Shown in pieces: positions 1 through 64,000 of a DNA stretch of 64,000 nt. Source of the DNA: an uncultured cyanobacterium (GTDB taxonomy: Bacteria; Cyanobacteriota; Cyanobacteriia; Cyanobacteriales; CAWCAG01); assembly GCA_963793425.1 (NCBI GenBank), contig CAWCAG010000005.1:320001-384000 (forward strand). Reading direction: 5' to 3'. The translations under genes and the position numbers were made by a program. Position 1 is the first letter of the stretch; each line of letters opens with the position of its first letter. The notes beneath the pieces were generated by a model. It did not search any database and had not been told where the DNA came from. It saw only the letters and a list, made by a program, of their open reading frames with translations.

Positions 1-236
1 TACGCCATAACTTTCCCAGCAGCAATATATCACTTGAAGAGTAAGGAGGCTTTAGTCTACACCTGCTAATTTTCAATTTTGCTTAATATGTGATTTAGTT
101 AATTAAAATTTTCTGGTTCGCCAATTGTTCCCTTCCCTTGCTAGGATTTTGATACCCAGTCAATTCAGATTTGTTTACAGCAAAGAAAAATTGGCTTTCC
201 GGGCAAGCTAGTCTTATAAGCTAGGTATTAAAACTG

Positions 237-1055
237 ATGAATAACCCAGTCAATTCTTCCTATACTTCTCTTACTCTCAAGATAGTAGGTGTCATATTAA
301 TAATTTCTTCTTTACTCGATTACCTGGTTCTTGGTATTCCTTTTAAACCCCTCGATCCTATTTGGCAAATTAACTACGTTACCCAAATGGTAGACCGGGG
401 TATTATTCCTATGGTGGGCATAGCCTTTTTGGTTGTCGGTTACTGGATTGGTAATCTTAATACTGATGTAGCCAGTGGCACTCGCCCTGCTTCATCCTTT
501 AAGGATTTGCGGTTTTGGTCTTTTATTATTGCCAGTATTTTAGGCTTGATTTTCCTACTCATAGTGCCTTTACATTTAAACAATATCAACAAAGAAAAAT
601 CCAATGCCTTAGAGCAAATTGAGGAAAGAGCAGGTCAATTTGAAAGTCGCATTGCCCAAGAATCAGAACAGCTTGGGGCCCTTTTACAAAATGATCAAGC
701 CCTTGCCCAAATTAATGAAGCAATTGAAAGCGGTAAGGTTAATGGGCAAGAGCTTAACGATCAGCAAATTCAAGAATTAGAACAGCGTCGGGCATCCCTT
801 GAGGAACTTAAAGATAATCCTGAAGCTATAGAAGAGAGGATTTCAGAAGCAGAAAATCAGTTAGGTACACGTAAAAAAGAAGCAGAGAAAAATGCCAGGG
901 CTGAAGCTTTTAAGTTAGGAGTCCGGACAGGCATTAGTAGTTTGTTGTTAGCCATTGGTTACATGGTTATTGGCTGGACGGGCTTAAGGAGTGTAACTAG
1001 TGGTGCTTCAGGAGGTCGTCGTAAAGCTCCTAAAGGTGCTAAGAAACCAAAATAA
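237..1055 (+). CDS. hpsJ: HpsJ-family membrane protein (hormogonium polysaccharide locus-like)
   Basis: Three N-terminal TM segments with a 'TQMVDRGIIPMVGIAF' motif, a coiled-coil and a C-terminal TM; lies next to a GT2 gene. Confidence 0.65.
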   Translation: MNNPVNSSYTSLTLKIVGVILIISSLLDYLVLGIPFKPLDPIWQINYVTQMVDRGIIPMVGIAFLVVGYWIGNLNTDVASGTRPASSFKDLRFWSFIIASILGLIFLLIVPLHLNNINKEKSNALEQIEERAGQFESRIAQESEQLGALLQNDQALAQINEAIESGKVNGQELNDQQIQELEQRRASLEELKDNPEAIEERISEAENQLGTRKKEAEKNARAEAFKLGVRTGISSLLLAIGYMVIGWTGLRSVTSGASGGRRKAPKGAKKPK

Positions 1056-1065
1056 AGGCGTTGCG

Positions 1066-1188
1066 TAGGAGCGGGTTTGAAAGTTCAATTAGAGAGAAAA
1101 CCGTAAGCTAAATAAACCCGCCCTCTAGGGGTAGATTCAAAAATCCAATTAGTGAAGATTAAACCGTAAACTGAATAAACCCGCCCCT
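1066..1188. repeat. Two tandem REP-like imperfect palindromic units
   Basis: GCGGGTTT...AAACCCGCCC arms; 'aaaccgtaa(g/a)ct(a/g)aataaacccgccc' occurs twice, about 60 bp apart. Confidence 0.65.
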
Positions 1189-1209
1189 TGAACTGAATTA
1201 CACCAGGAA

Positions 1210-2043
1210 ATGTTCTCAATTTATATCCTGACCTACAACGAAGAAACAGAGATCGCTGCTTGTATTGAGTCAGCTTCAATGTGCGACGATATTGTAGTGG
1301 TAGACTCTTTCAGCAGCGATCGCACCGTAGAAATTGCCCAAAATTATCCAGTTCGAGTAGAACAGCACGTTTTTGAAAGTCATGGTCACCAGCGGACTTG
1401 GATGTTGCAAGAAGTTACGACAAAGTTCGATTGGGTTTATATTTTAGAAGCGGATGAACGTCTGACCCCAGAGTTATTTGGAGAGTGCCAGCAAGTAATT
1501 CAATCCCCAGAACATATTGGTTACTATGTGGCGGAAAGAGTTATGTTTATGGGGAAGTGGATACGCTACTCTACCCAGTACCCTCGTTACCAAATGCGCC
1601 TGTTTCGGAAAGATTCTGTTTGGTTTGATGATTACGGGCATACAGAAAGGGAAGTATGTAATGGTTCCACGGGTTTTTTAAAAGAAACCTATCCCCACTA
1701 TACCAGTGGCAAGGGTTTTAGCCGTTGGCTAGAAAAGCACAATCGTTACTCCACCGACGAAGCTAAAGAAACTTTAAAACAATTAGACCAGGGCAAGGTT
1801 AACTTACTAACTTTATTTTTTGGTGTTTCCGAAGTAGAAAGAAGAAGGGCCCTAAAAGATTTATCTCTACGTCTGCCTTTGCGTCCCCTACTACGCTTCT
1901 TTTATATGTATTTCTTACTTCTTGGCATTCTCGATGGTAAGGCAGGATTTAATTGGTGTATGTTGCAAGCTTTTTATGAATATTTGATTTTACTTAAGGT
2001 TTGGGAACTAAAACATACAAAAGTATCAAAGCAAAGCTCCTAA
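1210..2043 (+). CDS. Glycosyltransferase family 2
   Basis: 'SIYILTYNEE', 'VVVDSFSSDRT', 'ILEADE' (DxD-like) and 'QMRLF' GT2 motifs. Confidence 0.9.
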   Translation: MFSIYILTYNEETEIAACIESASMCDDIVVVDSFSSDRTVEIAQNYPVRVEQHVFESHGHQRTWMLQEVTTKFDWVYILEADERLTPELFGECQQVIQSPEHIGYYVAERVMFMGKWIRYSTQYPRYQMRLFRKDSVWFDDYGHTEREVCNGSTGFLKETYPHYTSGKGFSRWLEKHNRYSTDEAKETLKQLDQGKVNLLTLFFGVSEVERRRALKDLSLRLPLRPLLRFFYMYFLLLGILDGKAGFNWCMLQAFYEYLILLKVWELKHTKVSKQSS

Positions 2044-2215
2044 GCCGATAGCCAAGGGTTTTGCCTACCCCAAAATGTTAAAATGTAAATCATGATACTT
2101 AAGAAAAGAAAATTCTCTCACTCTTGGTTGCCAAATTTAGAGCAAAACTAAATTGAAACATTTTTTTACAAAAGTTACATAATGTAAGAAGAGAGTTATC
2201 AAATATTAAACTGCT

Positions 2216-3061
2216 GTGCCATCTAGAGAATTTAATTCCAACCGAGGGCAAAAAAATCCCTCATCTAGTCATAAGGAGAAGTCACATTCTGTGATTCAGC
2301 GCCTAAAGCAGGATATCAAAAACTACCTCATTGCAGGGCTTTTGGTTGTAATTCCTTTAGCTACAACTATTTGGTTAACCATAACCATTGCTAATTGGGT
2401 TATTAATTTTCTCACCAGAATCCCCAAACAGGTTAATCCCTTTCATAGTCTCAACCCAATTTTGACGAATTTAATAGATTTGTCTGTGGGGTTAGCGGTT
2501 CCTTTAATTGCCATTCTTTTAATTGGCATTATGGCTCGCAACATTGCCGGACAATGGTTATTAAACTTGGGAGAGAGAATCTTACAAGCAATTCCTTTAG
2601 CAGGTTCAGTTTATAAAACCCTTAAGCAGATCCTGGAAACTTTGCTGCAAGATTCTAATAGTAAGTTTCGCCGAGTGGTTATGGTAGAGTATCCTCGCCG
2701 AGACGTTTGGACTTTAGGGTTTGTGACAGGGAGTGTGAGTGGTGAGTTAAAGGCTAATTTTTCCCGCAAGATGCTCAGTGTTTTTATTCCTACTACTCCT
2801 AACCCAACTTCAGGTTGGTATGCAATGGTTCCTGAAGATGATGTGATTAGCCTTTCTATGTCCATTGAAGATGCTTTTAAGGTGCTGATTTCAGGGGGAA
2901 TCGTTAACCCCAAAAACTCCTCAGATACAGTGCCAATTGCCTTACCAAATGCAGCTAGTAACAAAAAGATGCCGAGAAAAAAAGAGCTAGCCTTAGAGCC
3001 ATCTTTAACCAATATATCCGAAGAAAAACGACAAGTTTTTCCCCTTGAAGAAGAGGGATGA
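2216..3061 (+). CDS. DUF502 membrane protein (start may be the GTG near 2291)
   Basis: 'LIAGLLVVIPLATT', 'VMVEYPR', 'FIPTTPNPTSG' motifs; usual position upstream of nusB in cyanobacteria. Confidence 0.85.
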   Translation: MPSREFNSNRGQKNPSSSHKEKSHSVIQRLKQDIKNYLIAGLLVVIPLATTIWLTITIANWVINFLTRIPKQVNPFHSLNPILTNLIDLSVGLAVPLIAILLIGIMARNIAGQWLLNLGERILQAIPLAGSVYKTLKQILETLLQDSNSKFRRVVMVEYPRRDVWTLGFVTGSVSGELKANFSRKMLSVFIPTTPNPTSGWYAMVPEDDVISLSMSIEDAFKVLISGGIVNPKNSSDTVPIALPNAASNKKMPRKKELALEPSLTNISEEKRQVFPLEEEG

Positions 3062-3108
3062 TGGGGAGATGGGGAGATAGGGAGATAGGGAGCTAGGGAG
3101 CTAGGGAG
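3055..3108. repeat. Short tandem repeat (8-mers GGGAGATG/GGGAGATA/GGGAGCTA)
   Basis: Directly visible tandem array. Confidence 0.8.
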
Positions 3109-3196
3109 AAAACAACTAGCAATTAGCCATTAGCCAGTTAGCTTTTAATGTACACTGAGAACCTGATGTCATCTACCCAATATAATTCTTCTCACC

Positions 3197-3829
3197 ATGC
3201 CACCTCGAAAACAACCCCGTCGCATTGCGCGGGAACTGGCTCTTTTAAGTTTGAGTCAAATCAGCGATAAACAAAGCAAATTAGCTACTGAGAACTTAAA
3301 TAGCTTGGTTTTAGCCGCAATTCGTGCTTTAACCTTAGAAGTACAAGAAGCTTTGGAATCTGCTGCTGCTGAAGTAAAAAGAGGTAGCGATCGCCTTTTG
3401 ACAACGGAGACTCGTTATACAACCATAGAAAGCTCTAAGGCTATGGTAACAGAAGCAATTGAGTTGACTCAAGCAGCAATTAATCGCTTAGGAACAGCTT
3501 TAGAGTTACCAGAATTCATTCAACTGGCTAACCAAGCAGAAGTACAAACCTATACTTTAGAGTTGGTTGCTACGGTGAAACGCCGTCAAGTTGAAATTGA
3601 TGGGCAAATAGAATCAGCGTTGGTAGACTGGCAATTAAACCGCCTCCCTCAAATAGACCGAGATATTCTTCGTATTTCCGTAGGAGAAATATTGTTTCTT
3701 GATATTCCCCAAAAAGTGGCCATTAATGAAGCAGTAGAATTAGCTAAGAGCTACTCCGATGAAAAAGGACATCGGTTTATCAATGGGGTGTTAAGACGGG
3801 TGACGGAACAAATCATTCATAATAGCTAA
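3197..3829 (+). CDS. nusB: Transcription antitermination factor NusB
   Basis: 'RRIARELAL', '[16 protein letters not shown]', '[11 protein letters not shown]', 'FINGVL'. Confidence 0.95.
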
Positions 3830-3870
3830 TAGCTGATGGCTAATTGCTAACTGATAACTGACAACTAATT

Positions 3871-5430
3871 ATGTTTAACTGGTTCCGTAGGCAGCATAAA
3901 GACAAAGGGAAAGAACAAGAAACCCAAAAAACAGAGTCAACCCCCTCAGAAACCCAGGAATCTGTGGAGGAAAAGACTCAAGAGAGTAGCGAACCTAGTC
4001 AAGAAGATTATTTACAATGGGCTAAAGCTGCTTATCAAAACATTCAACAACGTCAGTCACAAGAAGTTGAAGAAGAATCTGTTGAAACTGTAGCAGAAGA
4101 GGAGATAGAATCTTCTGAACCCGTCGCAGAAACTGTTACTGAAGAAGAATCTGTTGAACCAGTAGCTGAACAAGGAACAGAAACCTCTGAAACTGTAGCA
4201 GAAGAGGAGATAGAATCTTCTGAACCTGTCGCAGAAACTGTTGTTGAAGAAGCATCTGTTGAACCAGTAACTGAACAAGAAACAGAAGCAGAAACCACAA
4301 AACCGGTTCCTGTTTGGATGCGTAAATCCGATGGTTTGGAGCGTCTTAAGGAAACAGCCGTAGATATAGAAGACACTCCAGACCGCCCTATAAGAACCGC
4401 CTCGCAGCAAGAAAGTGAGGTTGCTTTTGATGAAGACTTTATGTGGTCAGCCCAGGTTCTTGCTTCTCAGGGACGCAATCCAGAAGAGATTTCCGCAGAA
4501 GAAATTCAGTGGCTGAAAAAGCTACGCCAAGGATTAGGTAAAACTCGCCGCAGTCTTATTAATCAGCTTAAATCAGTTGTAGGTCAAGGCCCCCTCAACC
4601 AAGCTGCTGTGACAGAGATTGAGGAGTTGCTTTTGCAAGCTGATGTGGGTTTTGAGGCGACGGATTTTATTATTGAAACCCTACAAAATAAGCTGAAAGA
4701 AGAGGCTTTACCCCCAGAAGCGGCGATCGCCTATTTAAAACAAATTATTCAAGATTTACTCGATAAGCCGTTACAAGCACTTGAAACAGAAGAATTCGTT
4801 CCAGAAAAGAATATCCTTAATGTTTGGCTGCTTACTGGGGTTAATGGTGCAGGAAAAACGACAACTATTGGTAAACTAGCTCATATGGCCCAAAGTTCCG
4901 GCTATAGTTGTATAATCGCTGCGGCTGATACCTTTCGCGCTGCTGCGGTAGAACAGGTTAAGGTTTGGGGAGAAAGAAGCAATACCCCAGTTATCGCCAA
5001 TCCAGGGCAAAATACTGATCCAGCGGCAGTTGTTTTTGATGCTATTACCGCTGCCCAATCTAAAAATACAGAGTTGTTACTGGTAGATACGGCGGGTAGG
5101 TTACAGAATAAGAAAAATTTGATGGATGAATTAGCAAAAGTGAGGCGTATTATTGATAAGAAAGCCCCTGGTGCTAAGGTAGAATCCTTGTTGGTTTTAG
5201 ACGCAACTTTGGGGCAAAATGGTTTACGTCAAGCTCAAGTTTTCTCTGAAGCAGCTAAGTTAAGCGGTGTCGTTTTAACTAAGCTAGATGGTACAGCTAA
5301 AGGAGGTGTAGCTTTAGCAGTGGTACAACAGCTTAACCTACCTATTCGCTTTGTCGGTGCAGGGGAAGGTATTGAGGATTTACGTCCCTTTTCTAGTTAC
5401 GAATTTGTTGAGGCGTTGATTAGTGGCTGA
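3871..5430 (+). CDS. ftsY: Signal recognition particle receptor FtsY with acidic, repeat-containing N-terminus
   Basis: GVNGAGKTTT, DTFRAAA, DTAGR, TKLDGTAKGG. Confidence 0.97.
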   Translation: MFNWFRRQHKDKGKEQETQKTESTPSETQESVEEKTQESSEPSQEDYLQWAKAAYQNIQQRQSQEVEEESVETVAEEEIESSEPVAETVTEEESVEPVAEQGTETSETVAEEEIESSEPVAETVVEEASVEPVTEQETEAETTKPVPVWMRKSDGLERLKETAVDIEDTPDRPIRTASQQESEVAFDEDFMWSAQVLASQGRNPEEISAEEIQWLKKLRQGLGKTRRSLINQLKSVVGQGPLNQAAVTEIEELLLQADVGFEATDFIIETLQNKLKEEALPPEAAIAYLKQIIQDLLDKPLQALETEEFVPEKNILNVWLLTGVNGAGKTTTIGKLAHMAQSSGYSCIIAAADTFRAAAVEQVKVWGERSNTPVIANPGQNTDPAAVVFDAITAAQSKNTELLLVDTAGRLQNKKNLMDELAKVRRIIDKKAPGAKVESLLVLDATLGQNGLRQAQVFSEAAKLSGVVLTKLDGTAKGGVALAVVQQLNLPIRFVGAGEGIEDLRPFSSYEFVEALISG

Positions 5431-5511
5431 TTGATCTATTTAACTGGGCTGAAGGTAAAATTTCACTAATTTGAAGATAAAGAGCTAATTCCTTTTTTGA
5501 GAATATTTAGC

Positions 5512-5661
5512 CTATGACCTAAAAATTTCCATTCCTTCTCCAAAATAGCGGTCAAAAATTAATAACCTTGCTCCTGCCCCAACTAAAATCATTGGTAAAT
5601 TTAAAGCGTTAACTGTAGCTATTAAATCAGTCAAAATCTGTTTTTCTTCACTACTAATCAT
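5512..5661 (-). pseudogene. Truncated N-terminus of an AbiEii-like nucleotidyltransferase toxin (49 codons)
   Basis: Reads MISSEEKQILTDLIATVNALNLPMILVGAGARLLIFDRYFGEG...; ATG overlaps the 3' end of the upstream ORF; 'LVGAGAR' resembles an NTase Gly motif; stops before the DxD. Confidence 0.55.
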
Positions 5662-5854
5662 CTTTTTGAGCTATTTCTTCAATTTTAATTTCACATACAT
5701 AATCAACAGCTTTATCAGCAGTTTTAATTATTAAATGCCCATCTGCTAAAACTTCATTGCTAAAGTAAGGTTCGCCTTGGATAGTTACCTTAATATTAGG
5801 TAGTGATTGAAGATAAGCAAGGCATTTTTGGAACAGTGGGTTTTTGGGAGTCAT
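5654..5854 (-). pseudogene. Internally deleted AbiEi-like (type IV TA) antitoxin remnant
   Basis: N-terminus resembles cyanobacterial AbiEi antitoxins ('ADGHLII...DYVCEIK') then ends abruptly; translationally coupled to the toxin-like remnant. Confidence 0.5.
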
Positions 5855-6070
5855 TGATTATTCCCCACTTGAAAGTATGAATGTTTATTATAAACCTATT
5901 ACTCATAACTAATTCCTGCGCTGTTCTCTACCTCGACAAAGGGTTAAACTAATCTTATCCCAGCACATATCTTTAACAACTCTACTTTTGGCTACTGATG
6001 GGTTTGTGGCTCCTCCGATACAATAGTCATAGTGGGGTAAATATATAGATTCAACTTTTGGAGAATTATA

Positions 6071-6289
6071 ATGGAACCATCTTGGGAACCCATTAGTGAT
6101 CTTACTAGCGGAGGAGGATACACAGATACTTTCTTAAAAAAAGACCCATCAGTAGATTCTGAAGAGCGGCTAAAATTAGCTGCTAAAATTCTTAAAGACC
6201 CCATTTTACAAATAAAATTAAGCGATCGCGTTTATGAACTAATGTTGGCGGATCTTCAACTACAAAACGAACGCCACTTTAATTATTGA
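6071..6289 (+). CDS. Small CIS-associated protein
   Basis: 72 aa directly upstream of the tube gene; C-terminal helix 'LSDRVYELMLADLQLQNERH' resembles the C-terminus of the repeat protein. Confidence 0.7.
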   Translation: MEPSWEPISDLTSGGGYTDTFLKKDPSVDSEERLKLAAKILKDPILQIKLSDRVYELMLADLQLQNERHFNY

Positions 6290-6321
6290 AAAATAGTTTA
6301 TCTATAACCTTTTAATTAACA

Positions 6322-6831
6322 ATGGCTGATTCAAAATCCTCTCCCGCAGAACTAAATTATGTTACAACTAACCGTTTCTATGTAGAAATCAGTGGCGATA
6401 TCAAAGCTTGTTTTAATGAATGTTCGGGTTTAGGAATAACCGTCAAAGCTGAAAAACATCGTGAAGGTGGTGTTAATAATCAACAGCGAGTCGTTTTAGG
6501 GCAAGCAGATTTTTCAGATGTTACCCTAAAAAGGGGGGTAACTAATGATTTCGCCTTTTGGGATTGGGTGCAAGCATCCTTAACTGGAGGTTCCAATGGT
6601 AATAGACGGCGGACTGTTAACATCCTCACTTTTAACCAAGCTGGCGAAACAATGCAATCTTGGACTTTAATTGGTGCAGTAGCTATTAGCTGGAAAGCAC
6701 CTTCATTGAAAGCAGATGGCAACAATGTGGGTATAGAAGAACTAACTTTAGCTTATGAAGGATTGAAAGTTGGTTCAAGTTCTGCGAGCGCAACCGCGAA
6801 AAAACGCGATGCAAAAGGTTATTATGGCTAA
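6322..6831 (+). CDS. Phage tail tube protein (T4 gp19-like; Afp1/Afp5-type CIS tube)
   Basis: 'NRFYVEI..F.ECSGL', 'EGG', 'VTLKRG', 'W..P.L.A', 'IEELTLAYEG'. Confidence 0.92.
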   Translation: MADSKSSPAELNYVTTNRFYVEISGDIKACFNECSGLGITVKAEKHREGGVNNQQRVVLGQADFSDVTLKRGVTNDFAFWDWVQASLTGGSNGNRRRTVNILTFNQAGETMQSWTLIGAVAISWKAPSLKADGNNVGIEELTLAYEGLKVGSSSASATAKKRDAKGYYG

Positions 6832-6841
6832 AGTATAAGCT

Positions 6842-9800
6842 ATGGCAGAATCACTAGATAATAGCAATACTTCTTTTTATGGGGAAGAAAGTCTTTCTTC
6901 TTCAAAACCGCTTGGATTACAGAATCCTCTAGTACCTTCTGCCCCCCTCGGACAAAGTTTTCTTTCTCCCCAATTTCTTTCCCCTGTAGCAAGAGAACCC
7001 TTAGTTAATCAACAGCTACTACAATTAAAGCCCAGAGAAGCTAACGAAGGTTTAATCAGTGAGTCAAATCCTTTAATAGAATCAGGGGCGATCGCACCAC
7101 AATCAGCAATGCCCCAAGCATTAGCAAGTCAAGCAACAGCTACAGCCTCTTCACCTATAAGTGACACATCTATTTTTGAAACGGCTTCTTCAAGTTTACT
7201 TCAAGCATTTCCCCAAGAAGAATCAGCGACGACATCACCTGAAAGCGTAGCAAATTCTGCTGTTTTAGCAACGAGTTCAGTAACTGAATCACTAATTCAA
7301 GCATCTCCTCAACAAGAATCTACCTCAATATCTCCAGAAAGTGAAACTTCTTTAACTTCATCTATTGATGAACAAACATCAGTAACTGAACCATTAATTC
7401 AGGCTTCTCCAACACCACCAGAAAGTGAAACTTCTTTAACTTCATCTATTGCTGAACAAACATCAGTAACCGAACCATTAATTCAGGCTTCTCCAACATC
7501 TCCAGAAAGTGAACCTTCTTCGACTCCATCTATTGCTGAAACAACATCAGTAGCTGAACCATTAATTCAGGCTTCCCCTCAACAAGAATCTGCCTCAACA
7601 CCTCTAGAAAGTGAAACTTCTTTAACTCCATCTATTGACGAACAAACATCAGTAACTGAACCATTAATTCAAGCTTCTCCAACATCTCCAGAAAGTGAAC
7701 CTTCTTCGACTCCATCTCTTGCTGAAACAACACCAGTAACTGAACCAATAATTCAAGCTTTCCCTCAACAAGAATCTGCCTCAATATCTCCAGAAAGTGA
7801 ACCTTCTTTAACTCCATCTATTAATGAACAAACATCAGTAACTGAACCATTAATTCAGGCTTTCTCAACAAGAATCTGCCTCAACACCACCAGAAAGTGA
7901 AACTTCTTTAACTCCATCTATTGATGAACAAACATCAGTAACTGAACCAATAATTCAAGCTTCTCCAACACCACCAGAAAGTGAAACTTCTTTAACTCCA
8001 TCTATTAATGAACAAACATCAGTAAATGAACCATTAATTCAGGCTTCTCCAACACCACCAGAAAGTGAACCTTCTTCGACTCCATCTATTGATGAACAAA
8101 CATCAGTAAATGAACCATTAATTCAAGCTTCTCCAACACCACCAGAAAGTGAAACTTCTTTAACTCCATCTATTAATGAACAAACATCAGTAACTGAACC
8201 ATTAATTCAAGCTTCTCCAACATCTCCAGAAAGTGAACCTTCTTCGACTCCATCTATTGCTGAAACAACATCAGTAGCTGAACCATTAATTCAGGCTTTC
8301 CCTCAACAAGAATCTGCCTCAATATCTCCAGAAAGTGAAACTTCTTTAACTCCATCTATTGACGAACAAACATCAGTAACTGAACCATTAATTCAGGCTT
8401 CTCCAACACCACCAGAAAGTGAAACTTCTTTAACTTCATCTATTGATGAACAAACATCAGTAACTGAACCATTAATTCAGGCTTTCCCTCAACAAGAATC
8501 TGCCTCAACATCTCCAGAAAGTGAAACTTCTTTAACTCCATCTATTAACGAACAAACATCAGTAACTGAACCATTAATTCAGGCTTTCCCTCAACAAGAA
8601 TCTGCCTCAATATCTCCAGAAAGTGAAACTTCTTTAACTCCATCTATTGATGAACAAACATCAGTAACTGAACCATTAATTCAGGCTTCTCCAACACCAC
8701 CAGAAAGTGAACCTTCTTCGACTCCATCTATTGCTGAAACAACATCAGTAGCTGAACCAATAATTCAGGCTTCCCCTCAACAAGAATCCGCCTCAACATC
8801 TCCAGAAAGTGAAACTTCTTTAACTCCATCTATTGCTGAAACAACATCAGTAACCGAACCATTAATTCAGGCTTCTCCAACACCACCAGAAAGTGAAACT
8901 TCTTTAACTCCATCTGCTGCTGAAACAACATCAGTAACCGAATCATTAATTCAAGCTTCTCCTCAACAAGATTCTGTATCAACACCTCCAGTTAGCGAAA
9001 CTTCTTTGACTTCATCTGTTGCTGAAACAACATCAGCAACCGAACCGATAATTCAAGCTTCCCCTCAACAAGATGCTGCATCAACATCAGCAGAAAGTGA
9101 AACTTCTCCAAGTTCATCAATTAATAAACAAACATCGGTAACTGAATCATTAATTCAAGCTTCTCCTCAACAAGATTCTGTATCAATACCTCCAGAAAGT
9201 GAAACTACTTCACCTCCATCTGTTGCTGAAACAACATCAGTAACTGAACCAATAATTCAGGCTTCTCCGCAACAAGATGCTGTATCATCATCTCCATCTA
9301 GTGAACCTTCTTTAACTCCATCTATTAATGAACAAACATCAGTAACTGAACCAATAATTCAGGCTTCCCCTCAACAAGATTCTGTATCAATACCTCCAGA
9401 AAGTGAAACTACTTCACCTCCATCTGTTGCTGAAACAACATCAGTAACTGAACCAATAATTCAGGCTTCTCCGCAACAAGATGCTGTATCATCATCTCCA
9501 TCTAGTGAACCTTCTTTAACTCCATCTATTAATGAACAAACATCAGTAACTGAACCAATAATTCAGGCTTCCCCTCAACAAGATTCTGTATCAATACCTC
9601 CAGAAAGTGAAACTACTTCACCTCCATCTGTTGCTGAAACAACATCAGTAACTGAATCAATAATTCAGGCTTCCCCTCAACAAGATTCTGTATCAATACC
9701 TCCAGAAAGTGAAACTACTTCACCTCCATCTGTTGCTGAAACAACATCAGTAACTGAACCAATAATTCAGGCTTCTCCGCAACAAGATGCTGTATCATCA

Positions 9801-10850
9801 TCTCCATCTAGTGAACCTTCTTTAACTCCATCTATTAATGAACAAACATCAGTAACTGAACCAATAATTCAGGCTTCTCCGCAACAAGATGCTGTATCAT
9901 CATCTCCATCTAGTGAACCTTCTTTAACTCCATCTATTAATGAACAAACATCAGTAACTGAACCAATAATTCAGGCTTCCCCTCAACAAGATTCTGTATC
10001 AATACCTCCAGAAAGTGAAACTACTTCACCTCCATCTGTTGCTGAAACAACATCAGTAACTGAATCAATAATTCAGGCTTCCCCGCAACAAGAGTTGGTA
10101 TCAACACCTCCAGAATTAGACACTTCTGAAACCATACCTATATTACCTACAGTTTTAGATAATATAGCTGTCACAACTCCTCTTGGTAATAGCAATCCTC
10201 TTGTTCAAGAAAGCAATTTTATTACCCCATCCTCTACAATTAGTTCTGGTGAATTGCCAGCAAGTATTCAAGCTAAACCAGAAGTAGCTTCTAATGCCAA
10301 CTCTACTAGTAGTAATTCCATCATCAAACCCTTTATTTCAAGTCAATTAGATAACTCTTCCGCAACAAAGGGATCTAATCCTCAAGGAGTAAAAGAATCT
10401 GAAACAAAACCAAATTTCTCTGCCGATGTACCCAGTTCTTGGTCTAGTATTAGCGAATTATTAGGGGCAAGTAATGTTGATTCTGTAAAAAACTCTTCTT
10501 CAAACCAAACGGTGCAGAAACAAACCGAGGAAGTAAGTTTACAAAGTCCAGTTATACAGAAAAAAGAAGACAATTCCAGGAATAATGATAACGGAGATAA
10601 TAAGTACTCAGGAATCACTTCAAACTTAGTACAAGAAACTTTACTTCAAATGTATTCCTCAGAAGCAACAGAAACTTCAACGGATGAGGAAGAAGAAGTG
10701 GTCTTGTCATCTTATAATTCTAGTAATTCTTCGGGAGGAGAGGAAAATAGTCAAGAAGCCCAGGAAAGAAATTTAGATATTCTGGCTAGAGAAATTTACT
10801 CTCTGATTAGACAACGCTTAGAAATTGAGCGAGAAAGACATGGCTGGTAA
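6842..10850 (+). pseudogene. Very large S/T/P/E-rich tandem-repeat CIS protein (~1336 aa), split by a 2-bp deletion near 7864 (real lesion or assembly error)
   Basis: ORFs 6842-7900 and 9006-10850 share one repeat; the unit at ~7853 is 100 bp instead of 102 (gctttctcaa vs gctttccctcaa); restoring CC joins the two frames. Confidence 0.8.
7275..10092 (+). repeat. Coding tandem array, ~30 units of 84 or 102 bp (28 or 34 aa; TSVTEP[LI]IQASP...)
   Basis: 'attca(a/g)gc' recurs 30 times at 84- or 102-bp spacing from ~7295 to ~10071. Confidence 0.95.
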
Positions 10851-10892
10851 GCAGATTAACTTTAACTAAAACAACTTGACATAGGAGCAAAT

Positions 10893-11405
10893 ATGCCTTT
10901 AGAAAAAGCACAACTTATTTCCCAAGAAGCTTCTAAAATTGAATTCATGTTTAACCCTATGGAATTAGAGTTTAAAGGGGAAGTTGCTACTAATGAAAGT
11001 ACCTCAGCACGCCATAGTAAAAGTGGTACTCCCAAAGTTAGTTTTTCCCACATAGAAGCTTACACAGTTACAATTAGCAATATTATGTTTGATACCTATG
11101 AAGAGGGAACTAATGTTGTCGAAAAGCATATTGATAAATTCAAAGAAGCCGTAACATTTGCTCCAGGAAAAGAACGTCCACCTTTATATACTTTCCAATG
11201 GGGAAGTATTGTTTATTTGCGACGTTGTTTTATTGAACAACTAAGTTACAAATTAACTATGTTTTTAGAAAATGGAACTCCTGTTAGAGCAGTAATTAGT
11301 AGCCTGACCTTAAAAGAAGCAGACGAAGAAGAAGAAAATGCTTCTAACAGTACTTCTGCTCCTTCTCAAAGCCAGCGTCAAGCAGAAAGTAGTAGAAGAG
11401 GTTAA
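10893..11405 (+). CDS. CIS tube initiator / Afp7-like protein (no LysM domain)
   Basis: 'LEKA.L', 'FMFNP', 'FDTYE', 'RPP..F.WG', 'LTMFLENGTPVRA'; directly upstream of VgrG. Confidence 0.85.
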   Translation: MPLEKAQLISQEASKIEFMFNPMELEFKGEVATNESTSARHSKSGTPKVSFSHIEAYTVTISNIMFDTYEEGTNVVEKHIDKFKEAVTFAPGKERPPLYTFQWGSIVYLRRCFIEQLSYKLTMFLENGTPVRAVISSLTLKEADEEEENASNSTSAPSQSQRQAESSRRG

Positions 11406-11478
11406 CTTTTTATAAACTGTGATTACCATTGCAAAGATTTTTAATAGTAGTTAAAGACTTTAATTTTTCGAGGTACTT

Positions 11479-13278
11479 ATGCCCGCAGTTACTCATCGAG
11501 CCGAACCAGTTTTAGAAATAGATGGTCAAAAAGCTTCTGAAAAATTAAAAGAAGACATTTTACAAATCTCTGTAGAAGAGAGCTTGCACTTACCAGGAAT
11601 GTTTACCATTATAGTCAGAAATGCTTATGAACCAGGTCATAGTGAAGATACAGCTTGGGAGCATGAGGGGCTATTTGAAATTGGCAAGAGCATTAAAATT
11701 GGTTTTGGTTCTAGTACCACAGGTTCCGAAGAATTTGATGACGATAATAAAGACTATGTACTAGAAGGAGAAATCACCGCCATTGAAGCTTATTTTACTA
11801 GTGGTGCAGAAGCTCCTATGATCATCAGGGGTTATGATATTTCCCATCGTCTGCATCGGGGAAAATATAACCGTTCTTTCCAGAATATGACAGATAAAGA
11901 TATTGTTAGCAAAATTGCCGGAGAAGTTGGTATTCCCACCAATAAAATAGACGATACGGGAGCTATTGATGGTTATGGGGATATTAATGGCTCTAATGGT
12001 TATGTTTTCCAAAACAACCAAACTAACATGGTCTTTTTACGGGCAAGAGCTGCTCGGAATGGTTTTGAATGTTTTGTTCAAGATGGCAAACTTAACTTTC
12101 GCGAACCCAAATCTGACGAATCTTTAGAATTGCAATGGTTACAAGACTTTAATAGTTTCCGAGTAAGAGTTAATAGTGCTGAACAAGTAAAAGAAGTAGA
12201 AGTAAGAGGTTGGGATTACTCTCGTAAAAAAGCAATTGTTTCTACTAAAAATACTGACCAAGTTATTACTAAAACAGAATACGGTAAGGGGAAAAGCACT
12301 AGTACCGCTTTTCAAGGCAAACCCCCTACCCCGAAAATGGTGGTGGTAGATCAGTCGGTTTTTACGGCCAAAGAAGCTGATAAAATAGCCCAAGCCCTCT
12401 GCAATGAATTAGGGGGTAACTTTGTTCATGCTGATGCTAAAGGAGAGGGCAACGCCTTAATTAGACCGGGTAAAGTGGTTAAGCTAACAGAAATGGGTAA
12501 ATACAATGGCGAGTATTACGTTACTGAAACTCGCCACCTTTTCCAAGATAGAATCTATACCACAGAGTTCAGTGTGCGAGGCTTAAAAGGGCGAGATATT
12601 CTCGATACAATCTCCCCTCCCAATCATTTACAGCCAGGACAAGCACCCTTAATCGGCATTGTCACAGATAACAATGACCCCAACAAATGGGGCAGAGTGC
12701 GGGTCAAATTTCCTACCCTTACAGAAGAACATTCTAGCTATTGGGCTAGGGTTTTAAGCCCTGGGGCAGGAGGAGGAAGAGGTTTAGACTGCTTGCCAGA
12801 AATCAACGATGAGGTTTTAGTTATTTTTGAAAATGGCGACATTCATCGCCCTTGCGTATTGGGTGGTGTTTGGAATGGTACAGATGCCACTCCTGAAGGG
12901 GTAGGAGACTCTGTAGCCGATGGCAAAGTTCGCTTAAGGACTTTCCAAACTCGTACTGGACATAAAGTACAGTTCACAGAAGAAGATAAGGGAGGTAATA
13001 AAAAAGGAATTACCCTAGATACAGTTTACGGTCATAAAATTCAATGCAACGATAGCGAAAAGTTTATTGATATCAAGACTAAATCTGGTCATGAGATTCG
13101 TATGGATGACCAAAAAAATACTATTGAGATTAAAAAAGGTAGTACAAGTATTACCATGCAAACTCAAGCTGGGGCAATTACTATTAAGGGCAATACAATT
13201 ACTTTAGATGCTAAAACTATTACTATTAAAGGGACTGCGGCGGTGAGTGTTCAAGGAGGAGTGATTAAATTAAATTAG
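11479..13278 (+). CDS. vgrG: VgrG-related spike protein (Afp8-like)
   Basis: gp27-like hub ('GYDISHRLHRG', 'EVEVRGWD'), gp5 OB-fold 'GIVTDNNDP..GRVRVKFP..WAR..LPEINDEVLV.FENGD', beta-helix tail. Confidence 0.93.
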   Translation: MPAVTHRAEPVLEIDGQKASEKLKEDILQISVEESLHLPGMFTIIVRNAYEPGHSEDTAWEHEGLFEIGKSIKIGFGSSTTGSEEFDDDNKDYVLEGEITAIEAYFTSGAEAPMIIRGYDISHRLHRGKYNRSFQNMTDKDIVSKIAGEVGIPTNKIDDTGAIDGYGDINGSNGYVFQNNQTNMVFLRARAARNGFECFVQDGKLNFREPKSDESLELQWLQDFNSFRVRVNSAEQVKEVEVRGWDYSRKKAIVSTKNTDQVITKTEYGKGKSTSTAFQGKPPTPKMVVVDQSVFTAKEADKIAQALCNELGGNFVHADAKGEGNALIRPGKVVKLTEMGKYNGEYYVTETRHLFQDRIYTTEFSVRGLKGRDILDTISPPNHLQPGQAPLIGIVTDNNDPNKWGRVRVKFPTLTEEHSSYWARVLSPGAGGGRGLDCLPEINDEVLVIFENGDIHRPCVLGGVWNGTDATPEGVGDSVADGKVRLRTFQTRTGHKVQFTEEDKGGNKKGITLDTVYGHKIQCNDSEKFIDIKTKSGHEIRMDDQKNTIEIKKGSTSITMQTQAGAITIKGNTITLDAKTITIKGTAAVSVQGGVIKLN

Positions 13279-13314
13279 AGATATATAAAGAGCTACTTTT
13301 CTAGGAACAGAGCT

Positions 13315-14199
13315 ATGTCTCTTCTAAACAATGCTATCGAGTCAATACAGGTAGGTGTAGAAGACTATCTTAATCGTGACAAAAAGAGATATCCATCTGC
13401 TGTAAGAAATATTTGTGCGGGGATTCTCCTTCTGTACAAAGAGAAGTTATACCGGCTGTCTCCCTCACATGACAAGGAAGTTTTAATAAAAAAGGATATA
13501 AGGCCAGTTTATGATGACACAAAAAATATCACTTTCATAGGTAAGGGGAAGAAAACAGTAGATGTTTACGAAATAAAAGAAAGATTTAAGAGTTTAGACG
13601 TTGAAGTTGATTGGAAAAAGTTTGAGGAGCTAAATAAACTTCGCAACAATATAGAGCATTACTATACAGATAAATCCCCTGAAGCTATTCGAGAGGTCAT
13701 TGTTAAATCGTTTCTTCTGATTCGAGATTTCATTAGTGAATCCTTAAAAGAAGAACCTATTAACGTTCTTGGAAAGTAATGCTGGCAGGCATTGTTAGAC
13801 ACAACGAATGTATATTCAGACAGAAGAAAAAGCTTGCAGACAAACATTCGAGAAATGTGGTTTTGAACCCCAGGTATTAGAGCAGATTCTAGAAAAAATG
13901 GAGTGTCAGTTTTGTGGTTCAGATTTGATTAAGGCTGAAGATGAATATGACGCTTTTAATTCGTTGATTTGTTGCTCATGTGATAAGCCTCTTGAAATTA
14001 AGGATGCAATAGAAGAAGAAAGGCTGTCATATGATGACTCCGAAACTGAAGGGAGTTTGGCATCCTGCAATAGTTGTGAAAGTACAGACTCTGTAGTAAA
14101 GCTAGACGACAAATGGATTTGCCTTTCCTGCAATACAATTCATGATGAAGCAGGGCCTTGCGGATACTGCCATGAGTTCATTGCAGGAGATTTAAAAGA
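13315..14199 (+). pseudogene. HEPN-like (RxxxxH) plus multi-CxxC Zn-ribbon protein; nonsense codon, frameshift and IS1 truncation
   Basis: 'LRNNIEH' motif; TAA at 13777-13779 followed by in-frame 'CWQALLD'; frame change near 13815; repeated CxxC pairs; 3' end runs into the IS1 IR at 14200. Confidence 0.65.
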
Positions 14200-14583
14200 G
14201 GCGTTGCTGAATTAAGGGATGAATGAAGTAGGAATGGGAACATCCCAGAATTTGAGATAGTGAATTAGCAATCGGATAGAATGCTTGAGCATTTCTACTG
14301 ACTTGGAATAACATAAGGTCTTACGATGCAAGCGAGCTAAATAGTGTCTCAATCGAGTATTTTCACCTTCTACTCGTGTCATGTAGGTTTTAGAGATAAT
14401 TTGGTCTCCTTCTCGAATAAACTGAGGATAAACACTCCAACCATCGGTGACATAGAAATAACATCGCCCTAGACTTACAATTGCCCATAAAGGTTTAAAA
14501 GTTTCAGCACTATGGTCTCCCAATACCCAACCTAAAATGCCTCTTTGGAAGTGATTGACTGCTGTCCAGAGCCAGATTTTGTT

Positions 14584-14633
14584 GTCTTGGTGCGCGTTCC
14601 CTTGCGTCTTACGCCGACGCGGGGTCGCACCGC
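14584..14633. repeat. 50-nt GC-rich hairpin element inserted in the IS1 A-run
   Basis: GGTGCG..CGCACC outer and GCGTC..GACGC inner stems; removal restores TCAAAAAAAACAAAATCTGG. Confidence 0.75.
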
Positions 14634-14878
14634 TTTTTTGAGCCAACAAATGTTTCAAGTTCATCCAATTCGCCAACTTCAGGTATTGTTTCTGGAGAAT
14701 AGGCATCTGGCAGCAGTTCTCCGACTTGCTTGACCCAGGTTATTATCGTCGTATGATGTACCCCTTTGACTCTTTCTATTCCTCGAAAGCCCATACCGTT
14801 GACATACATTTTGAGACATTCTCTTTTTCTTTCGTCGCTGTAGCCTCTATTGGTTTCACGATTTTCAACAAATTGGCG

Positions 14879-14899
14879 TAGGCAAAGCCCGCCGTAGGC
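14879..14899 (-). repeat. 21-nt SDR5-like element inserted in a HIP1 site
   Basis: Minus strand GCGAT[GCCTACGGCGGGCTTTGCCTA]CGC. Confidence 0.85.
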
Positions 14900-15026
14900 A
14901 TCGCAATCAACACAAATATGATTTTGTTTACCTCGTCTCTTTCCATTTTTACGAATATGAGTCGAGTTACATTCAGGACACTGCATAAAGATTTAGCTTG
15001 AGTTCATCCCTCTATTATGCAACGCC

Positions 15027-15870
15027 GTTTTTTCTTCTCTATGAAGATATTACCAGTACCAATGACAGGATTTTTGAGCATCTTAATGTTGAACAAACTG
15101 ATTTGGCATAGAGATATCATAATTAGTGCTATTCAAAGATCATTTATTCCTTTGTTTTTTACAGCTTTTTTGTATTATTTATTACAAGAATCGTTTGTAT
15201 TCTGCTGTTTGGCAATTGTTCTACAAGGATTATTTTATGCCCCTTATTTATTAGTCATGGGTGGTATTTTACTAATCAGATTATGTAAATGGTCGAGGGG
15301 CATACCAAGATTTTCTCTTAACCGAGATAACTTATTTATCTGTCTAGCCGGATTAGCTTTAGTATTTATTTTTCTTTTACCCTACGCAATCTCTACTTCT
15401 ACCTTTGGCCCAACTATCTCAGGAGAAGAAGCAAAACTGTTACCAGCATTTCAAGAAGGGGGTAGAAATTCTTTCTTTAATGATAGTTTTTGGACATTCT
15501 GGTTTGTTGCCCATCGTAGCCTTTTCATAGCATTACCATTAAGACCTGTCATTATGTATGCAGGATTTTTACTCCCCATCATTTTACTCAATATAGTCTT
15601 GATGTAAACAAAGTAAAAGAAGTTACTCAAAAGTATGACATAGACTTCTGGCTTTTAGACAAACAGGCTTTCACTACTGAGTATTTAACTAATCCTGCTT
15701 CTAGTACCAGCCGTTGGCTCAATCAATACCAACCAGCGACACAAAAAGCTTTAGAAAATCTCCAAAGGAAGGAAGTTCTGGTACTTGCAGAGCATCAAGA
15801 TGACTGTTCTAAACTCGAAACTCAAGAGCTAATCTTGCTAGATTCTCGCTGTATTCTGCAAACCAAATAA
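15027..15870 (+). pseudogene. Remnant of a polytopic membrane protein: 5' truncated by IS1 and internally deleted near 15589
   Basis: Hydrophobic frame starts at the IS end; a second open frame 15589-15870 reads QYSLDVNKVKEVTQKYDIDFWLLDK...RCILQTK*, resembling the soluble C-terminus of such proteins. Confidence 0.6.
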
Positions 15871-15964
15871 GTCAGGCATTCATTTACCAATTACCTAAGT
15901 AAATCTGCAACTACTTGGGCAGAGAAATTACTAAAAGACCAAGGTTTAAGAGAAGTAATCAAGC

Positions 15965-16168
15965 TTAAAAAAGATTACACATTGCATCAATGACCGCAGC
16001 ATTTAACTGGGTTTTGTTCAAATCTGATTCTATTTCTGGGCTGGGTGATTGCGACTTTGCTGTCATAGCAACTTCTTCGAGTAAACCATCTTTTTGCTCT
16101 TTTTCCTGCCAAAAAATATCTTTATCAGTAGGAAAAAAGGAAGAGTTTGCTGTTGGTGAAATGTTCAT
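15965..16168 (-). CDS. Hypothetical small protein or gene fragment
   Basis: ATG-initiated 67-aa ORF; no recognisable motif. Confidence 0.3.
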   Translation of the reverse strand: MNISPTANSSFFPTDKDIFWQEKEQKDGLLEEVAMTAKSQSPSPEIESDLNKTQLNAAVIDAMCNLF

Positions 16169-16382
16169 ATTTTTTACCTAGATAAACTATCTTTAATCTC
16201 TATATTAAGATTATATCTAGCCTATGTCTGCGATCGCGGTCATATACTAGTATGTTTTTGTATCTTAATGTATATCTTAAGTTTGATTTTTGCTTTATAG
16301 AGATACTTAGTATTTTGATACGGAACTCTCAAGGCACTTTCGGGAAAACGTGGAGTCAAGTTTGCAACTCAAGCAATTTCAC

Positions 16383-18086
16383 TTAAGAAGCCATAGCATA
16401 ATCTACTAACTCTAAGAGTTTCTGCCGTAAAGTGGCAAAACCTAGGCGATCGCCAGCCGAGACAAACACCGCTAAGGGAAATTCTTCTGCTGCTTGACTA
16501 ATAATTTCTGCGTTCACTTGGTCAATTTTATTAAAGACAATTAGCATCGGCCCTGGAGTAATAGGCATATCCGCAAGAATACTAGTTACAGAACGGATTT
16601 GACTTTGCCAAGCGGGGTGAGACAAATCTACTAAATGAAGCAGTGCATCAGCTTCCGTAACTTCTTCTAAGGTAGCGCGGAAAGCATTTACCAAGGCTGG
16701 GGGCAACTCTTGAATAAACCCTACTGTATCCGTAAGCAAAATATTACGAGATTGACTCGTTTCTGCCTCAGTAACGGCTAAGCGACGGGTGGTCGGGTCT
16801 AGGGTGGCAAAAAGCTGATCTGCTGTATAAACAGTACCTCCTGTCAGGGCATTGAGGAGAGTAGATTTTCCTGCGTTGGTATAACCAACAATCGCCACTG
16901 TAGGTACTTCTTTTTGTTGTCTACGCTGTCGCAAACGAGAACGATGTGCTTGTAGCTCATTTACCTCTTTTTGCAGCCGTGCCAAACGACGTTGGATACT
17001 ACGACGTTCAGTTTCTAACTTCGTTTCTCCTGGTCCCCTTGTACCAATACCTCCTCCTAAACGAGACATCGCTTGACCGCGACCCGTAAGACGAGGCAAC
17101 ATATATTCTAATTGAGCCAATTCTACCTGCAATTTTCCGGCGCGGGATTGGGCCCGTTGAGCAAAAATATCGAGGATTACTTCTGTCCTATCTACTACCC
17201 GGATACCAATACGAGTTTCTAGGTTACGAACTTGGGCAGGGGATAGATCGCGATCAAAAGCGACTAAATTCGCACCTGATATCTGGGCTGTGAGGGCTAT
17301 TTCTTGTACCTTACCAGAACCAATTACAGTTTGGGGATGAGGGCGAGAACGTTTCTGCTTGATGGTTTCTAAGACTTCTCCCCCAGCAGTATCTACTAAT
17401 CTAACTAATTCCTCCAAACCTCTCTCAAATTGGGGTAAGGACAGCTTTTCGGTCATTAACCCCACTAATACTACCCGTTCTTTGTCTACATCAACATCTT
17501 TTGCGACATATTCACGGCTAAATTCTGCTTCTAAGCCTTCTACAAGATCGAGAAAATCTTGTTTATACAAGGCATCTAAGCTTAAAGGAGGAGATAAATA
17601 CCAACAAGCAATATTACTATCATCATTATTCTGGCGGGGAATAAGGTGGGCTAGATAAGCTTGTTTGAGATAACCAGTTGCCCCTCCGCCCCGGCGCTGG
17701 AAACCTTCACCACTTAAAGGTAATACCACCAAAGCATCTAGTCTTTGTATGGCCATGGCTGTTAAACTCGATTCTTTAGGAATTTCGGATTTAAGCTTGG
17801 TAGCAATACAACGAATACCAGATAATCTCTCAGCACCATAACGAGGTAGTTCTAAAGGAGGGATTTGAGTTTGGTGAGGGCTACCAATACCTACTCTGAT
17901 TACCTGTCCTCGACGATTAATGTAGGTAGAGATCGGTTGCTGTATTTCACTACTAATGGCTCCTAAACGCTGGGCAAATTCTGGCGCAACCAAAAGTTCG
18001 CGAGGGTTGCGCTGATGATAAAGTCGTTGGAGTTGCTTAATCTGATTGGACTTGAGTCCTTTAAGATTACCGTAGATTGTATCGAT
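16383..18086 (-). CDS. hflX: GTPase HflX (probable ATC start)
   Basis: 'GIGTRGPGETKLE', GYTNAGKS, 'LFATLDPT', DTVG, NKID; frame open upstream to ATC GAT ACA ATC TAC GGT AAT CTT. Confidence 0.93.
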   Translation of the reverse strand: MDTIYGNLKGLKSNQIKQLQRLYHQRNPRELLVAPEFAQRLGAISSEIQQPISTYINRRGQVIRVGIGSPHQTQIPPLELPRYGAERLSGIRCIATKLKSEIPKESSLTAMAIQRLDALVVLPLSGEGFQRRGGGATGYLKQAYLAHLIPRQNNDDSNIACWYLSPPLSLDALYKQDFLDLVEGLEAEFSREYVAKDVDVDKERVVLVGLMTEKLSLPQFERGLEELVRLVDTAGGEVLETIKQKRSRPHPQTVIGSGKVQEIALTAQISGANLVAFDRDLSPAQVRNLETRIGIRVVDRTEVILDIFAQRAQSRAGKLQVELAQLEYMLPRLTGRGQAMSRLGGGIGTRGPGETKLETERRSIQRRLARLQKEVNELQAHRSRLRQRRQQKEVPTVAIVGYTNAGKSTLLNALTGGTVYTADQLFATLDPTTRRLAVTEAETSQSRNILLTDTVGFIQELPPALVNAFRATLEEVTEADALLHLVDLSHPAWQSQIRSVTSILADMPITPGPMLIVFNKIDQVNAEIISQAAEEFPLAVFVSAGDRLGFATLRQKLLELVDYAMAS

Positions 18087-18177
18087 AGGTCTTTAGAGGT
18101 AGAATTAAAGTTTATCTAGTTTAATTTTACTTACAGATAATCAATCTGCAAAAGTTTCTGGTTTAGGAATTACTTTT

Positions 18178-18990
18178 TTAGCTTTTAGACTGAGAAGGTT
18201 GTCGCCATTTAGACCAACCAGTCTCTCGCGAAGGCTTTAAAATCAGGAATTGTGGTAAACGTCCTCCTAACTGAGTTTTCCAGTATCTCCAATATAATTC
18301 TTTAAAAAATCCCGAAAATTCGTGTTCTACATATCTGTACCAAGGAATTTTATTATTATTCCATTCGGTAGGAAACTCGTAAATCCATTTTTCCATAAAA
18401 GGGCCAAATATTTCTGTGGCTTGTTGACGTATTTCCGGCGTAATATAAGAATATTTATCCTTAGATTTACTGGCTGTTTTGTTTGCCATAGGTAAGGGTC
18501 TTTTTTGCTCTATGCCCATTAGGTTAAGAACTTTACTAAAATCCTCTTGAAGATTTTCATATCGAATTACAAAGTCGAAATTTTTATGTTCTAACCTACT
18601 CCAATTGTCATAAGTAAACTTATGGAATTTTTTAAAATAAGTAGGGAAGTCAGCGTCGTTTTCTTCAATAAATTTAAAGCGGCGTAGCTGATAGTCTGGA
18701 ACCCATCCTCCGTTTCTTTTCCAAGTTTTGGGATTAGTAAAGGTATTATTGTGATTCGTCTTATATTTGAAATAGCGAGTCAGCACTATATCTAAAGGAT
18801 TTCTGATAGATGAGAAGACAAAATACTGCTTTTCCTCTTCTGTAGATACTTTCAAAAATTCATGATAGGCAGAATGCTTGTCCAGAACTTTTTGTCCTTC
18901 ATAATTTTCTACAAGTTCATCCCCTAAACTAGAGGAAGCAGTATGAGGAAGCTGAATAAATACGTATTTATAGGTAGAGCTAATAATCAT
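18178..18990 (-). CDS. Sulfotransferase family 2 protein
   Basis: 'YVFIQLPHTASSSL' (5'-PSB-like), 'IRNPLD', 'IRYENLQEDF'. Confidence 0.75.
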   Translation of the reverse strand: MIISSTYKYVFIQLPHTASSSLGDELVENYEGQKVLDKHSAYHEFLKVSTEEEKQYFVFSSIRNPLDIVLTRYFKYKTNHNNTFTNPKTWKRNGGWVPDYQLRRFKFIEENDADFPTYFKKFHKFTYDNWSRLEHKNFDFVIRYENLQEDFSKVLNLMGIEQKRPLPMANKTASKSKDKYSYITPEIRQQATEIFGPFMEKWIYEFPTEWNNNKIPWYRYVEHEFSGFFKELYWRYWKTQLGGRLPQFLILKPSRETGWSKWRQPSQSKS

Positions 18991-19126
18991 TAACTTAGCT
19001 TCGGCGCACCGAAAAAAACAACTTAACTGTAGCTAAAGTATATTACATTTACCACAAAGTTTTTATGGGTTAGACAGTAAGAAGTAAGACGTAACAAGCA
19101 AGATTACTTCTTACTTCATTACTTAG

Positions 19127-20290
19127 CTACTTACCCATACCCAATTGTTGAGCCTTTTGATAAACTTTCCCTTCGGTTAATAAAGAGGGAGCAATCACTA
19201 CCTCAACTTGTTGCATTTCTTTGATATTTTTCGCTCCTAAAGTTCCCATACTGGTTTTAAGAGCGCCCAGTAAGTTATGAGTACCGTCATCTAACTTCGC
19301 AGGACCGATGAGAATCTCTTTTAGACTTCCTGTTGTCCCCACGTTAATGCGGGTTCCCCTTGGTAAAACAGGACTTGGAGTAGCCATACCCCAGTGATAA
19401 TCTTGACCAGGAGATTCTGCTGCCCTAGCGATAGGCGAACCAATCATGACTCCATCAGCACCACAAGCGATACATTTACAAATGTCTCCCCCGGTAACGA
19501 TACCACCATCAGCTATTACTGAGACATATTTACCTGTTTCTTGGTAAAAATCATCCCTAGCCGCAGCACAATCGGCGGTTGCTGTTGCTTGGGGAACTCC
19601 TACACCTAAAACACCGCGAGAAGTACAAGCAGCACCAGGACCAATTCCCACTAACACAGCCGCAGCCCCCGCTTTCATTAAGTTAAGGGCAACTTCATAG
19701 GTGACACAGTTTCCTAAAACCACAGGCATAGGCATCTCTCGGCAAAACTGTCCTAAATCTAAAGGTGTGACCGATTCTGGAGACAGATGAGCCGTTGAAA
19801 CTACTGTTGCTTGGATGAAAAGTAAATCAGCTCCAGCAGAGGCGATCGCTTCACCATATTTCATTGCCCCCACAGGAGTGACACTAACAGCAGCAATACC
19901 TCCAGAGTCTTTGATTTCTGTAATTCTTTGCTTAATTAGTTCTGGTTTGATAGATTCAGCATATAGCTCTTGCATCAAACCCACAAACTCGGATTTACCT
20001 ACCCCAGCAATGCGATTCAATACTGGTTTGGGGTCGCTATAGCGAGTTTGGATGCCTTCTAAGTTAAGCACTCCCATGGCTCCTAATTCTGATAGGAGTG
20101 TTGCCATCTTGACATCGACCACACTATCCATAGCGCTAGCAATAATGGGAATATCTCGCTTAATACCACCAATTTCCCAGCTAGTGTCAGCTAAATGGGG
20201 GTCTAATGTTCTTAAACCCGGAACTAAGGCAATTTCATCAATTCCGTAGGCTCGACGAGCAGATTTACCCTGACCAATTAAAATATCCAC
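19127..20290 (-). CDS. guaB: GuaB3-family IMP dehydrogenase-related protein
   Basis: 'IIASAMDS', '[12 protein letters not shown]', 'IADGG'. Confidence 0.92.
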
Positions 20291-20403
20291 GCTTTTTACC
20301 CTATCCCAAATCTATTAGGATAGGCTATCAAATTTTTGCCGAAATTGGGGATAGGGGTCTGGGTTATTTCTATTCTAGTAGTCTGTTAATTGCCAATTAA
20401 AAA

Positions 20404-20490
20404 CGGAGAGGGAGGGATTCGAACCCTCGTTAAAGTTGCCCCTAAACAGCATTTCCAGTGCTGCGCCTTCAACCACTCGGCCACCTCTCC
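20404..20490 (-). tRNA. trnS: tRNA-Ser(GGA)
   Basis: GGAGAGGTGGCCGAGTGG...CAGCA-CT-GGA-AA-TGCTG, long variable arm, GGTTCGAATCCC; no encoded CCA. Confidence 0.97.
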
Positions 20491-20562
20491 ATGTGACGAT
20501 TGCGATTTACTATGATACAACAAGCTTGCTTCTTTATGGGAAGTTTAGGCTAAAAACTTTTC

Positions 20563-21240
20563 TCAGCTCCCTAACTTTCTCTTACAAGCTAAAGTTAAAC
20601 CATCGGCGATCGCCAACATACTAATAGTTACCCTAGCATCTTTGTGAAGCTTTTCATTTAAAGTACGAATAGCTGAGGTTTGAGGATCTTGGACTTCAGC
20701 ATCGGCAACCTTCCCTCCCCAAAGCACATTATCAATGACAATTATTCCTCCTACTCGTAGCAACTGTAGAGATTTTTCGTAATAAAGATCGTAGTTTCTT
20801 TTGTCAGCATCAATAAAAACGAAATCAAAACTTCCTGCCTCTCCTAAATTCAGGAGTTGTTGCAATGTTTCTAAAGCTGGGGCTAGGCGTAAGTCTATTT
20901 TGTGGCTAACTCCTGCTTGTTGCCAATAACGGTGGGCAATGGCGGTGGATTCTTCGTTAACATCGCAGGCGATTACTTTACCATCAGCAGGTAAAGCTAA
21001 GGCAACACATAAAGAACTATAACCTGTAAATACCCCAATTTCTAAGGTTTTCTTCGCCCCCAATAGTTGCACCAACAAAGCCAGAAATTGACCTTGTTCG
21101 GGGGCTATTTGCATCCTAGCCCCAGGTAGTTGAGCAGTTTCTTGGCGCAGTTGAGTAAGAATTTTGGCTTCCCGCAGGGAAACAGAAAGTAGGTATTGAT
21201 GAAGGCGATCGCTAAGATTTAGGTTTTTATGATTGGTCAT
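20563..21240 (-). CDS. Class I SAM-dependent O-methyltransferase (CCoAOMT-like)
   Basis: 'MQIAPEQG', 'LEIGVFTGYS', 'FIDADK', 'IDNVLW'. Confidence 0.92.
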   Translation of the reverse strand: MTNHKNLNLSDRLHQYLLSVSLREAKILTQLRQETAQLPGARMQIAPEQGQFLALLVQLLGAKKTLEIGVFTGYSSLCVALALPADGKVIACDVNEESTAIAHRYWQQAGVSHKIDLRLAPALETLQQLLNLGEAGSFDFVFIDADKRNYDLYYEKSLQLLRVGGIIVIDNVLWGGKVADAEVQDPQTSAIRTLNEKLHKDARVTISMLAIADGLTLACKRKLGS

Positions 21241-21258
21241 TTTCTCTTGGTTTTAACT

Positions 21259-21290
21259 GAATAACCTGGATTTATAAATCCAGGTTATTC
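21259..21290. other. Perfect 32-bp palindrome
   Basis: gaataacctggattta|taaatccaggttattc. Confidence 0.85.
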
Positions 21291-21499
21291 TCCTAAAACC
21301 ACTTTACCCAAGCTTCGAGAATCTAATCTTTCACCTCACCAGAGATTTACCCCGCTCCCTGCTCCGGTACTGCCTTTTAAAAAAGTTTGTGGTATATTAT
21401 CTAAGGATGAAATTCGGCGACAGGGTTTGGTCATCAAGACATTAGATACATCTCTGCGATCCGAGGCTTTTCATTGATTCCGGTTCTGGAGATTTTAGG

Positions 21500-21790
21500 A
21501 TGTCAATTTATGTAGGTAACTTGCCTTATGAAGCAGGTCAAGAGGATGTCGAGACAGTATTTTCTGATTATGGAGAAGTTAAGCGAGTCACCATACCTAT
21601 GGATAGGGAAACGGGCCGAGTTCGCGGTTTTTGTTTTGTAGAGATGGGTGATGAAAGCGAAGAAAGCAAAGCAATTGAAGCTCTTGATGGTGCAGAGTGG
21701 ATGGGGCGAGAGCTAAAAGTTAATAAAGCCAGACCTCGTAAAGAAAGCGGCGGTGGTAGAGGGCGCAAAAGCTTTGATTCTGGTTGGTAG
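21500..21790 (+). CDS. rbp: RRM RNA-binding protein (cyanobacterial Rbp)
   Basis: RNP2 'IYVGNL', RNP1 'RGFCFVEM', Gly-rich tail. Confidence 0.95.
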   Translation: MSIYVGNLPYEAGQEDVETVFSDYGEVKRVTIPMDRETGRVRGFCFVEMGDESEESKAIEALDGAEWMGRELKVNKARPRKESGGGRGRKSFDSGW

Positions 21791-22126
21791 GTATAATATT
21801 TTTAATATTTTTCAACGAACATAATTTAATAGCCAGAGTCAAACAATCAACTAGTCTTTAGTCTTAAGTTGATTCCTAAGCTTGGCTTTTTCTGGCTATT
21901 TTGCTTAAATAGAAATCTCTTTTAGCAGCCAAGCGCTAAAATGAATGGTGTGTGATCGCTGATCACGCAGTTGCTTAGAAAAGAGTTGATTACCTTCAAA
22001 AAAGGTAGCTTGTTGCCTAAGCTTTAAGCTCCCTTAGTCATTTAGGGGAGTATTTAATTTTGTCTGTGGGCTACAATAGTCCAGAATTTTATGACGATAG
22101 ATATTTAAAGGAGTTGACTGAATAGT

Positions 22127-22303
22127 ATGACCCAAGTGGTTGTTGGTAAAAACGAAGAAATAGAATCGGCACTACGTCGATTTAAGCGTCAAGTATCAAA
22201 AGCAGGGGTTTTTGCTGATATTAAGCGTCGCCGTTATTTTGAAACCCCCATTGAAAAACGCAAGCGCAAAGCAGTAGCGCGGCGTAAGAAGCGTTTCCGT
22301 TAG
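22127..22303 (+). CDS. rpsU: 30S ribosomal protein S21 (absent from the ORF track)
   Basis: [64 protein letters not shown] upstream. Confidence 0.96.
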
Positions 22304-22352
22304 TAGAATCAAACTTTGGTATGACGATGATTCTGCTTTAGATAGTTGCAGT

Positions 22353-22385
22353 AAGAACCCAAAACACAATCGGTTTTGGGTTCTT
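22353..22385. terminator. Hairpin terminator between convergent genes
   Basis: aagaacccaaaac / gttttgggttctt inverted repeat. Confidence 0.75.
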
Positions 22386-22400
22386 CATGTTTTTTCATTA

Positions 22401-23174
22401 TCAAAGTCTTCTTTCTACCCTTAACATTCTTTGATAAGCAAGCCATCCTGCAACTACCATAACCAAAGCGAGAATAGCCAGGACAAGAAAATGGTGACGA
22501 ATAGCAGCTAGACCTTCTCCTTTAGCCCAAACTGCTACTAGAGCTTCATTCATATGAAAAATGGGGTTAAATTGAGCTATGTTTAATAACTTTTCAGGAA
22601 ACAATGAAGTAGGTAAAAAAGCACCACCCAAAATTAGCAAAGGCACTCCAAAAGTAGCTACCAAAGAGTTAACATCTTCTGTTCTTCTTGCCAACTGTGT
22701 ACCAAGAATAAAGCCAACACCTACATAGCTAATAATGCTCAAAAGAATGATGATCAGACCTAAAATAAGAGAGCCGGAAAATTCAGCGCCGAAAAAACTA
22801 GCTAAGCCATAAACTAAAATGCTTTGTCCTATGCCAATACAACTATGAGCCAGGAAAATTCCTAAAAAATAAGAAATACCGCTTAAGGGAGAAAGGAACA
22901 ACCTCTTAATTGTTTTCTGCTCTCTTTCTGCCACAACAGTAGCTACACTTCCCCCTAAACAGCTAAAAAACAAAGCAGCCCCTACTAAGCTAGAAGGGGC
23001 TGCAAATTTCATTGCTTCAGCAGTAGAAAGGTTCGCTCTTTCAGCTAAAATAAATCCGTTAAGTAGCAGCACAGAAATAGGAAAGATTACCCAAAAGACT
23101 AAACTCCGCCGCCGCCGCCATAATTCAGTAAGAATGCGTTGGGCAACGGCAAGACTTTCATACCAATATTTCAT
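22401..23174 (-). CDS. ABC-2 type transporter permease
   Basis: About six TM segments, 'VVAEREQKTIKRL', 'GGAFLP', 'FNPIFH'. Confidence 0.88.
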   Translation of the reverse strand: MKYWYESLAVAQRILTELWRRRRSLVFWVIFPISVLLLNGFILAERANLSTAEAMKFAAPSSLVGAALFFSCLGGSVATVVAEREQKTIKRLFLSPLSGISYFLGIFLAHSCIGIGQSILVYGLASFFGAEFSGSLILGLIIILLSIISYVGVGFILGTQLARRTEDVNSLVATFGVPLLILGGAFLPTSLFPEKLLNIAQFNPIFHMNEALVAVWAKGEGLAAIRHHFLVLAILALVMVVAGWLAYQRMLRVERRL

Positions 23175-23264
23175 ACTAGATCAGGGGGCAGGGAGCAGGG
23201 AGTAAACAATACAACTCAACTAATAGTAAAATAATTTTGTGCGACGACATAGAAGCAGAGGGCA

Positions 23265-23912
23265 TCAATGAGATAAGAGGACTTTTTTTTCAAGCTTACT
23301 AAGAGCTAAGTTTGCTCTAGCTTGTATAATAAGCTCAGAATCTTGGACAATTACCTGAGTTAAGTGAGCGCTAATTTCTTGGCTTATTTCTGGAGAGTTT
23401 GCATTTAAACTAAGAGATTCCAATCCTACTACTGCTCCGTAGCGCACTACCCATTCTACATCTTGACATACTTGCAACAATGTTTGTAGAACTTGGTTTT
23501 GTTTGCTTTGTACTTCCGTTGCCTCAACCTCAGACCATTCGATGATTCCCAAGCCCCTAGCCGCAGACCGTCTGACACTTTGAGAAAAATCACTCTTAGC
23601 AGCACTTAATAAGGTATCTAAAGCACGAGGATCACCAATAGCAGCTAAGGCACGAATAGCCCAAGCCCTTGCTCCATAATTATAGCCGTCTAACTGCTCT
23701 AATAAAGAAGGAACAGCTACTTTTCCTAATACGATTAAGCCTTCTACGGCGGCGACTGCTGCTCCTGGGTTATTGAAGCCCAAAACTTCGATGAGAGTAC
23801 CAATAGCCTCTTCATCACGAGCTTTTGCTAATGCTGCTACTGCTTTGAGTAAACCAAGGGCAGAGTCGGCTTGGTCTACATCTTTAATTAATTGAGAAAT
23901 ACTCTTATCCAT
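23265..23912 (-). CDS. cpcF: Phycocyanin alpha-subunit phycocyanobilin lyase CpcF
   Basis: HEAT repeats; 'GFNNPGAAVAAV', 'LDGYNYGARAW'; downstream of cpcE. Confidence 0.92.
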   Translation of the reverse strand: MDKSISQLIKDVDQADSALGLLKAVAALAKARDEEAIGTLIEVLGFNNPGAAVAAVEGLIVLGKVAVPSLLEQLDGYNYGARAWAIRALAAIGDPRALDTLLSAAKSDFSQSVRRSAARGLGIIEWSEVEATEVQSKQNQVLQTLLQVCQDVEWVVRYGAVVGLESLSLNANSPEISQEISAHLTQVIVQDSELIIQARANLALSKLEKKVLLSH

Positions 23913-23918
23913 AATTTT

Positions 23919-24752
23919 TTAAAGAAGCCTATCCATTAATTCCATAATTTGCAGACTCTCTGGGGATAATTCTCTAGCTTTTGAGTTGATGCTTTTTAAC
24001 TGAAATTCTAACAATCCTTTCAAAGAAATCAACTTGAGGCTATTTTCTGCTTTTGTTGCTGCGATCGCCTCTCCTGCGGGTAGGTAACCAATGGCTCCTA
24101 AGTCCATAAGAGCAGAGCGGCGTAGTTGTAGGTTATTTTCATCTAAAGCTTTAATCAGAAACTCTCCATAAAAAGGTGTTTCTGTAAGCTGGTACATCGC
24201 TCTAGCTGCGGCAAACCTTACTTTTGGTGCAAAATGTTCTAGAAAAGGCTTAATTAAATCTTGGGCTTCTAGAGCCTTGAGAGTACCTAATGCTTCTATA
24301 ATCGCTTCGTAGGGTTGGACTAAATGGGGTTTGCCAGGAAACTGTTGAGCAGCTTCTACTCCCCCGGAGAGTAGTTCCCTTAAATGAGGAATAGCAGTTT
24401 TAGCCCCTAACATTTCTAAAGCTTGGGCTGCTGCTTCCCGGACATAAAAATCAGGAGATGCTAAACATTTTATCAAGGGAAGTATCGCTTTTTCGTTTCC
24501 TAATTTACCTAATGCTCTTGCTGCATTACGTCGCAGAGGATAACCACCGTCAGGAGCGCGATCTTCTTCATCTTTTAAAGCTAGTAATAAAGCATCTATG
24601 GCTGTTTGGTCTTTTACGCGGAATCTACCTAACCACCAAGCAGCATAATAGCGTAGCCCTAAATCTTCTTTTTGAAGCAGGTTAGCGATAGCCTTTTCTA
24701 CGGTTAATTCTCCTCCAGAAGGAGCTTTTCTCTCAAAATCCTGTTCTTCCAT
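23919..24752 (-). CDS. cpcE: Phycocyanin alpha-subunit phycocyanobilin lyase CpcE
   Basis: 'RYYAAWWLG', 'DGGYPLRRNAARALG'. Confidence 0.95.
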   Translation of the reverse strand: MEEQDFERKAPSGGELTVEKAIANLLQKEDLGLRYYAAWWLGRFRVKDQTAIDALLLALKDEEDRAPDGGYPLRRNAARALGKLGNEKAILPLIKCLASPDFYVREAAAQALEMLGAKTAIPHLRELLSGGVEAAQQFPGKPHLVQPYEAIIEALGTLKALEAQDLIKPFLEHFAPKVRFAAARAMYQLTETPFYGEFLIKALDENNLQLRRSALMDLGAIGYLPAGEAIAATKAENSLKLISLKGLLEFQLKSINSKARELSPESLQIMELMDRLL

Positions 24753-24951
24753 TTCCCTTTTATTGGAGTACCGTTATCAAATGCTCCTTACTTCCCTATT
24801 CCCTACTCCCTTCTGCAAAACAATACCCGGAATGGTAAACAAATACTAGCAATTTACTGGTATCCGCATACCTTTCCGGGCATTACGCTTGAGTTAGCGA
24901 CTTAGTCACATTTTCTAACTATTTGCTGTTCAAATAGCTAGAATCGCCATC

Positions 24952-25440
24952 TTAGCTAAGAGCATTAATAGCGTAGTCGATGTAGGAGTTAGCTTCGACA
25001 GCAGGGTCACCACTTAAACCGTGATTAGCTTTGATGCTTTTGAGAGCTTCTACATACCAGCTAGGAGATAGGTCGAAGGTGCTGTTGATTTCAGCAATAC
25101 CAGCGATTAAATACTCATCCATGGGGCCTGTACCACCAGCAACCAAGCAGTAAGTTACCATGCGGAGGTAGTAACCGATGTCACGAGCGCACTTATCTTT
25201 ACCACGTTGGTCAGCAGCATAGTTAGCACCATCCATTTGGGTGGTGTAAGGAAACTTCTTGTAAACAGCTTGTGCTGCACTGCTAACGAGGCTATCAGCT
25301 TTGCTGGTTAGACCTTTAGCTGCTTCTATGCTAGCGCTTGCTTGGCGGAAACGACCAAAAGCAACTTGGATTTCGCTGCTGCTGAGGAAGCGGCCTTGAG
25401 CATCTGCAGTAGATACTGCTTCAGTTAGAGGGGTTTTCAT
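24952..25440 (-). CDS. cpcA: C-phycocyanin alpha subunit
   Basis: MKTPLTEAV..., '[11 protein letters not shown]', 162 aa. Confidence 0.98.
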
Positions 25441-25529
25441 GTTTTAAGGTGTCTCCTTAAATTACTTTTGCAAAATTTCTTAAAGAACAGACAGTTGATT
25501 ACCCAGAATATTCAGGTAAGCAATTAATT

Positions 25530-26048
25530 TTAGCCAACAGCAGAAGCGGCACGGTCAAAGTAGCTGCCTACTTCAGACATTAAAGAACTACAATCACCAG
25601 ATGTTACGCCATTTTTGTCGTTAGCGATCGCAATAGCTGCATCTTTCATTTTGTTAACGCCTACTGCTACAGAGCTTCCAGGAGTTCCTAAAGCTTGATA
25701 GGTTTCACGCAAACCATTGAGGCAACGGTCTTCTAACACACTAGCGTCGCCGGAGAAGATAGCATAGGTTACATAACGGAGGATGATTTCCATATCACGC
25801 AAGCAAGCAGCCATGCGACGACTGGTGTAAGCATTTCCGCCAGGAGCAATTAGCTGAGGTTGTTCAGCAAATAAAGCACGGGCTGCATCGGTGACGATAG
25901 CGGAAGAGTTGCTGGTGATGCGGTTAACGGTGTCCATACGCTTGTTGCTTTCGCTAACCATTTGGCTAAGGGCATCTAACTGGTCGCCAGACAAGTATTC
26001 GCCTCTGGTATCTGCTTGGGAAACAACTTTTGTGAATGCGTCAAACAT
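25530..26048 (-). CDS. cpcB: C-phycocyanin beta subunit
   Basis: [13 protein letters not shown]..., '[16 protein letters not shown]', 'GDC', 172 aa. Confidence 0.98.
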
Positions 26049-26407
26049 TTAATTGATCTCCTACTTTTAGTTTTAGTTAAGTTTGGTTGGTAATTAACCT
26101 TATTTTAAAGTTTTATCATTCAGCTTAGGTTGGCTGAATATAAACCTTGATCTCAACACCCATTATTTCAGTTCTTCTCAAAATCTGCTCGGATACTTTA
26201 AATTTCGTATCCTGGTAGCTTTTTAAAGAATTCTGAGAAAAGTCCACACTTTGTATGAGTGAAGTCAATAACATTATAAACGTTAGCTAGAACTCAGGTA
26301 TATCCTTTGTGTTTATACCCTACAGGTAACTTTTATACAACGCTATTGAGCTTTTATTTATTACACTTTATTAATTCTTTACCAACTGATTGTAACAAAA
26401 CTTAAAA

Positions 26408-26689
26408 CTAGCGCTCACAGATAGTTCCTGCTAATTTAGCTCCTGTTAAGATAGCTTCTCGCCATTTAATTCCAGCTAAGTTGGCATCTCTTAAGTCGGT
26501 ACAACTAAGATTTGCTCTTTGCAAATTGGCATAGGCTAAATTGGCTAAACTGAGGTTAGCTTGGCTAAGGTTGGCATTTTTTAATCGAGCCTTAATTAAA
26601 GTTGCCCCTCTCAAGTTAGCTTGGTTGAGATTGGCATTGCTTAGGTTAACTTTAGTTAAATTCGCACCTTGTAAATTAGCATTGCTCAA
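26408..26689 (-). pseudogene. Pentapeptide-repeat protein, probably a 5'-truncated remnant
   Basis: A[N/D]LxxA repeats only; TTG start inside the repeats, with an in-frame stop 12 codons upstream. Confidence 0.55.
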
Positions 26690-26714
26690 ATCAGAATCTT
26701 TAAGGGAGGAGAAC

Positions 26715-27521
26715 TTATTGGCTTATTTGTGGCTGCTGAAATTTATAAATATCTTCAATTAAATCAACCCAACCCTGAGCTAATGAAGCTAGTAAATAGT
26801 CTCCTTTTTGTTTTGTTGCTATGGTTGCATCCCCTAATACTCCTGTTTTCGTTAATTCTTTGGTTAGCCAGGCAAAAGGTAGTTTTCCTTCCATACTTAA
26901 AAGACTATTTTCTGGCAAGCCAACAGGATACTCTTGAATAGCTAGTTCCATTTTTACTTGTTCAGGTAAAATAGATAACATTAAACTAGTTTCCAAATCT
27001 CCTCCATGGATGCCATATTCCATTTCTTTTTCTGTCGTTAATTCTTGAGAAATATTAGGAACTTTCCAAATAAATAAAGGGAAAATTAGAAAATCTTGGT
27101 ATTGTTGATGAATATCCCTGGCTGCTATTTCGAGAATTTGAGGTTGTCCTCCATGGGAATTAACCAAAGCTAGTTTACGGAAACCCGCTTCATAAATACT
27201 GGCTGCCACTTCTTGTAAAACAGTTAATAAAGTTGTTGCACTCAGAGTAATTGTTCCTGGAAACCCTGTATGTTCGTTAGATTTACCATAATAAAGTGGG
27301 GGTAAACAATAAGCGGGAATTTCTGGCTTTAACTGTTCTAAAGCTTTACCAATCACAGCTACTCCGATAGCAGAGTCAACGATAATTGGTAAGTGGTGAC
27401 CATGTTGTTCAATAGAACCTATTGGTTGGATAATAACTGTATTCTTTTTATTCGGCAGATCCTGAATATTTTTCCAGGTAAGATAAGGGAAAAAACGTTG
27501 AGGAGGAATAAAGTTGTGCAT
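26715..27521 (-). CDS. Creatininase family protein
   Basis: 'GSIEQHGHHLP', 'SNEH..FPGT', 'NSHGG', 'HGG..ETS'. Confidence 0.92.
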   Translation of the reverse strand: MHNFIPPQRFFPYLTWKNIQDLPNKKNTVIIQPIGSIEQHGHHLPIIVDSAIGVAVIGKALEQLKPEIPAYCLPPLYYGKSNEHTGFPGTITLSATTLLTVLQEVAASIYEAGFRKLALVNSHGGQPQILEIAARDIHQQYQDFLIFPLFIWKVPNISQELTTEKEMEYGIHGGDLETSLMLSILPEQVKMELAIQEYPVGLPENSLLSMEGKLPFAWLTKELTKTGVLGDATIATKQKGDYLLASLAQGWVDLIEDIYKFQQPQISQ

Positions 27522-27528
27522 TTTTAAA

Positions 27529-28200
27529 TTATCTCAAAGTACTGTGTTTCATGATTACAATAGGAAAACCCCATAGCTTAGGATGAGGTTGGAAGAGATT
27601 GAAAATATTTTTAACAGGTTGAGACAAGTTGTGCCAGCTTATTTCCATAAAACCAAGCTGTGTGTAGAAATTGATCATTTTTGGCTTACAAGCTAAATAA
27701 AGAGGATGTGGTGATTCTTCAATCAACCGCATAATTAAAGAAGAAGCAATTTTCCTTTTCCGCCAAGCTGGTTTGACAAATAGGTAAGCTAGCTCTGAAC
27801 TATTAGTATAAATATTTAATAAAGCGCAGGCGACTAATTGAGAGTCCTTTTCTACTACCCAGTATTTTTGCCAAGTAGTCCCAATTCCCATAATTATGGC
27901 AGATGATAACTGTAGGGTATAAATACAGTTAAATAAAATAGCAGCAATAACTAATACTTTTACCAGCTCTCCATAAACAGGAATTGTCAAGCTACCAACT
28001 AAAAAGAAAGAGTAGGTGAGTAAGACAACTACAACTAAGCGATAAATAACTATTCTTAAATCTAACTCTAAGGCTTCAGTAAAAGTAAACTCCCAAATTA
28101 AACTTTGAATAGCTTCTTGATCACCATGACAAGCTGGTCTAATTAAAAATTCTGGTGGTACTTTGATAAAATCTTCTTGCATTCTTTTAATACAAGTCAA
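27529..28200 (-). CDS. GNAT N-acetyltransferase with an inserted TM hairpin
   Basis: 'LAYLFVKPAWRKRKIAS', 'FYTQLGF'. Confidence 0.8.
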   Translation of the reverse strand: MTCIKRMQEDFIKVPPEFLIRPACHGDQEAIQSLIWEFTFTEALELDLRIVIYRLVVVVLLTYSFFLVGSLTIPVYGELVKVLVIAAILFNCIYTLQLSSAIIMGIGTTWQKYWVVEKDSQLVACALLNIYTNSSELAYLFVKPAWRKRKIASSLIMRLIEESPHPLYLACKPKMINFYTQLGFMEISWHNLSQPVKNIFNLFQPHPKLWGFPIVIMKHSTLR

Positions 28201-28239
28201 GAGTTTTCGTTATCATAATTAGCGATGAGCAATGAGCAG

Positions 28240-29571
28240 TTACTCCTGCCATCCTCGCATTTTACCAGGATTAAGTAACCCAAAAGGATCAGCTAATTTT
28301 TTGAAATTTAGTTGTTGATTATCTATAGTCTTTTTACCACCATCTTCCAAAATATAGGTATGGGGATTAGCGATAAATACTCCTTGATTTTCGTGGTAAG
28401 TAATAATTTCTTGTAAGCGCTCTTCTGTTGTATAACGGACTAATTGTAGCCCTCCTGCTACCCCTCTACCTTGGGAGCGCATAAATTCTAGATGAATCAT
28501 AACTTCTTCACCGAAATGTTCGTACATTTGCTCCACTGATTTTAGTTGAGGATCGTAGGGAAAAACACTCTGTAAATAGGTTAAATCATGATCAGCACTA
28601 CGACCATGAAGAGTGGTATGATTCCAAGTGAATTCTGCTAAGCTGGTTCCTTTTTTCGCTTCTGTAGCAGATTTTTGATAGGTAATTTCTCCATGATATT
28701 CTGCTACTAAACTTTGTAAAGGTTCTAAACAGCTTTCGGCCACCATTAATAAGGCACAGTGTTCCCCATTAGGAAGATAATCTTGCAAAGGGGTAAAGTA
28801 GTTAGGAATTGGTGAAGCATGGATACTAATTAACTTTTTAATTAAACCATCTGCATCTGTCAAGGCCTGCCCAAACTTAGCTGCATCCATAAAGTTACTA
28901 AAAGTGACAATTATTTCTGCCCAAGGATAAGCTAAAGCAAGGGGAATTTCTAATTGAGTAATGATGCCATTTGTACCATAAGCGTGGTTGATTTTTTGAA
29001 CTTCATCTCCTCGTAGCTCTAAAATTCGTGGCTCCTTTTCTAAAGTAACCACCTTAACTGCCAAAACATTGCCGCGATCGCTTAATCCTCCATAATTAAC
29101 TGAACCAATTCCCCCACTACCACCACCAATAAACCCCCCAATCGTTGCTGTACGATAAGTAGATGGGTACATTCGCAACTCCCAACCAATCTCCCTTGCT
29201 TGCTTATCAAATGCCGCCAGTCGCACCCCTGGTTCAACCCAAGCAACTCCTGGTTTAAGGTCAACTATTTTGTTCATTTTCGTAGTATCAAGAACAACTC
29301 CTCCTTGCAAAGGAACACACTGTCCATAATTTCCTGTACCTGCTCCTCTTACAGTTAAAGGAACTCGATATTTGACACAAACTTTGGCTATTTGTATAAC
29401 TTCTTTTTCATTACTAGGACGTACTACGACATCTCCTCTTTTATCTTCTAACAGAGGTTGTAATACGGGGCTAAAATGATAGTAATCTAAAGAAAGTTTG
29501 GCAACGCTATCAGGTTCAGTAATAGTTTCAATGCCATCAAGTTCAGTAGTAAATTTATCCCAGTTAGTCAT
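28240..29571 (-). CDS. FAD-binding oxidoreductase (VAO/GlcD-like)
   Basis: 'RGAGTGNYG', 'ATIGG', C-terminal 'DPFGLLNPGK'. Confidence 0.92.
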   Translation of the reverse strand: MTNWDKFTTELDGIETITEPDSVAKLSLDYYHFSPVLQPLLEDKRGDVVVRPSNEKEVIQIAKVCVKYRVPLTVRGAGTGNYGQCVPLQGGVVLDTTKMNKIVDLKPGVAWVEPGVRLAAFDKQAREIGWELRMYPSTYRTATIGGFIGGGSGGIGSVNYGGLSDRGNVLAVKVVTLEKEPRILELRGDEVQKINHAYGTNGIITQLEIPLALAYPWAEIIVTFSNFMDAAKFGQALTDADGLIKKLISIHASPIPNYFTPLQDYLPNGEHCALLMVAESCLEPLQSLVAEYHGEITYQKSATEAKKGTSLAEFTWNHTTLHGRSADHDLTYLQSVFPYDPQLKSVEQMYEHFGEEVMIHLEFMRSQGRGVAGGLQLVRYTTEERLQEIITYHENQGVFIANPHTYILEDGGKKTIDNQQLNFKKLADPFGLLNPGKMRGWQE

Positions 29572-30310
29572 AAAAAAGTAACTTTAAATTTTGTGCTTAA
29601 TTATCTTGGCACTAATGTTAAACTACAAATAGTAAGAAGCGCTAATTTGGAGTTTAAGGCTATGGCTTCTCCCTTTCCAGGAATGGATCCTTATCTGGAA
29701 CATCCCAATTTCTGGCCAGAAGTACACAGTCGCTTAATTGTGGCGATCGCTGATGCTTTAGTTCCTCAAGTACGTCCTAAATACAAAGTTGCTATTGAAA
29801 AGCGCATCTACCAAATTACCAGTAACAACGATGATAATTCCTTATTAGTTGGTATTCCTGATGCTGCAGTTACACATCAATCTAATCTATCTAAAATTAA
29901 TGATTCTGATGTCGCAGTTACTTCTGTCAAGACAAAACCCGTCAAAGTTTTCATCCCAATGTTAGAAGAAATTAAACAAGCATATCTAGAAGTTAAGGAT
30001 TTGGCAACAGGCAAAGTAATTACGGCAATTGAAGTTCTTTCTCCGGTTAATAAACGTTCTGGCGAAGGAAGAGAAGCTTACCTCAAAAAGCGTCAGCAAA
30101 TTTTAGGAAGCTTAACTAATTTTGTAGAGATAGATTTGCTGAGAGGATGGCAAGCAATGCCAATCTTAAATAATGATATCAACGTAGATTACAGAGTTTT
30201 AGTTAGTCGTACACAACAGCGTCCTCGTGCTGACTTATATGCTTTCAATCTTCCTGAAGAGCTACCCACTTTTTCTTTGCCTTTATGTTCTGAAGATATA
30301 GAGCCATAAG

Positions 30311-30715
30311 TTATACAGACATTGACCCATGAAGATTAAAGCGAGCATTGATATCAAAATTCGTGAAGAATTGAGTTCTCGTAAAATTGAGTTCGATATT
30401 GATCATACTGGAAGAATCTTGGTACACGAATTTAGAATGGACCTAGCTGCAAAAATGGGTATGGCGTATGTTGCCCCACCCAAATCGGTGCCTGATGGTG
30501 TATTGCCGGAGGTTATTATTTCTGCTCCTTGGGTTTTTTGCGTATTTGTTGTGAATAATCGAGCAGTTATTATTGAGCTAGGAGTGTATGCAATTGAAGG
30601 TGAGATTAAGGACTACTATCACGATAGGCGAGCTGTATAACAAATCGATGCAGTTGTCCCGATATGTGTCTTCACTTCGCATCAGCGCCGCACAGCGGGC
30701 AGCTGATCTCAATCG
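30311..30715 (+). mobile_element. Solitary integron gene cassette (405 bp)
   Basis: Begins G|TTATAC, the exact reverse complement of the inverse core GTATAAC at 30635-30641; contains one ORF plus an attC; ends G|TTGATT. Confidence 0.88.
30329..30640 (+). CDS. Hypothetical cassette-encoded protein (103 aa)
   Basis: ATG 18 nt after the core site; TAA lies inside the attC inverse core. Confidence 0.75.
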   Translation: MKIKASIDIKIREELSSRKIEFDIDHTGRILVHEFRMDLAAKMGMAYVAPPKSVPDGVLPEVIISAPWVFCVFVVNNRAVIIELGVYAIEGEIKDYYHDRRAV

Positions 30716-30721
30716 TTGATT
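30635..30721 (+). other. attC recombination site
   Basis: R'' GTATAAC, 5-nt spacer, GAT(G)CAGTTG(T)CCCG pairing with CGGGCAGCTGATC leaving extra G and T, 6-nt spacer, R' GTTGATT. Confidence 0.88.
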
Positions 30722-30996
30722 TGCAAGTAATATTTAACTAAGTTTATGAGAGGACAGGTTATGATTATCAAATTGATTATACATCTGAAACTTCACCTCC
30801 TTTAACCGATAATTATCAAGCTTGGACAACAAAGATTTGACAACATAGCAATGAAGCGATCTAGATTTTCTCAAATTGCTAAGCTGTGGAATAAAAAACA
30901 TTTTAGTTAACGATAGTCATTATGAGTCAAAATTGGTATGAAATTTGGATTAATGAATCCAACAGAAATTCCTTATGTAATGATAAATAATGATAA

Positions 30997-32757
30997 ATGT
31001 TTAATGAATTAACCACAGATATATTAGTAGTAGGAGGAGGTACAGGGGGAACTGCAGCCGCTATTCAAGCAGCCCGTTGTGGAATTAAAACTGTTTTAGT
31101 TAGTGAGTTTTCTTGGTTGGGAGGAATGCTAACTTCTGCTGGAGTTTGCGCCCCTGATGGTAATGAGTTACTACCTTGGCAAACTGGTTTGTGGGGGGCA
31201 TTTTTAAGAGAATTAAAAGTTAGGCAAAAAGGAGGATTAGCGAATAGCTGGGTAAGTATGTTTAGCTATCATCCTCAAGTGGGGGCGAAAATTTTTGCTG
31301 ATTGGGTAGAAGCATTACCTAATTTACACTGGATTAAAGGGCAGATTCCTTTAGAAGTATTGTGTAAAGAAAACCGTGTTACTGGGATTCGCTTTGCTGA
31401 TTTCCTTATTAAAGCCCAAATAACCCTAGATGGCACAGAATTAGGGGAGCTTCTGGCTTTAGCAAATGTACCATCACGTTGGGGTTGGGAACTACAAAAC
31501 GAATTCAACGAACCAAGCGCCCCTACTTCTGAAAATGAATTAACCAAACGCTATCCTGTTCAATCTCCAACTTGGGTAGTTATGTTACAAGATTATGGGC
31601 AATGTAAGGAAGCACCAGAAATTGAAGCTGAGGAAAAAAACGCTTTTGAGGGGGCTTGGCAAGGCTATGGAGAAGAAAAATTTCTTAACTATGGTCGCTT
31701 ACCTGGTGATCTTTTTATGCTTAACTGGCCTCAATGTGGCAATGACTATGGGGAGAATTTACAACGCCTTATAAAATCAGAGGCAGCGAAAAAAGAATTT
31801 CATCAAGAAGCTATTAACCATAGTCTCAGTTTTGCCCGCTATATCCAAACTCATTTTGGCAAGCGTTACGGTTTAGCCAACGGTATTTTCCCTCACTCCC
31901 TTGGTAATGGTGCTTTGGCACTCCATCCCTATTACCGAGAAAGTCGGCGCTTACTAGGGCTAGAAATCGTCACAGAAAGGGATATTTTACCCATTGAAGG
32001 AGGTTGTGTTGCCCCTTTATCCAAAACCGATAAAGGTAAAGTTAGTTCCATCGCTGTCGGCAACTATGCCAACGATCATCACTATCCTGGTAGAGATTTT
32101 TCCCTTCAACCAAAATCCTTAATCTGGGGGGGAAGATGGACTGGCACACCTTTCACAATCCCTTACCATGCCCTCATACCTGCTTCTACAGAAGGTTTAT
32201 TGGTGTGTGAAAAGAATATCTCCGTTTCTCATATTGCCAACGGTTGTACTCGCTTACAACCTCTAGTTATGAATATAGGACAAGCCGCAGGTATGGCAGC
32301 AGCTTTATGTCTCAAATCAAAATGTCAACCTTGGCAGTTATCTATCAGCAAATTGCAAGAAGCCTTATTAACTGATACCATCGCCCCAGCCGCTATTATT
32401 CCTCTGTTTAACCTATCCCCAAAACACCCAGAATGGTTACAATGGCAGTGTCACTACTTAGAACATCCCGAAACTTATCCTCAAGATGGTAACTGTCCTC
32501 GTGGAGAAAGCAAAACTATATTTAACTCAGACAGAGAAATAGTTTCCGGAATTTTCCAGAAACAAAATCAAGGAGAGTATAGTCTAGAATTTAACAAGCA
32601 TCAGGTGATACTCAAGCAAAAGTTAAGGATAGTTACCCTACATCCAGAAGTTCACCAACAACTATCAAACTATCCTCACCATAAATCTATTTCTCTTTCA
32701 GGGCAGTACAACCCCAGTGGCAACTGGTTCGCAGCCGAGCAACTAATTTTAGATTAG
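30997..32757 (+). CDS. FAD-dependent oxidoreductase
   Basis: 'VVGGGTGG', '[10 protein letters not shown]', 'PYYRESRR', 'GQAAG'; typical neighbour of patX/hetR. Confidence 0.9.
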
Positions 32758-32839
32758 GGGGTAAATCTACTCAACAGTTGGGTTTTCCGCATTAGAAATA
32801 TCTAATTAGCCCTACCTATTTTGCTCTGACAAAAGCTTA

Positions 32840-32867
32840 TCCGGACATAAGAGATTGCCTCCGTATC
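32840..32867 (+). promoter_or_regulatory. DIF1-like promoter motif (TCCGGA-N17-GTA) upstream of patX
   Basis: TCCGGA at 32840-32845, ~60 nt before the ATG. Confidence 0.6.
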
Positions 32868-32900
32868 AGGAATATAGAAACCCTGATATGGAGCTATGTC

Positions 32901-33116
32901 ATGAAAAGAATTATTGCGGTTGTGTTGTTGAGTATACTATCTCTTCCCCTATCTTTCCAGTTAGGAGCAATTGAAAGTGACTCTGCGATGCCTACGGCGA
33001 GCTTTGCCCACGCTAATATCACTGAAGTTCAATCTTCTCACTTCAATTTAGAAGGTGCTACTATCCTAGCTGAAAGAGGAAGCGGTCGTTTTGATACCGG
33101 CCCTTTTCAAGGCTAA
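32901..33116 (+). CDS. patX: PatX (secreted RGSGR peptide precursor)
   Basis: Signal-peptide-like N-terminus, 'ERGSGR' near the C-terminus, directly upstream of hetR. Confidence 0.9.
   Translation: MKRIIAVVLLSILSLPLSFQLGAIESDSAMPTASFAHANITEVQSSHFNLEGATILAERGSGRFDTGPFQG
32990..33010 (+). repeat. 21-nt SDR5-like element inserted in a HIP1 site within patX
   Basis: GCGAT[GCCTACGGCGAGCTTTGCCCA]CGC; 19/21 identical to the copy at 14879-14899. Confidence 0.88.
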
Positions 33117-33163
33117 ATTGCTTGGGAAGAAATTATTTTCCCAGCAATAATCTTATATCAAGT

Positions 33164-33196
33164 CTCTGCCCAAAACGGCAGAGCTTTTTCTTTTCT
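33164..33196 (+). terminator. Rho-independent terminator after patX
   Basis: ctctgcc/ggcagag stem followed by a T-rich tract. Confidence 0.65.
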
Positions 33197-33351
33197 TGAA
33201 GAATTTCCCAAATCAAGGGATTATGAAATATAATGGTATATATTTTTTCATCGGGGTGCTTGGAGTTATGGGAGTTGGTTCAAGCATCTTGGATCAACCA
33301 TTGGTAAAGCAAAGCAATTTACTACTACACTAGTTGTCCCGCCGAAAGTAA

Positions 33352-34263
<912 letters not shown>

Positions 34264-34264
34264 A

Positions 34265-34307
34265 TCATTGATCATTGACCATTGACCATTGACCATTAAT
34301 CATTGAC
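34265..34307. repeat. Heptamer tandem repeat (CATTGAC)
   Basis: Directly visible array. Confidence 0.75.
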
Positions 34308-34376
34308 CGAAAAATTTTGGTTTCAATCCTTTTGCTTCAGCTAGAGGTACTGATAACTGTTTACTGAAATGAACAG

Positions 34377-35030
34377 TTAGGGTAATTCTTCTTGTAACAT
34401 TTTCTGATAAATCCCTGGTAAATGGCGGCTCATGGAATTAGTTTCAATGCCGTATCCTAAACTTGTCCAAGTTCCAGAGAGCAGACGCAAAACTTGTTCT
34501 ATCTTGCCCTGACGTAACAATTGAGCGATATCGACTCCCCAAGCCTGGGGATCGCTCAACCAATCGTGGACAACCTGATCTTGATACATAGGTTCAAAAC
34601 TGTAAGTTTGTCCCCACAACAAACCATTGGTCTTAGAATTGTAGCGTTCTGCTTGTTTTCGCCAAGTAGTGTTGAGAAATTGATATCTCCCTGCTGCGGT
34701 GGAACAGTTGCCTCTATTGGGCCCTACTCGAATGGTGATACAAGTATCAGGGTGTTTGCTTAAATCCTTCGCACGACTACCACCATAAATAAGGGAGTAA
34801 GGACGAGGATCATTAGCTTCGCTGGCTGTAATTGTACGCATTAAAGCACGAATATAAGGATCTCCGCCTTTCATCACTAAAGGCTGAGTACCATAAAATC
34901 CTCTTGGTAAGGTGGGATCAGTCTGCTGTTGGCGGAGAAACTGTTCGACATTGGCTAACAAGAAAATTAGTGCAATTACCACAGCAACATTAACAAAAAT
35001 ACTTCTTTTTTGGGTATTTTCTTGGCTCAT
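34377..35030 (-). CDS. Membrane-anchored lambda-lysozyme-like muramidase (GH24/GH104-like)
   Basis: 'RALMRTITASEA', 'STAAGRYQFL..TW', 'WTSL'. Confidence 0.85.
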   Translation of the reverse strand: MSQENTQKRSIFVNVAVVIALIFLLANVEQFLRQQQTDPTLPRGFYGTQPLVMKGGDPYIRALMRTITASEANDPRPYSLIYGGSRAKDLSKHPDTCITIRVGPNRGNCSTAAGRYQFLNTTWRKQAERYNSKTNGLLWGQTYSFEPMYQDQVVHDWLSDPQAWGVDIAQLLRQGKIEQVLRLLSGTWTSLGYGIETNSMSRHLPGIYQKMLQEELP

Positions 35031-35057
35031 TGGTGACTAATAAAATTTTCAGTCTAA

Positions 35058-35714
35058 TTAAACCGTAGCAAATAACTCTCCTAAATCACGTTGTGGCGCT
35101 TCTGCTTTCGCAACAATTTCCACAATTTTATTTTTAGCTTCCGGCTGGAAAAGCGCTTCTACACAAACTTCAGCTACTTTAGTCCGGGGAATACTGCCAT
35201 CAAAGAGAGTATCTGCTGATGACATAACAATAGAGTCTGAGTTATCTTCGTTCTTTAAGCCACCAGGTCGGACGATAGTATAGGTTAAGCCACTTTTGGC
35301 AATATATTCCTCAGCTTGTTTTTTCCAAACTAAAATTAACCAAAATAGGTTAAGGGGATGAAGGAATTTAGATACACATAGAGATGATACTAAGACAAAA
35401 TGCTCAATGTCCTTATCTTGAGAAGTTGTGACAAGGTTTTTTGTTCCTTGATAATCTACTTGATAAGGACCGGTAGGATTGAAGCTAGGAGCCGCACCAG
35501 TAGCACAAATTACTACTGTACTATCACCCATGGCTTCTGCAAGACTTTCTAGCTTCAGCACGTCTCCTACAACCAATTCTACTGCTGCGGGAAGTAGCTC
35601 TTGACCTTTTTCTAAATTTCTCACCAAAGCCCGGACAGGAATATTGCGCTCAATTAACTCTTGAACAATACGTCTTCCGGTTTGTCCTGTAGCCCCGGCT
35701 ACAAATACTTTCAT
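35058..35714 (-). CDS. NAD(P)H-binding atypical SDR
   Basis: 'VAGATGQTG', 'TIVRPGGL'. Confidence 0.9.
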   Translation of the reverse strand: MKVFVAGATGQTGRRIVQELIERNIPVRALVRNLEKGQELLPAAVELVVGDVLKLESLAEAMGDSTVVICATGAAPSFNPTGPYQVDYQGTKNLVTTSQDKDIEHFVLVSSLCVSKFLHPLNLFWLILVWKKQAEEYIAKSGLTYTIVRPGGLKNEDNSDSIVMSSADTLFDGSIPRTKVAEVCVEALFQPEAKNKIVEIVAKAEAPQRDLGELFATV

Positions 35715-36097
35715 AATAATCTCCTTGAATAGGTTTAGATAAACAACAAAATTTGCTTTTGTGACCGTAAAATCTTATTTATTTATTGTAGATAAGGATT
35801 TGTCAGTTTCCCGCTCTTGATGATTCGGCTTTCTACCCCAGACCAATAAAATCTTCAAAGCTGGTATTTAGTACTTACGTTTAGATAATTAAGGAAATTT
35901 TCAGGGAATAATTGAATTATGTTGAGTAACTTAAGGTATGGGCATAAACATTAATCTCTAAGCTAAGCTGGAAAGAGTTAAACTCTCAGCCTCTTACTTT
36001 TGTGCTAAATTAGCTGCTCTTTTCTACCAACGACAAACAATCAAAGGCGTTTTATGCCGTTACCAGTTGTTAATAACGATAGGATGGATTTTCTGAA

Positions 36098-36808
36098 TTG
36101 CTTTCTAATACTAAATTTCCAATCTTAAAAAACAATTCTCAACTTCAAGAGCAGCAAGAAACAGTTGAAAAAGAACCAATTAACTTTTCTAGTTATTTTC
36201 AAGGTTCTATGGAAATGTATAGTGATCCTCAAACTGTTGCTTCTTATCTAGATGCTCATGAAGACTGGTTTAGCCATTGCGCTCAACCAATGACAGTAGA
36301 GCCTTTAGGAGAAAATAGTTATATTTTGATTGTCGGACGTTTTGGTTCTTTTGGCTATGAGGTGGAACCAAAAATTGCTGTGGAGTTACTTCCTCCAGAA
36401 AAAGGGATTTATCAGATGAAGAGAGTCCCTGTGCCGGACTATAGTTGTCCAGAATATGACGTAGACTATAATGCAGCGATGCAACTCCAAGCAATTGATA
36501 GCAAAGATGTAGAAGAAGATTTCTCCTCGGTAGACTCAAGTGAAAATTTCCAACTACCCAAAATAGTCACTCGCATCAACTGGAATCTTAGTTTAGGAGT
36601 TGCTATTAAGTTTCCTCAGTTTATCTACAAGTTACCCCAATCTCTAATTCAAAAAACAGGGGATCGCGTTTTAACCGAAATTGTTCGCCAGGTATCCCGC
36701 CGCTTAACTTACAAAGTACAACAAGATTTCCATTCTCGCTTCAAGCTACCAATGCCAGGAAATCAATCCAGGAAGCTAGAGCAACAATTGTTTAATGAGC
36801 AAAAATAA
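36098..36808 (+). CDS. DUF1997-family protein
   Basis: 'YLDAHEDWFSHCAQPM', 'GRFGSFGYEVEPKI', 'LIQKTGDRVL'. Confidence 0.75.
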   Translation: MLSNTKFPILKNNSQLQEQQETVEKEPINFSSYFQGSMEMYSDPQTVASYLDAHEDWFSHCAQPMTVEPLGENSYILIVGRFGSFGYEVEPKIAVELLPPEKGIYQMKRVPVPDYSCPEYDVDYNAAMQLQAIDSKDVEEDFSSVDSSENFQLPKIVTRINWNLSLGVAIKFPQFIYKLPQSLIQKTGDRVLTEIVRQVSRRLTYKVQQDFHSRFKLPMPGNQSRKLEQQLFNEQK

Positions 36809-36859
36809 ATTGGGGGCGGGCAAAGTTAGCCCGCCCAGAGGATAAGTAAATAGTTTTAT

Positions 36860-37330
36860 TTACATCTTACTGATAATCTTTTGGACAATTTGCATTCCTG
36901 TTACGGCTTGCCAACCAAATAATCCTAACAGGGTAACATTAATAGCAATATGGCTGCTTCTGGCTATAGTATTTCCTTTTTGCATTAAAGGCACTAAAGA
37001 TGCTGCCACAGCCATTAAGCCCGTCATGGTTAAACCCACAAGTAAATGTGGTCCGACGAAAAGCTTACCGTTATTAATATAGGTGATTGCCATACCACCA
37101 AGATTACCTAAAACCAGAAAAGCTAAAAGGGCTGAGCCAATTAAATGATGTTTGTCTCGGAAATTCTTTTTAACTAATTCTTTTCTCTCCTCTTTATCCG
37201 CATTGCGAGTACGGATGATCTGAATACCAAGATACAAAGCATAAATTGTCGCTCCAAAGATCGTCCACATTAATACCGGATGAAAAAACTGTGACCAAAA
37301 TTTGAGGGTTTCTATTGTCTCTGGACTCAT
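36860..37330 (-). CDS. DUF4079-family membrane protein
   Basis: 'HPVLMW', 'HHLIG', 'NNGKLFVGPHL', conserved His residues in TM helices. Confidence 0.8.
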   Translation of the reverse strand: MSPETIETLKFWSQFFHPVLMWTIFGATIYALYLGIQIIRTRNADKEERKELVKKNFRDKHHLIGSALLAFLVLGNLGGMAITYINNGKLFVGPHLLVGLTMTGLMAVAASLVPLMQKGNTIARSSHIAINVTLLGLFGWQAVTGMQIVQKIISKM

Positions 37331-37536
37331 TATGTTCTCCTTATCTCCCTAGAAAGTTTATGAAAATTAACTTAACACAACTAAATATATATCTGAAGAG
37401 AGTGGGGAGTAAGCGAGTAGGTAGCAGGGAAAAGAAAAGCTGATTACTTAAGTTTAAACAATTCCTAACTGGTAAGAAATAAAGGAGGCTTTTCCCCTAG
37501 TCTGAAAACAGAAAGATTTTTGTTGGTGGGTAAATT

Positions 37537-38991
37537 GTGATTTCTAAACAGGATTCTTCCTTAATTCTCGCTGCCCGTGGGGGCAATCTTAAGGAAGTAA
37601 AAATATTACTAAATCATAATGTTGATGTTGATGAGGAAGATAGAGACGGGACAACAGCTTTAATGTTCGCTTCCGGGCAAGGCTATACAGAAATAGTTTT
37701 GTTATTAATTCAAGAGGGGGCCAAAGTTAATCAACCTCGAAGACGCTATGGCTTAACAGCCTTGATGTTGGCAGCAGCAGCTAACCAGAAGGATGTGGTA
37801 GAGGTTTTACTGGGGGCTGGTGCAGAAGTTAACCAGGTTAATGATGATGGTACTCCTGCTTTGATGGTAGCGGCATACAAAGGTAATTTGGCTATTGTTC
37901 AAAAGCTATTGGCAGCAGGGGCAGAGGTTAATGTTAAAGATAAAGATGGAGATACTGCCCTTAATTTAGCTATTGTTCAAGGGAATGTCGGTATTGTCCA
38001 GGCTTTGTTAGCGAAAGGGGCTGAGCCTCAATTGGGGGGTAATGCTTTGAGTTTAGCAGTGGCAAGAGGTCACTTGGAGGTAGTTGAGGCTTTGTTGGAG
38101 TTCGGTATAGAAGCTACTCCTGGGGATCTACAAAAAGCTATTAGTATTAGTAACTCATCTTTAGCCCAACTACTAATTAATCACTGTGACGAGGTTAATT
38201 TTGTTAACGACGAAGGGGAAACTTTGTTGATGACAGCAGCTAACCAAGGTAGGGTGGCTGTAGTGCAGAATTTACTCCAATTTGGGGCAGAAGTCAACAC
38301 GAGAACTCCTGAAGGGGAGACGGCTTTAATGGCAGGGGCAGCAGCAGGGGCAGCAGAGGCGATCGCAGCTTTATTAGCAGCAGGGGCAGAAGTTAATTGT
38401 CAAGATGATGACGGCGAAACAGCCCTACATTTTGGGGCAGTAGAAGGTTATCAAGCAGTATTAGCTACTCTAATTAAAGCTGGTGCAAATGTCAGTTTGA
38501 GAAATAATTTAGGAGATACAGCTTTAATGTTAGCTGCCTTACAAGGACATTCTCCGGCTGTAGAAACTTTAATAGCAGGGGGGGCAGATATTAATGGCAG
38601 TAACCAAAAAGAAACGCCTTTATCTTTAGCCGTATCTCAAGGCTGTACAAAGGTAGTAGATATCTTACTTAAAGCGGGGGTTGATGCTAATACCCGAATG
38701 CCAGATGGTAAAACAGTTTTGATGTTTGCCGCAGATCAAGGAGATATAGCAACAATGGAAAAGTTGCTTCAAGCTGATGCAAAGATAAATTTACGGGACA
38801 CAGCAGGGGCTACGGCTTTAATGTGGGCAGCCCATCGCGGTAATATTCAAGCTGTTGAGATGTTGCTGAAGGTAGAAACAATAGAATTAAACTGTGAAAA
38901 CCAGGGTGGCTATACCGCAACTATGCTTGCTCAGTTTAATGGTTATGAGGATGTGGTAGAGTTACTGAAAAAAGCTGGAACAAAGGAATAG
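37537..38991 (+). CDS. Ankyrin-repeat protein
   Basis: Many G-x-TALM-x-A...GA-x-VN repeats. Confidence 0.95.
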   Translation: MISKQDSSLILAARGGNLKEVKILLNHNVDVDEEDRDGTTALMFASGQGYTEIVLLLIQEGAKVNQPRRRYGLTALMLAAAANQKDVVEVLLGAGAEVNQVNDDGTPALMVAAYKGNLAIVQKLLAAGAEVNVKDKDGDTALNLAIVQGNVGIVQALLAKGAEPQLGGNALSLAVARGHLEVVEALLEFGIEATPGDLQKAISISNSSLAQLLINHCDEVNFVNDEGETLLMTAANQGRVAVVQNLLQFGAEVNTRTPEGETALMAGAAAGAAEAIAALLAAGAEVNCQDDDGETALHFGAVEGYQAVLATLIKAGANVSLRNNLGDTALMLAALQGHSPAVETLIAGGADINGSNQKETPLSLAVSQGCTKVVDILLKAGVDANTRMPDGKTVLMFAADQGDIATMEKLLQADAKINLRDTAGATALMWAAHRGNIQAVEMLLKVETIELNCENQGGYTATMLAQFNGYEDVVELLKKAGTKE

Positions 38992-39114
38992 TATAGTTGT
39001 TCTAAATAAGAATGAGACACTTTAAGCTGCATTAGAAACCTGTATTAATTGATTCGCGTGTCAGTGTGAGAGATAAGCTTCATGCCCATCTCTTTTTTTA
39101 AGGCAATTTTTAGT

Positions 39115-39133
39115 ATAATGATTATCATTATCA
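39115..39133. promoter_or_regulatory. Zur/Fur-type operator
   Basis: ATAATGAT-T-ATCATTAT perfect 8-1-8 inverted repeat just upstream of the ATG at 39146. Confidence 0.75.
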
Positions 39134-39145
39134 GAAAACCTGCTT

Positions 39146-39898
39146 ATGATTATTGCTGTCGCCAGTCCCCCAGGTGAGGGTAAAACCCACTGGATTCATC
39201 AACAAATAGCCCAAGTCAATGAACCTGTAGGCTATTTCAGCCCTCAAACCGATTCGCTACCCATCGATGTAGTATATTTGCAAAGTGAATATCCCCAACT
39301 CAAGCTTTATCAGACAGGGGAAGAGGCAGCATTAAATAACACCATCACTTATGTTGAAATTCCTTGGTATCTAGATTTAGCGGGAATTGAACCTTTACTG
39401 CAAACTTTTAACTCCCATCGAGTAGCCATAATTCCAGAAGATAACGATAGTACAGAATTAGAGACTTGGGCGGATGAAGTTATTCCAGGAAATAACATCA
39501 CTAAGCCAACTATAGCTTTGCAGATTCATCGGGGGGTTTTGACCGGGGAAATTTTAGATTTCGACAGTCTGGCTACTTTTTGGTTGGAACTTACCCAAGG
39601 TGCTTACGGTGAGGTAGTTCGGGCCAAGGGAATTTTCGATTTAGTGGACGGACAAATTTATTATGGTGACTTTAGATCGGGGAAATCGGAATTAGCATTT
39701 AAACCCTTAAATTTACCCCGTTGGTTAAATGGTAAACCAGATCGCAAGAGTGGTTTTGAAATAGTGGGTAGTAACTTAGATAAGGCTGAAATTGCCCAAA
39801 CCATCCGAGATTGCTGTGTTCCCGAATCGGCAATTAATTATTACCAACAACAAGTAAAAGAGTCTTTAGAAAGTGAACCAGAGGTAGAATTGGTATGA
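39146..39898 (+). CDS. CobW C-terminal-domain / COG0523-related protein
   Basis: Degenerate P-loop 'PPGEGKT' and CobW_C-type 'YGEVVRAKGIF'. Confidence 0.75.
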   Translation: MIIAVASPPGEGKTHWIHQQIAQVNEPVGYFSPQTDSLPIDVVYLQSEYPQLKLYQTGEEAALNNTITYVEIPWYLDLAGIEPLLQTFNSHRVAIIPEDNDSTELETWADEVIPGNNITKPTIALQIHRGVLTGEILDFDSLATFWLELTQGAYGEVVRAKGIFDLVDGQIYYGDFRSGKSELAFKPLNLPRWLNGKPDRKSGFEIVGSNLDKAEIAQTIRDCCVPESAINYYQQQVKESLESEPEVELV

Positions 39899-40710
39899 AA
39901 ATAGCAGTAATGTCTTGTATACATGGTAATTACGCAGCTTTAGATGCTGTTTTACTAGATATTGACCAACAAAAAGCTGAAAAGATTTATTGTCTGGGGG
40001 ATTTAGTGGGTTATGGTCCTTATCCCAATGCGGTAGTCGAACAAATTCGTTCTTTAGATATCCCCACTGTACAGGGTTGTTGGGATGAAGATGTTGTCGA
40101 AGGACTAAATGCCTGTGAATGTAGTTATCCTTCCCTGTTAGCGGAAAAAAGAGGTAAGATCGCCCACGAATGGACAAATAAGCAGGTCAATCCCGAAGTT
40201 AGGGAATATTTGGCACAACTACCCCATACCTATAAAGAAGATAATCTCTGTTTTGCACATGGTAGTCCGAGTAGCAACCACGAATATTTATTACCCGAAA
40301 TGGATGCTTTTACTGCTTTAGAAAGAGTCCTCTCCAGTGATGCAGATATATTATTTTGCGGACATACCCACGTTCCCTATGTTCGTACCCTAGATTCTGG
40401 ACAATTACAGGTAAGCGTTCATCAACCTAACCAAAACGAACAACCTACTGTTAGTTTTAATACTCCCCTGAAGCGAATTATCAATGTGGGTTCGGTAGGC
40501 GAACCCCGTCATGGTCGTCCTAATGCTACCTATGTGATATATGATACGGAGACAGAAGCAGTAAACTTGCGAGAAGTAGAGTATGACTATCAAGCAACCT
40601 GCGCTGCGATATTAGATGCTGGTTTACCGTCGATTTTCGCTTGGCGTTTGGCTAGGGGTTTGGAATTTGCTGAAAAAGCGGACGATCCGACTCATGTTTG
40701 TGAGAGGTAA
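39895..40710 (+). CDS. Metallophosphoesterase
   Basis: 'SCIHGN', 'LGDLVGYG', 'HGSP', 'GHTH', 'NVGSVG'. Confidence 0.92.
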   Translation: MKIAVMSCIHGNYAALDAVLLDIDQQKAEKIYCLGDLVGYGPYPNAVVEQIRSLDIPTVQGCWDEDVVEGLNACECSYPSLLAEKRGKIAHEWTNKQVNPEVREYLAQLPHTYKEDNLCFAHGSPSSNHEYLLPEMDAFTALERVLSSDADILFCGHTHVPYVRTLDSGQLQVSVHQPNQNEQPTVSFNTPLKRIINVGSVGEPRHGRPNATYVIYDTETEAVNLREVEYDYQATCAAILDAGLPSIFAWRLARGLEFAEKADDPTHVCER

Positions 40711-40811
40711 ATAGTTGTGTTTTTGTATCTGGCGATCGCTATTAAGTTTTAGTTTGAGTGATTTTAATAGGAACACTAGCAATAGTTAGTCCAATATTGC
40801 TTTTTTGTTAG

Positions 40812-41675
40812 ATGGTAGACCAAAATAATCAACTATTGTTTGTTCAATTTCTACATCCTGGTAGCGAACATACTCCCGATAGCAACAACCAGAATCATAT
40901 TAGCTGGAATCAAAATGGTCATAAACGCAAGTTTATGAAAAACCCCGGAATATATTTAAAAAACAATCGCAAAATAACTTCCTATCTAGTTTTTTGGGGA
41001 GAATGGGAACCTCAATCAGATGTCGTTCAAAAATTGAAAGCAAAGAAAAAAGGAGAGCCACAATATCTTTACCAACCATACTTTTCTCTTCCACAACATA
41101 GTCGGTTTTTACAAAATACAGATCCTTTTGTTTTTGGGGATAACTTTTACTATGTTTGTTGTCAGCAAGCGACCAAACGAGGTTTTACTCAGCTTAAATT
41201 TTTAGAATCTGGTTCGGTTATTTTATTTGGTTCTTGTTTGAATAAAAAATTTGTCTTAGATACAGTGTTTGTTATTGATCGCTATTATGAAATTGAATCT
41301 TTAACGCAAATATCTCAGTATGTGTCTGATACTTATGTTGATATAACTCTAAGACATATTTTAAACTATACGCCTCCAAGTCCTAGTAAGTGTAATACTA
41401 ATCAAAACTTTCGTCTATATGTAGGTGCAACTTTTGATAATCCTATAAACGGAATGTTCAGTTTCTTTCCTTGTTTACCTTATAGCGATGGAATTAACAA
41501 AGGTTTTTCTCGTCCAATAATTGAAATTTCCAGTGTAATTTCAGGTTTAAAAAATCAGGGTTATAAATTAACGCGAAATTGCAATTCAAAGCAACTTTGG
41601 CAAGAAACAAAAAGTCAAGTTGAACAAGCTGGCTTAGAAATAGGAATTCATTCGGAATTACCGCCCAAAAAATGA
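40812..41675 (+). CDS. Hypothetical protein (orphan, AT-rich)
   Basis: Intact 287-aa ORF; no family recognised. Confidence 0.7.
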   Translation: MVDQNNQLLFVQFLHPGSEHTPDSNNQNHISWNQNGHKRKFMKNPGIYLKNNRKITSYLVFWGEWEPQSDVVQKLKAKKKGEPQYLYQPYFSLPQHSRFLQNTDPFVFGDNFYYVCCQQATKRGFTQLKFLESGSVILFGSCLNKKFVLDTVFVIDRYYEIESLTQISQYVSDTYVDITLRHILNYTPPSPSKCNTNQNFRLYVGATFDNPINGMFSFFPCLPYSDGINKGFSRPIIEISSVISGLKNQGYKLTRNCNSKQLWQETKSQVEQAGLEIGIHSELPPKK

Positions 41676-41810
41676 ATAGTTTAAAATTTGTATGACTTTT
41701 TATATTTGTAAGAGGTAAATAAATTTGGTAATTCTAAATTAAAGTTAATACTCTAAACATAGACAATCGCTCCTAACCTAGAAACTACACAGGTGATCGC
41801 AAATCAATAA

Positions 41811-42140
41811 CTAATCTTCATCTCCAAGATCATCTTCAGTAAGTAAAGATTGAGAAGTATGACGAACAAAAAGAATAAATACAATATCTTCGCGAATTGT
41901 AAATAAAATTCTATATCTATTTCTCGATTTACCATAAAGCAGTTGTCGCACTTCTTCAGAAAACACCTCACTTTCTGTAGCTAAAGAACAACGTTGGGGT
42001 TTTTCTTGTAAAGAAGCAATCGCATTCATCAATCCTTTAAACCATTCATCTGCATAAGTAGGATTGCGTTTTTTCAGCCAGAGATAAACAGTTTCGATTT
42101 GTAATTCTGCTGCTTTAGTCGTTCTAACTTGAAATGTCAT
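41811..42140 (-). CDS. RelE/ParE-family toxin
   Basis: 'FQVRTTKAA', 'LQEKPQRC', 'RYRILFTI', 'VRH'; overlaps the antitoxin gene. Confidence 0.85.
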   Translation of the reverse strand: MTFQVRTTKAAELQIETVYLWLKKRNPTYADEWFKGLMNAIASLQEKPQRCSLATESEVFSEEVRQLLYGKSRNRYRILFTIREDIVFILFVRHTSQSLLTEDDLGDED

Positions 42141-42414
42141 GTTTGTACTGCATTTCTTGCATAAATTCAGCTAAAGGACGAGTTTCTCCTGATTCTACAT
42201 CTGTTAATCCTTGTTTAATACCTGCGATCGCTTCTAGCCTTTCAATTTTTTCTAAAAGCTGTTGATAAGATTTGGCATCTTGTACCACTACTTCAGCTTT
42301 GCCATTCACCGTTAAAACTATGGGTTCTCCCGTTTGTTTCATTTGGGCGATCACATTAGAGGTATTGCGTTTGAAGTTGGAAAGAGATTGAATATCTCTA
42401 CTAATATCGAGCAT
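42124..42414 (-). CDS. Phd/YefM-family antitoxin
   Basis: 'SLSNFKRN', 'PIVLTVNGKAEVVV'. Confidence 0.88.
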   Translation of the reverse strand: MLDISRDIQSLSNFKRNTSNVIAQMKQTGEPIVLTVNGKAEVVVQDAKSYQQLLEKIERLEAIAGIKQGLTDVESGETRPLAEFMQEMQYKHDISS

Positions 42415-42510
42415 AAAATTAAATCAGCACTAAATTTAATGTCAATTTAATCTTATTCTATCTGGCAATCGTGGCAAAAATATTACTAAACTCTTCTGTA
42501 ATTTATAGAT

Positions 42511-42527
42511 ATAATGATTATCATTCT
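42511..42527. promoter_or_regulatory. Zur/Fur-type operator
   Basis: ATAATGATTATCATTCT, 16/17 identical to the site at 39115. Confidence 0.7.
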
Positions 42528-42544
42528 TAAAAACACACAAATTA

Positions 42545-43312
42545 ATGTGGGCAATATTAAGCGGAATTGAAGGAAATATCCTAGCTTACGAAGCAGTGTT
42601 GGCAGATATCAACCGCCAGCGCGTCCCAGTAGAAGCATTGTATATTTTGGGCGATATCGTAGCAGCTAACCCAGATAGCGAAAAAGTAATCAAACGAATT
42701 CAGAATCCTTTACCGGTCGAATTAGAACCCCAAGTATGCGTTGGCTGGTGGGAAGAACAATGTTTTGCCTTATACGCTGTAGGTTTAACAGCAGAGCCTA
42801 CAGAATTAATAGAACGCTTTGGCAAAGAAACCGCTAAACTTCTTTGGGATTCGGTATCTCGTGAAACCGTACAGTGGCTACGCAACTGTCAACACCTCGA
42901 TTGGATATGCCGAGGAAACCTCGGCATCCCTCTCGGTCATTTTGGCTTCTTTGAACTGGATTGTTTATTAATTCACGGTAGCAGTATTAGCGTCAGCGAT
43001 GAGTTAACCCCTGAAACCCCACCCTGGCAGATGCTAGACCGCTTGCAGAGAGTACAAGCAAATCATCTCTTTTGTGGCCGTTCGGGTCAAGTATTTGAAT
43101 ATCAGCTACAAGGGGGTTCGGTCAACAGTTCTTTAACGACTTTAGATCAACCGCATCCTGTGCAAACTATTACTGCACCTAAAAGAAGAGTTGTCGGGGT
43201 AGGCAATGTAGGCAGGGAACCAGGAGAGGCGACTTATACCCTTTATAGTCCGTACAGCGATATTCTGGAATTTAAAACAGTATACTATGGCAGCAAAAAG
43301 GGGTTTGGGTAA
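42545..43312 (+). CDS. Degenerate metallophosphoesterase-like protein with a 16-aa insertion
   Basis: 'SGIEGN', 'LGD', 'IHGS', 'CGRSG', 'VGNVG'; several metal ligands are substituted. Confidence 0.85.
   Translation: MWAILSGIEGNILAYEAVLADINRQRVPVEALYILGDIVAANPDSEKVIKRIQNPLPVELEPQVCVGWWEEQCFALYAVGLTAEPTELIERFGKETAKLLWDSVSRETVQWLRNCQHLDWICRGNLGIPLGHFGFFELDCLLIHGSSISVSDELTPETPPWQMLDRLQRVQANHLFCGRSGQVFEYQLQGGSVNSSLTTLDQPHPVQTITAPKRRVVGVGNVGREPGEATYTLYSPYSDILEFKTVYYGSKKGFG
42892..42939. repeat. 48-nt in-frame hairpin insertion flanked by a GTCA repeat
   Basis: ATGCCGAGG-AAA-CCTCGGCAT stem; GTCA at 42888-42891 and 42936-42939. Confidence 0.65.
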
Positions 43313-44233
43313 TTAAATAACATCTTTATGAGTAATTTCTATCATCATATCTTTACTAAGATTTTCAATTTTTGCTAATCTAATAGCTTGTCTTTCAAGA
43401 GTTTTTTCAAATATATTTCTCACTAATCGACCATTACCAAAACTAGAGTTCCGATTATTATAAAGTTGTTTAAATTTATCTAGTAATTGGTTCTCTGCTT
43501 GAGATGTTGTTTGATAGTGATTGTGTTCGCACAATTTTAAAAAGATATCTAATAACTCTTCTGGTAGATAATCTGTAAATTGAAGATATCGAGTAAATCT
43601 AGACTGTAACCCAGGATTCGATGTAATAAATCTATTCATTTCATCTGGATATCCAGCTACTATTACTACTAAGCGATCGCGATAATCTTCCATTCTTTTT
43701 AGTAGGGTGTCGATTGCTTCTTGACCAAAATCTTTAGGTGAATCTAGTGGCTTTAGGGTATAAGCTTCATCAATAAAAAGCACTCCATCCAAGGCTGATT
43801 CAACTATTTTTTCTACTTTAGGTGCAGTGTGTCCTATATATTCAGCAACCATACCTGATCGATCTGTTTCGATGCAATGACCTTTTTTTAGAATACCTAA
43901 TTCTTTGTATATTTTACCGATTAATCTTGCTACAGTGGTTTTACCCGTTCCAGGCGATCCACAAAAAACTAAATGTAAAGTTAACGGTGACTTTGGCAAA
44001 CCATGTTCTTCTCTTTTCTTTTGAATATTTAAAAAAGCTACCAAATTATTAATTTCTTCTTTTAGTTGTTTCAATCCTATTAATTGATTTAATTCTTTTA
44101 AAATGTGTTTTAAATTACATTGATCGATGATGTTTTCTTGATTGGGTAAAGAATTTATGTTTTTCTTTAATGCTTCTAATTCTGCTTCAATTTCAAGATT
44201 GTCCCATTTGAGGTCGTTAAAACGATAGCTCAT
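43313..44233 (-). CDS. AAA+ ATPase, CbbX/SpoVK family
   Basis: '[17 protein letters not shown]', 'LFIDEAY', 'NPGLQSRF', 'GNGRLVRN'; ATG at 44233 chosen as likely start. Confidence 0.88.
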
Positions 44234-44393
44234 AGTCAACTTTTGATAATACTTTATTATATGGTTATCATAATAGCGTAAATTGATCGTAAAGTTTGAT
44301 TGAAGATTTTTCTCTTCCAATGGCAATTCCGCGCATCTGGCGTAGGGCATTAATTGATTTAATACAGTCACAGCCAAATAAGTACTGTTAATG

Positions 44394-45422
44394 TCACACC
44401 ATTCGCCACCTCATCTCTTGACCTGCCCATAAGGGAACAAGTCCAGATTCAGGAAAGGGAACTTCATCGGGAATACGCCAGGTTTTTTTGGTCAAAGTAA
44501 TCTGTTCAGTATTGCGGGGGAGTTGATAAAAATCCGCTCCATAGAAACTGGCAAAAGCTTCAAGTTTATCGAGGGAATTAGCACTCTCAAAAACTTCTGC
44601 GTATAGCTCCATAGCGTGGAGAGCGGAATAGCAACCCGCACAGCCACAGGAACTTTCTTTGCTATTGCGGGGATGAGGGGCGCTATCAGTACCTAGAAAA
44701 AACTTAGGATTGCCAGATGTTGCTGCTTGCAAAAGTGCCAGGCGATGCTTCTCTCGTTTCAAAATTGGTAAACAATAAAAATGGGGGCGAATACCACCTT
44801 GGAAGATAATATTACGACTAAACAATAGGTGTTGTGGTGTAATGGTTGCAGCGATCTTGTTGGTTGCTAAGACAAACTGCACGGCATCGGCGGTGGTAAT
44901 GTGTTCGAGTACCACCCGCAGGTTGGGAAATCGCTTCTTGAGGGGAATCAAATGTTTCTCGATAAATACCTTCTCGCGGTCGAATATATCAACATCTCTA
45001 TCGGTTACTTCCCCATGTAGTAATAAGGGTATATCTACTTGCTGCATCACTTCAAAGACGCGATCGCACTTCCGAATGTCCGTCACACCGAAATCTGAAT
45101 TGGTGGTTGCACCCGCAGGATAGTACTTTACTGCTTTAACAAACTGGGATGCTTTAGCTGCGACAATTTCTTCGGGGCTAGTATTGTCAGTGAGGTAGAG
45201 GGTCATCAGTGGCTCAAACTGTTTGCCAGTAGGAATTGCTGCGGTGATGCGATCGCGATAGGCAGCAGCATCAGCTACCGAGCGCACTGGAGGCTTTAAA
45301 TTCGGCATGATGATAGCGCGGGAAAACTGACGTACTGTATGGGGCAAAACTGCTTTGAGTGCTTCGCCGTCCCGTAGATGCAGATGCCAGTCGTCGGGTC
45401 TGGTGAGAGTAAGATTTTGCAT
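44394..45422 (-). CDS. pyrC: Dihydroorotase (E. coli type)
   Basis: '[11 protein letters not shown]', 'MPNL', '[11 protein letters not shown]', 'GTDSAPH'. Confidence 0.96.
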
Positions 45423-45520
45423 TTTTCTATAGCTTGATGATTGTTTGGTCGATTTAGTAATTAACAATAAATCTAGTTTGCCTAACTTACCTTGGTAATT
45501 GTCATGGATTTATCTGCTCG

Positions 45521-45560
45521 AATGATAATCGTTGCTATATAATGAGAATGATTATCGTTC
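45521..45560. promoter_or_regulatory. Zur/Fur-type operator(s) between divergent pyrC and oxidoreductase genes
   Basis: TGAGAATGATTATCG (45543-45557) and AATGATAATC (45521-45530). Confidence 0.6.
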
Positions 45561-45576
45561 TTTTTGTTGAACCACA

Positions 45577-46788
45577 GTGAAATTACCTGGCTATATAGAC
45601 CTAGCAATTGTTGGTGCAGGAGTTCAGGCTCTAACTTTAACCACCCACCTCTTGCAAAAAAGTGCGAAGCATTATTCTAAAGTCCTGGTTTTCGATCCTA
45701 CTCAAACTTGGCTGAGTCAATGGCAACAACAATTTGCAGCACAACAGATTCCTTACTTACGATCACCTGCGGTTCATCATCCCGATCCCGACTCCTATCA
45801 ATTGAGGGCTTTTGCCGAACATAGGCGTAACGAATTTTTTCCTCCCTATGATAGACCAGGAACAAAGCTATTTAATGATTTCTGTCATGAAGTAATTCAT
45901 CGCTGGAAATTGGCAGATAAGGTTTATCCTGCCCAAGTAATCCAGATTCTACCGATTGAACTTGCTTCTCGTTCTCGATTTCAATTGGTTTTAAATACGG
46001 GAGAAACGATTATTGCCCGTAGAGTGGTACTAGCTACTGGAAGTGGCAAAGTGCAGTTTCCTAATTGGGTAGAAAGCATTACCTCAGATTATCCGTTAGA
46101 TAAATTGTGTCATTCTCAACAGGTAAACTTAAACCAACTTAACCTAACAGGAGAAAGGATTTTAATCGTTGGTGGTGGTTTAACTAGCGGGCATTTAACC
46201 AAAGGTGCGATAAATTTGGGTGCTACTGTTACCTTGATGACCAGAAAACAGTTACAATCAAAAATCTTCGATGCCGACCCTGGTTGGTTAGGGCCAAAAT
46301 ATCTCAAAGACTTTCACGCCGAAACCGATTGGCATGAGCGTTACCAGCAAATACAGCAAGCCCGTAATGGGGGTTCGATAACTCCCGAAATGATGCTGCA
46401 ATTAAGAAAAGCATCTCGTGAAGGTAAGGTGAGGATCGATGAATGCTGTCAAGTCAGCGAAGCACATTGGCAAAATGATCTTTGGCAAGTTTGTTGTCAC
46501 GATGGTAGCAAGCATCAGTTTAACCGTATTTGGTTAGCTACTGGTACGAGATTCAATGTCACAGAGCATCCGTTATTACAAAACGTACTAAATGCTTATC
46601 CAACAGAAATAGTCAACGGCTTACCCGTACTAGATGAACATTTACGTCTGCCCAAGTCCAACTTTTTCATTATGGGTGGTTTAGCCGCTTTGCAAATTGG
46701 TCCTGTTGCCAGAAATATTGGCGGTGGGAAAATGGCTTGTCAACGCATTGTGCCAGCGATTGTTAAACCTAGTTTGGCGATCGCTTGA
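45577..46788 (+). CDS. FAD/NAD(P)-binding oxidoreductase
   Basis: 'AIVGAG', 'LRSPAVHHP', 'LATG', 'IVGGGLTS', 'IGPVARN'. Confidence 0.88.
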   Translation: MKLPGYIDLAIVGAGVQALTLTTHLLQKSAKHYSKVLVFDPTQTWLSQWQQQFAAQQIPYLRSPAVHHPDPDSYQLRAFAEHRRNEFFPPYDRPGTKLFNDFCHEVIHRWKLADKVYPAQVIQILPIELASRSRFQLVLNTGETIIARRVVLATGSGKVQFPNWVESITSDYPLDKLCHSQQVNLNQLNLTGERILIVGGGLTSGHLTKGAINLGATVTLMTRKQLQSKIFDADPGWLGPKYLKDFHAETDWHERYQQIQQARNGGSITPEMMLQLRKASREGKVRIDECCQVSEAHWQNDLWQVCCHDGSKHQFNRIWLATGTRFNVTEHPLLQNVLNAYPTEIVNGLPVLDEHLRLPKSNFFIMGGLAALQIGPVARNIGGGKMACQRIVPAIVKPSLAIA

Positions 46789-46895
46789 TGTTTTTGTTAG
46801 AGAAGCGATCGCGCTTTCTAACCTACTTGACACCAACTAGCACCACAATAACTATTTTGTTAGTAGGCAAAAGTCTAGTTAATAAGAAGAAATAT

Positions 46896-47375
46896 TCAAT
46901 GGGTAATCTCTACTATTTTCTCTTGCCCATCTATAGAGAAAATTGCTATGCTATCCCAACCCGACCGTACATCAGCCAAACAACAAATACTAGCAACTTT
47001 TAAGCTTCCTAATTCTACTACTCCAACTCGACCTAAATAATGGCAATTTTTTACCAGTTTACCTCCTTGGGATATTTGTTCTAAGAATCCGTAAGGTTCA
47101 TGGTTGCCACCAATAAACCATATAGGCCAGGGAAAGCTAACTTGTTCGTGAAAGAAATCTGGAAAATTGCCTAGCTTCCGGTACTTTGAGGGTGCAGCCA
47201 TAGTAGACAAATCTGCTTCGTGACGATGAGGCTCAAAGTCACCAACTTGTAAAATAAATTCCAAATTTCTCCCTGTTTTTGCTTCCCAAGAGTGCAATAA
47301 GTTGACCATTTTGTAGAAATGTCCATGAACATCCCCAACGGCGGCAAAGAAGCGTTTTGATTCTTTTGTAGCCAT
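46896..47375 (-). pseudogene. Dbr1 (lariat debranching enzyme)-like metallophosphoesterase, truncated or internally deleted
   Basis: 'GDVHG', 'GDFE..R...DL..MAAPSKYRKLG.F', 'FIGGNHE', 'YLG'; the later His motifs are absent. Confidence 0.65.
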
Positions 47376-47476
47376 TTTATTTAAAATTATTCAAGCAAAA
47401 AGGAGATTAAAGAGGTTTTAGTCTTAATTTAAGTGTAAATTTTATTTATACAGAGTTTAAATCTATTTTTGCCAGT

Positions 47477-47873
47477 ATGGATAAACTAAACATGGCTGCC
47501 CAGGCACGGGACTTTATGAAGCAAAGCCCCTATGGAGTGTCCCATTTCCATGATAAGGAAGTAATGCTTTTGCCAACGGTTTTTCCTCCAGATACTAATA
47601 CGCCTTTGTTGGCTGAGATAATTTCAGGGCTAGCTGAAAAAATGCTAGCAACTAAGGATACCTGTCGTGTTTATGAGATGGGGGCAGGTAGTGGGGCAGC
47701 TATAGTGTACGTGGCACAAAATCCCCAAGTCCAAGCTTTTGCTTCTGATATTTCACCTATGGCGGCGTTGAATATCAAGGTGAATGCTCTTTGGTGGGGG
47801 GGTAGATTGTCAAGTTTACGAAGGAAGTGTTTACGAAAATACCCCAAAAGGAGAAGAGTATGACCTCATTTAG
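47477..47873 (+). pseudogene. SAM-dependent methyltransferase fragment (frameshift in G7 run at 47796-47802)
   Basis: 'VFPP', 'EMGAGSG', 'SDISP'; removing one G gives ...VYEGSVYENTPKGEEYDLI*. Confidence 0.65.
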
Positions 47874-48037
47874 ATGTTGGTCAATTGCGATTTTTTACTG
47901 TTAGAAAGAAATTAAACAAAAGGCTAACGTTAATGAATGATTGACTTAAACTTGCCTAGAGTGCGAATTTTTTTAGCTAATTTTACTCAACTAAGGAAAC
48001 CGCAAGGTAAATTGTATGGGTTGTTACTGAATAATTT

Positions 48038-49504
48038 ATGTCAGCTAAACTAGTTGCAATTGGTGATAGCCTTACTCAAGGTTTCCTGAGTGGAAGTGTT
48101 CACAAAACCGAGTTTTCTTTCCCGGCTATGGTCGCTGAGAGCCTTTCAGCCGAAGAGTTTCGGCTTCCAAATTTTAGTGGTGAGGGGGGCTTACCTATCA
48201 ATCTTGAGAAACTGCTGAGGTTATTGGTAGAAAGATATGGTTCTAAGGTAAATTGGACAGATGTTGTTCCTGCTGCTTTAAGCGCTCGGAGTTTGTTAGA
48301 CAGAGTTGAGGATTATTGGGAAAGGGGAGCAGGAAGTCGTGCTTCAGCTACAGGGCCTTTGCACCACAACCTGGCTACATTTAGCCTATTGTTAGGAGAC
48401 TGCGACAAACTTACAGAAGCTATTTGTCGTCGCGCTTTGCCCGAACCGAAAGATGATTTTATTAATCAAATTCCTGAATCAGCAATGTATCGTGCGGCGA
48501 GGAGGACGTTGAATCCTAGCTTCGCCCCAGAATATGCTCATTTATCTCCCTTAGAAGCAGCAAAGGCGATCGCACGACAGGAAGGCGGAATTGATAACCT
48601 GATTTTTTGGTTAGGGGCAAATAATTGTCTTAGTACCGTAACTAATTTAGAAATTTATTGGTCTACTTCAGAAGAGTTAAATCTTTTACCTCACCAAAGA
48701 CAAGAACAAAAACTTAAAACTAATTTATGGCGACCAGAACATTTTCAAAAAGCGTTAGAGGGTATTGCTCCTAAAATTACAGCCATAGGAGCTAAAAACG
48801 TCTTTATTGCTACTATTCCCCACATTACAATTCCCCCCATAAGTCGCGGGGTAACACCCGGTAAAAAAGGTGAGGCAGCCCTTAGCAGCGATGGTTACTA
48901 CGAGTGTTATACTCATTTTTGGATTTGGGATGATGATTTTTCTCGCGCACCAGAGCGCTATCCTTATTTAACCCGCGAAGATGCTCGTACTATCGACTCT
49001 ACTATTGATGAATACAACCAACTACTACGGCAAGAGGCTCAAAAGCAAGGTTGGCAGATTGTTGATATTTGTACCATGTTGGATAACTTAGCTTTCCGTC
49101 GTCAGGGAGGAGATGTTTTATATCAGTTTCCTCCCGAATTAGTTGAAGCGATTCGTACCAATCCTCAAACTCAAAATCGCCTAAGCCCCCAAGGACAACC
49201 TTTAATTGATACCCGCTTTATTCATATAGATCCTAATGCTTCTGAGACAACGGCAAGATTTGAAGGAGGACTGTTTAGCCTGGATGGTTTTCATCCTACT
49301 ACCATCGGTTATGGCTTAGTCGCTTACGAATTCTGGCAAGTCATGTCAAAAGTAATTCCCACCAAACCCTTGAATTGGCAAAGGATTGTTGCTGCTGATA
49401 CCCTCTTAACTCAGCCCCCAGCAAATTTAGAGAACCTACAAAGTACTCTTGGTTTCCTTTACCACCGTACGCCATTGCGTCAGTTAATTGAAAGGTTAGG
49501 TTAA
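48038..49504 (+). CDS. GDSL/SGNH-like hydrolase
   Basis: 'IGDSLTQG', 'LGANN', 'SLDGFHP'. Confidence 0.85.
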   Translation: MSAKLVAIGDSLTQGFLSGSVHKTEFSFPAMVAESLSAEEFRLPNFSGEGGLPINLEKLLRLLVERYGSKVNWTDVVPAALSARSLLDRVEDYWERGAGSRASATGPLHHNLATFSLLLGDCDKLTEAICRRALPEPKDDFINQIPESAMYRAARRTLNPSFAPEYAHLSPLEAAKAIARQEGGIDNLIFWLGANNCLSTVTNLEIYWSTSEELNLLPHQRQEQKLKTNLWRPEHFQKALEGIAPKITAIGAKNVFIATIPHITIPPISRGVTPGKKGEAALSSDGYYECYTHFWIWDDDFSRAPERYPYLTREDARTIDSTIDEYNQLLRQEAQKQGWQIVDICTMLDNLAFRRQGGDVLYQFPPELVEAIRTNPQTQNRLSPQGQPLIDTRFIHIDPNASETTARFEGGLFSLDGFHPTTIGYGLVAYEFWQVMSKVIPTKPLNWQRIVAADTLLTQPPANLENLQSTLGFLYHRTPLRQLIERLG

Positions 49505-49520
49505 GATTATTGAGCATTGC

Positions 49521-50408
49521 TTAAGCTACTTTTTCTAATTGCCAAAGAATTTGGTTTCCTTCCCGCCTGACTCGTGAAACGAGCCAATTTCGCCAAGGCC
49601 AATTATCTCCCCTGCTAGTAACGGCACTGGCATTTACGTCCATTAAATCAGCTAGTTCAGCACTGCTGATTAAATAACCTTTAGTTGATATTTCTTCAGC
49701 AATACGTAAGGTTTCGATTAAGTTTTGTAGGTTAGTAACTCTGACCTCACGGGGAAGTTGAAATTCTTCTGTTGTACCAGCAGATGATTCCATCATGTTT
49801 ATATCTGAATTAGATGAGTTAGTTTGCTTATCCCTGTAAAGTATCTTTGCTCTACCCTTTGAGTCTGATAACCCTGTTACCGAGAGGGGATCAAATTGAG
49901 CAAAATTTTCTGCATTTTCTGCCAGCAAAGGAGAATATTTTTGTTGGAGAGATACAGAACTGCCTTGGGCAAAACCACGGGCGATCGCATCGCAACGTTC
50001 ATTACCTTCATTACCACTATGACCCTTAACGTGTTTCCAGATCACTTGCTCAGAGTTTAACTGATCTAGTTTTTCCCAAAGGTCTTGATTTTGTACAGGT
50101 TTGCCTTGAGAATTTTGCCAACCCTTTTTTTTCCAGCCTTTAATCCACTGAGTTATACCTTTGCGGACATACTCACTATCTGTGTAGATGGTAGCGGTTT
50201 CAGTTTGCTCACAAGCTCGTAAAATTTTTAAAGCTGAAACCGCAGCTTCCATTTCCATACGATTATTAGTGGTTTGAGCCGCGCTACCACCCATTTCAAA
50301 TACTGAATTATCTGTAAAATAGACTACAACTCCCCAACCTCCTGGGCCAGGATTACCTGTACAAGCTCCATCAGTATAAAGACTTTCGATTATTCGAGAA
50401 GATTCCAT
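49521..50408 (-). CDS. rnhA: Ribonuclease HI with cyanobacterial C-terminal extension
   Basis: 'YTDGACTGNPGPGG', 'TTNNRME', 'TDSEYV', 'HVKGH', 'GNERCD'. Confidence 0.95.
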   Translation of the reverse strand: MESSRIIESLYTDGACTGNPGPGGWGVVVYFTDNSVFEMGGSAAQTTNNRMEMEAAVSALKILRACEQTETATIYTDSEYVRKGITQWIKGWKKKGWQNSQGKPVQNQDLWEKLDQLNSEQVIWKHVKGHSGNEGNERCDAIARGFAQGSSVSLQQKYSPLLAENAENFAQFDPLSVTGLSDSKGRAKILYRDKQTNSSNSDINMMESSAGTTEEFQLPREVRVTNLQNLIETLRIAEEISTKGYLISSAELADLMDVNASAVTSRGDNWPWRNWLVSRVRREGNQILWQLEKVA

Positions 50409-50679
50409 TACTTTGCACCATAATGAATGACAAAAGGTTTTTGGTGATTAGCCGTTTATTGTTTACCAATTAATAATTTGAGTCTGTGATAAAGATTGAG
50501 TGTTTCAGTTGATTTACTCTGTATTGTATAGCTGTTCTTAATTTATTTGTAAACAAGACTATGAAGCATATAAAACATTAATTAGCAACCACCATTTTGT
50601 ATATCCAGAAGTTTTGCTCCTGGTGTAAGGGGTATACTTAATAAGTATTATTCATTCGTTAAAAAAATCAATTACTTAA

Positions 50680-52014
50680 ATGACTATTCCTCGCACAATC
50701 TGCTTAGGTTTTTTGACAGTTATTGCTATCGGTACAATTTTATTAATGATGCCGTTTTCTACTAGTACAGGTGATTGGAATGATCCTATTAAGGCGTTAT
50801 TTACAGCTACCTCTGCTGTTTGCGTAACAGGTCTGATTGTAGTGGATACAGGTAGCTATTTTTCTTTTTGGGGACAGTTATTTATTCTCTGCCTGATTCA
50901 AATTGGTGGACTTGGCTACATGATGATTACTACTTTTCTTGCTTTGTTGATTAAACGCAAGTTTGATTTTAGGCAAAAATTTGCTATTCAGCAGTCTTTC
51001 GATAGGCCGTTTCTACAAGGTAGCCAGAATTTAGTCCGTTCTGTACTGGCAACCACACTTATTTTTGAACTGATAGGCATTTTCTTACTGCTCACAGTTT
51101 TCTCTCAAGATCATAATTTTGCTTCTAGCCTTTGGTTGGCTATTTTTCATAGTATTAGCGCCTGGAATAATGCTGGGTTTAGCTTGTTTTCTGATAGCTT
51201 GGTAGGCTATCGTTCTTCAGTTGTTCTTAACTTAGCTATTTCTCTTTTAATTATTTTTGGTGGTATTGGCTATCAGGTGATTATTGAAATGTATCTGTGG
51301 TTTCTTAGTAAAATTAAAGGTAATCAAAAAAAATATTGTTTTTCCCTTAACTTTAAAGTAGTTACTACTACCACTTGTGTTCTTCTCGGCTTGGGTGCAG
51401 TAGCTTTTTTGGCCACAGAATTTCATAATACAGAAACATTAAACTCTTTACCTTTATCAGGAAAACTCATAGGGGCATGGTTTCAGTCTGTTACTACTAG
51501 AACAGCAGGTTTCAATAGCATAGATATTGGTGCTATGACCGGAGCAGGTTTATTTCTTACTGTAGGGTTAATGTTTATTGGTGCTAGTCCTAGTGGTACT
51601 GGAGGAGGGATAAAAACCACTACACTAGGAATCATCATTGGCTGTACAAACTCTATGCTCCGAGGGAACGATCAAGTACGGATGTTTAAACGTACAGTAC
51701 CTACGCCTTTGATTCTCAAAGCAGTGGCAGTGGTTTTTGGCTCTGGTATTACTATTGCGATCGCAACTATTTTACTTTCTTTAACTGATGCTAATTTACA
51801 ATTACTGAGGATTGCTTTTGAGGTAGTCTCAGCTTTTGCTACAGTAGGACTTTCTACTGGCATTACTGATAGTATTTCTTCTTTCGGACAGATAGTCTTA
51901 GTATTTACGATGTACATCGGTAGAGTAGGAGTGTTGCTCTTTATGTCAGCTATTTTAGGTGACCCTGAACCTAGTAGAATTGAATATCCTAAAGAAAATT
52001 TATTAGTAGGATAA
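50680..52014 (+). CDS. ktrB: TrkH/KtrB K+ uptake membrane subunit
   Basis: 'SAVCVTGL', 'NAGFS', 'RTAGF', 'GGGIKTTT', 'SAFATVGLSTG'. Confidence 0.93.
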   Translation: MTIPRTICLGFLTVIAIGTILLMMPFSTSTGDWNDPIKALFTATSAVCVTGLIVVDTGSYFSFWGQLFILCLIQIGGLGYMMITTFLALLIKRKFDFRQKFAIQQSFDRPFLQGSQNLVRSVLATTLIFELIGIFLLLTVFSQDHNFASSLWLAIFHSISAWNNAGFSLFSDSLVGYRSSVVLNLAISLLIIFGGIGYQVIIEMYLWFLSKIKGNQKKYCFSLNFKVVTTTTCVLLGLGAVAFLATEFHNTETLNSLPLSGKLIGAWFQSVTTRTAGFNSIDIGAMTGAGLFLTVGLMFIGASPSGTGGGIKTTTLGIIIGCTNSMLRGNDQVRMFKRTVPTPLILKAVAVVFGSGITIAIATILLSLTDANLQLLRIAFEVVSAFATVGLSTGITDSISSFGQIVLVFTMYIGRVGVLLFMSAILGDPEPSRIEYPKENLLVG

Positions 52015-52067
52015 ACTAGATAAATGATTAATGGTAAATATTTAATGAGCAAGGATAAGAGGTAGAA

Positions 52068-52763
52068 GTGAATCTACGTTCCCTAAGTATTATAAATAGT
52101 TTCCATCAAGACAATCACCAATTTGCGGTGATTGGTTTAGGACGTTTTGGCAGAGCGGTTTGTCATGGACTAAAAGAATTAGGCTATGAAGTTTTGGGTA
52201 CGGATTTAGATGATAAACTTGTTCATCAGGTTATCTTAGAAAAAGCTGTTTCTCACGCAATTAAATTAGATTCAACTGACCCTGTAGCTTTAAAAGAAGC
52301 AGGTATTTTTGAATTTGACATAGTAATTATTGCTATTGGTAACTATGTAGAAGAAAGTATTATTACAACTTTAAATGTTAAAGAAGGAGGAGTTAAGCAC
52401 GTAATCGCTAAAGCTTCTTCTGAGATACACCGCACTTTATTAGAAAAGGTAGGAGCAACCCAAGTGGTTTTTCCTGAAAAAGAAGCAGGTTTAGAACTAG
52501 CGCAAAAGTTAACTAAACCTGCTATTTTAGATCGCTTTGAACTTGATCCAGAACATAGTATTGTTGAAGTTCTTATCCCTGAAGAATTCCACGGTAAAAC
52601 CATTGCTCAACTACAGCTACGCAACTGCTATGGCTTGAATTTATTAGCAGTTGGTCAAGGAGAACATTTTGAAATAAATCCTCAACCAACTCAAGTACTT
52701 TCTCAAGGTTTAGCAATGGTGGTGATTGGTTCTAATAAAGATATTAAACGTTTGCCAATTTAG
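52068..52763 (+). CDS. ktrA: TrkA/KtrA RCK regulatory subunit
   Basis: 'VIGLGRFG', 'VFPE'; follows ktrB. Confidence 0.92.
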   Translation: MNLRSLSIINSFHQDNHQFAVIGLGRFGRAVCHGLKELGYEVLGTDLDDKLVHQVILEKAVSHAIKLDSTDPVALKEAGIFEFDIVIIAIGNYVEESIITTLNVKEGGVKHVIAKASSEIHRTLLEKVGATQVVFPEKEAGLELAQKLTKPAILDRFELDPEHSIVEVLIPEEFHGKTIAQLQLRNCYGLNLLAVGQGEHFEINPQPTQVLSQGLAMVVIGSNKDIKRLPI

Positions 52764-53094
52764 TTTTTGTTGCTCATAGTCAAGGAGAAAACGTCGAAAA
52801 TTTTGAGGTGATCGCAACTAATAAATACAATATCCTCACCAAGTCTAAGATTTTAGCAATTAGCAATTAGCCACTAGCTGATCGCTTTTGGCTAAATCTT
52901 TCTTGAGTAAAAAATGCTGCTTTGTCTTCTTAATTATTTAGGCTAGACTCGAAAAGACTTTCTTTCCAGGTGCAACCAGAATCTTACCTAAAATTCTTTG
53001 CCTGTTTGTCACAAATTACTGACAGGGAGACAAAGTGATGGCATGAAAAAATATAACTAGAATACAGACTAATCACTATTTACTTACCACGAAG

Positions 53095-53946
53095 ATGAAA
53101 TACAACGCAATATTAACAGTCGTTTTAGGGTTGAGTTTAGGAACTTTATTAAGCTGTACCCAAAAAATAGAACCACAAGCAGTTGTTTCTCAAGAAAAGC
53201 AAGAAATTAAACTTACGGGTGCGGGTTCTCCTTATCCCGCTTTAGAAGCTTTAGCGAAGGCTTATGAAATTAAAGAAGACGATGTTAAAATCAGCTTCTT
53301 GTCACCAAGTCAAAGCCCAGGGGGTATTGCTGGTGCTAAAGAGGGTTTGGTAGATATAGGCTCAGTTACGAGAAAACCTAAACCAGAAGAAGATGATGGT
53401 TCCCTAGAATATCAAGAATTAGCCCAAGATGGTTTAGTGGTGGCAACTCATCCTAGCGTTGAGGGGGTGACGAATTTAGAGACAGAGCAGCTTAAAGCTA
53501 TTTATAGCGGAGAAATAACCAATTGGCAAGAAGTTGGTGGCCCTGATGCAACTATTGTCTTGCTAGATTGACCGGAAGATGAGTCGGCGAAGAAACTATT
53601 ACGGGAATACTATTTAGGAGCAGACTTAAAAACCTCTCCAGAAGCAGTGATTTTGCGCCAGGAAGGTGATTTGATTGAAACAATACAGACTACTGAATAC
53701 AGTATCGGTGCATTTTCCCTCGCCTATGCCATGGTTAATGACTTGCCTGTTAACCGCCTTAGTCTTGCTCAGGTGAAACCTACGGCTGAGAATGTTAAAG
53801 CGGGGAAGTATGAGATGACGCGCAAACTCGGCATTGTCTTGAAAAAAGAAGGTATTTCTGAAGAAACTCGCCAATTTGTTGATTTTGCTTTTAGTGAAGA
53901 AGGGGCTAAAGCACTACAGCAAGCTGGTTTTGTCCCTTCGTTTTAA
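53095..53946 (+). pseudogene. PstS-like substrate-binding lipoprotein with an in-frame TGA at 53569-53571
   Basis: ORFs 53095-53571 and 53647-53946 share one frame; the paralog reads D-R-P where this copy reads D-*-P. Confidence 0.85.
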
Positions 53947-54043
53947 TTTGAAGCTCTTGTTTTTTAAGCTAGACTCGAAAAAATTCTCTTTCCGGGGGCA
54001 ATACCAACCTTCGAGTTTAATTTACCTTGGGAAAATAGTCTAA

Positions 54044-54901
54044 ATGAAGTGCAACGCATTATTGATAGTGGTTTTGGGATTAAGTTGGGGAACATTGGTA
54101 AGCTGTATCTCAGAAAAAGAATCGCCAGTTGTTGTCTCCCAACCACAGCAAGAGATTAAAATTGCTGGGGATGGGATTATTTATATCCCTTTGCAAGCTT
54201 TAGCTGAGGCTTATGAAAATAAAACAGACAATATTAAAATCAGCTTTTTGCCCCCCAATCGAAGCTTAGAGGGTATTGCTGGGGTAGAAAATAGCTTGGT
54301 GGATTTAGGTGCAGTTACCAGGAAACTGGAGCCAGAAGAGAATGATGATGCCTTAGAGTATCGGGAATTAGCCCAGGATGCTTTGGTTGTCGCAACTCAT
54401 CCTAGCGTTGAGGGTGTGACGAATTTACAGACAGAGCAGCTTAAGGCTATTTATAGCGGTGAAGTGACTAATTGGCAAGAGGTTGGTGGCCCCAATGCAC
54501 CTATTATCCTGCTAGATAGACCTAAATATGAATCAGGGAGAAAATTATTACAGGAATATTATTTAGGTGAAGAATTAGCAACCTCTCCAGAATCTGTCAT
54601 CTTAAGCAAAGAAAGTGAGCTAATTGAAACTTTAAGAAGTACTGAATATAGCATTGGTGCTTTTTCTCTTGCCTACGCTATAGTCAATGATTTGCCCCTT
54701 AATCGCCTCAGCCTTAATCAGGTGAAACCTACAGCAGCAAATGTTCAGGCGGGGAAGTATGAGATGACACGCAAACTCGGCATTGTTTACAACAAAGAAG
54801 ATACTTCTGAAGCAACTCGTCAATTTATTGATTTTGTTTTTGGTGAAGAAGGGGCTGAGGTATTGTTGCAAGCTGGTTTTGTGCCATCTCGCCAAAAATA
54901 G
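54044..54901 (+). CDS. PstS-like (PBP2) substrate-binding lipoprotein
   Basis: Lipobox-like 'LVSC', 'AQDALVVATHP', 'IYSGEVTNWQEVGG'. Confidence 0.88.
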   Translation: MKCNALLIVVLGLSWGTLVSCISEKESPVVVSQPQQEIKIAGDGIIYIPLQALAEAYENKTDNIKISFLPPNRSLEGIAGVENSLVDLGAVTRKLEPEENDDALEYRELAQDALVVATHPSVEGVTNLQTEQLKAIYSGEVTNWQEVGGPNAPIILLDRPKYESGRKLLQEYYLGEELATSPESVILSKESELIETLRSTEYSIGAFSLAYAIVNDLPLNRLSLNQVKPTAANVQAGKYEMTRKLGIVYNKEDTSEATRQFIDFVFGEEGAEVLLQAGFVPSRQK

Positions 54902-54913
54902 GACAAAAAAGAA

Positions 54914-57454
54914 ATGCTCCGTGATACTTACTCGAAATTCTCTTTAAGATTAAAAATACTCTTGCCTTTGCTTTCTCTGTTTCTATTAATGTGGGGTTTA
55001 GGCGCTCTTACTATGGGCTATTTCTTTACTAAACGCTTAGAAAAACATAGCCAGCAAGACGCAGAAGAAATTGCTTCTGTAGTGCAGCAAAACTTTGAAA
55101 GAAAGAAAGAGTTGCTCTTTTTGCAGGCAAGATGGGTAGCTGATAGTCCAGATATTGCTGAGTTAGTAGCGGCGGGTGACAAAAGCAAATTGCAACAAAT
55201 TTTGTTACCTTTACGTACTACTCTTGGACTTGATTTTATTGAAGTTATTGATAAGCAGGAAAACATATTAGTAGAAGTTAAGGGAACAGAAATAGCTGAA
55301 TCTGAATTGCAAGATAAATCTATTAATAAAGCAGCTAGTGTGGGCATGGATTTGTTTGATCTTGTACTAGCTGAAGGGGACAATTCTTCGATTTTGGTCG
55401 GTTTGACTTCAATTAAATCTTCAGAAGAAATTTTAGGTGGAGCTATTGTTGGTATTGCTATCAATGAGGAGTTGCTTAGGGAAATTCGCGCTCAATCTGA
55501 ATTACATTTAGTGGCTTTGTTCGACTCTCAAGTTACAGCTTCTACTTTACCCCAGGCTAAAAATACTTCCTGGCAAGCATCTCTTTTACAATCTTCTTCC
55601 TCTGCAAGAGTTACTATTGACAAGCAAGATTACTTTGCCCACACTTTAGAATTAGCTGGAATCAATAGTACAGATGGTAAGTTAGTTGTTCTCCGTTCTA
55701 CTCAAGATTTAGTTGAGGCAGAACGACAACTTTGGCTAGGTATTAGTATTTTTTGTTTATTAGGTTCAGGGGTTACTACTGCTATTGGTATTCGGGTAAC
55801 AAAGTTACTTACTAAGAGATTAGAACAAGTGACTGACGTTGCTAAGCAAGTAACTGAAGAAGCTGATTTTTCACTTCAGGCTCCCGTTACAGACAAAGAT
55901 GAAGTGACAGTTTTAGCAACTTCTTTGAATCAATTAATAGGGCAAGTTGGGCAGTTATTAACAGAAAAAGAAACAGAAGTAAAAGGTCAACAACTGCTTA
56001 GCCAAGAGTTACAAGTAGCCAAAGAATCTGCCGAGATTGCTAACCGCTCCAAAAGTGAATTTTTGGCTAATATGAGCCATGAATTAAGGACTCCCCTCAA
56101 TGGTATTCTCGGCTATACTCAGATTCTGCAAAATTCTTTAAACATGACCTCTTCTGAGTTGAGAGGGATTGATATTATTCATCAATGTGGTAACCATTTA
56201 CTCACTTTAATTAATGATATTTTAGACCTTTCTAAAATTGAAGCAGGGAAAATGGAACTTTATCAAACAGAGTTTCATCTTATTCCTTTTTTAGAAGGTA
56301 TTGCTGATATCTGTCAAATTAGAGCCAAGAAACATCATATTTCTTTTCTTTGTCAGCTTAGCCCAGAACTTCCTCAAGGAGTTTTAGCTGATGATAAACG
56401 CTTACGCCAAATATTAATTAATATTTTAGGTAATGCGATTAAGTTTACTCAATCAGGAGGAGTAACTTTAAGGGTTGATGTTCTTGAAAGAAGCTTAGAA
56501 AACAACCAAGAAACAAAGACTAAGATTCGCTTTCAAGTAGAGGATACTGGAGTTGGCATGGCTCCTGAGCAGTTAGAAAAAATCTTTTTGCCCTTTGAGC
56601 AAGTAGGAGAAGCTACTCATAAAGCAGAAGGCACTGGTTTAGGGCTAGCTATTACTAAAAAGATTCTTGCTTTGATGAACTCTAAGTTAGAAGTGAGCAG
56701 CAAGTTAGGGGAAGGGAGCGTATTTTGGTTTGATATTTATCTCCAGGAAGCTATTAACTTAGGGACTATTAAATCTTCTCCAAAAAAGACTCAAAATGTC
56801 ATTGGTTTTAACGGAGAGAAAAACAAAATTTTAATAGTAGATGACCAGTGGTCTAATCGTTTAGTTGCTGTTAATATGCTTGCTCGTTTAGGTTTTCAAA
56901 TTGCTGAAGCAACTAATGGCAAAGAAAGTTTGCAGCAAGTTGAAGAGTTTAAACCTGATTTAGTGATTATGGATTTGGTTATGCCGACAATGGATGGTTT
57001 TGAAGCAATTTACGAACTACGCCAATCTCCTCAATGGCAATCATTAAAGGTTATCGCTTCTTCAGCAAGTGTCTTTGATAACGATAAACAAAAAAGTGTC
57101 CAGGTAGGAGCAGATGCTTTTCTGCCAAAACCAATTGATAAAAGCAAGTTACTAGAAATATTGCAGAAGCATTTGCAACTGGAGTGGATTTATCAACAAC
57201 AAGAACAGGAAAAATTGCAGAGTAAAGAGCAAGAGCAAAAACAAGAGTCAGTAATATGTTTGCCTATAAGTGAAGAGTTGCAGAAACTTTATGATTTAGC
57301 CAGGGCTGGGTTGATTAATGATATTTTAGTTCAACTTGATCAACTAGAAGAAGGCAATTCTAATTTAAAGGAGTTTTGCCAGCAAATTCGCCAATGGATT
57401 AAGAATTTTCAACTGAAAACAATTAAAAATTTTCTTAAAGAAAGTCTTAATTAA
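54914..57454 (+). CDS. Membrane hybrid sensor histidine kinase (periplasmic sensor-HAMP-HisKA-HATPase-REC)
   Basis: Two TM segments, '[13 protein letters not shown]', 'NAIKFT', 'DTGVG', 'GTGLGL', REC '[10 protein letters not shown]'. Confidence 0.95.
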
Positions 57455-57568
57455 ACTAAGCTGTTACGCATTTAAAAGACATATTATTGAGTTAACTAGG
57501 ATAAGCTGTATTTCTGACCTATTACCTATTACCTCCCCTCGTAACCCAACTCAAAAGCATAGCAGCTT

Positions 57569-58924
57569 ATGAACTTTCCCCCCTTCTCAATAAGCAATAG
57601 TAAAACTTGGTTTAGTAATTGGCTAGATAACATTAAATTTAGCCATAGAATCCTTTATGGATATGCTTTTGCTGTTAGTGTGGCTGTTCTGGGTACAACT
57701 TCAGGATTAATTATTGGCAACTCTTACCAACAGTATGCTTATGGATTGAGGGAAGATTTTTTAGAAGAAATAGAATCAATTATTAAATTACAAAATAGTT
57801 TACTGCATCTACAAAAACATCAGCAACAGTTTTTTGGTCTATTAGAAAAACCAGAACTTTTTCGAGAAGAATATCAACTTTTCAAACAACATCAAGAACA
57901 AACTTATCAACTTTGGTCTGATTTTAAGATTTCTCACCAAGGAATAAGACCAGGAGATGATGAAGAAGAGTTAGCAATGGTTGAGGATATTATCGAAAAG
58001 TATGATGGAACAGAAGTAAATTATACAAGACAATTAGATGCGGTTTTAAAGGTGATGGATTGCAACAATCCTTCTCCAGAAGAACAAGCAAGATTGCAAC
58101 GTTTGCTTATAGCTTTTGCCAAGAATCCTCTCTCTCTACAACTAAGGGAATTTGTTATTGATTTAGAAAAATTAAGCGAGTTAGGAGAAGGTAGTACATT
58201 TTGGTTTGATTTACTTGTTTGGGAAGTTGATACTCAACAAAATGCTGAGGCATTTAGCCCAAAAACTATTATTGGTTTTAGAGAAGATAAAAAGAAAATT
58301 TTGGTAGTAGACGATTGCTGGTCAAATAGGTTAATTATTATTAGTATGTTATCCCCTTTAGGATTTCAAATTACTGAGGCAATTGACGGAGAAGAAGCTT
58401 TGCAAAAAATAGAATTATTGCAGCCTGATTTAGTGATTATGGATTTAGCTATGCCGAAAATAGATGGTTTTGAAGTGATCCAAAGATTGCGCCAATCTTC
58501 CCAATGGCAATCACTAAAAATTATTGCTTCTTCTGCCAGAGTTTTTAACCGAGATCAGCAAAAAAGCGCTGAAGTGGGGGCAGATAGTTTTTTACCCAAA
58601 CCGATTGATAAAGTTAAGCTAATGGAAATGTTGCAAAAGCATTTGCAATTAGAGTGGATTTATCAACAACAAACTGAAGAAACATTCCCCCCAGAAAAAC
58701 CTTCTGAAACCCAAGCCTTAGTTTTACCGCCAATAGAGGTGATTAAAGAGCTTTACAACTTGGCAAGAGCAGGATTAGTTAGTGACATCTTAGACCAAAT
58801 TAATCACTTAGAAAAAACTAATTCTAACTTAGTTCCTTTTGGTAACAAAATCCGTCAATGGGCCAAAGCCTTCCAAGTCAAAGAAATTCAAACCTATCTA
58901 GAGTCACTCCTCAACAAACGCTAA
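57569..58924 (+). pseudogene. Hybrid kinase with in-frame loss of the kinase core (sensor fused to REC)
   Basis: Sensor helices run directly into 'SELGEGSTFWFDL' (last HATPase strand); H, N and G boxes absent; ORF remains open. Confidence 0.7.
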
Positions 58925-58961
58925 TCTCTTAACTTATTACTTATTACTTATTACTTAAAAA

Positions 58962-60394
58962 ATGCTCTCCCCTTCATTATTACAATTTATTCCCCATGGA
59001 CATTGCTATCTTTGGCAAACTGGGCTGGTTAATCTACACGTTATCTCCGATGCAACTATTGCCATTGCCTACTTTTCCATTCCCTTAACTTTGTTGTATT
59101 TAGTCCATAAAAGAAGGGTATTGATATTATTTACCGCTCTGGTAATCATCTCCTCACCCTCATCAACGACATTTTGGAAAGATCCAAAATTGAGGCGGGG
59201 AAAATGGAATTGCACCAAACTACCTTTAATCTTGCTGGCTTCTTACAAAATATCGCAGATATCTGTCGCATTCGAGTAGAAAAAAAGCACATTGCTTTTG
59301 TCTACCAACCTAATCCTCAACTGCCTGAATTTGTTAGGGGAGATGAAAAACGTTTGCGACAGGTATTAATTAATCTTTTAGGCAATGCAATTAAATTTAC
59401 TCAAACTGGAAAAGTGACATTTTCTATTGACGTTATCGAGCAAGATAAGCAGCAAACAATTAATAAAGTTCGCTTTCAAATTGAAGATACTGGTGTTGGT
59501 ATTTCCCCAAAAGAATTAGAGAAAATCTTTCTCCCTTTTGAGCAAGTAGATAATATTTCTCGGCAAGTAGAAGGGACAGGCTTAGGGCTGACAATCACTA
59601 AAAAAATTCTGGTCATGATGGATGTCGAATTAGAGGTAAAAAGCCAGTTAGGAGAAGGGAGCAAATTTTGGTTTGACTTAATATTGCCAAAATCTAATAG
59701 TAAATCTGCTTTAAACAGAGATGTTAGTCCTGATATAGTAGGCTTTAAAGGCAAAAAGAATAAAATTTTAGTGGTAGATGATCAGTGGTTAAATCGCTCA
59801 GTAATTAGAAAACTTCTTACTCCTTTGGGCTTCAAAGTTGCTGAAGCAAGTAATGGAGAAGAGGGCTTACAAAAAGTAGCACATTTCAAACCAGATTTAA
59901 TTATTTCTGATTTTGTCATGCCCCAAATGGATGGCTTTGAGATGTTGCGACGCTTACGAAGTTCAGACTTAGTAGATTCTACTATTTTAATCGCTTCCTC
60001 TGCTAGTGTTTTTGATACTGATAAGCAAAAGAGTTTAGAAGCTGGGTTTAATGATTTTCTTCCTAAACCAGTAAACCAAGATGAATTACTAGAAAAATTA
60101 GAGAAACATTTACCGATCGAATGGGTTTATCAACCGCAAAATAAAGCACAACTAGTTAGAAATCACCCAGAAAAAGAAGGAATATCAGAGCATAACTCAG
60201 TTGTTTTTCCTCCCTCAGAAAAAGTGTCTGAACTATATAATTTGGCTAAGGCAGGTTTGATTAGCGATATTTTAGAAGAAGCGGAGAAGCTCGAAAAACT
60301 AGACCCCAAGTATGTAGTTTTCGCCACAAAGTTACGTCAATTGGGGGAAGGTTTTCGAGTTAAGCAATTGCAAGAGTTCCTTAAGCAAGATTGA
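58962..60394 (+). pseudogene. Hybrid kinase with ethylene-receptor-like N-terminus; out-of-frame deletion near 59115 removes the H-box
   Basis: 'FIPHGHCYLW..SDATIAIAYFSIP' then a jump to '[20 protein letters not shown]' in another frame; HATPase and REC intact. Confidence 0.8.
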
Positions 60395-60521
60395 ATTTGT
60401 TGATTTTTAGCCAACAAATGTAACAGTTTATTAAAAACCAGCAGCTAATTTTCCCAAATTTCTCTGTTTTGCCTGAGAGATAAATAGCACAACAGTTTTC
60501 TGTAGCTATGGGATTAAGCGA

Positions 60522-63378
60522 ATGAAGTATCAGAAAAACCCAATTCAAAATCAAGTTAAAGACAAAACACCTCTTTCTTTGGGCAAAAGATTAGTTTACA
60601 CCTTTTATGAAGCAATCTTTTCCTTGTGGAATCTGGTTTTCCTCGCCATTGTTTATGCAGGAATGTTGCCTCTACTGGCAGGAGATATGATAGAAGCCCT
60701 ATCAAGTGGGGCGATGAGATTAGAAATTTTCCTCACCTTAATAGGTGCGATCGCAGTTCCCACCGTCTTCACTGTGATCGGGGTTTTAGCTTTCATCAAA
60801 AAACCGGTCAAACTTATCCACCTTTTTTATGGTGTAGAAGCGCCTTTATTTTTACTCTGTTTAATTCGTCTTTTTATCATCAGAGAACTTACTCCCGCTA
60901 GCCATTTAGTTATGGCAACCTTCTTTATTTGTATAATGGGATTCTTCCTGGAATTAATGGGGGATTATGCCCAACATAATCGCTTCTTAGCTTCGTTACA
61001 ACTAGCCATTCATAGCCTTTTATTAGTAGTAGGAACAGCCATAGCTGCCCTAATCGGTTTTTATGTTGTACCGATAGCAATTTTTCTCTGGCGGGGATTT
61101 TGGTCTTTTGGTTGGGTACAAGGTTTGTGGTGGATGCTAAGTGATCCTTGGCGCTGGGGAAATATCTATGAATGGGTTATTTTCGGCCCTTTATATTTAC
61201 TATTTATTAGTATTAGCGCCACTGTATTTGTCTTAATGCCTTTGTTCTTAATTAATATCTATATTCGTTCAGGACATCGCATCTTACAACAATTTAGTTG
61301 GCAATATGGAAAAACTCGAACTATTCAAGGAGTTGTTGCCGTATTAGGTGTTTGGTTCATTGCCTTCTTTGTTTTAAGTCAACAACCTCAAGTCAAAGCA
61401 TTTGAACTATTAGCTAAACCAGCCCAAACCGATACCCAAAAAACTGCTTTACTAGATAAATCAAAAGAAATTCGTCGCGGTTTAACCAATGCTTATTTAT
61501 CTGGCTACCGCTACCTATCTCCCGTAGAAAAGAGTAACTCTATTGCCCGTTTTTATCAGGACTTAGATTTCTCTTCTGCAACAGCGCAATTAGTACAAAA
61601 CAGTTACAACAATTTAATCTCACCTTTCCTTTATCAAGGTTCCAACTCTGATCGCCAAAAAGCCGAGAAACTCTATGAAAAATTCTTTGATCTACCCATT
61701 CAAAAAGGAGAAAAAGAAGCCATTAGGAAGGCTCTAAAATCTACAGTCATGGTAGATGAAGCCAAAGCCGGAGTCCTGAACATTGATGAAAAAAGAGTTT
61801 GGTTGCGATCACAAGATATCAATCTCACTCCTCACAAAAATTGGGCAGATGTAGAAATTCATGAGGTTTATGAAAATCAAACCACTGATGTCGAAGAAAT
61901 TCTCTACTATTTTTCCTTGCCAGAAAGTGCTGTAATCACAGGAGTTTGGTTAGGAGACACTGCTAATCGAGATGCCCGTTTCACATTCCAAGTTTCTCCT
62001 CGTGGAGCAGCACAAAAAGTTTATAATTCCCAAGTTAAGAGAATCAATCCTGTAGATCCAGCATTATTAGAACAAGTTGGCCCCCGCAACTATCGCTATA
62101 AGGGCTTTTCCTGTTCCTCCCCGTAACAACTTCTCCCAACCAGCCGATGCCCCCATAGAAATGCACTTGTGGTTAACCTATAAAGTGATGCGACAAAAAG
62201 AAGGCTGGGCTTTACCTAAATTAAGGGAAAAGCGTAACATTTACTGGAACGAAGATAGCCAAAGACTTCGCCAAGGTAAAAAAGTTAAAGAAGATAAAGA
62301 TAACTGGTTGCCAGAATTCCTCCCCGCCAAAAGGAAATATCGCCCTCAAATTCAGGAAGTTAACTTCGCTGAAGGCTACCGCATCTCTTTCCATCCCTTA
62401 AAATCTAGCGATTATGTCTTACCTAAAGGAAAACGTTTTGCCATCATCTTAGATAGTTCCCGCAGTATGGATGAACATAGCCAGGAAGTGGAAGAAACTT
62501 TTAATTGGCTAGAAAAACAAGGCTTTGCTGATAACAGCTTCAGCAACAACGATGCTGACCTTTATCTTACTGCCTCCGATGCTGCACCTCAACGCCTTGA
62601 TGATTTACGCAACTATAAAGCCAAAAAGCAAGTCTTTTACGGCAAGCCGCAATTAAAGGAAATGTTGGCACAATTTGTTAAGTTACAAAAGGACACTCCT
62701 TACGACGGCATCATCATTCTCACAGATGCTAGCAACTACGAATTGTCTGATAATAGCAAAGATGTAACCCCAGTCAACGCACCTTTATGGGTAGTTAATT
62801 TAGGGGGCTTATCTCCTGCCTATAGCGATGGTATCCTCAAACTTATTCAGGATTCCCAAGGAGGCGTAGCAACTCAATTACCAGAGGTGTTACAAAGAAT
62901 CGCTACTCAATCTCAATTAGGGGCTGAAGTTGTTAGCGTCAGCGATGGCTATGCTTGGTTTCGGGAACCAGGAACAGAGAAAATAACTTCTAACCCCGAT
63001 TTAGCCCCCTTAGCGGCAAGGCAGTTAACCCGAAGTTTGAGTAGGGAATTGGATAGCAACTCTGCATCCGGACTTGACACTATCCACGCCATTGCTAAAA
63101 AGTATCAAATCGTCACTCCCTACTCTTCTATGATTGTTTTAGTCAACGACGAACAACGGGCAGCATTGAAAAAAGCAGAGTTAGAAAAAGATCGTTTTGA
63201 TAGGAAAGTAGAAAATGGCAAAGAAGACTTAAATCAACCAAATAATCCTTTAAGTACAGCCACAACCATACCAGAACCAAGGGCGATTATTGGTATCTTA
63301 CCCGTAGCAATTTATTTATTTACACGGCGTAAATCAAACGCTTCACGGAAGTTATTGAGGAAGGCTTCTCGCAATTAG
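60522..63378 (+). pseudogene. TIGR02921-like PEP-CTERM integral membrane protein (VIT/vWA-like domains), +1 frameshift near 62098
   Basis: 'DPALLEQVGPRNYR' continues as 'RAFPVPP' in the next frame; C-terminal 'IPEP'-TM-RRK sorting signal. Confidence 0.8.
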
Positions 63379-63435
63379 TAAACAGTAGACATCTCCGGAA
63401 AAGAGGGTTGGCGCACTTCCTTGCCGTAGGCTACG

Positions 63436-63463
63436 GGGAACAGGGAACAGGGAACAGGGAACA
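63436..63463. repeat. Heptamer tandem repeat (GGGAACA x4)
   Basis: Directly visible array. Confidence 0.8.
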
Positions 63464-63554
63464 GCGGCAAGATACGTAGCTTTACTACTCCCCATTCCCC
63501 GCTCCCTAGTCCCTACCTCCCAAGTAATCTGTGCTACCAAACACCGATTTAATA

Positions 63555-63995
63555 TTACTGCCAATAAGCCACCTTTGTTCTTGGGGTTTTCGAGACAATA
63601 AACTTGCAAGGGATAACATGAACAGTCCCTTTTCCAGCTTTTTCTCCTGGTCCAGATACTTGAATACTTAAGTTTAGGGTGAACTCGCCGCCTTCTTCAG
63701 GAAGACTTTTCAATTCTTCAGAACTAAATAAGGGTTTAGTTAATTCTAAAGAACCATTTGCGCCAGGTTTTAGGGTCGTTTCTGTGGTAATTTTAGCAGC
63801 AACATTTTGACTTGGCCCCACCGTAGTAAAAGTTTGAGGTTGGGAAAGATCAATCTTCATTCCTGGTACTTCTCTGATTACCCGTTGTGATTTTCCTTTG
63901 AGATTAGATAGAGTACTTTGCTGCCAGTTTATGGCCAAAGAACGAGTAGGAGATTTGTTTTCAATAACAATACCAATGTCTCGAAAATTCTCCAT
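63555..63995 (-). CDS. Hypothetical protein (probably continues beyond the window)
   Basis: Open frame reaching the window edge. Confidence 0.6.
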   Translation of the reverse strand: MENFRDIGIVIENKSPTRSLAINWQQSTLSNLKGKSQRVIREVPGMKIDLSQPQTFTTVGPSQNVAAKITTETTLKPGANGSLELTKPLFSSEELKSLPEEGGEFTLNLSIQVSGPGEKAGKGTVHVIPCKFIVSKTPRTKVAYWQ

Positions 63996-64000
63996 TTCGC

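Follow-up and report, generated by a model that had tools for sequence, protein, structure and literature searches.

A lone integron-type gene cassette inserted at a G|TT site of a cyanobacterial DUF4058 gene

A DUF4058 gene in two pieces

The stretch of cyanobacterial DNA considered here (64,000 nucleotides, referred to as the window) carries on its plus strand a host gene of the DUF4058 family that is split into two pieces. The 5' part, with 215 codons, extends from 29662 to 30309 and ends in a TAA codon at 30307 to 30309; in a Pfam profile search, positions 29662 to 30306 matched PF13267 over profile positions 1 to 212 of 254 (E 2.8e-88). The 3' remnant lies on the same strand at 30715 to 30842 and corresponds to profile positions 214 to 253 of 254 (30715 to 30839, E 1.8e-8). 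The match to PF13267 stops at position 212 and restarts at position 214, 405 bp further on, in agreement with the initial annotation, which had placed the break of the DUF4058 frame at 30310 and its resumption 405 bp later and had expected 30715 to 30840 to align with the C terminus of the family. Once the 405 bp are subtracted, the remnant is in frame with the 5' part, and its translation, with one stop codon read through, reads VDLQVIFN*VYERTGYDYQIDYTSETSPPLTDNYQAWTTKI*.

An empty site was sought by comparing the window DNA with 41 related genomes, and it was found, as the initial annotation had expected for an ortholog, in the sister genome G001, which belongs to the same genus. The match to this genome runs at 90% identity up to 30311 and resumes at 30715, and the two matches adjoin in G001, so that the alignments break at window positions 30311 and 30715 to 30718. 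The empty site in G001, GAACCTTTAGTAGATTTACAA, translates as E P L V D L Q, and the sister sequence CCTTTAGTAGATTTA corresponds to the segment in which the window contains 405 additional bases with GTT on either side; at the insertion site itself, the sister carries GTA, whereas the window carries GTT. The sister DUF4058 gene is intact, encodes 259 amino acids, and lies between the same neighbours as in the window, where the genes on either side of DUF4058 are collinear with those of G001 and 89 to 90% identical to them. Furthermore, more distant genomes also have uninterrupted DUF4058 genes across the site. The empty site in G001 establishes that the insertion is real and that its borders are exact to the base, apart from a three-base ambiguity due to GTT; thus, a 405-bp insertion in the DUF4058 gene, with exact borders, is shown.

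The host gene has decayed in addition to being split. Two in-frame TAA codons are present, one directly before the left junction (30307 to 30309, where the sister has TTA, encoding Leu) and one in the 3' remnant (30739 to 30741, where the sister has CAG), and the comparison with the sister upholds the earlier reading of these two codons as signs of decay. The 5' part is 90% identical to the intact 259-codon gene of the sister and shows a dN/dS of 0.20 in this comparison, which indicates that most of the divergence from the sister accrued under selection, while the 3' remnant retains 93 of 123 nucleotides identical to the sister, compared with about 90% in the flanks. The cassette inactivates a host gene here. 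Further DUF4058 places were observed in the same genome (G000:C7:175057-175348 and G000:C7:740144-740616), and several more occur in relatives; since DUF4058 is multicopy in this genome and in its relatives, the interrupted copy is probably dispensable.

Borders and layout of the inserted cassette

By the integron convention, the inserted gene cassette extends over 405 bp (TTATAC...AATCG) from 30311 to 30715 on the plus strand, and it is absent from the collinear locus of the sister; the boundary is ambiguous by at most three bases owing to the GTT repeat. The GTT at 30310 to 30312 recurs at 30715 to 30717, 405 bp apart. As set by the empty site of the sister, the left G|TT junction (30310 to 30312, plus strand) takes its G from the host and its TT from the cassette, whereas in the right G|TT junction (30715 to 30717, plus strand), the G is the last base of the cassette and the TT comes from the host. 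The target restored from host G 30310 and host TT 30716 to 30717 is GTT, which fits 5'-GWT-3'.

The layout of the insert, with a single open reading frame (ORF), a short 5' leader, and an R'' box overlapping the stop codon, is typical of a cassette. In particular, the left end GTTATACAG (30310 to 30318) and CTGTATAAC (30633 to 30641) form a 9-nt inverted repeat with 100% complementarity, as is expected for a circularised cassette, and the claim that the insert holds one ORF whose TAA lies inside GTATAAC, the reverse complement of the left end, is thereby borne out. The presence of a lone cassette at a G|TT site in the DUF4058 gene is confirmed as an observation on the sequence.

The GC content of the cassette is 0.42, compared with 0.40 for the genome, and the cassette is single copy in its own genome. 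A search with the 405-bp cassette DNA in 401 genomes of the phylum found it in one of them, namely, its own genome. Among sequencing runs, four metagenome DNA runs from one study, and no listed RNA run, contain the stretch; both junctions are spanned in two of these runs, and no joint that skips the cassette occurs in the run contigs, which drop rare variants.

The cassette ORF and its relatives

The only sizeable ORF of the insert (30329 to 30640, plus strand) encodes 103 amino acids and has the same orientation as the host gene. Its ATG lies 19 nt past the host TAA, and its own stop codon TAA falls inside GTATAAC at 30635 to 30641. The product matched no Pfam or NCBIfam family. A HMMER search of 1.84 billion representatives at an E value of ≤1e-3 returned 19 proteins, which comprise a 91-aa variant of the ORF itself, two long repetitive proteins, and 16 small proteins (61 to 112 aa, 31 to 52% identical); most of the homologues come from single short metagenome contigs. 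A word-index protein search with the ORF returned only its own 91-aa variant, a locus search with P0002 in genome contigs gave no match, and a scan of metagenomes for homologues yielded one contig, L052.

The AlphaFold2 model of the ORF product, computed with the alignment from the HMMER search (pLDDT 95.4, pTM 0.86), consists of a long helix followed by a beta sheet. Foldseek found no match in the PDB at an E value of ≤0.001, the best hit of the wide VIA search had a Z score of 3.1, which is in the range of noise, and the hits in the ESM Atlas were all unnamed clusters, none above 0.78. The ORF is a member of a rare family of small proteins without a recognisable fold or function.

In the contigs of two of the four metagenome runs, window position 30602 shows a G-to-T change that turns codon 92 from GAG into TAG, which explains the 91-aa variant in the database. 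We could also observe that several members of the family end near 91 aa and that the last 10 residues of the ORF are modelled with low confidence.

The surroundings of a homologue could be read in two cases. At L050, in a nonphotosynthetic member of the phylum, the homologue lies between housekeeping genes. On the metagenomic, GC-rich contig L052 (364 to 978), a homologue with 39% identity (489 to 770) is flanked by a pair of 67-nt inverted repeats, separated by 481 nt and with 90% complementarity, and it follows directly after the end of an unrelated ORF; this arrangement may represent another type of small carrier for this gene family. The expectation that homologues of the ORF would be found in other cassette arrays did not hold in these contexts, since model R2 (described below) detected no attC site beside either homologue (best score, 9.9 bits), and the family is therefore not tied to integrons by the contexts that are visible.

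A further relative, P0017 (109 aa, partial, from a metagenome-assembled genome), is chimeric: residues 1 to 56 belong to the ORF family, and residues 57 to 109 correspond to a DnaJ-like zinc finger, with up to 87% identity to alphaproteobacterial loci. A scan with P0017 gave 80 loci, all of which matched its DnaJ-like residues (at most 27 to 109) and none of which matched the family part. P0017 may be either an assembly chimera or the product of an insertion into dnaJ.

Anatomy and folding of the attC site

The 87-nt segment at 30635 to 30721 (plus strand) can be read as an attC site, and this length is the usual one among the sites from which our models were built. Its parts, with unpaired bases in square brackets, are the R'' box GTATAAC (30635 to 30641), which mirrors the cassette left end GTTATAC, the L'' box GAT[G]CAG.TG[T]CCCG, a variable loop, the L' box CGGGCAGCTGATC, and a hybrid R' box, GTTGATT (30715 to 30721). 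The spacers are asymmetric, with AAATC (5 nt) on one side and TCAATC (6 nt) on the other. When the '' arm GAT[G]CAGTTG[T]CCCG is set against the ' arm CGGGCAGCTGATC, three L-box pairs come first, followed by position 16, which is unpaired, a stem of six positions, position 23, also unpaired, and then CCCG/CGGG; the stem between the two unpaired bases contains five Watson-Crick pairs and one T.G mismatch. Both the window site and the attC sites of cyanobacterial arrays have AACAA, T[G]CAG, CTGA, and CGTT on the top strand.

In the passages on attC structure of Nivina et al. 2016 (PMC5027507), such sites have an AAC-containing R box, a central spacer that does not pair, and an L box, and, among the unpaired bases of the bottom strand, position 16 is usually G and position 23/24 is a conserved T, with a 6-bp stem between them. 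In cyanobacterial arrays, the attC sites are closely similar to one another, with lengths of about 85 to 88 nt, and constitute a class in which the first unpaired base of the top strand is G and the second is A (26 of 27 source sites in each case). It follows that the bottom strand of this class carries C16 and T23, different from the "usually G" given for position 16 in those passages of PMC5027507. The window site shares with the class the top-strand G at position 16, but its second unpaired base is T instead of A. With G and T unpaired on the top strand, the bottom strand presents C16 and A23, which differ from the usual G16 and the conserved T23/24.

The folding predictions qualify the hairpin proposed in the initial annotation, with unpaired G and T and spacers of 5 and 6 nt. 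This hairpin can be drawn, but it is not the minimum-energy fold, and the G and T belong to the top strand, the bottom strand having C and A. With DNA parameters, the canonical hairpin on the reconstructed bottom strand reached −10.4 kcal/mol under constraint, compared with −12.6 kcal/mol for the minimum-energy fold, i.e., 2.2 kcal/mol above it. In the latter, L' pairs with the loop and not with L'', so that the loop competes with L''. The predicted L-box pair probability of the window site is about 0.01, whereas among the 27 array sites the mean L-box probability of the bottom strand is at least 0.6 in 23 and at most 0.06 in 3. When the integrated site was folded alone, no global hairpin appeared, and the energies were unremarkable (z scores of −0.85 and −0.38). 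We read the site at 30635 to 30721 as a worn or weak attC, which fits a host gene with two stop codons and a genome without an integrase to keep the site under selection.

Covariance models built from cyanobacterial cassette arrays

Integron-integrase genes were identified by matches to NCBIfam TIGR02249 above the curated cutoff, and the DNA upstream of 15 such genes was taken. Six sites were chosen as a seed by a simple structural grammar, on the strand expected for cassette arrays; the window site at 30635 to 30721 also passes this grammar. Model R1 was built from the six aligned seed sites, located beside intI of other cyanobacteria, with the window site left out, and it gave 35 matches at an E value of ≤1 in the loci searched, including duplicates from overlapping loci. 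The 27 nonduplicate R1 matches were realigned to obtain model R2. The source loci of the resulting attC alignment (A3) are L033, L035, L037, L038, L041, L045, L046, L047, and L025. The calibration of the models was shortened, and the E values of R1 and R2 are therefore rough.

The source sites of the models are true cassette arrays. In particular, array L037 has 15 sites on one strand, spaced by 530 to 1,288 bp, and in all 14 intervals the longest ORF is on the strand of the sites, while in array L033, the longest ORF is found on the strand of the sites in 3 of 4 intervals. A different arrangement was observed at L025:412-632 (G293:C24), where two matches to the attC model lie downstream of intI on the same strand, and not upstream and divergent; this may be an "inverted integrase" or a second array.

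When both strands of the 64-kb window were searched at an E value of ≤10, the site at 30635 to 30721 on the plus strand was the only match of either model, over the full model length, with scores of 23 bits for R1 (E 1.2e-3) and 25.3 bits for R2 (E 4.7e-4); the runner-up in the window, with all filters off, scored 11.1 bits. The match starts at R'', and its GTT coincides with the right junction, whose position had been derived from the empty site without recourse to the models. There is no reason why a chance match should end exactly on the junction. Thus, the attC architecture claimed for this segment finds support in models derived from cyanobacterial arrays, which match exactly 30635 to 30721, although the site is weak and atypical. 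Compared with the other sites of its class, it scores 25 bits, against 24.5 to 94 bits for the others, most of which exceed 30 bits, with 55 to 94 bits for the well-kept ones, and under stricter filters it drops out of the R2 results. A search of Rfam at permissive thresholds over 29000 to 32000 returned only four matches, at the level of chance, none of them within the attC site.

Integron integrases and attC sites in the genome and its relatives

In the genome that carries the window (98.6% complete), the best match to TIGR02249 scored 52 bits, compared with a cutoff of 265 bits. Ordinary tyrosine recombinases score at this level, which was also reached in each of the 14 control genomes; moreover, no integrase match at an E value of ≤1e-30 was found in the genome. 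In its 5.28 Mb, the site at 30635 to 30721 was the only R2 match at an E value of ≤1 (E 0.039) among the 150 candidates scored out of about 1,026 from a first look. The statement that no integron lies in the window is sustained by these results, with no intI found in the genome and 30635 to 30721 as the sole attC match in the window.

Within a sample of 401 genomes of the phylum, 22 have intI above the cutoff, and 3 of these 22 belong to the same order as our genome; intact intI genes are located, for example, at G291:C1:3444955-3445896 and G151:C76:1842-2783, and many other genomes contain intI fragments or copies with stop codons. R2 matches at an E value of ≤0.05 were present in 107 of the 151 genomes of the order, often on several contigs, which implies that potential donors are common. 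At least 10 genomes combine attC matches with the lack of an intI match at an E value of ≤1e-30 (G006, G010, G013, G016, G033, G060, G065, G089, G095, and G101), and attC sites outside integrons seem to be frequent in the order. Neither the sister genome, including its collinear locus, nor the other genome of the family that was searched gave an R2 attC match.

The locus, which has a single attC site, lacks an intI, and is bordered by host coding sequence to the left and to the right, corresponds neither to a complete integron nor to a CALIN. As defined in the portion of Loot et al. (10.1101/2022.09.11.507474) dealing with such elements, a SALIN is a single attC site lacking an integron integrase. 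The locus agrees with this definition, as no integrase was found and no further attC match at an E value of ≤1 occurred among the genome candidates scored.

Origin of the insertion

Taken together, the data are very probably explained by an integron cassette that was inserted by IntI at a genomic site other than an att site, i.e., by a recombination between attC and attG that produced a SALIN. According to this model, a circular 405-bp cassette, consisting of a presumably promoterless ORF for 103 amino acids and an 87-nt attC site of the cyanobacterial-integron type, would have been the substrate. IntI would have joined the folded bottom strand of attC, cut at AA|C of the R box, to the double-stranded 5'-G|TT-3' in the DUF4058 gene, and the junction would then have been resolved by replication, so that the attC × attG reaction would have yielded a SALIN. 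The host gene would have been interrupted in frame, the two stop codons would have arisen later, and the attC site would have worn down; the ORF, being co-oriented with the host gene, could be read from the host promoter. We infer that IntI was the catalyst and that the integrase either was foreign or disappeared later; expression of the ORF is likewise an inference. As for the integrase acting in trans that the initial annotation had proposed, this part of the claim fits the absence of intI from the genome, but the same absence also fits an integrase that has been lost or an allele that was imported with the cassette already in place.

The latter history, in which the cassette was inserted in another strain or species and the interrupted DUF4058 allele reached this genome by homologous recombination (for example, by natural transformation), so that IntI never acted in this line, appears unlikely to us. 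It would agree with the lack of intI or of any fragment of it in the genome, with the lack of attC matches in the sister genome and in the other family genome searched, with the abundance of donors suggested by the spread of this attC type in the order (107 of 151 genomes), and with flanks that consist of ordinary host DNA and show about 90% identity to the sister. However, this identity of about 90% holds on both flanks, with no sign of a recombination tract, and the two host stop codons and the worn attC site fit a residence in place equally well. We give very little credit to the view that the occupied state predates the split from the sister, which would have lost the cassette by precise excision by an integrase: the GTA that the sister carries in place of GTT could speak for such an event, but the sister gene is intact over 259 codons, the dN/dS of 0.20 in the 5' part indicates that it has mostly been under selection, more distant genomes also have uninterrupted sites, and this view needs an extra event.

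Three-base-pair direct repeats at both ends of an insert are also left by some transposases. A small, nonintegron mobile element resembling a MITE, with a 3-bp GTT target duplication and a merely coincidental likeness to attC, could account for the direct repeat, and the L052 homologue between its 67-nt, 90% complementary inverted repeats indicates that the family can travel in other small vehicles. Such an element is nevertheless highly improbable here, since there are no terminal inverted repeats from end to end, the only complementarity being that of the left end with R'', 314 nt apart, since no second copy exists in the genome, and since the attC match is full length and ends on the junction. 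A group I or group II intron or an intein was rejected, as the insert encodes an ORF of its own, complete with a stop codon, and matches no RNA family; an IS200/IS605-like element was likewise rejected, in view of the lack of a second copy and of a subterminal hairpin at the left end.

Beyond the insertion of this cassette by IntI, which we consider the preferred reading of the locus, it is possible to advance a more tentative hypothesis, whose probability we rate as rather low. Cassettes of the cyanobacterial type, with C instead of the usual G as the first unpaired base of the recombined strand, might spread widely off integrons and into lineages free of integrases, and the locus described here might then be a natural record, resolved to the base, of an insertion outside an integron by a transient or foreign integrase.

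Comparison with known systems

Resistance cassettes inserted in an IntI-dependent manner at secondary GTT or GWT sites of plasmids, outside attI and attC, were reported in the 1990s. Different from these cases, the present cassette carries a gene with no recognisable function and resides in a chromosome without an integron.

The attC site resembles those of the cyanobacterial arrays (L033, L037, L045, and others) in its length of 87 nt, in the R boxes GTATAAC and GTTATAC, in a spacer that starts with AA, in the L'' and L' patterns xxT[G]CAG and CTGAxx, and in the C that precedes GTT. In contrast to them, it has TTG instead of CGG at stem positions 20 to 22, in addition to T instead of A as the second unpaired base. 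With the classical attC site (59-base element), as treated in the passages of PMC5027507 on attC structure, it shares R'' and R' boxes with AAC and GTT, an asymmetric unpaired spacer, an L box, bases left unpaired at 16 and 23 with a stem of six positions between them, and the location of these bases across the stem from the bottom-strand AAC that is cleaved, while bottom-strand C16 and A23 set it apart from the usual G16 and conserved T23 given there. The type of the attC site points to cyanobacterial donors.

Single attC sites outside integrons are usually software calls. In the portion of Cury 2016 (PMC4889954), by the authors of IntegronFinder, concerned with them, single attC sites were discarded as possible false positives, and Cyanobacteria are noted there as encoding integrons. 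In the present case, by comparison, the insertion is backed by an empty site in the sister genome, and our literature search on the topic found no report of a cyanobacterial case verified in this way.

The closest counterpart is the SALIN described in the relevant portion of Loot et al. (10.1101/2022.09.11.507474), in which the product of the reaction is named SALIN, the target is named attG, with a 5'-GWT-3' consensus cut after G, and 3,400 SALINs are counted in 21,105 complete genomes. Like these elements, the locus consists of one coding sequence and one attC site, the vicinity is free of an integrase and of further att sites, its G|TT fits GWT, a host gene is disrupted, and the cassette is oriented so that the host promoter could read the ORF. 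Compared with the E. coli IntI1 hotspots, the target lacks 5'-CRGM-3' at positions 6 to 9 and has TTGC instead. The SALINs in that portion of 10.1101/2022.09.11.507474 are in silico calls presented with no empty-site comparison, whereas the insertion in the DUF4058 gene is a natural event that can be checked against the empty site of a sister genome, in a cyanobacterial host and with a cyanobacterial type of attC. No new mechanism is revealed by the locus, which represents a known but rarely verified event; it offers a natural example against which the recently proposed attG route can be validated, and this in a phylum whose integrons have been little studied.
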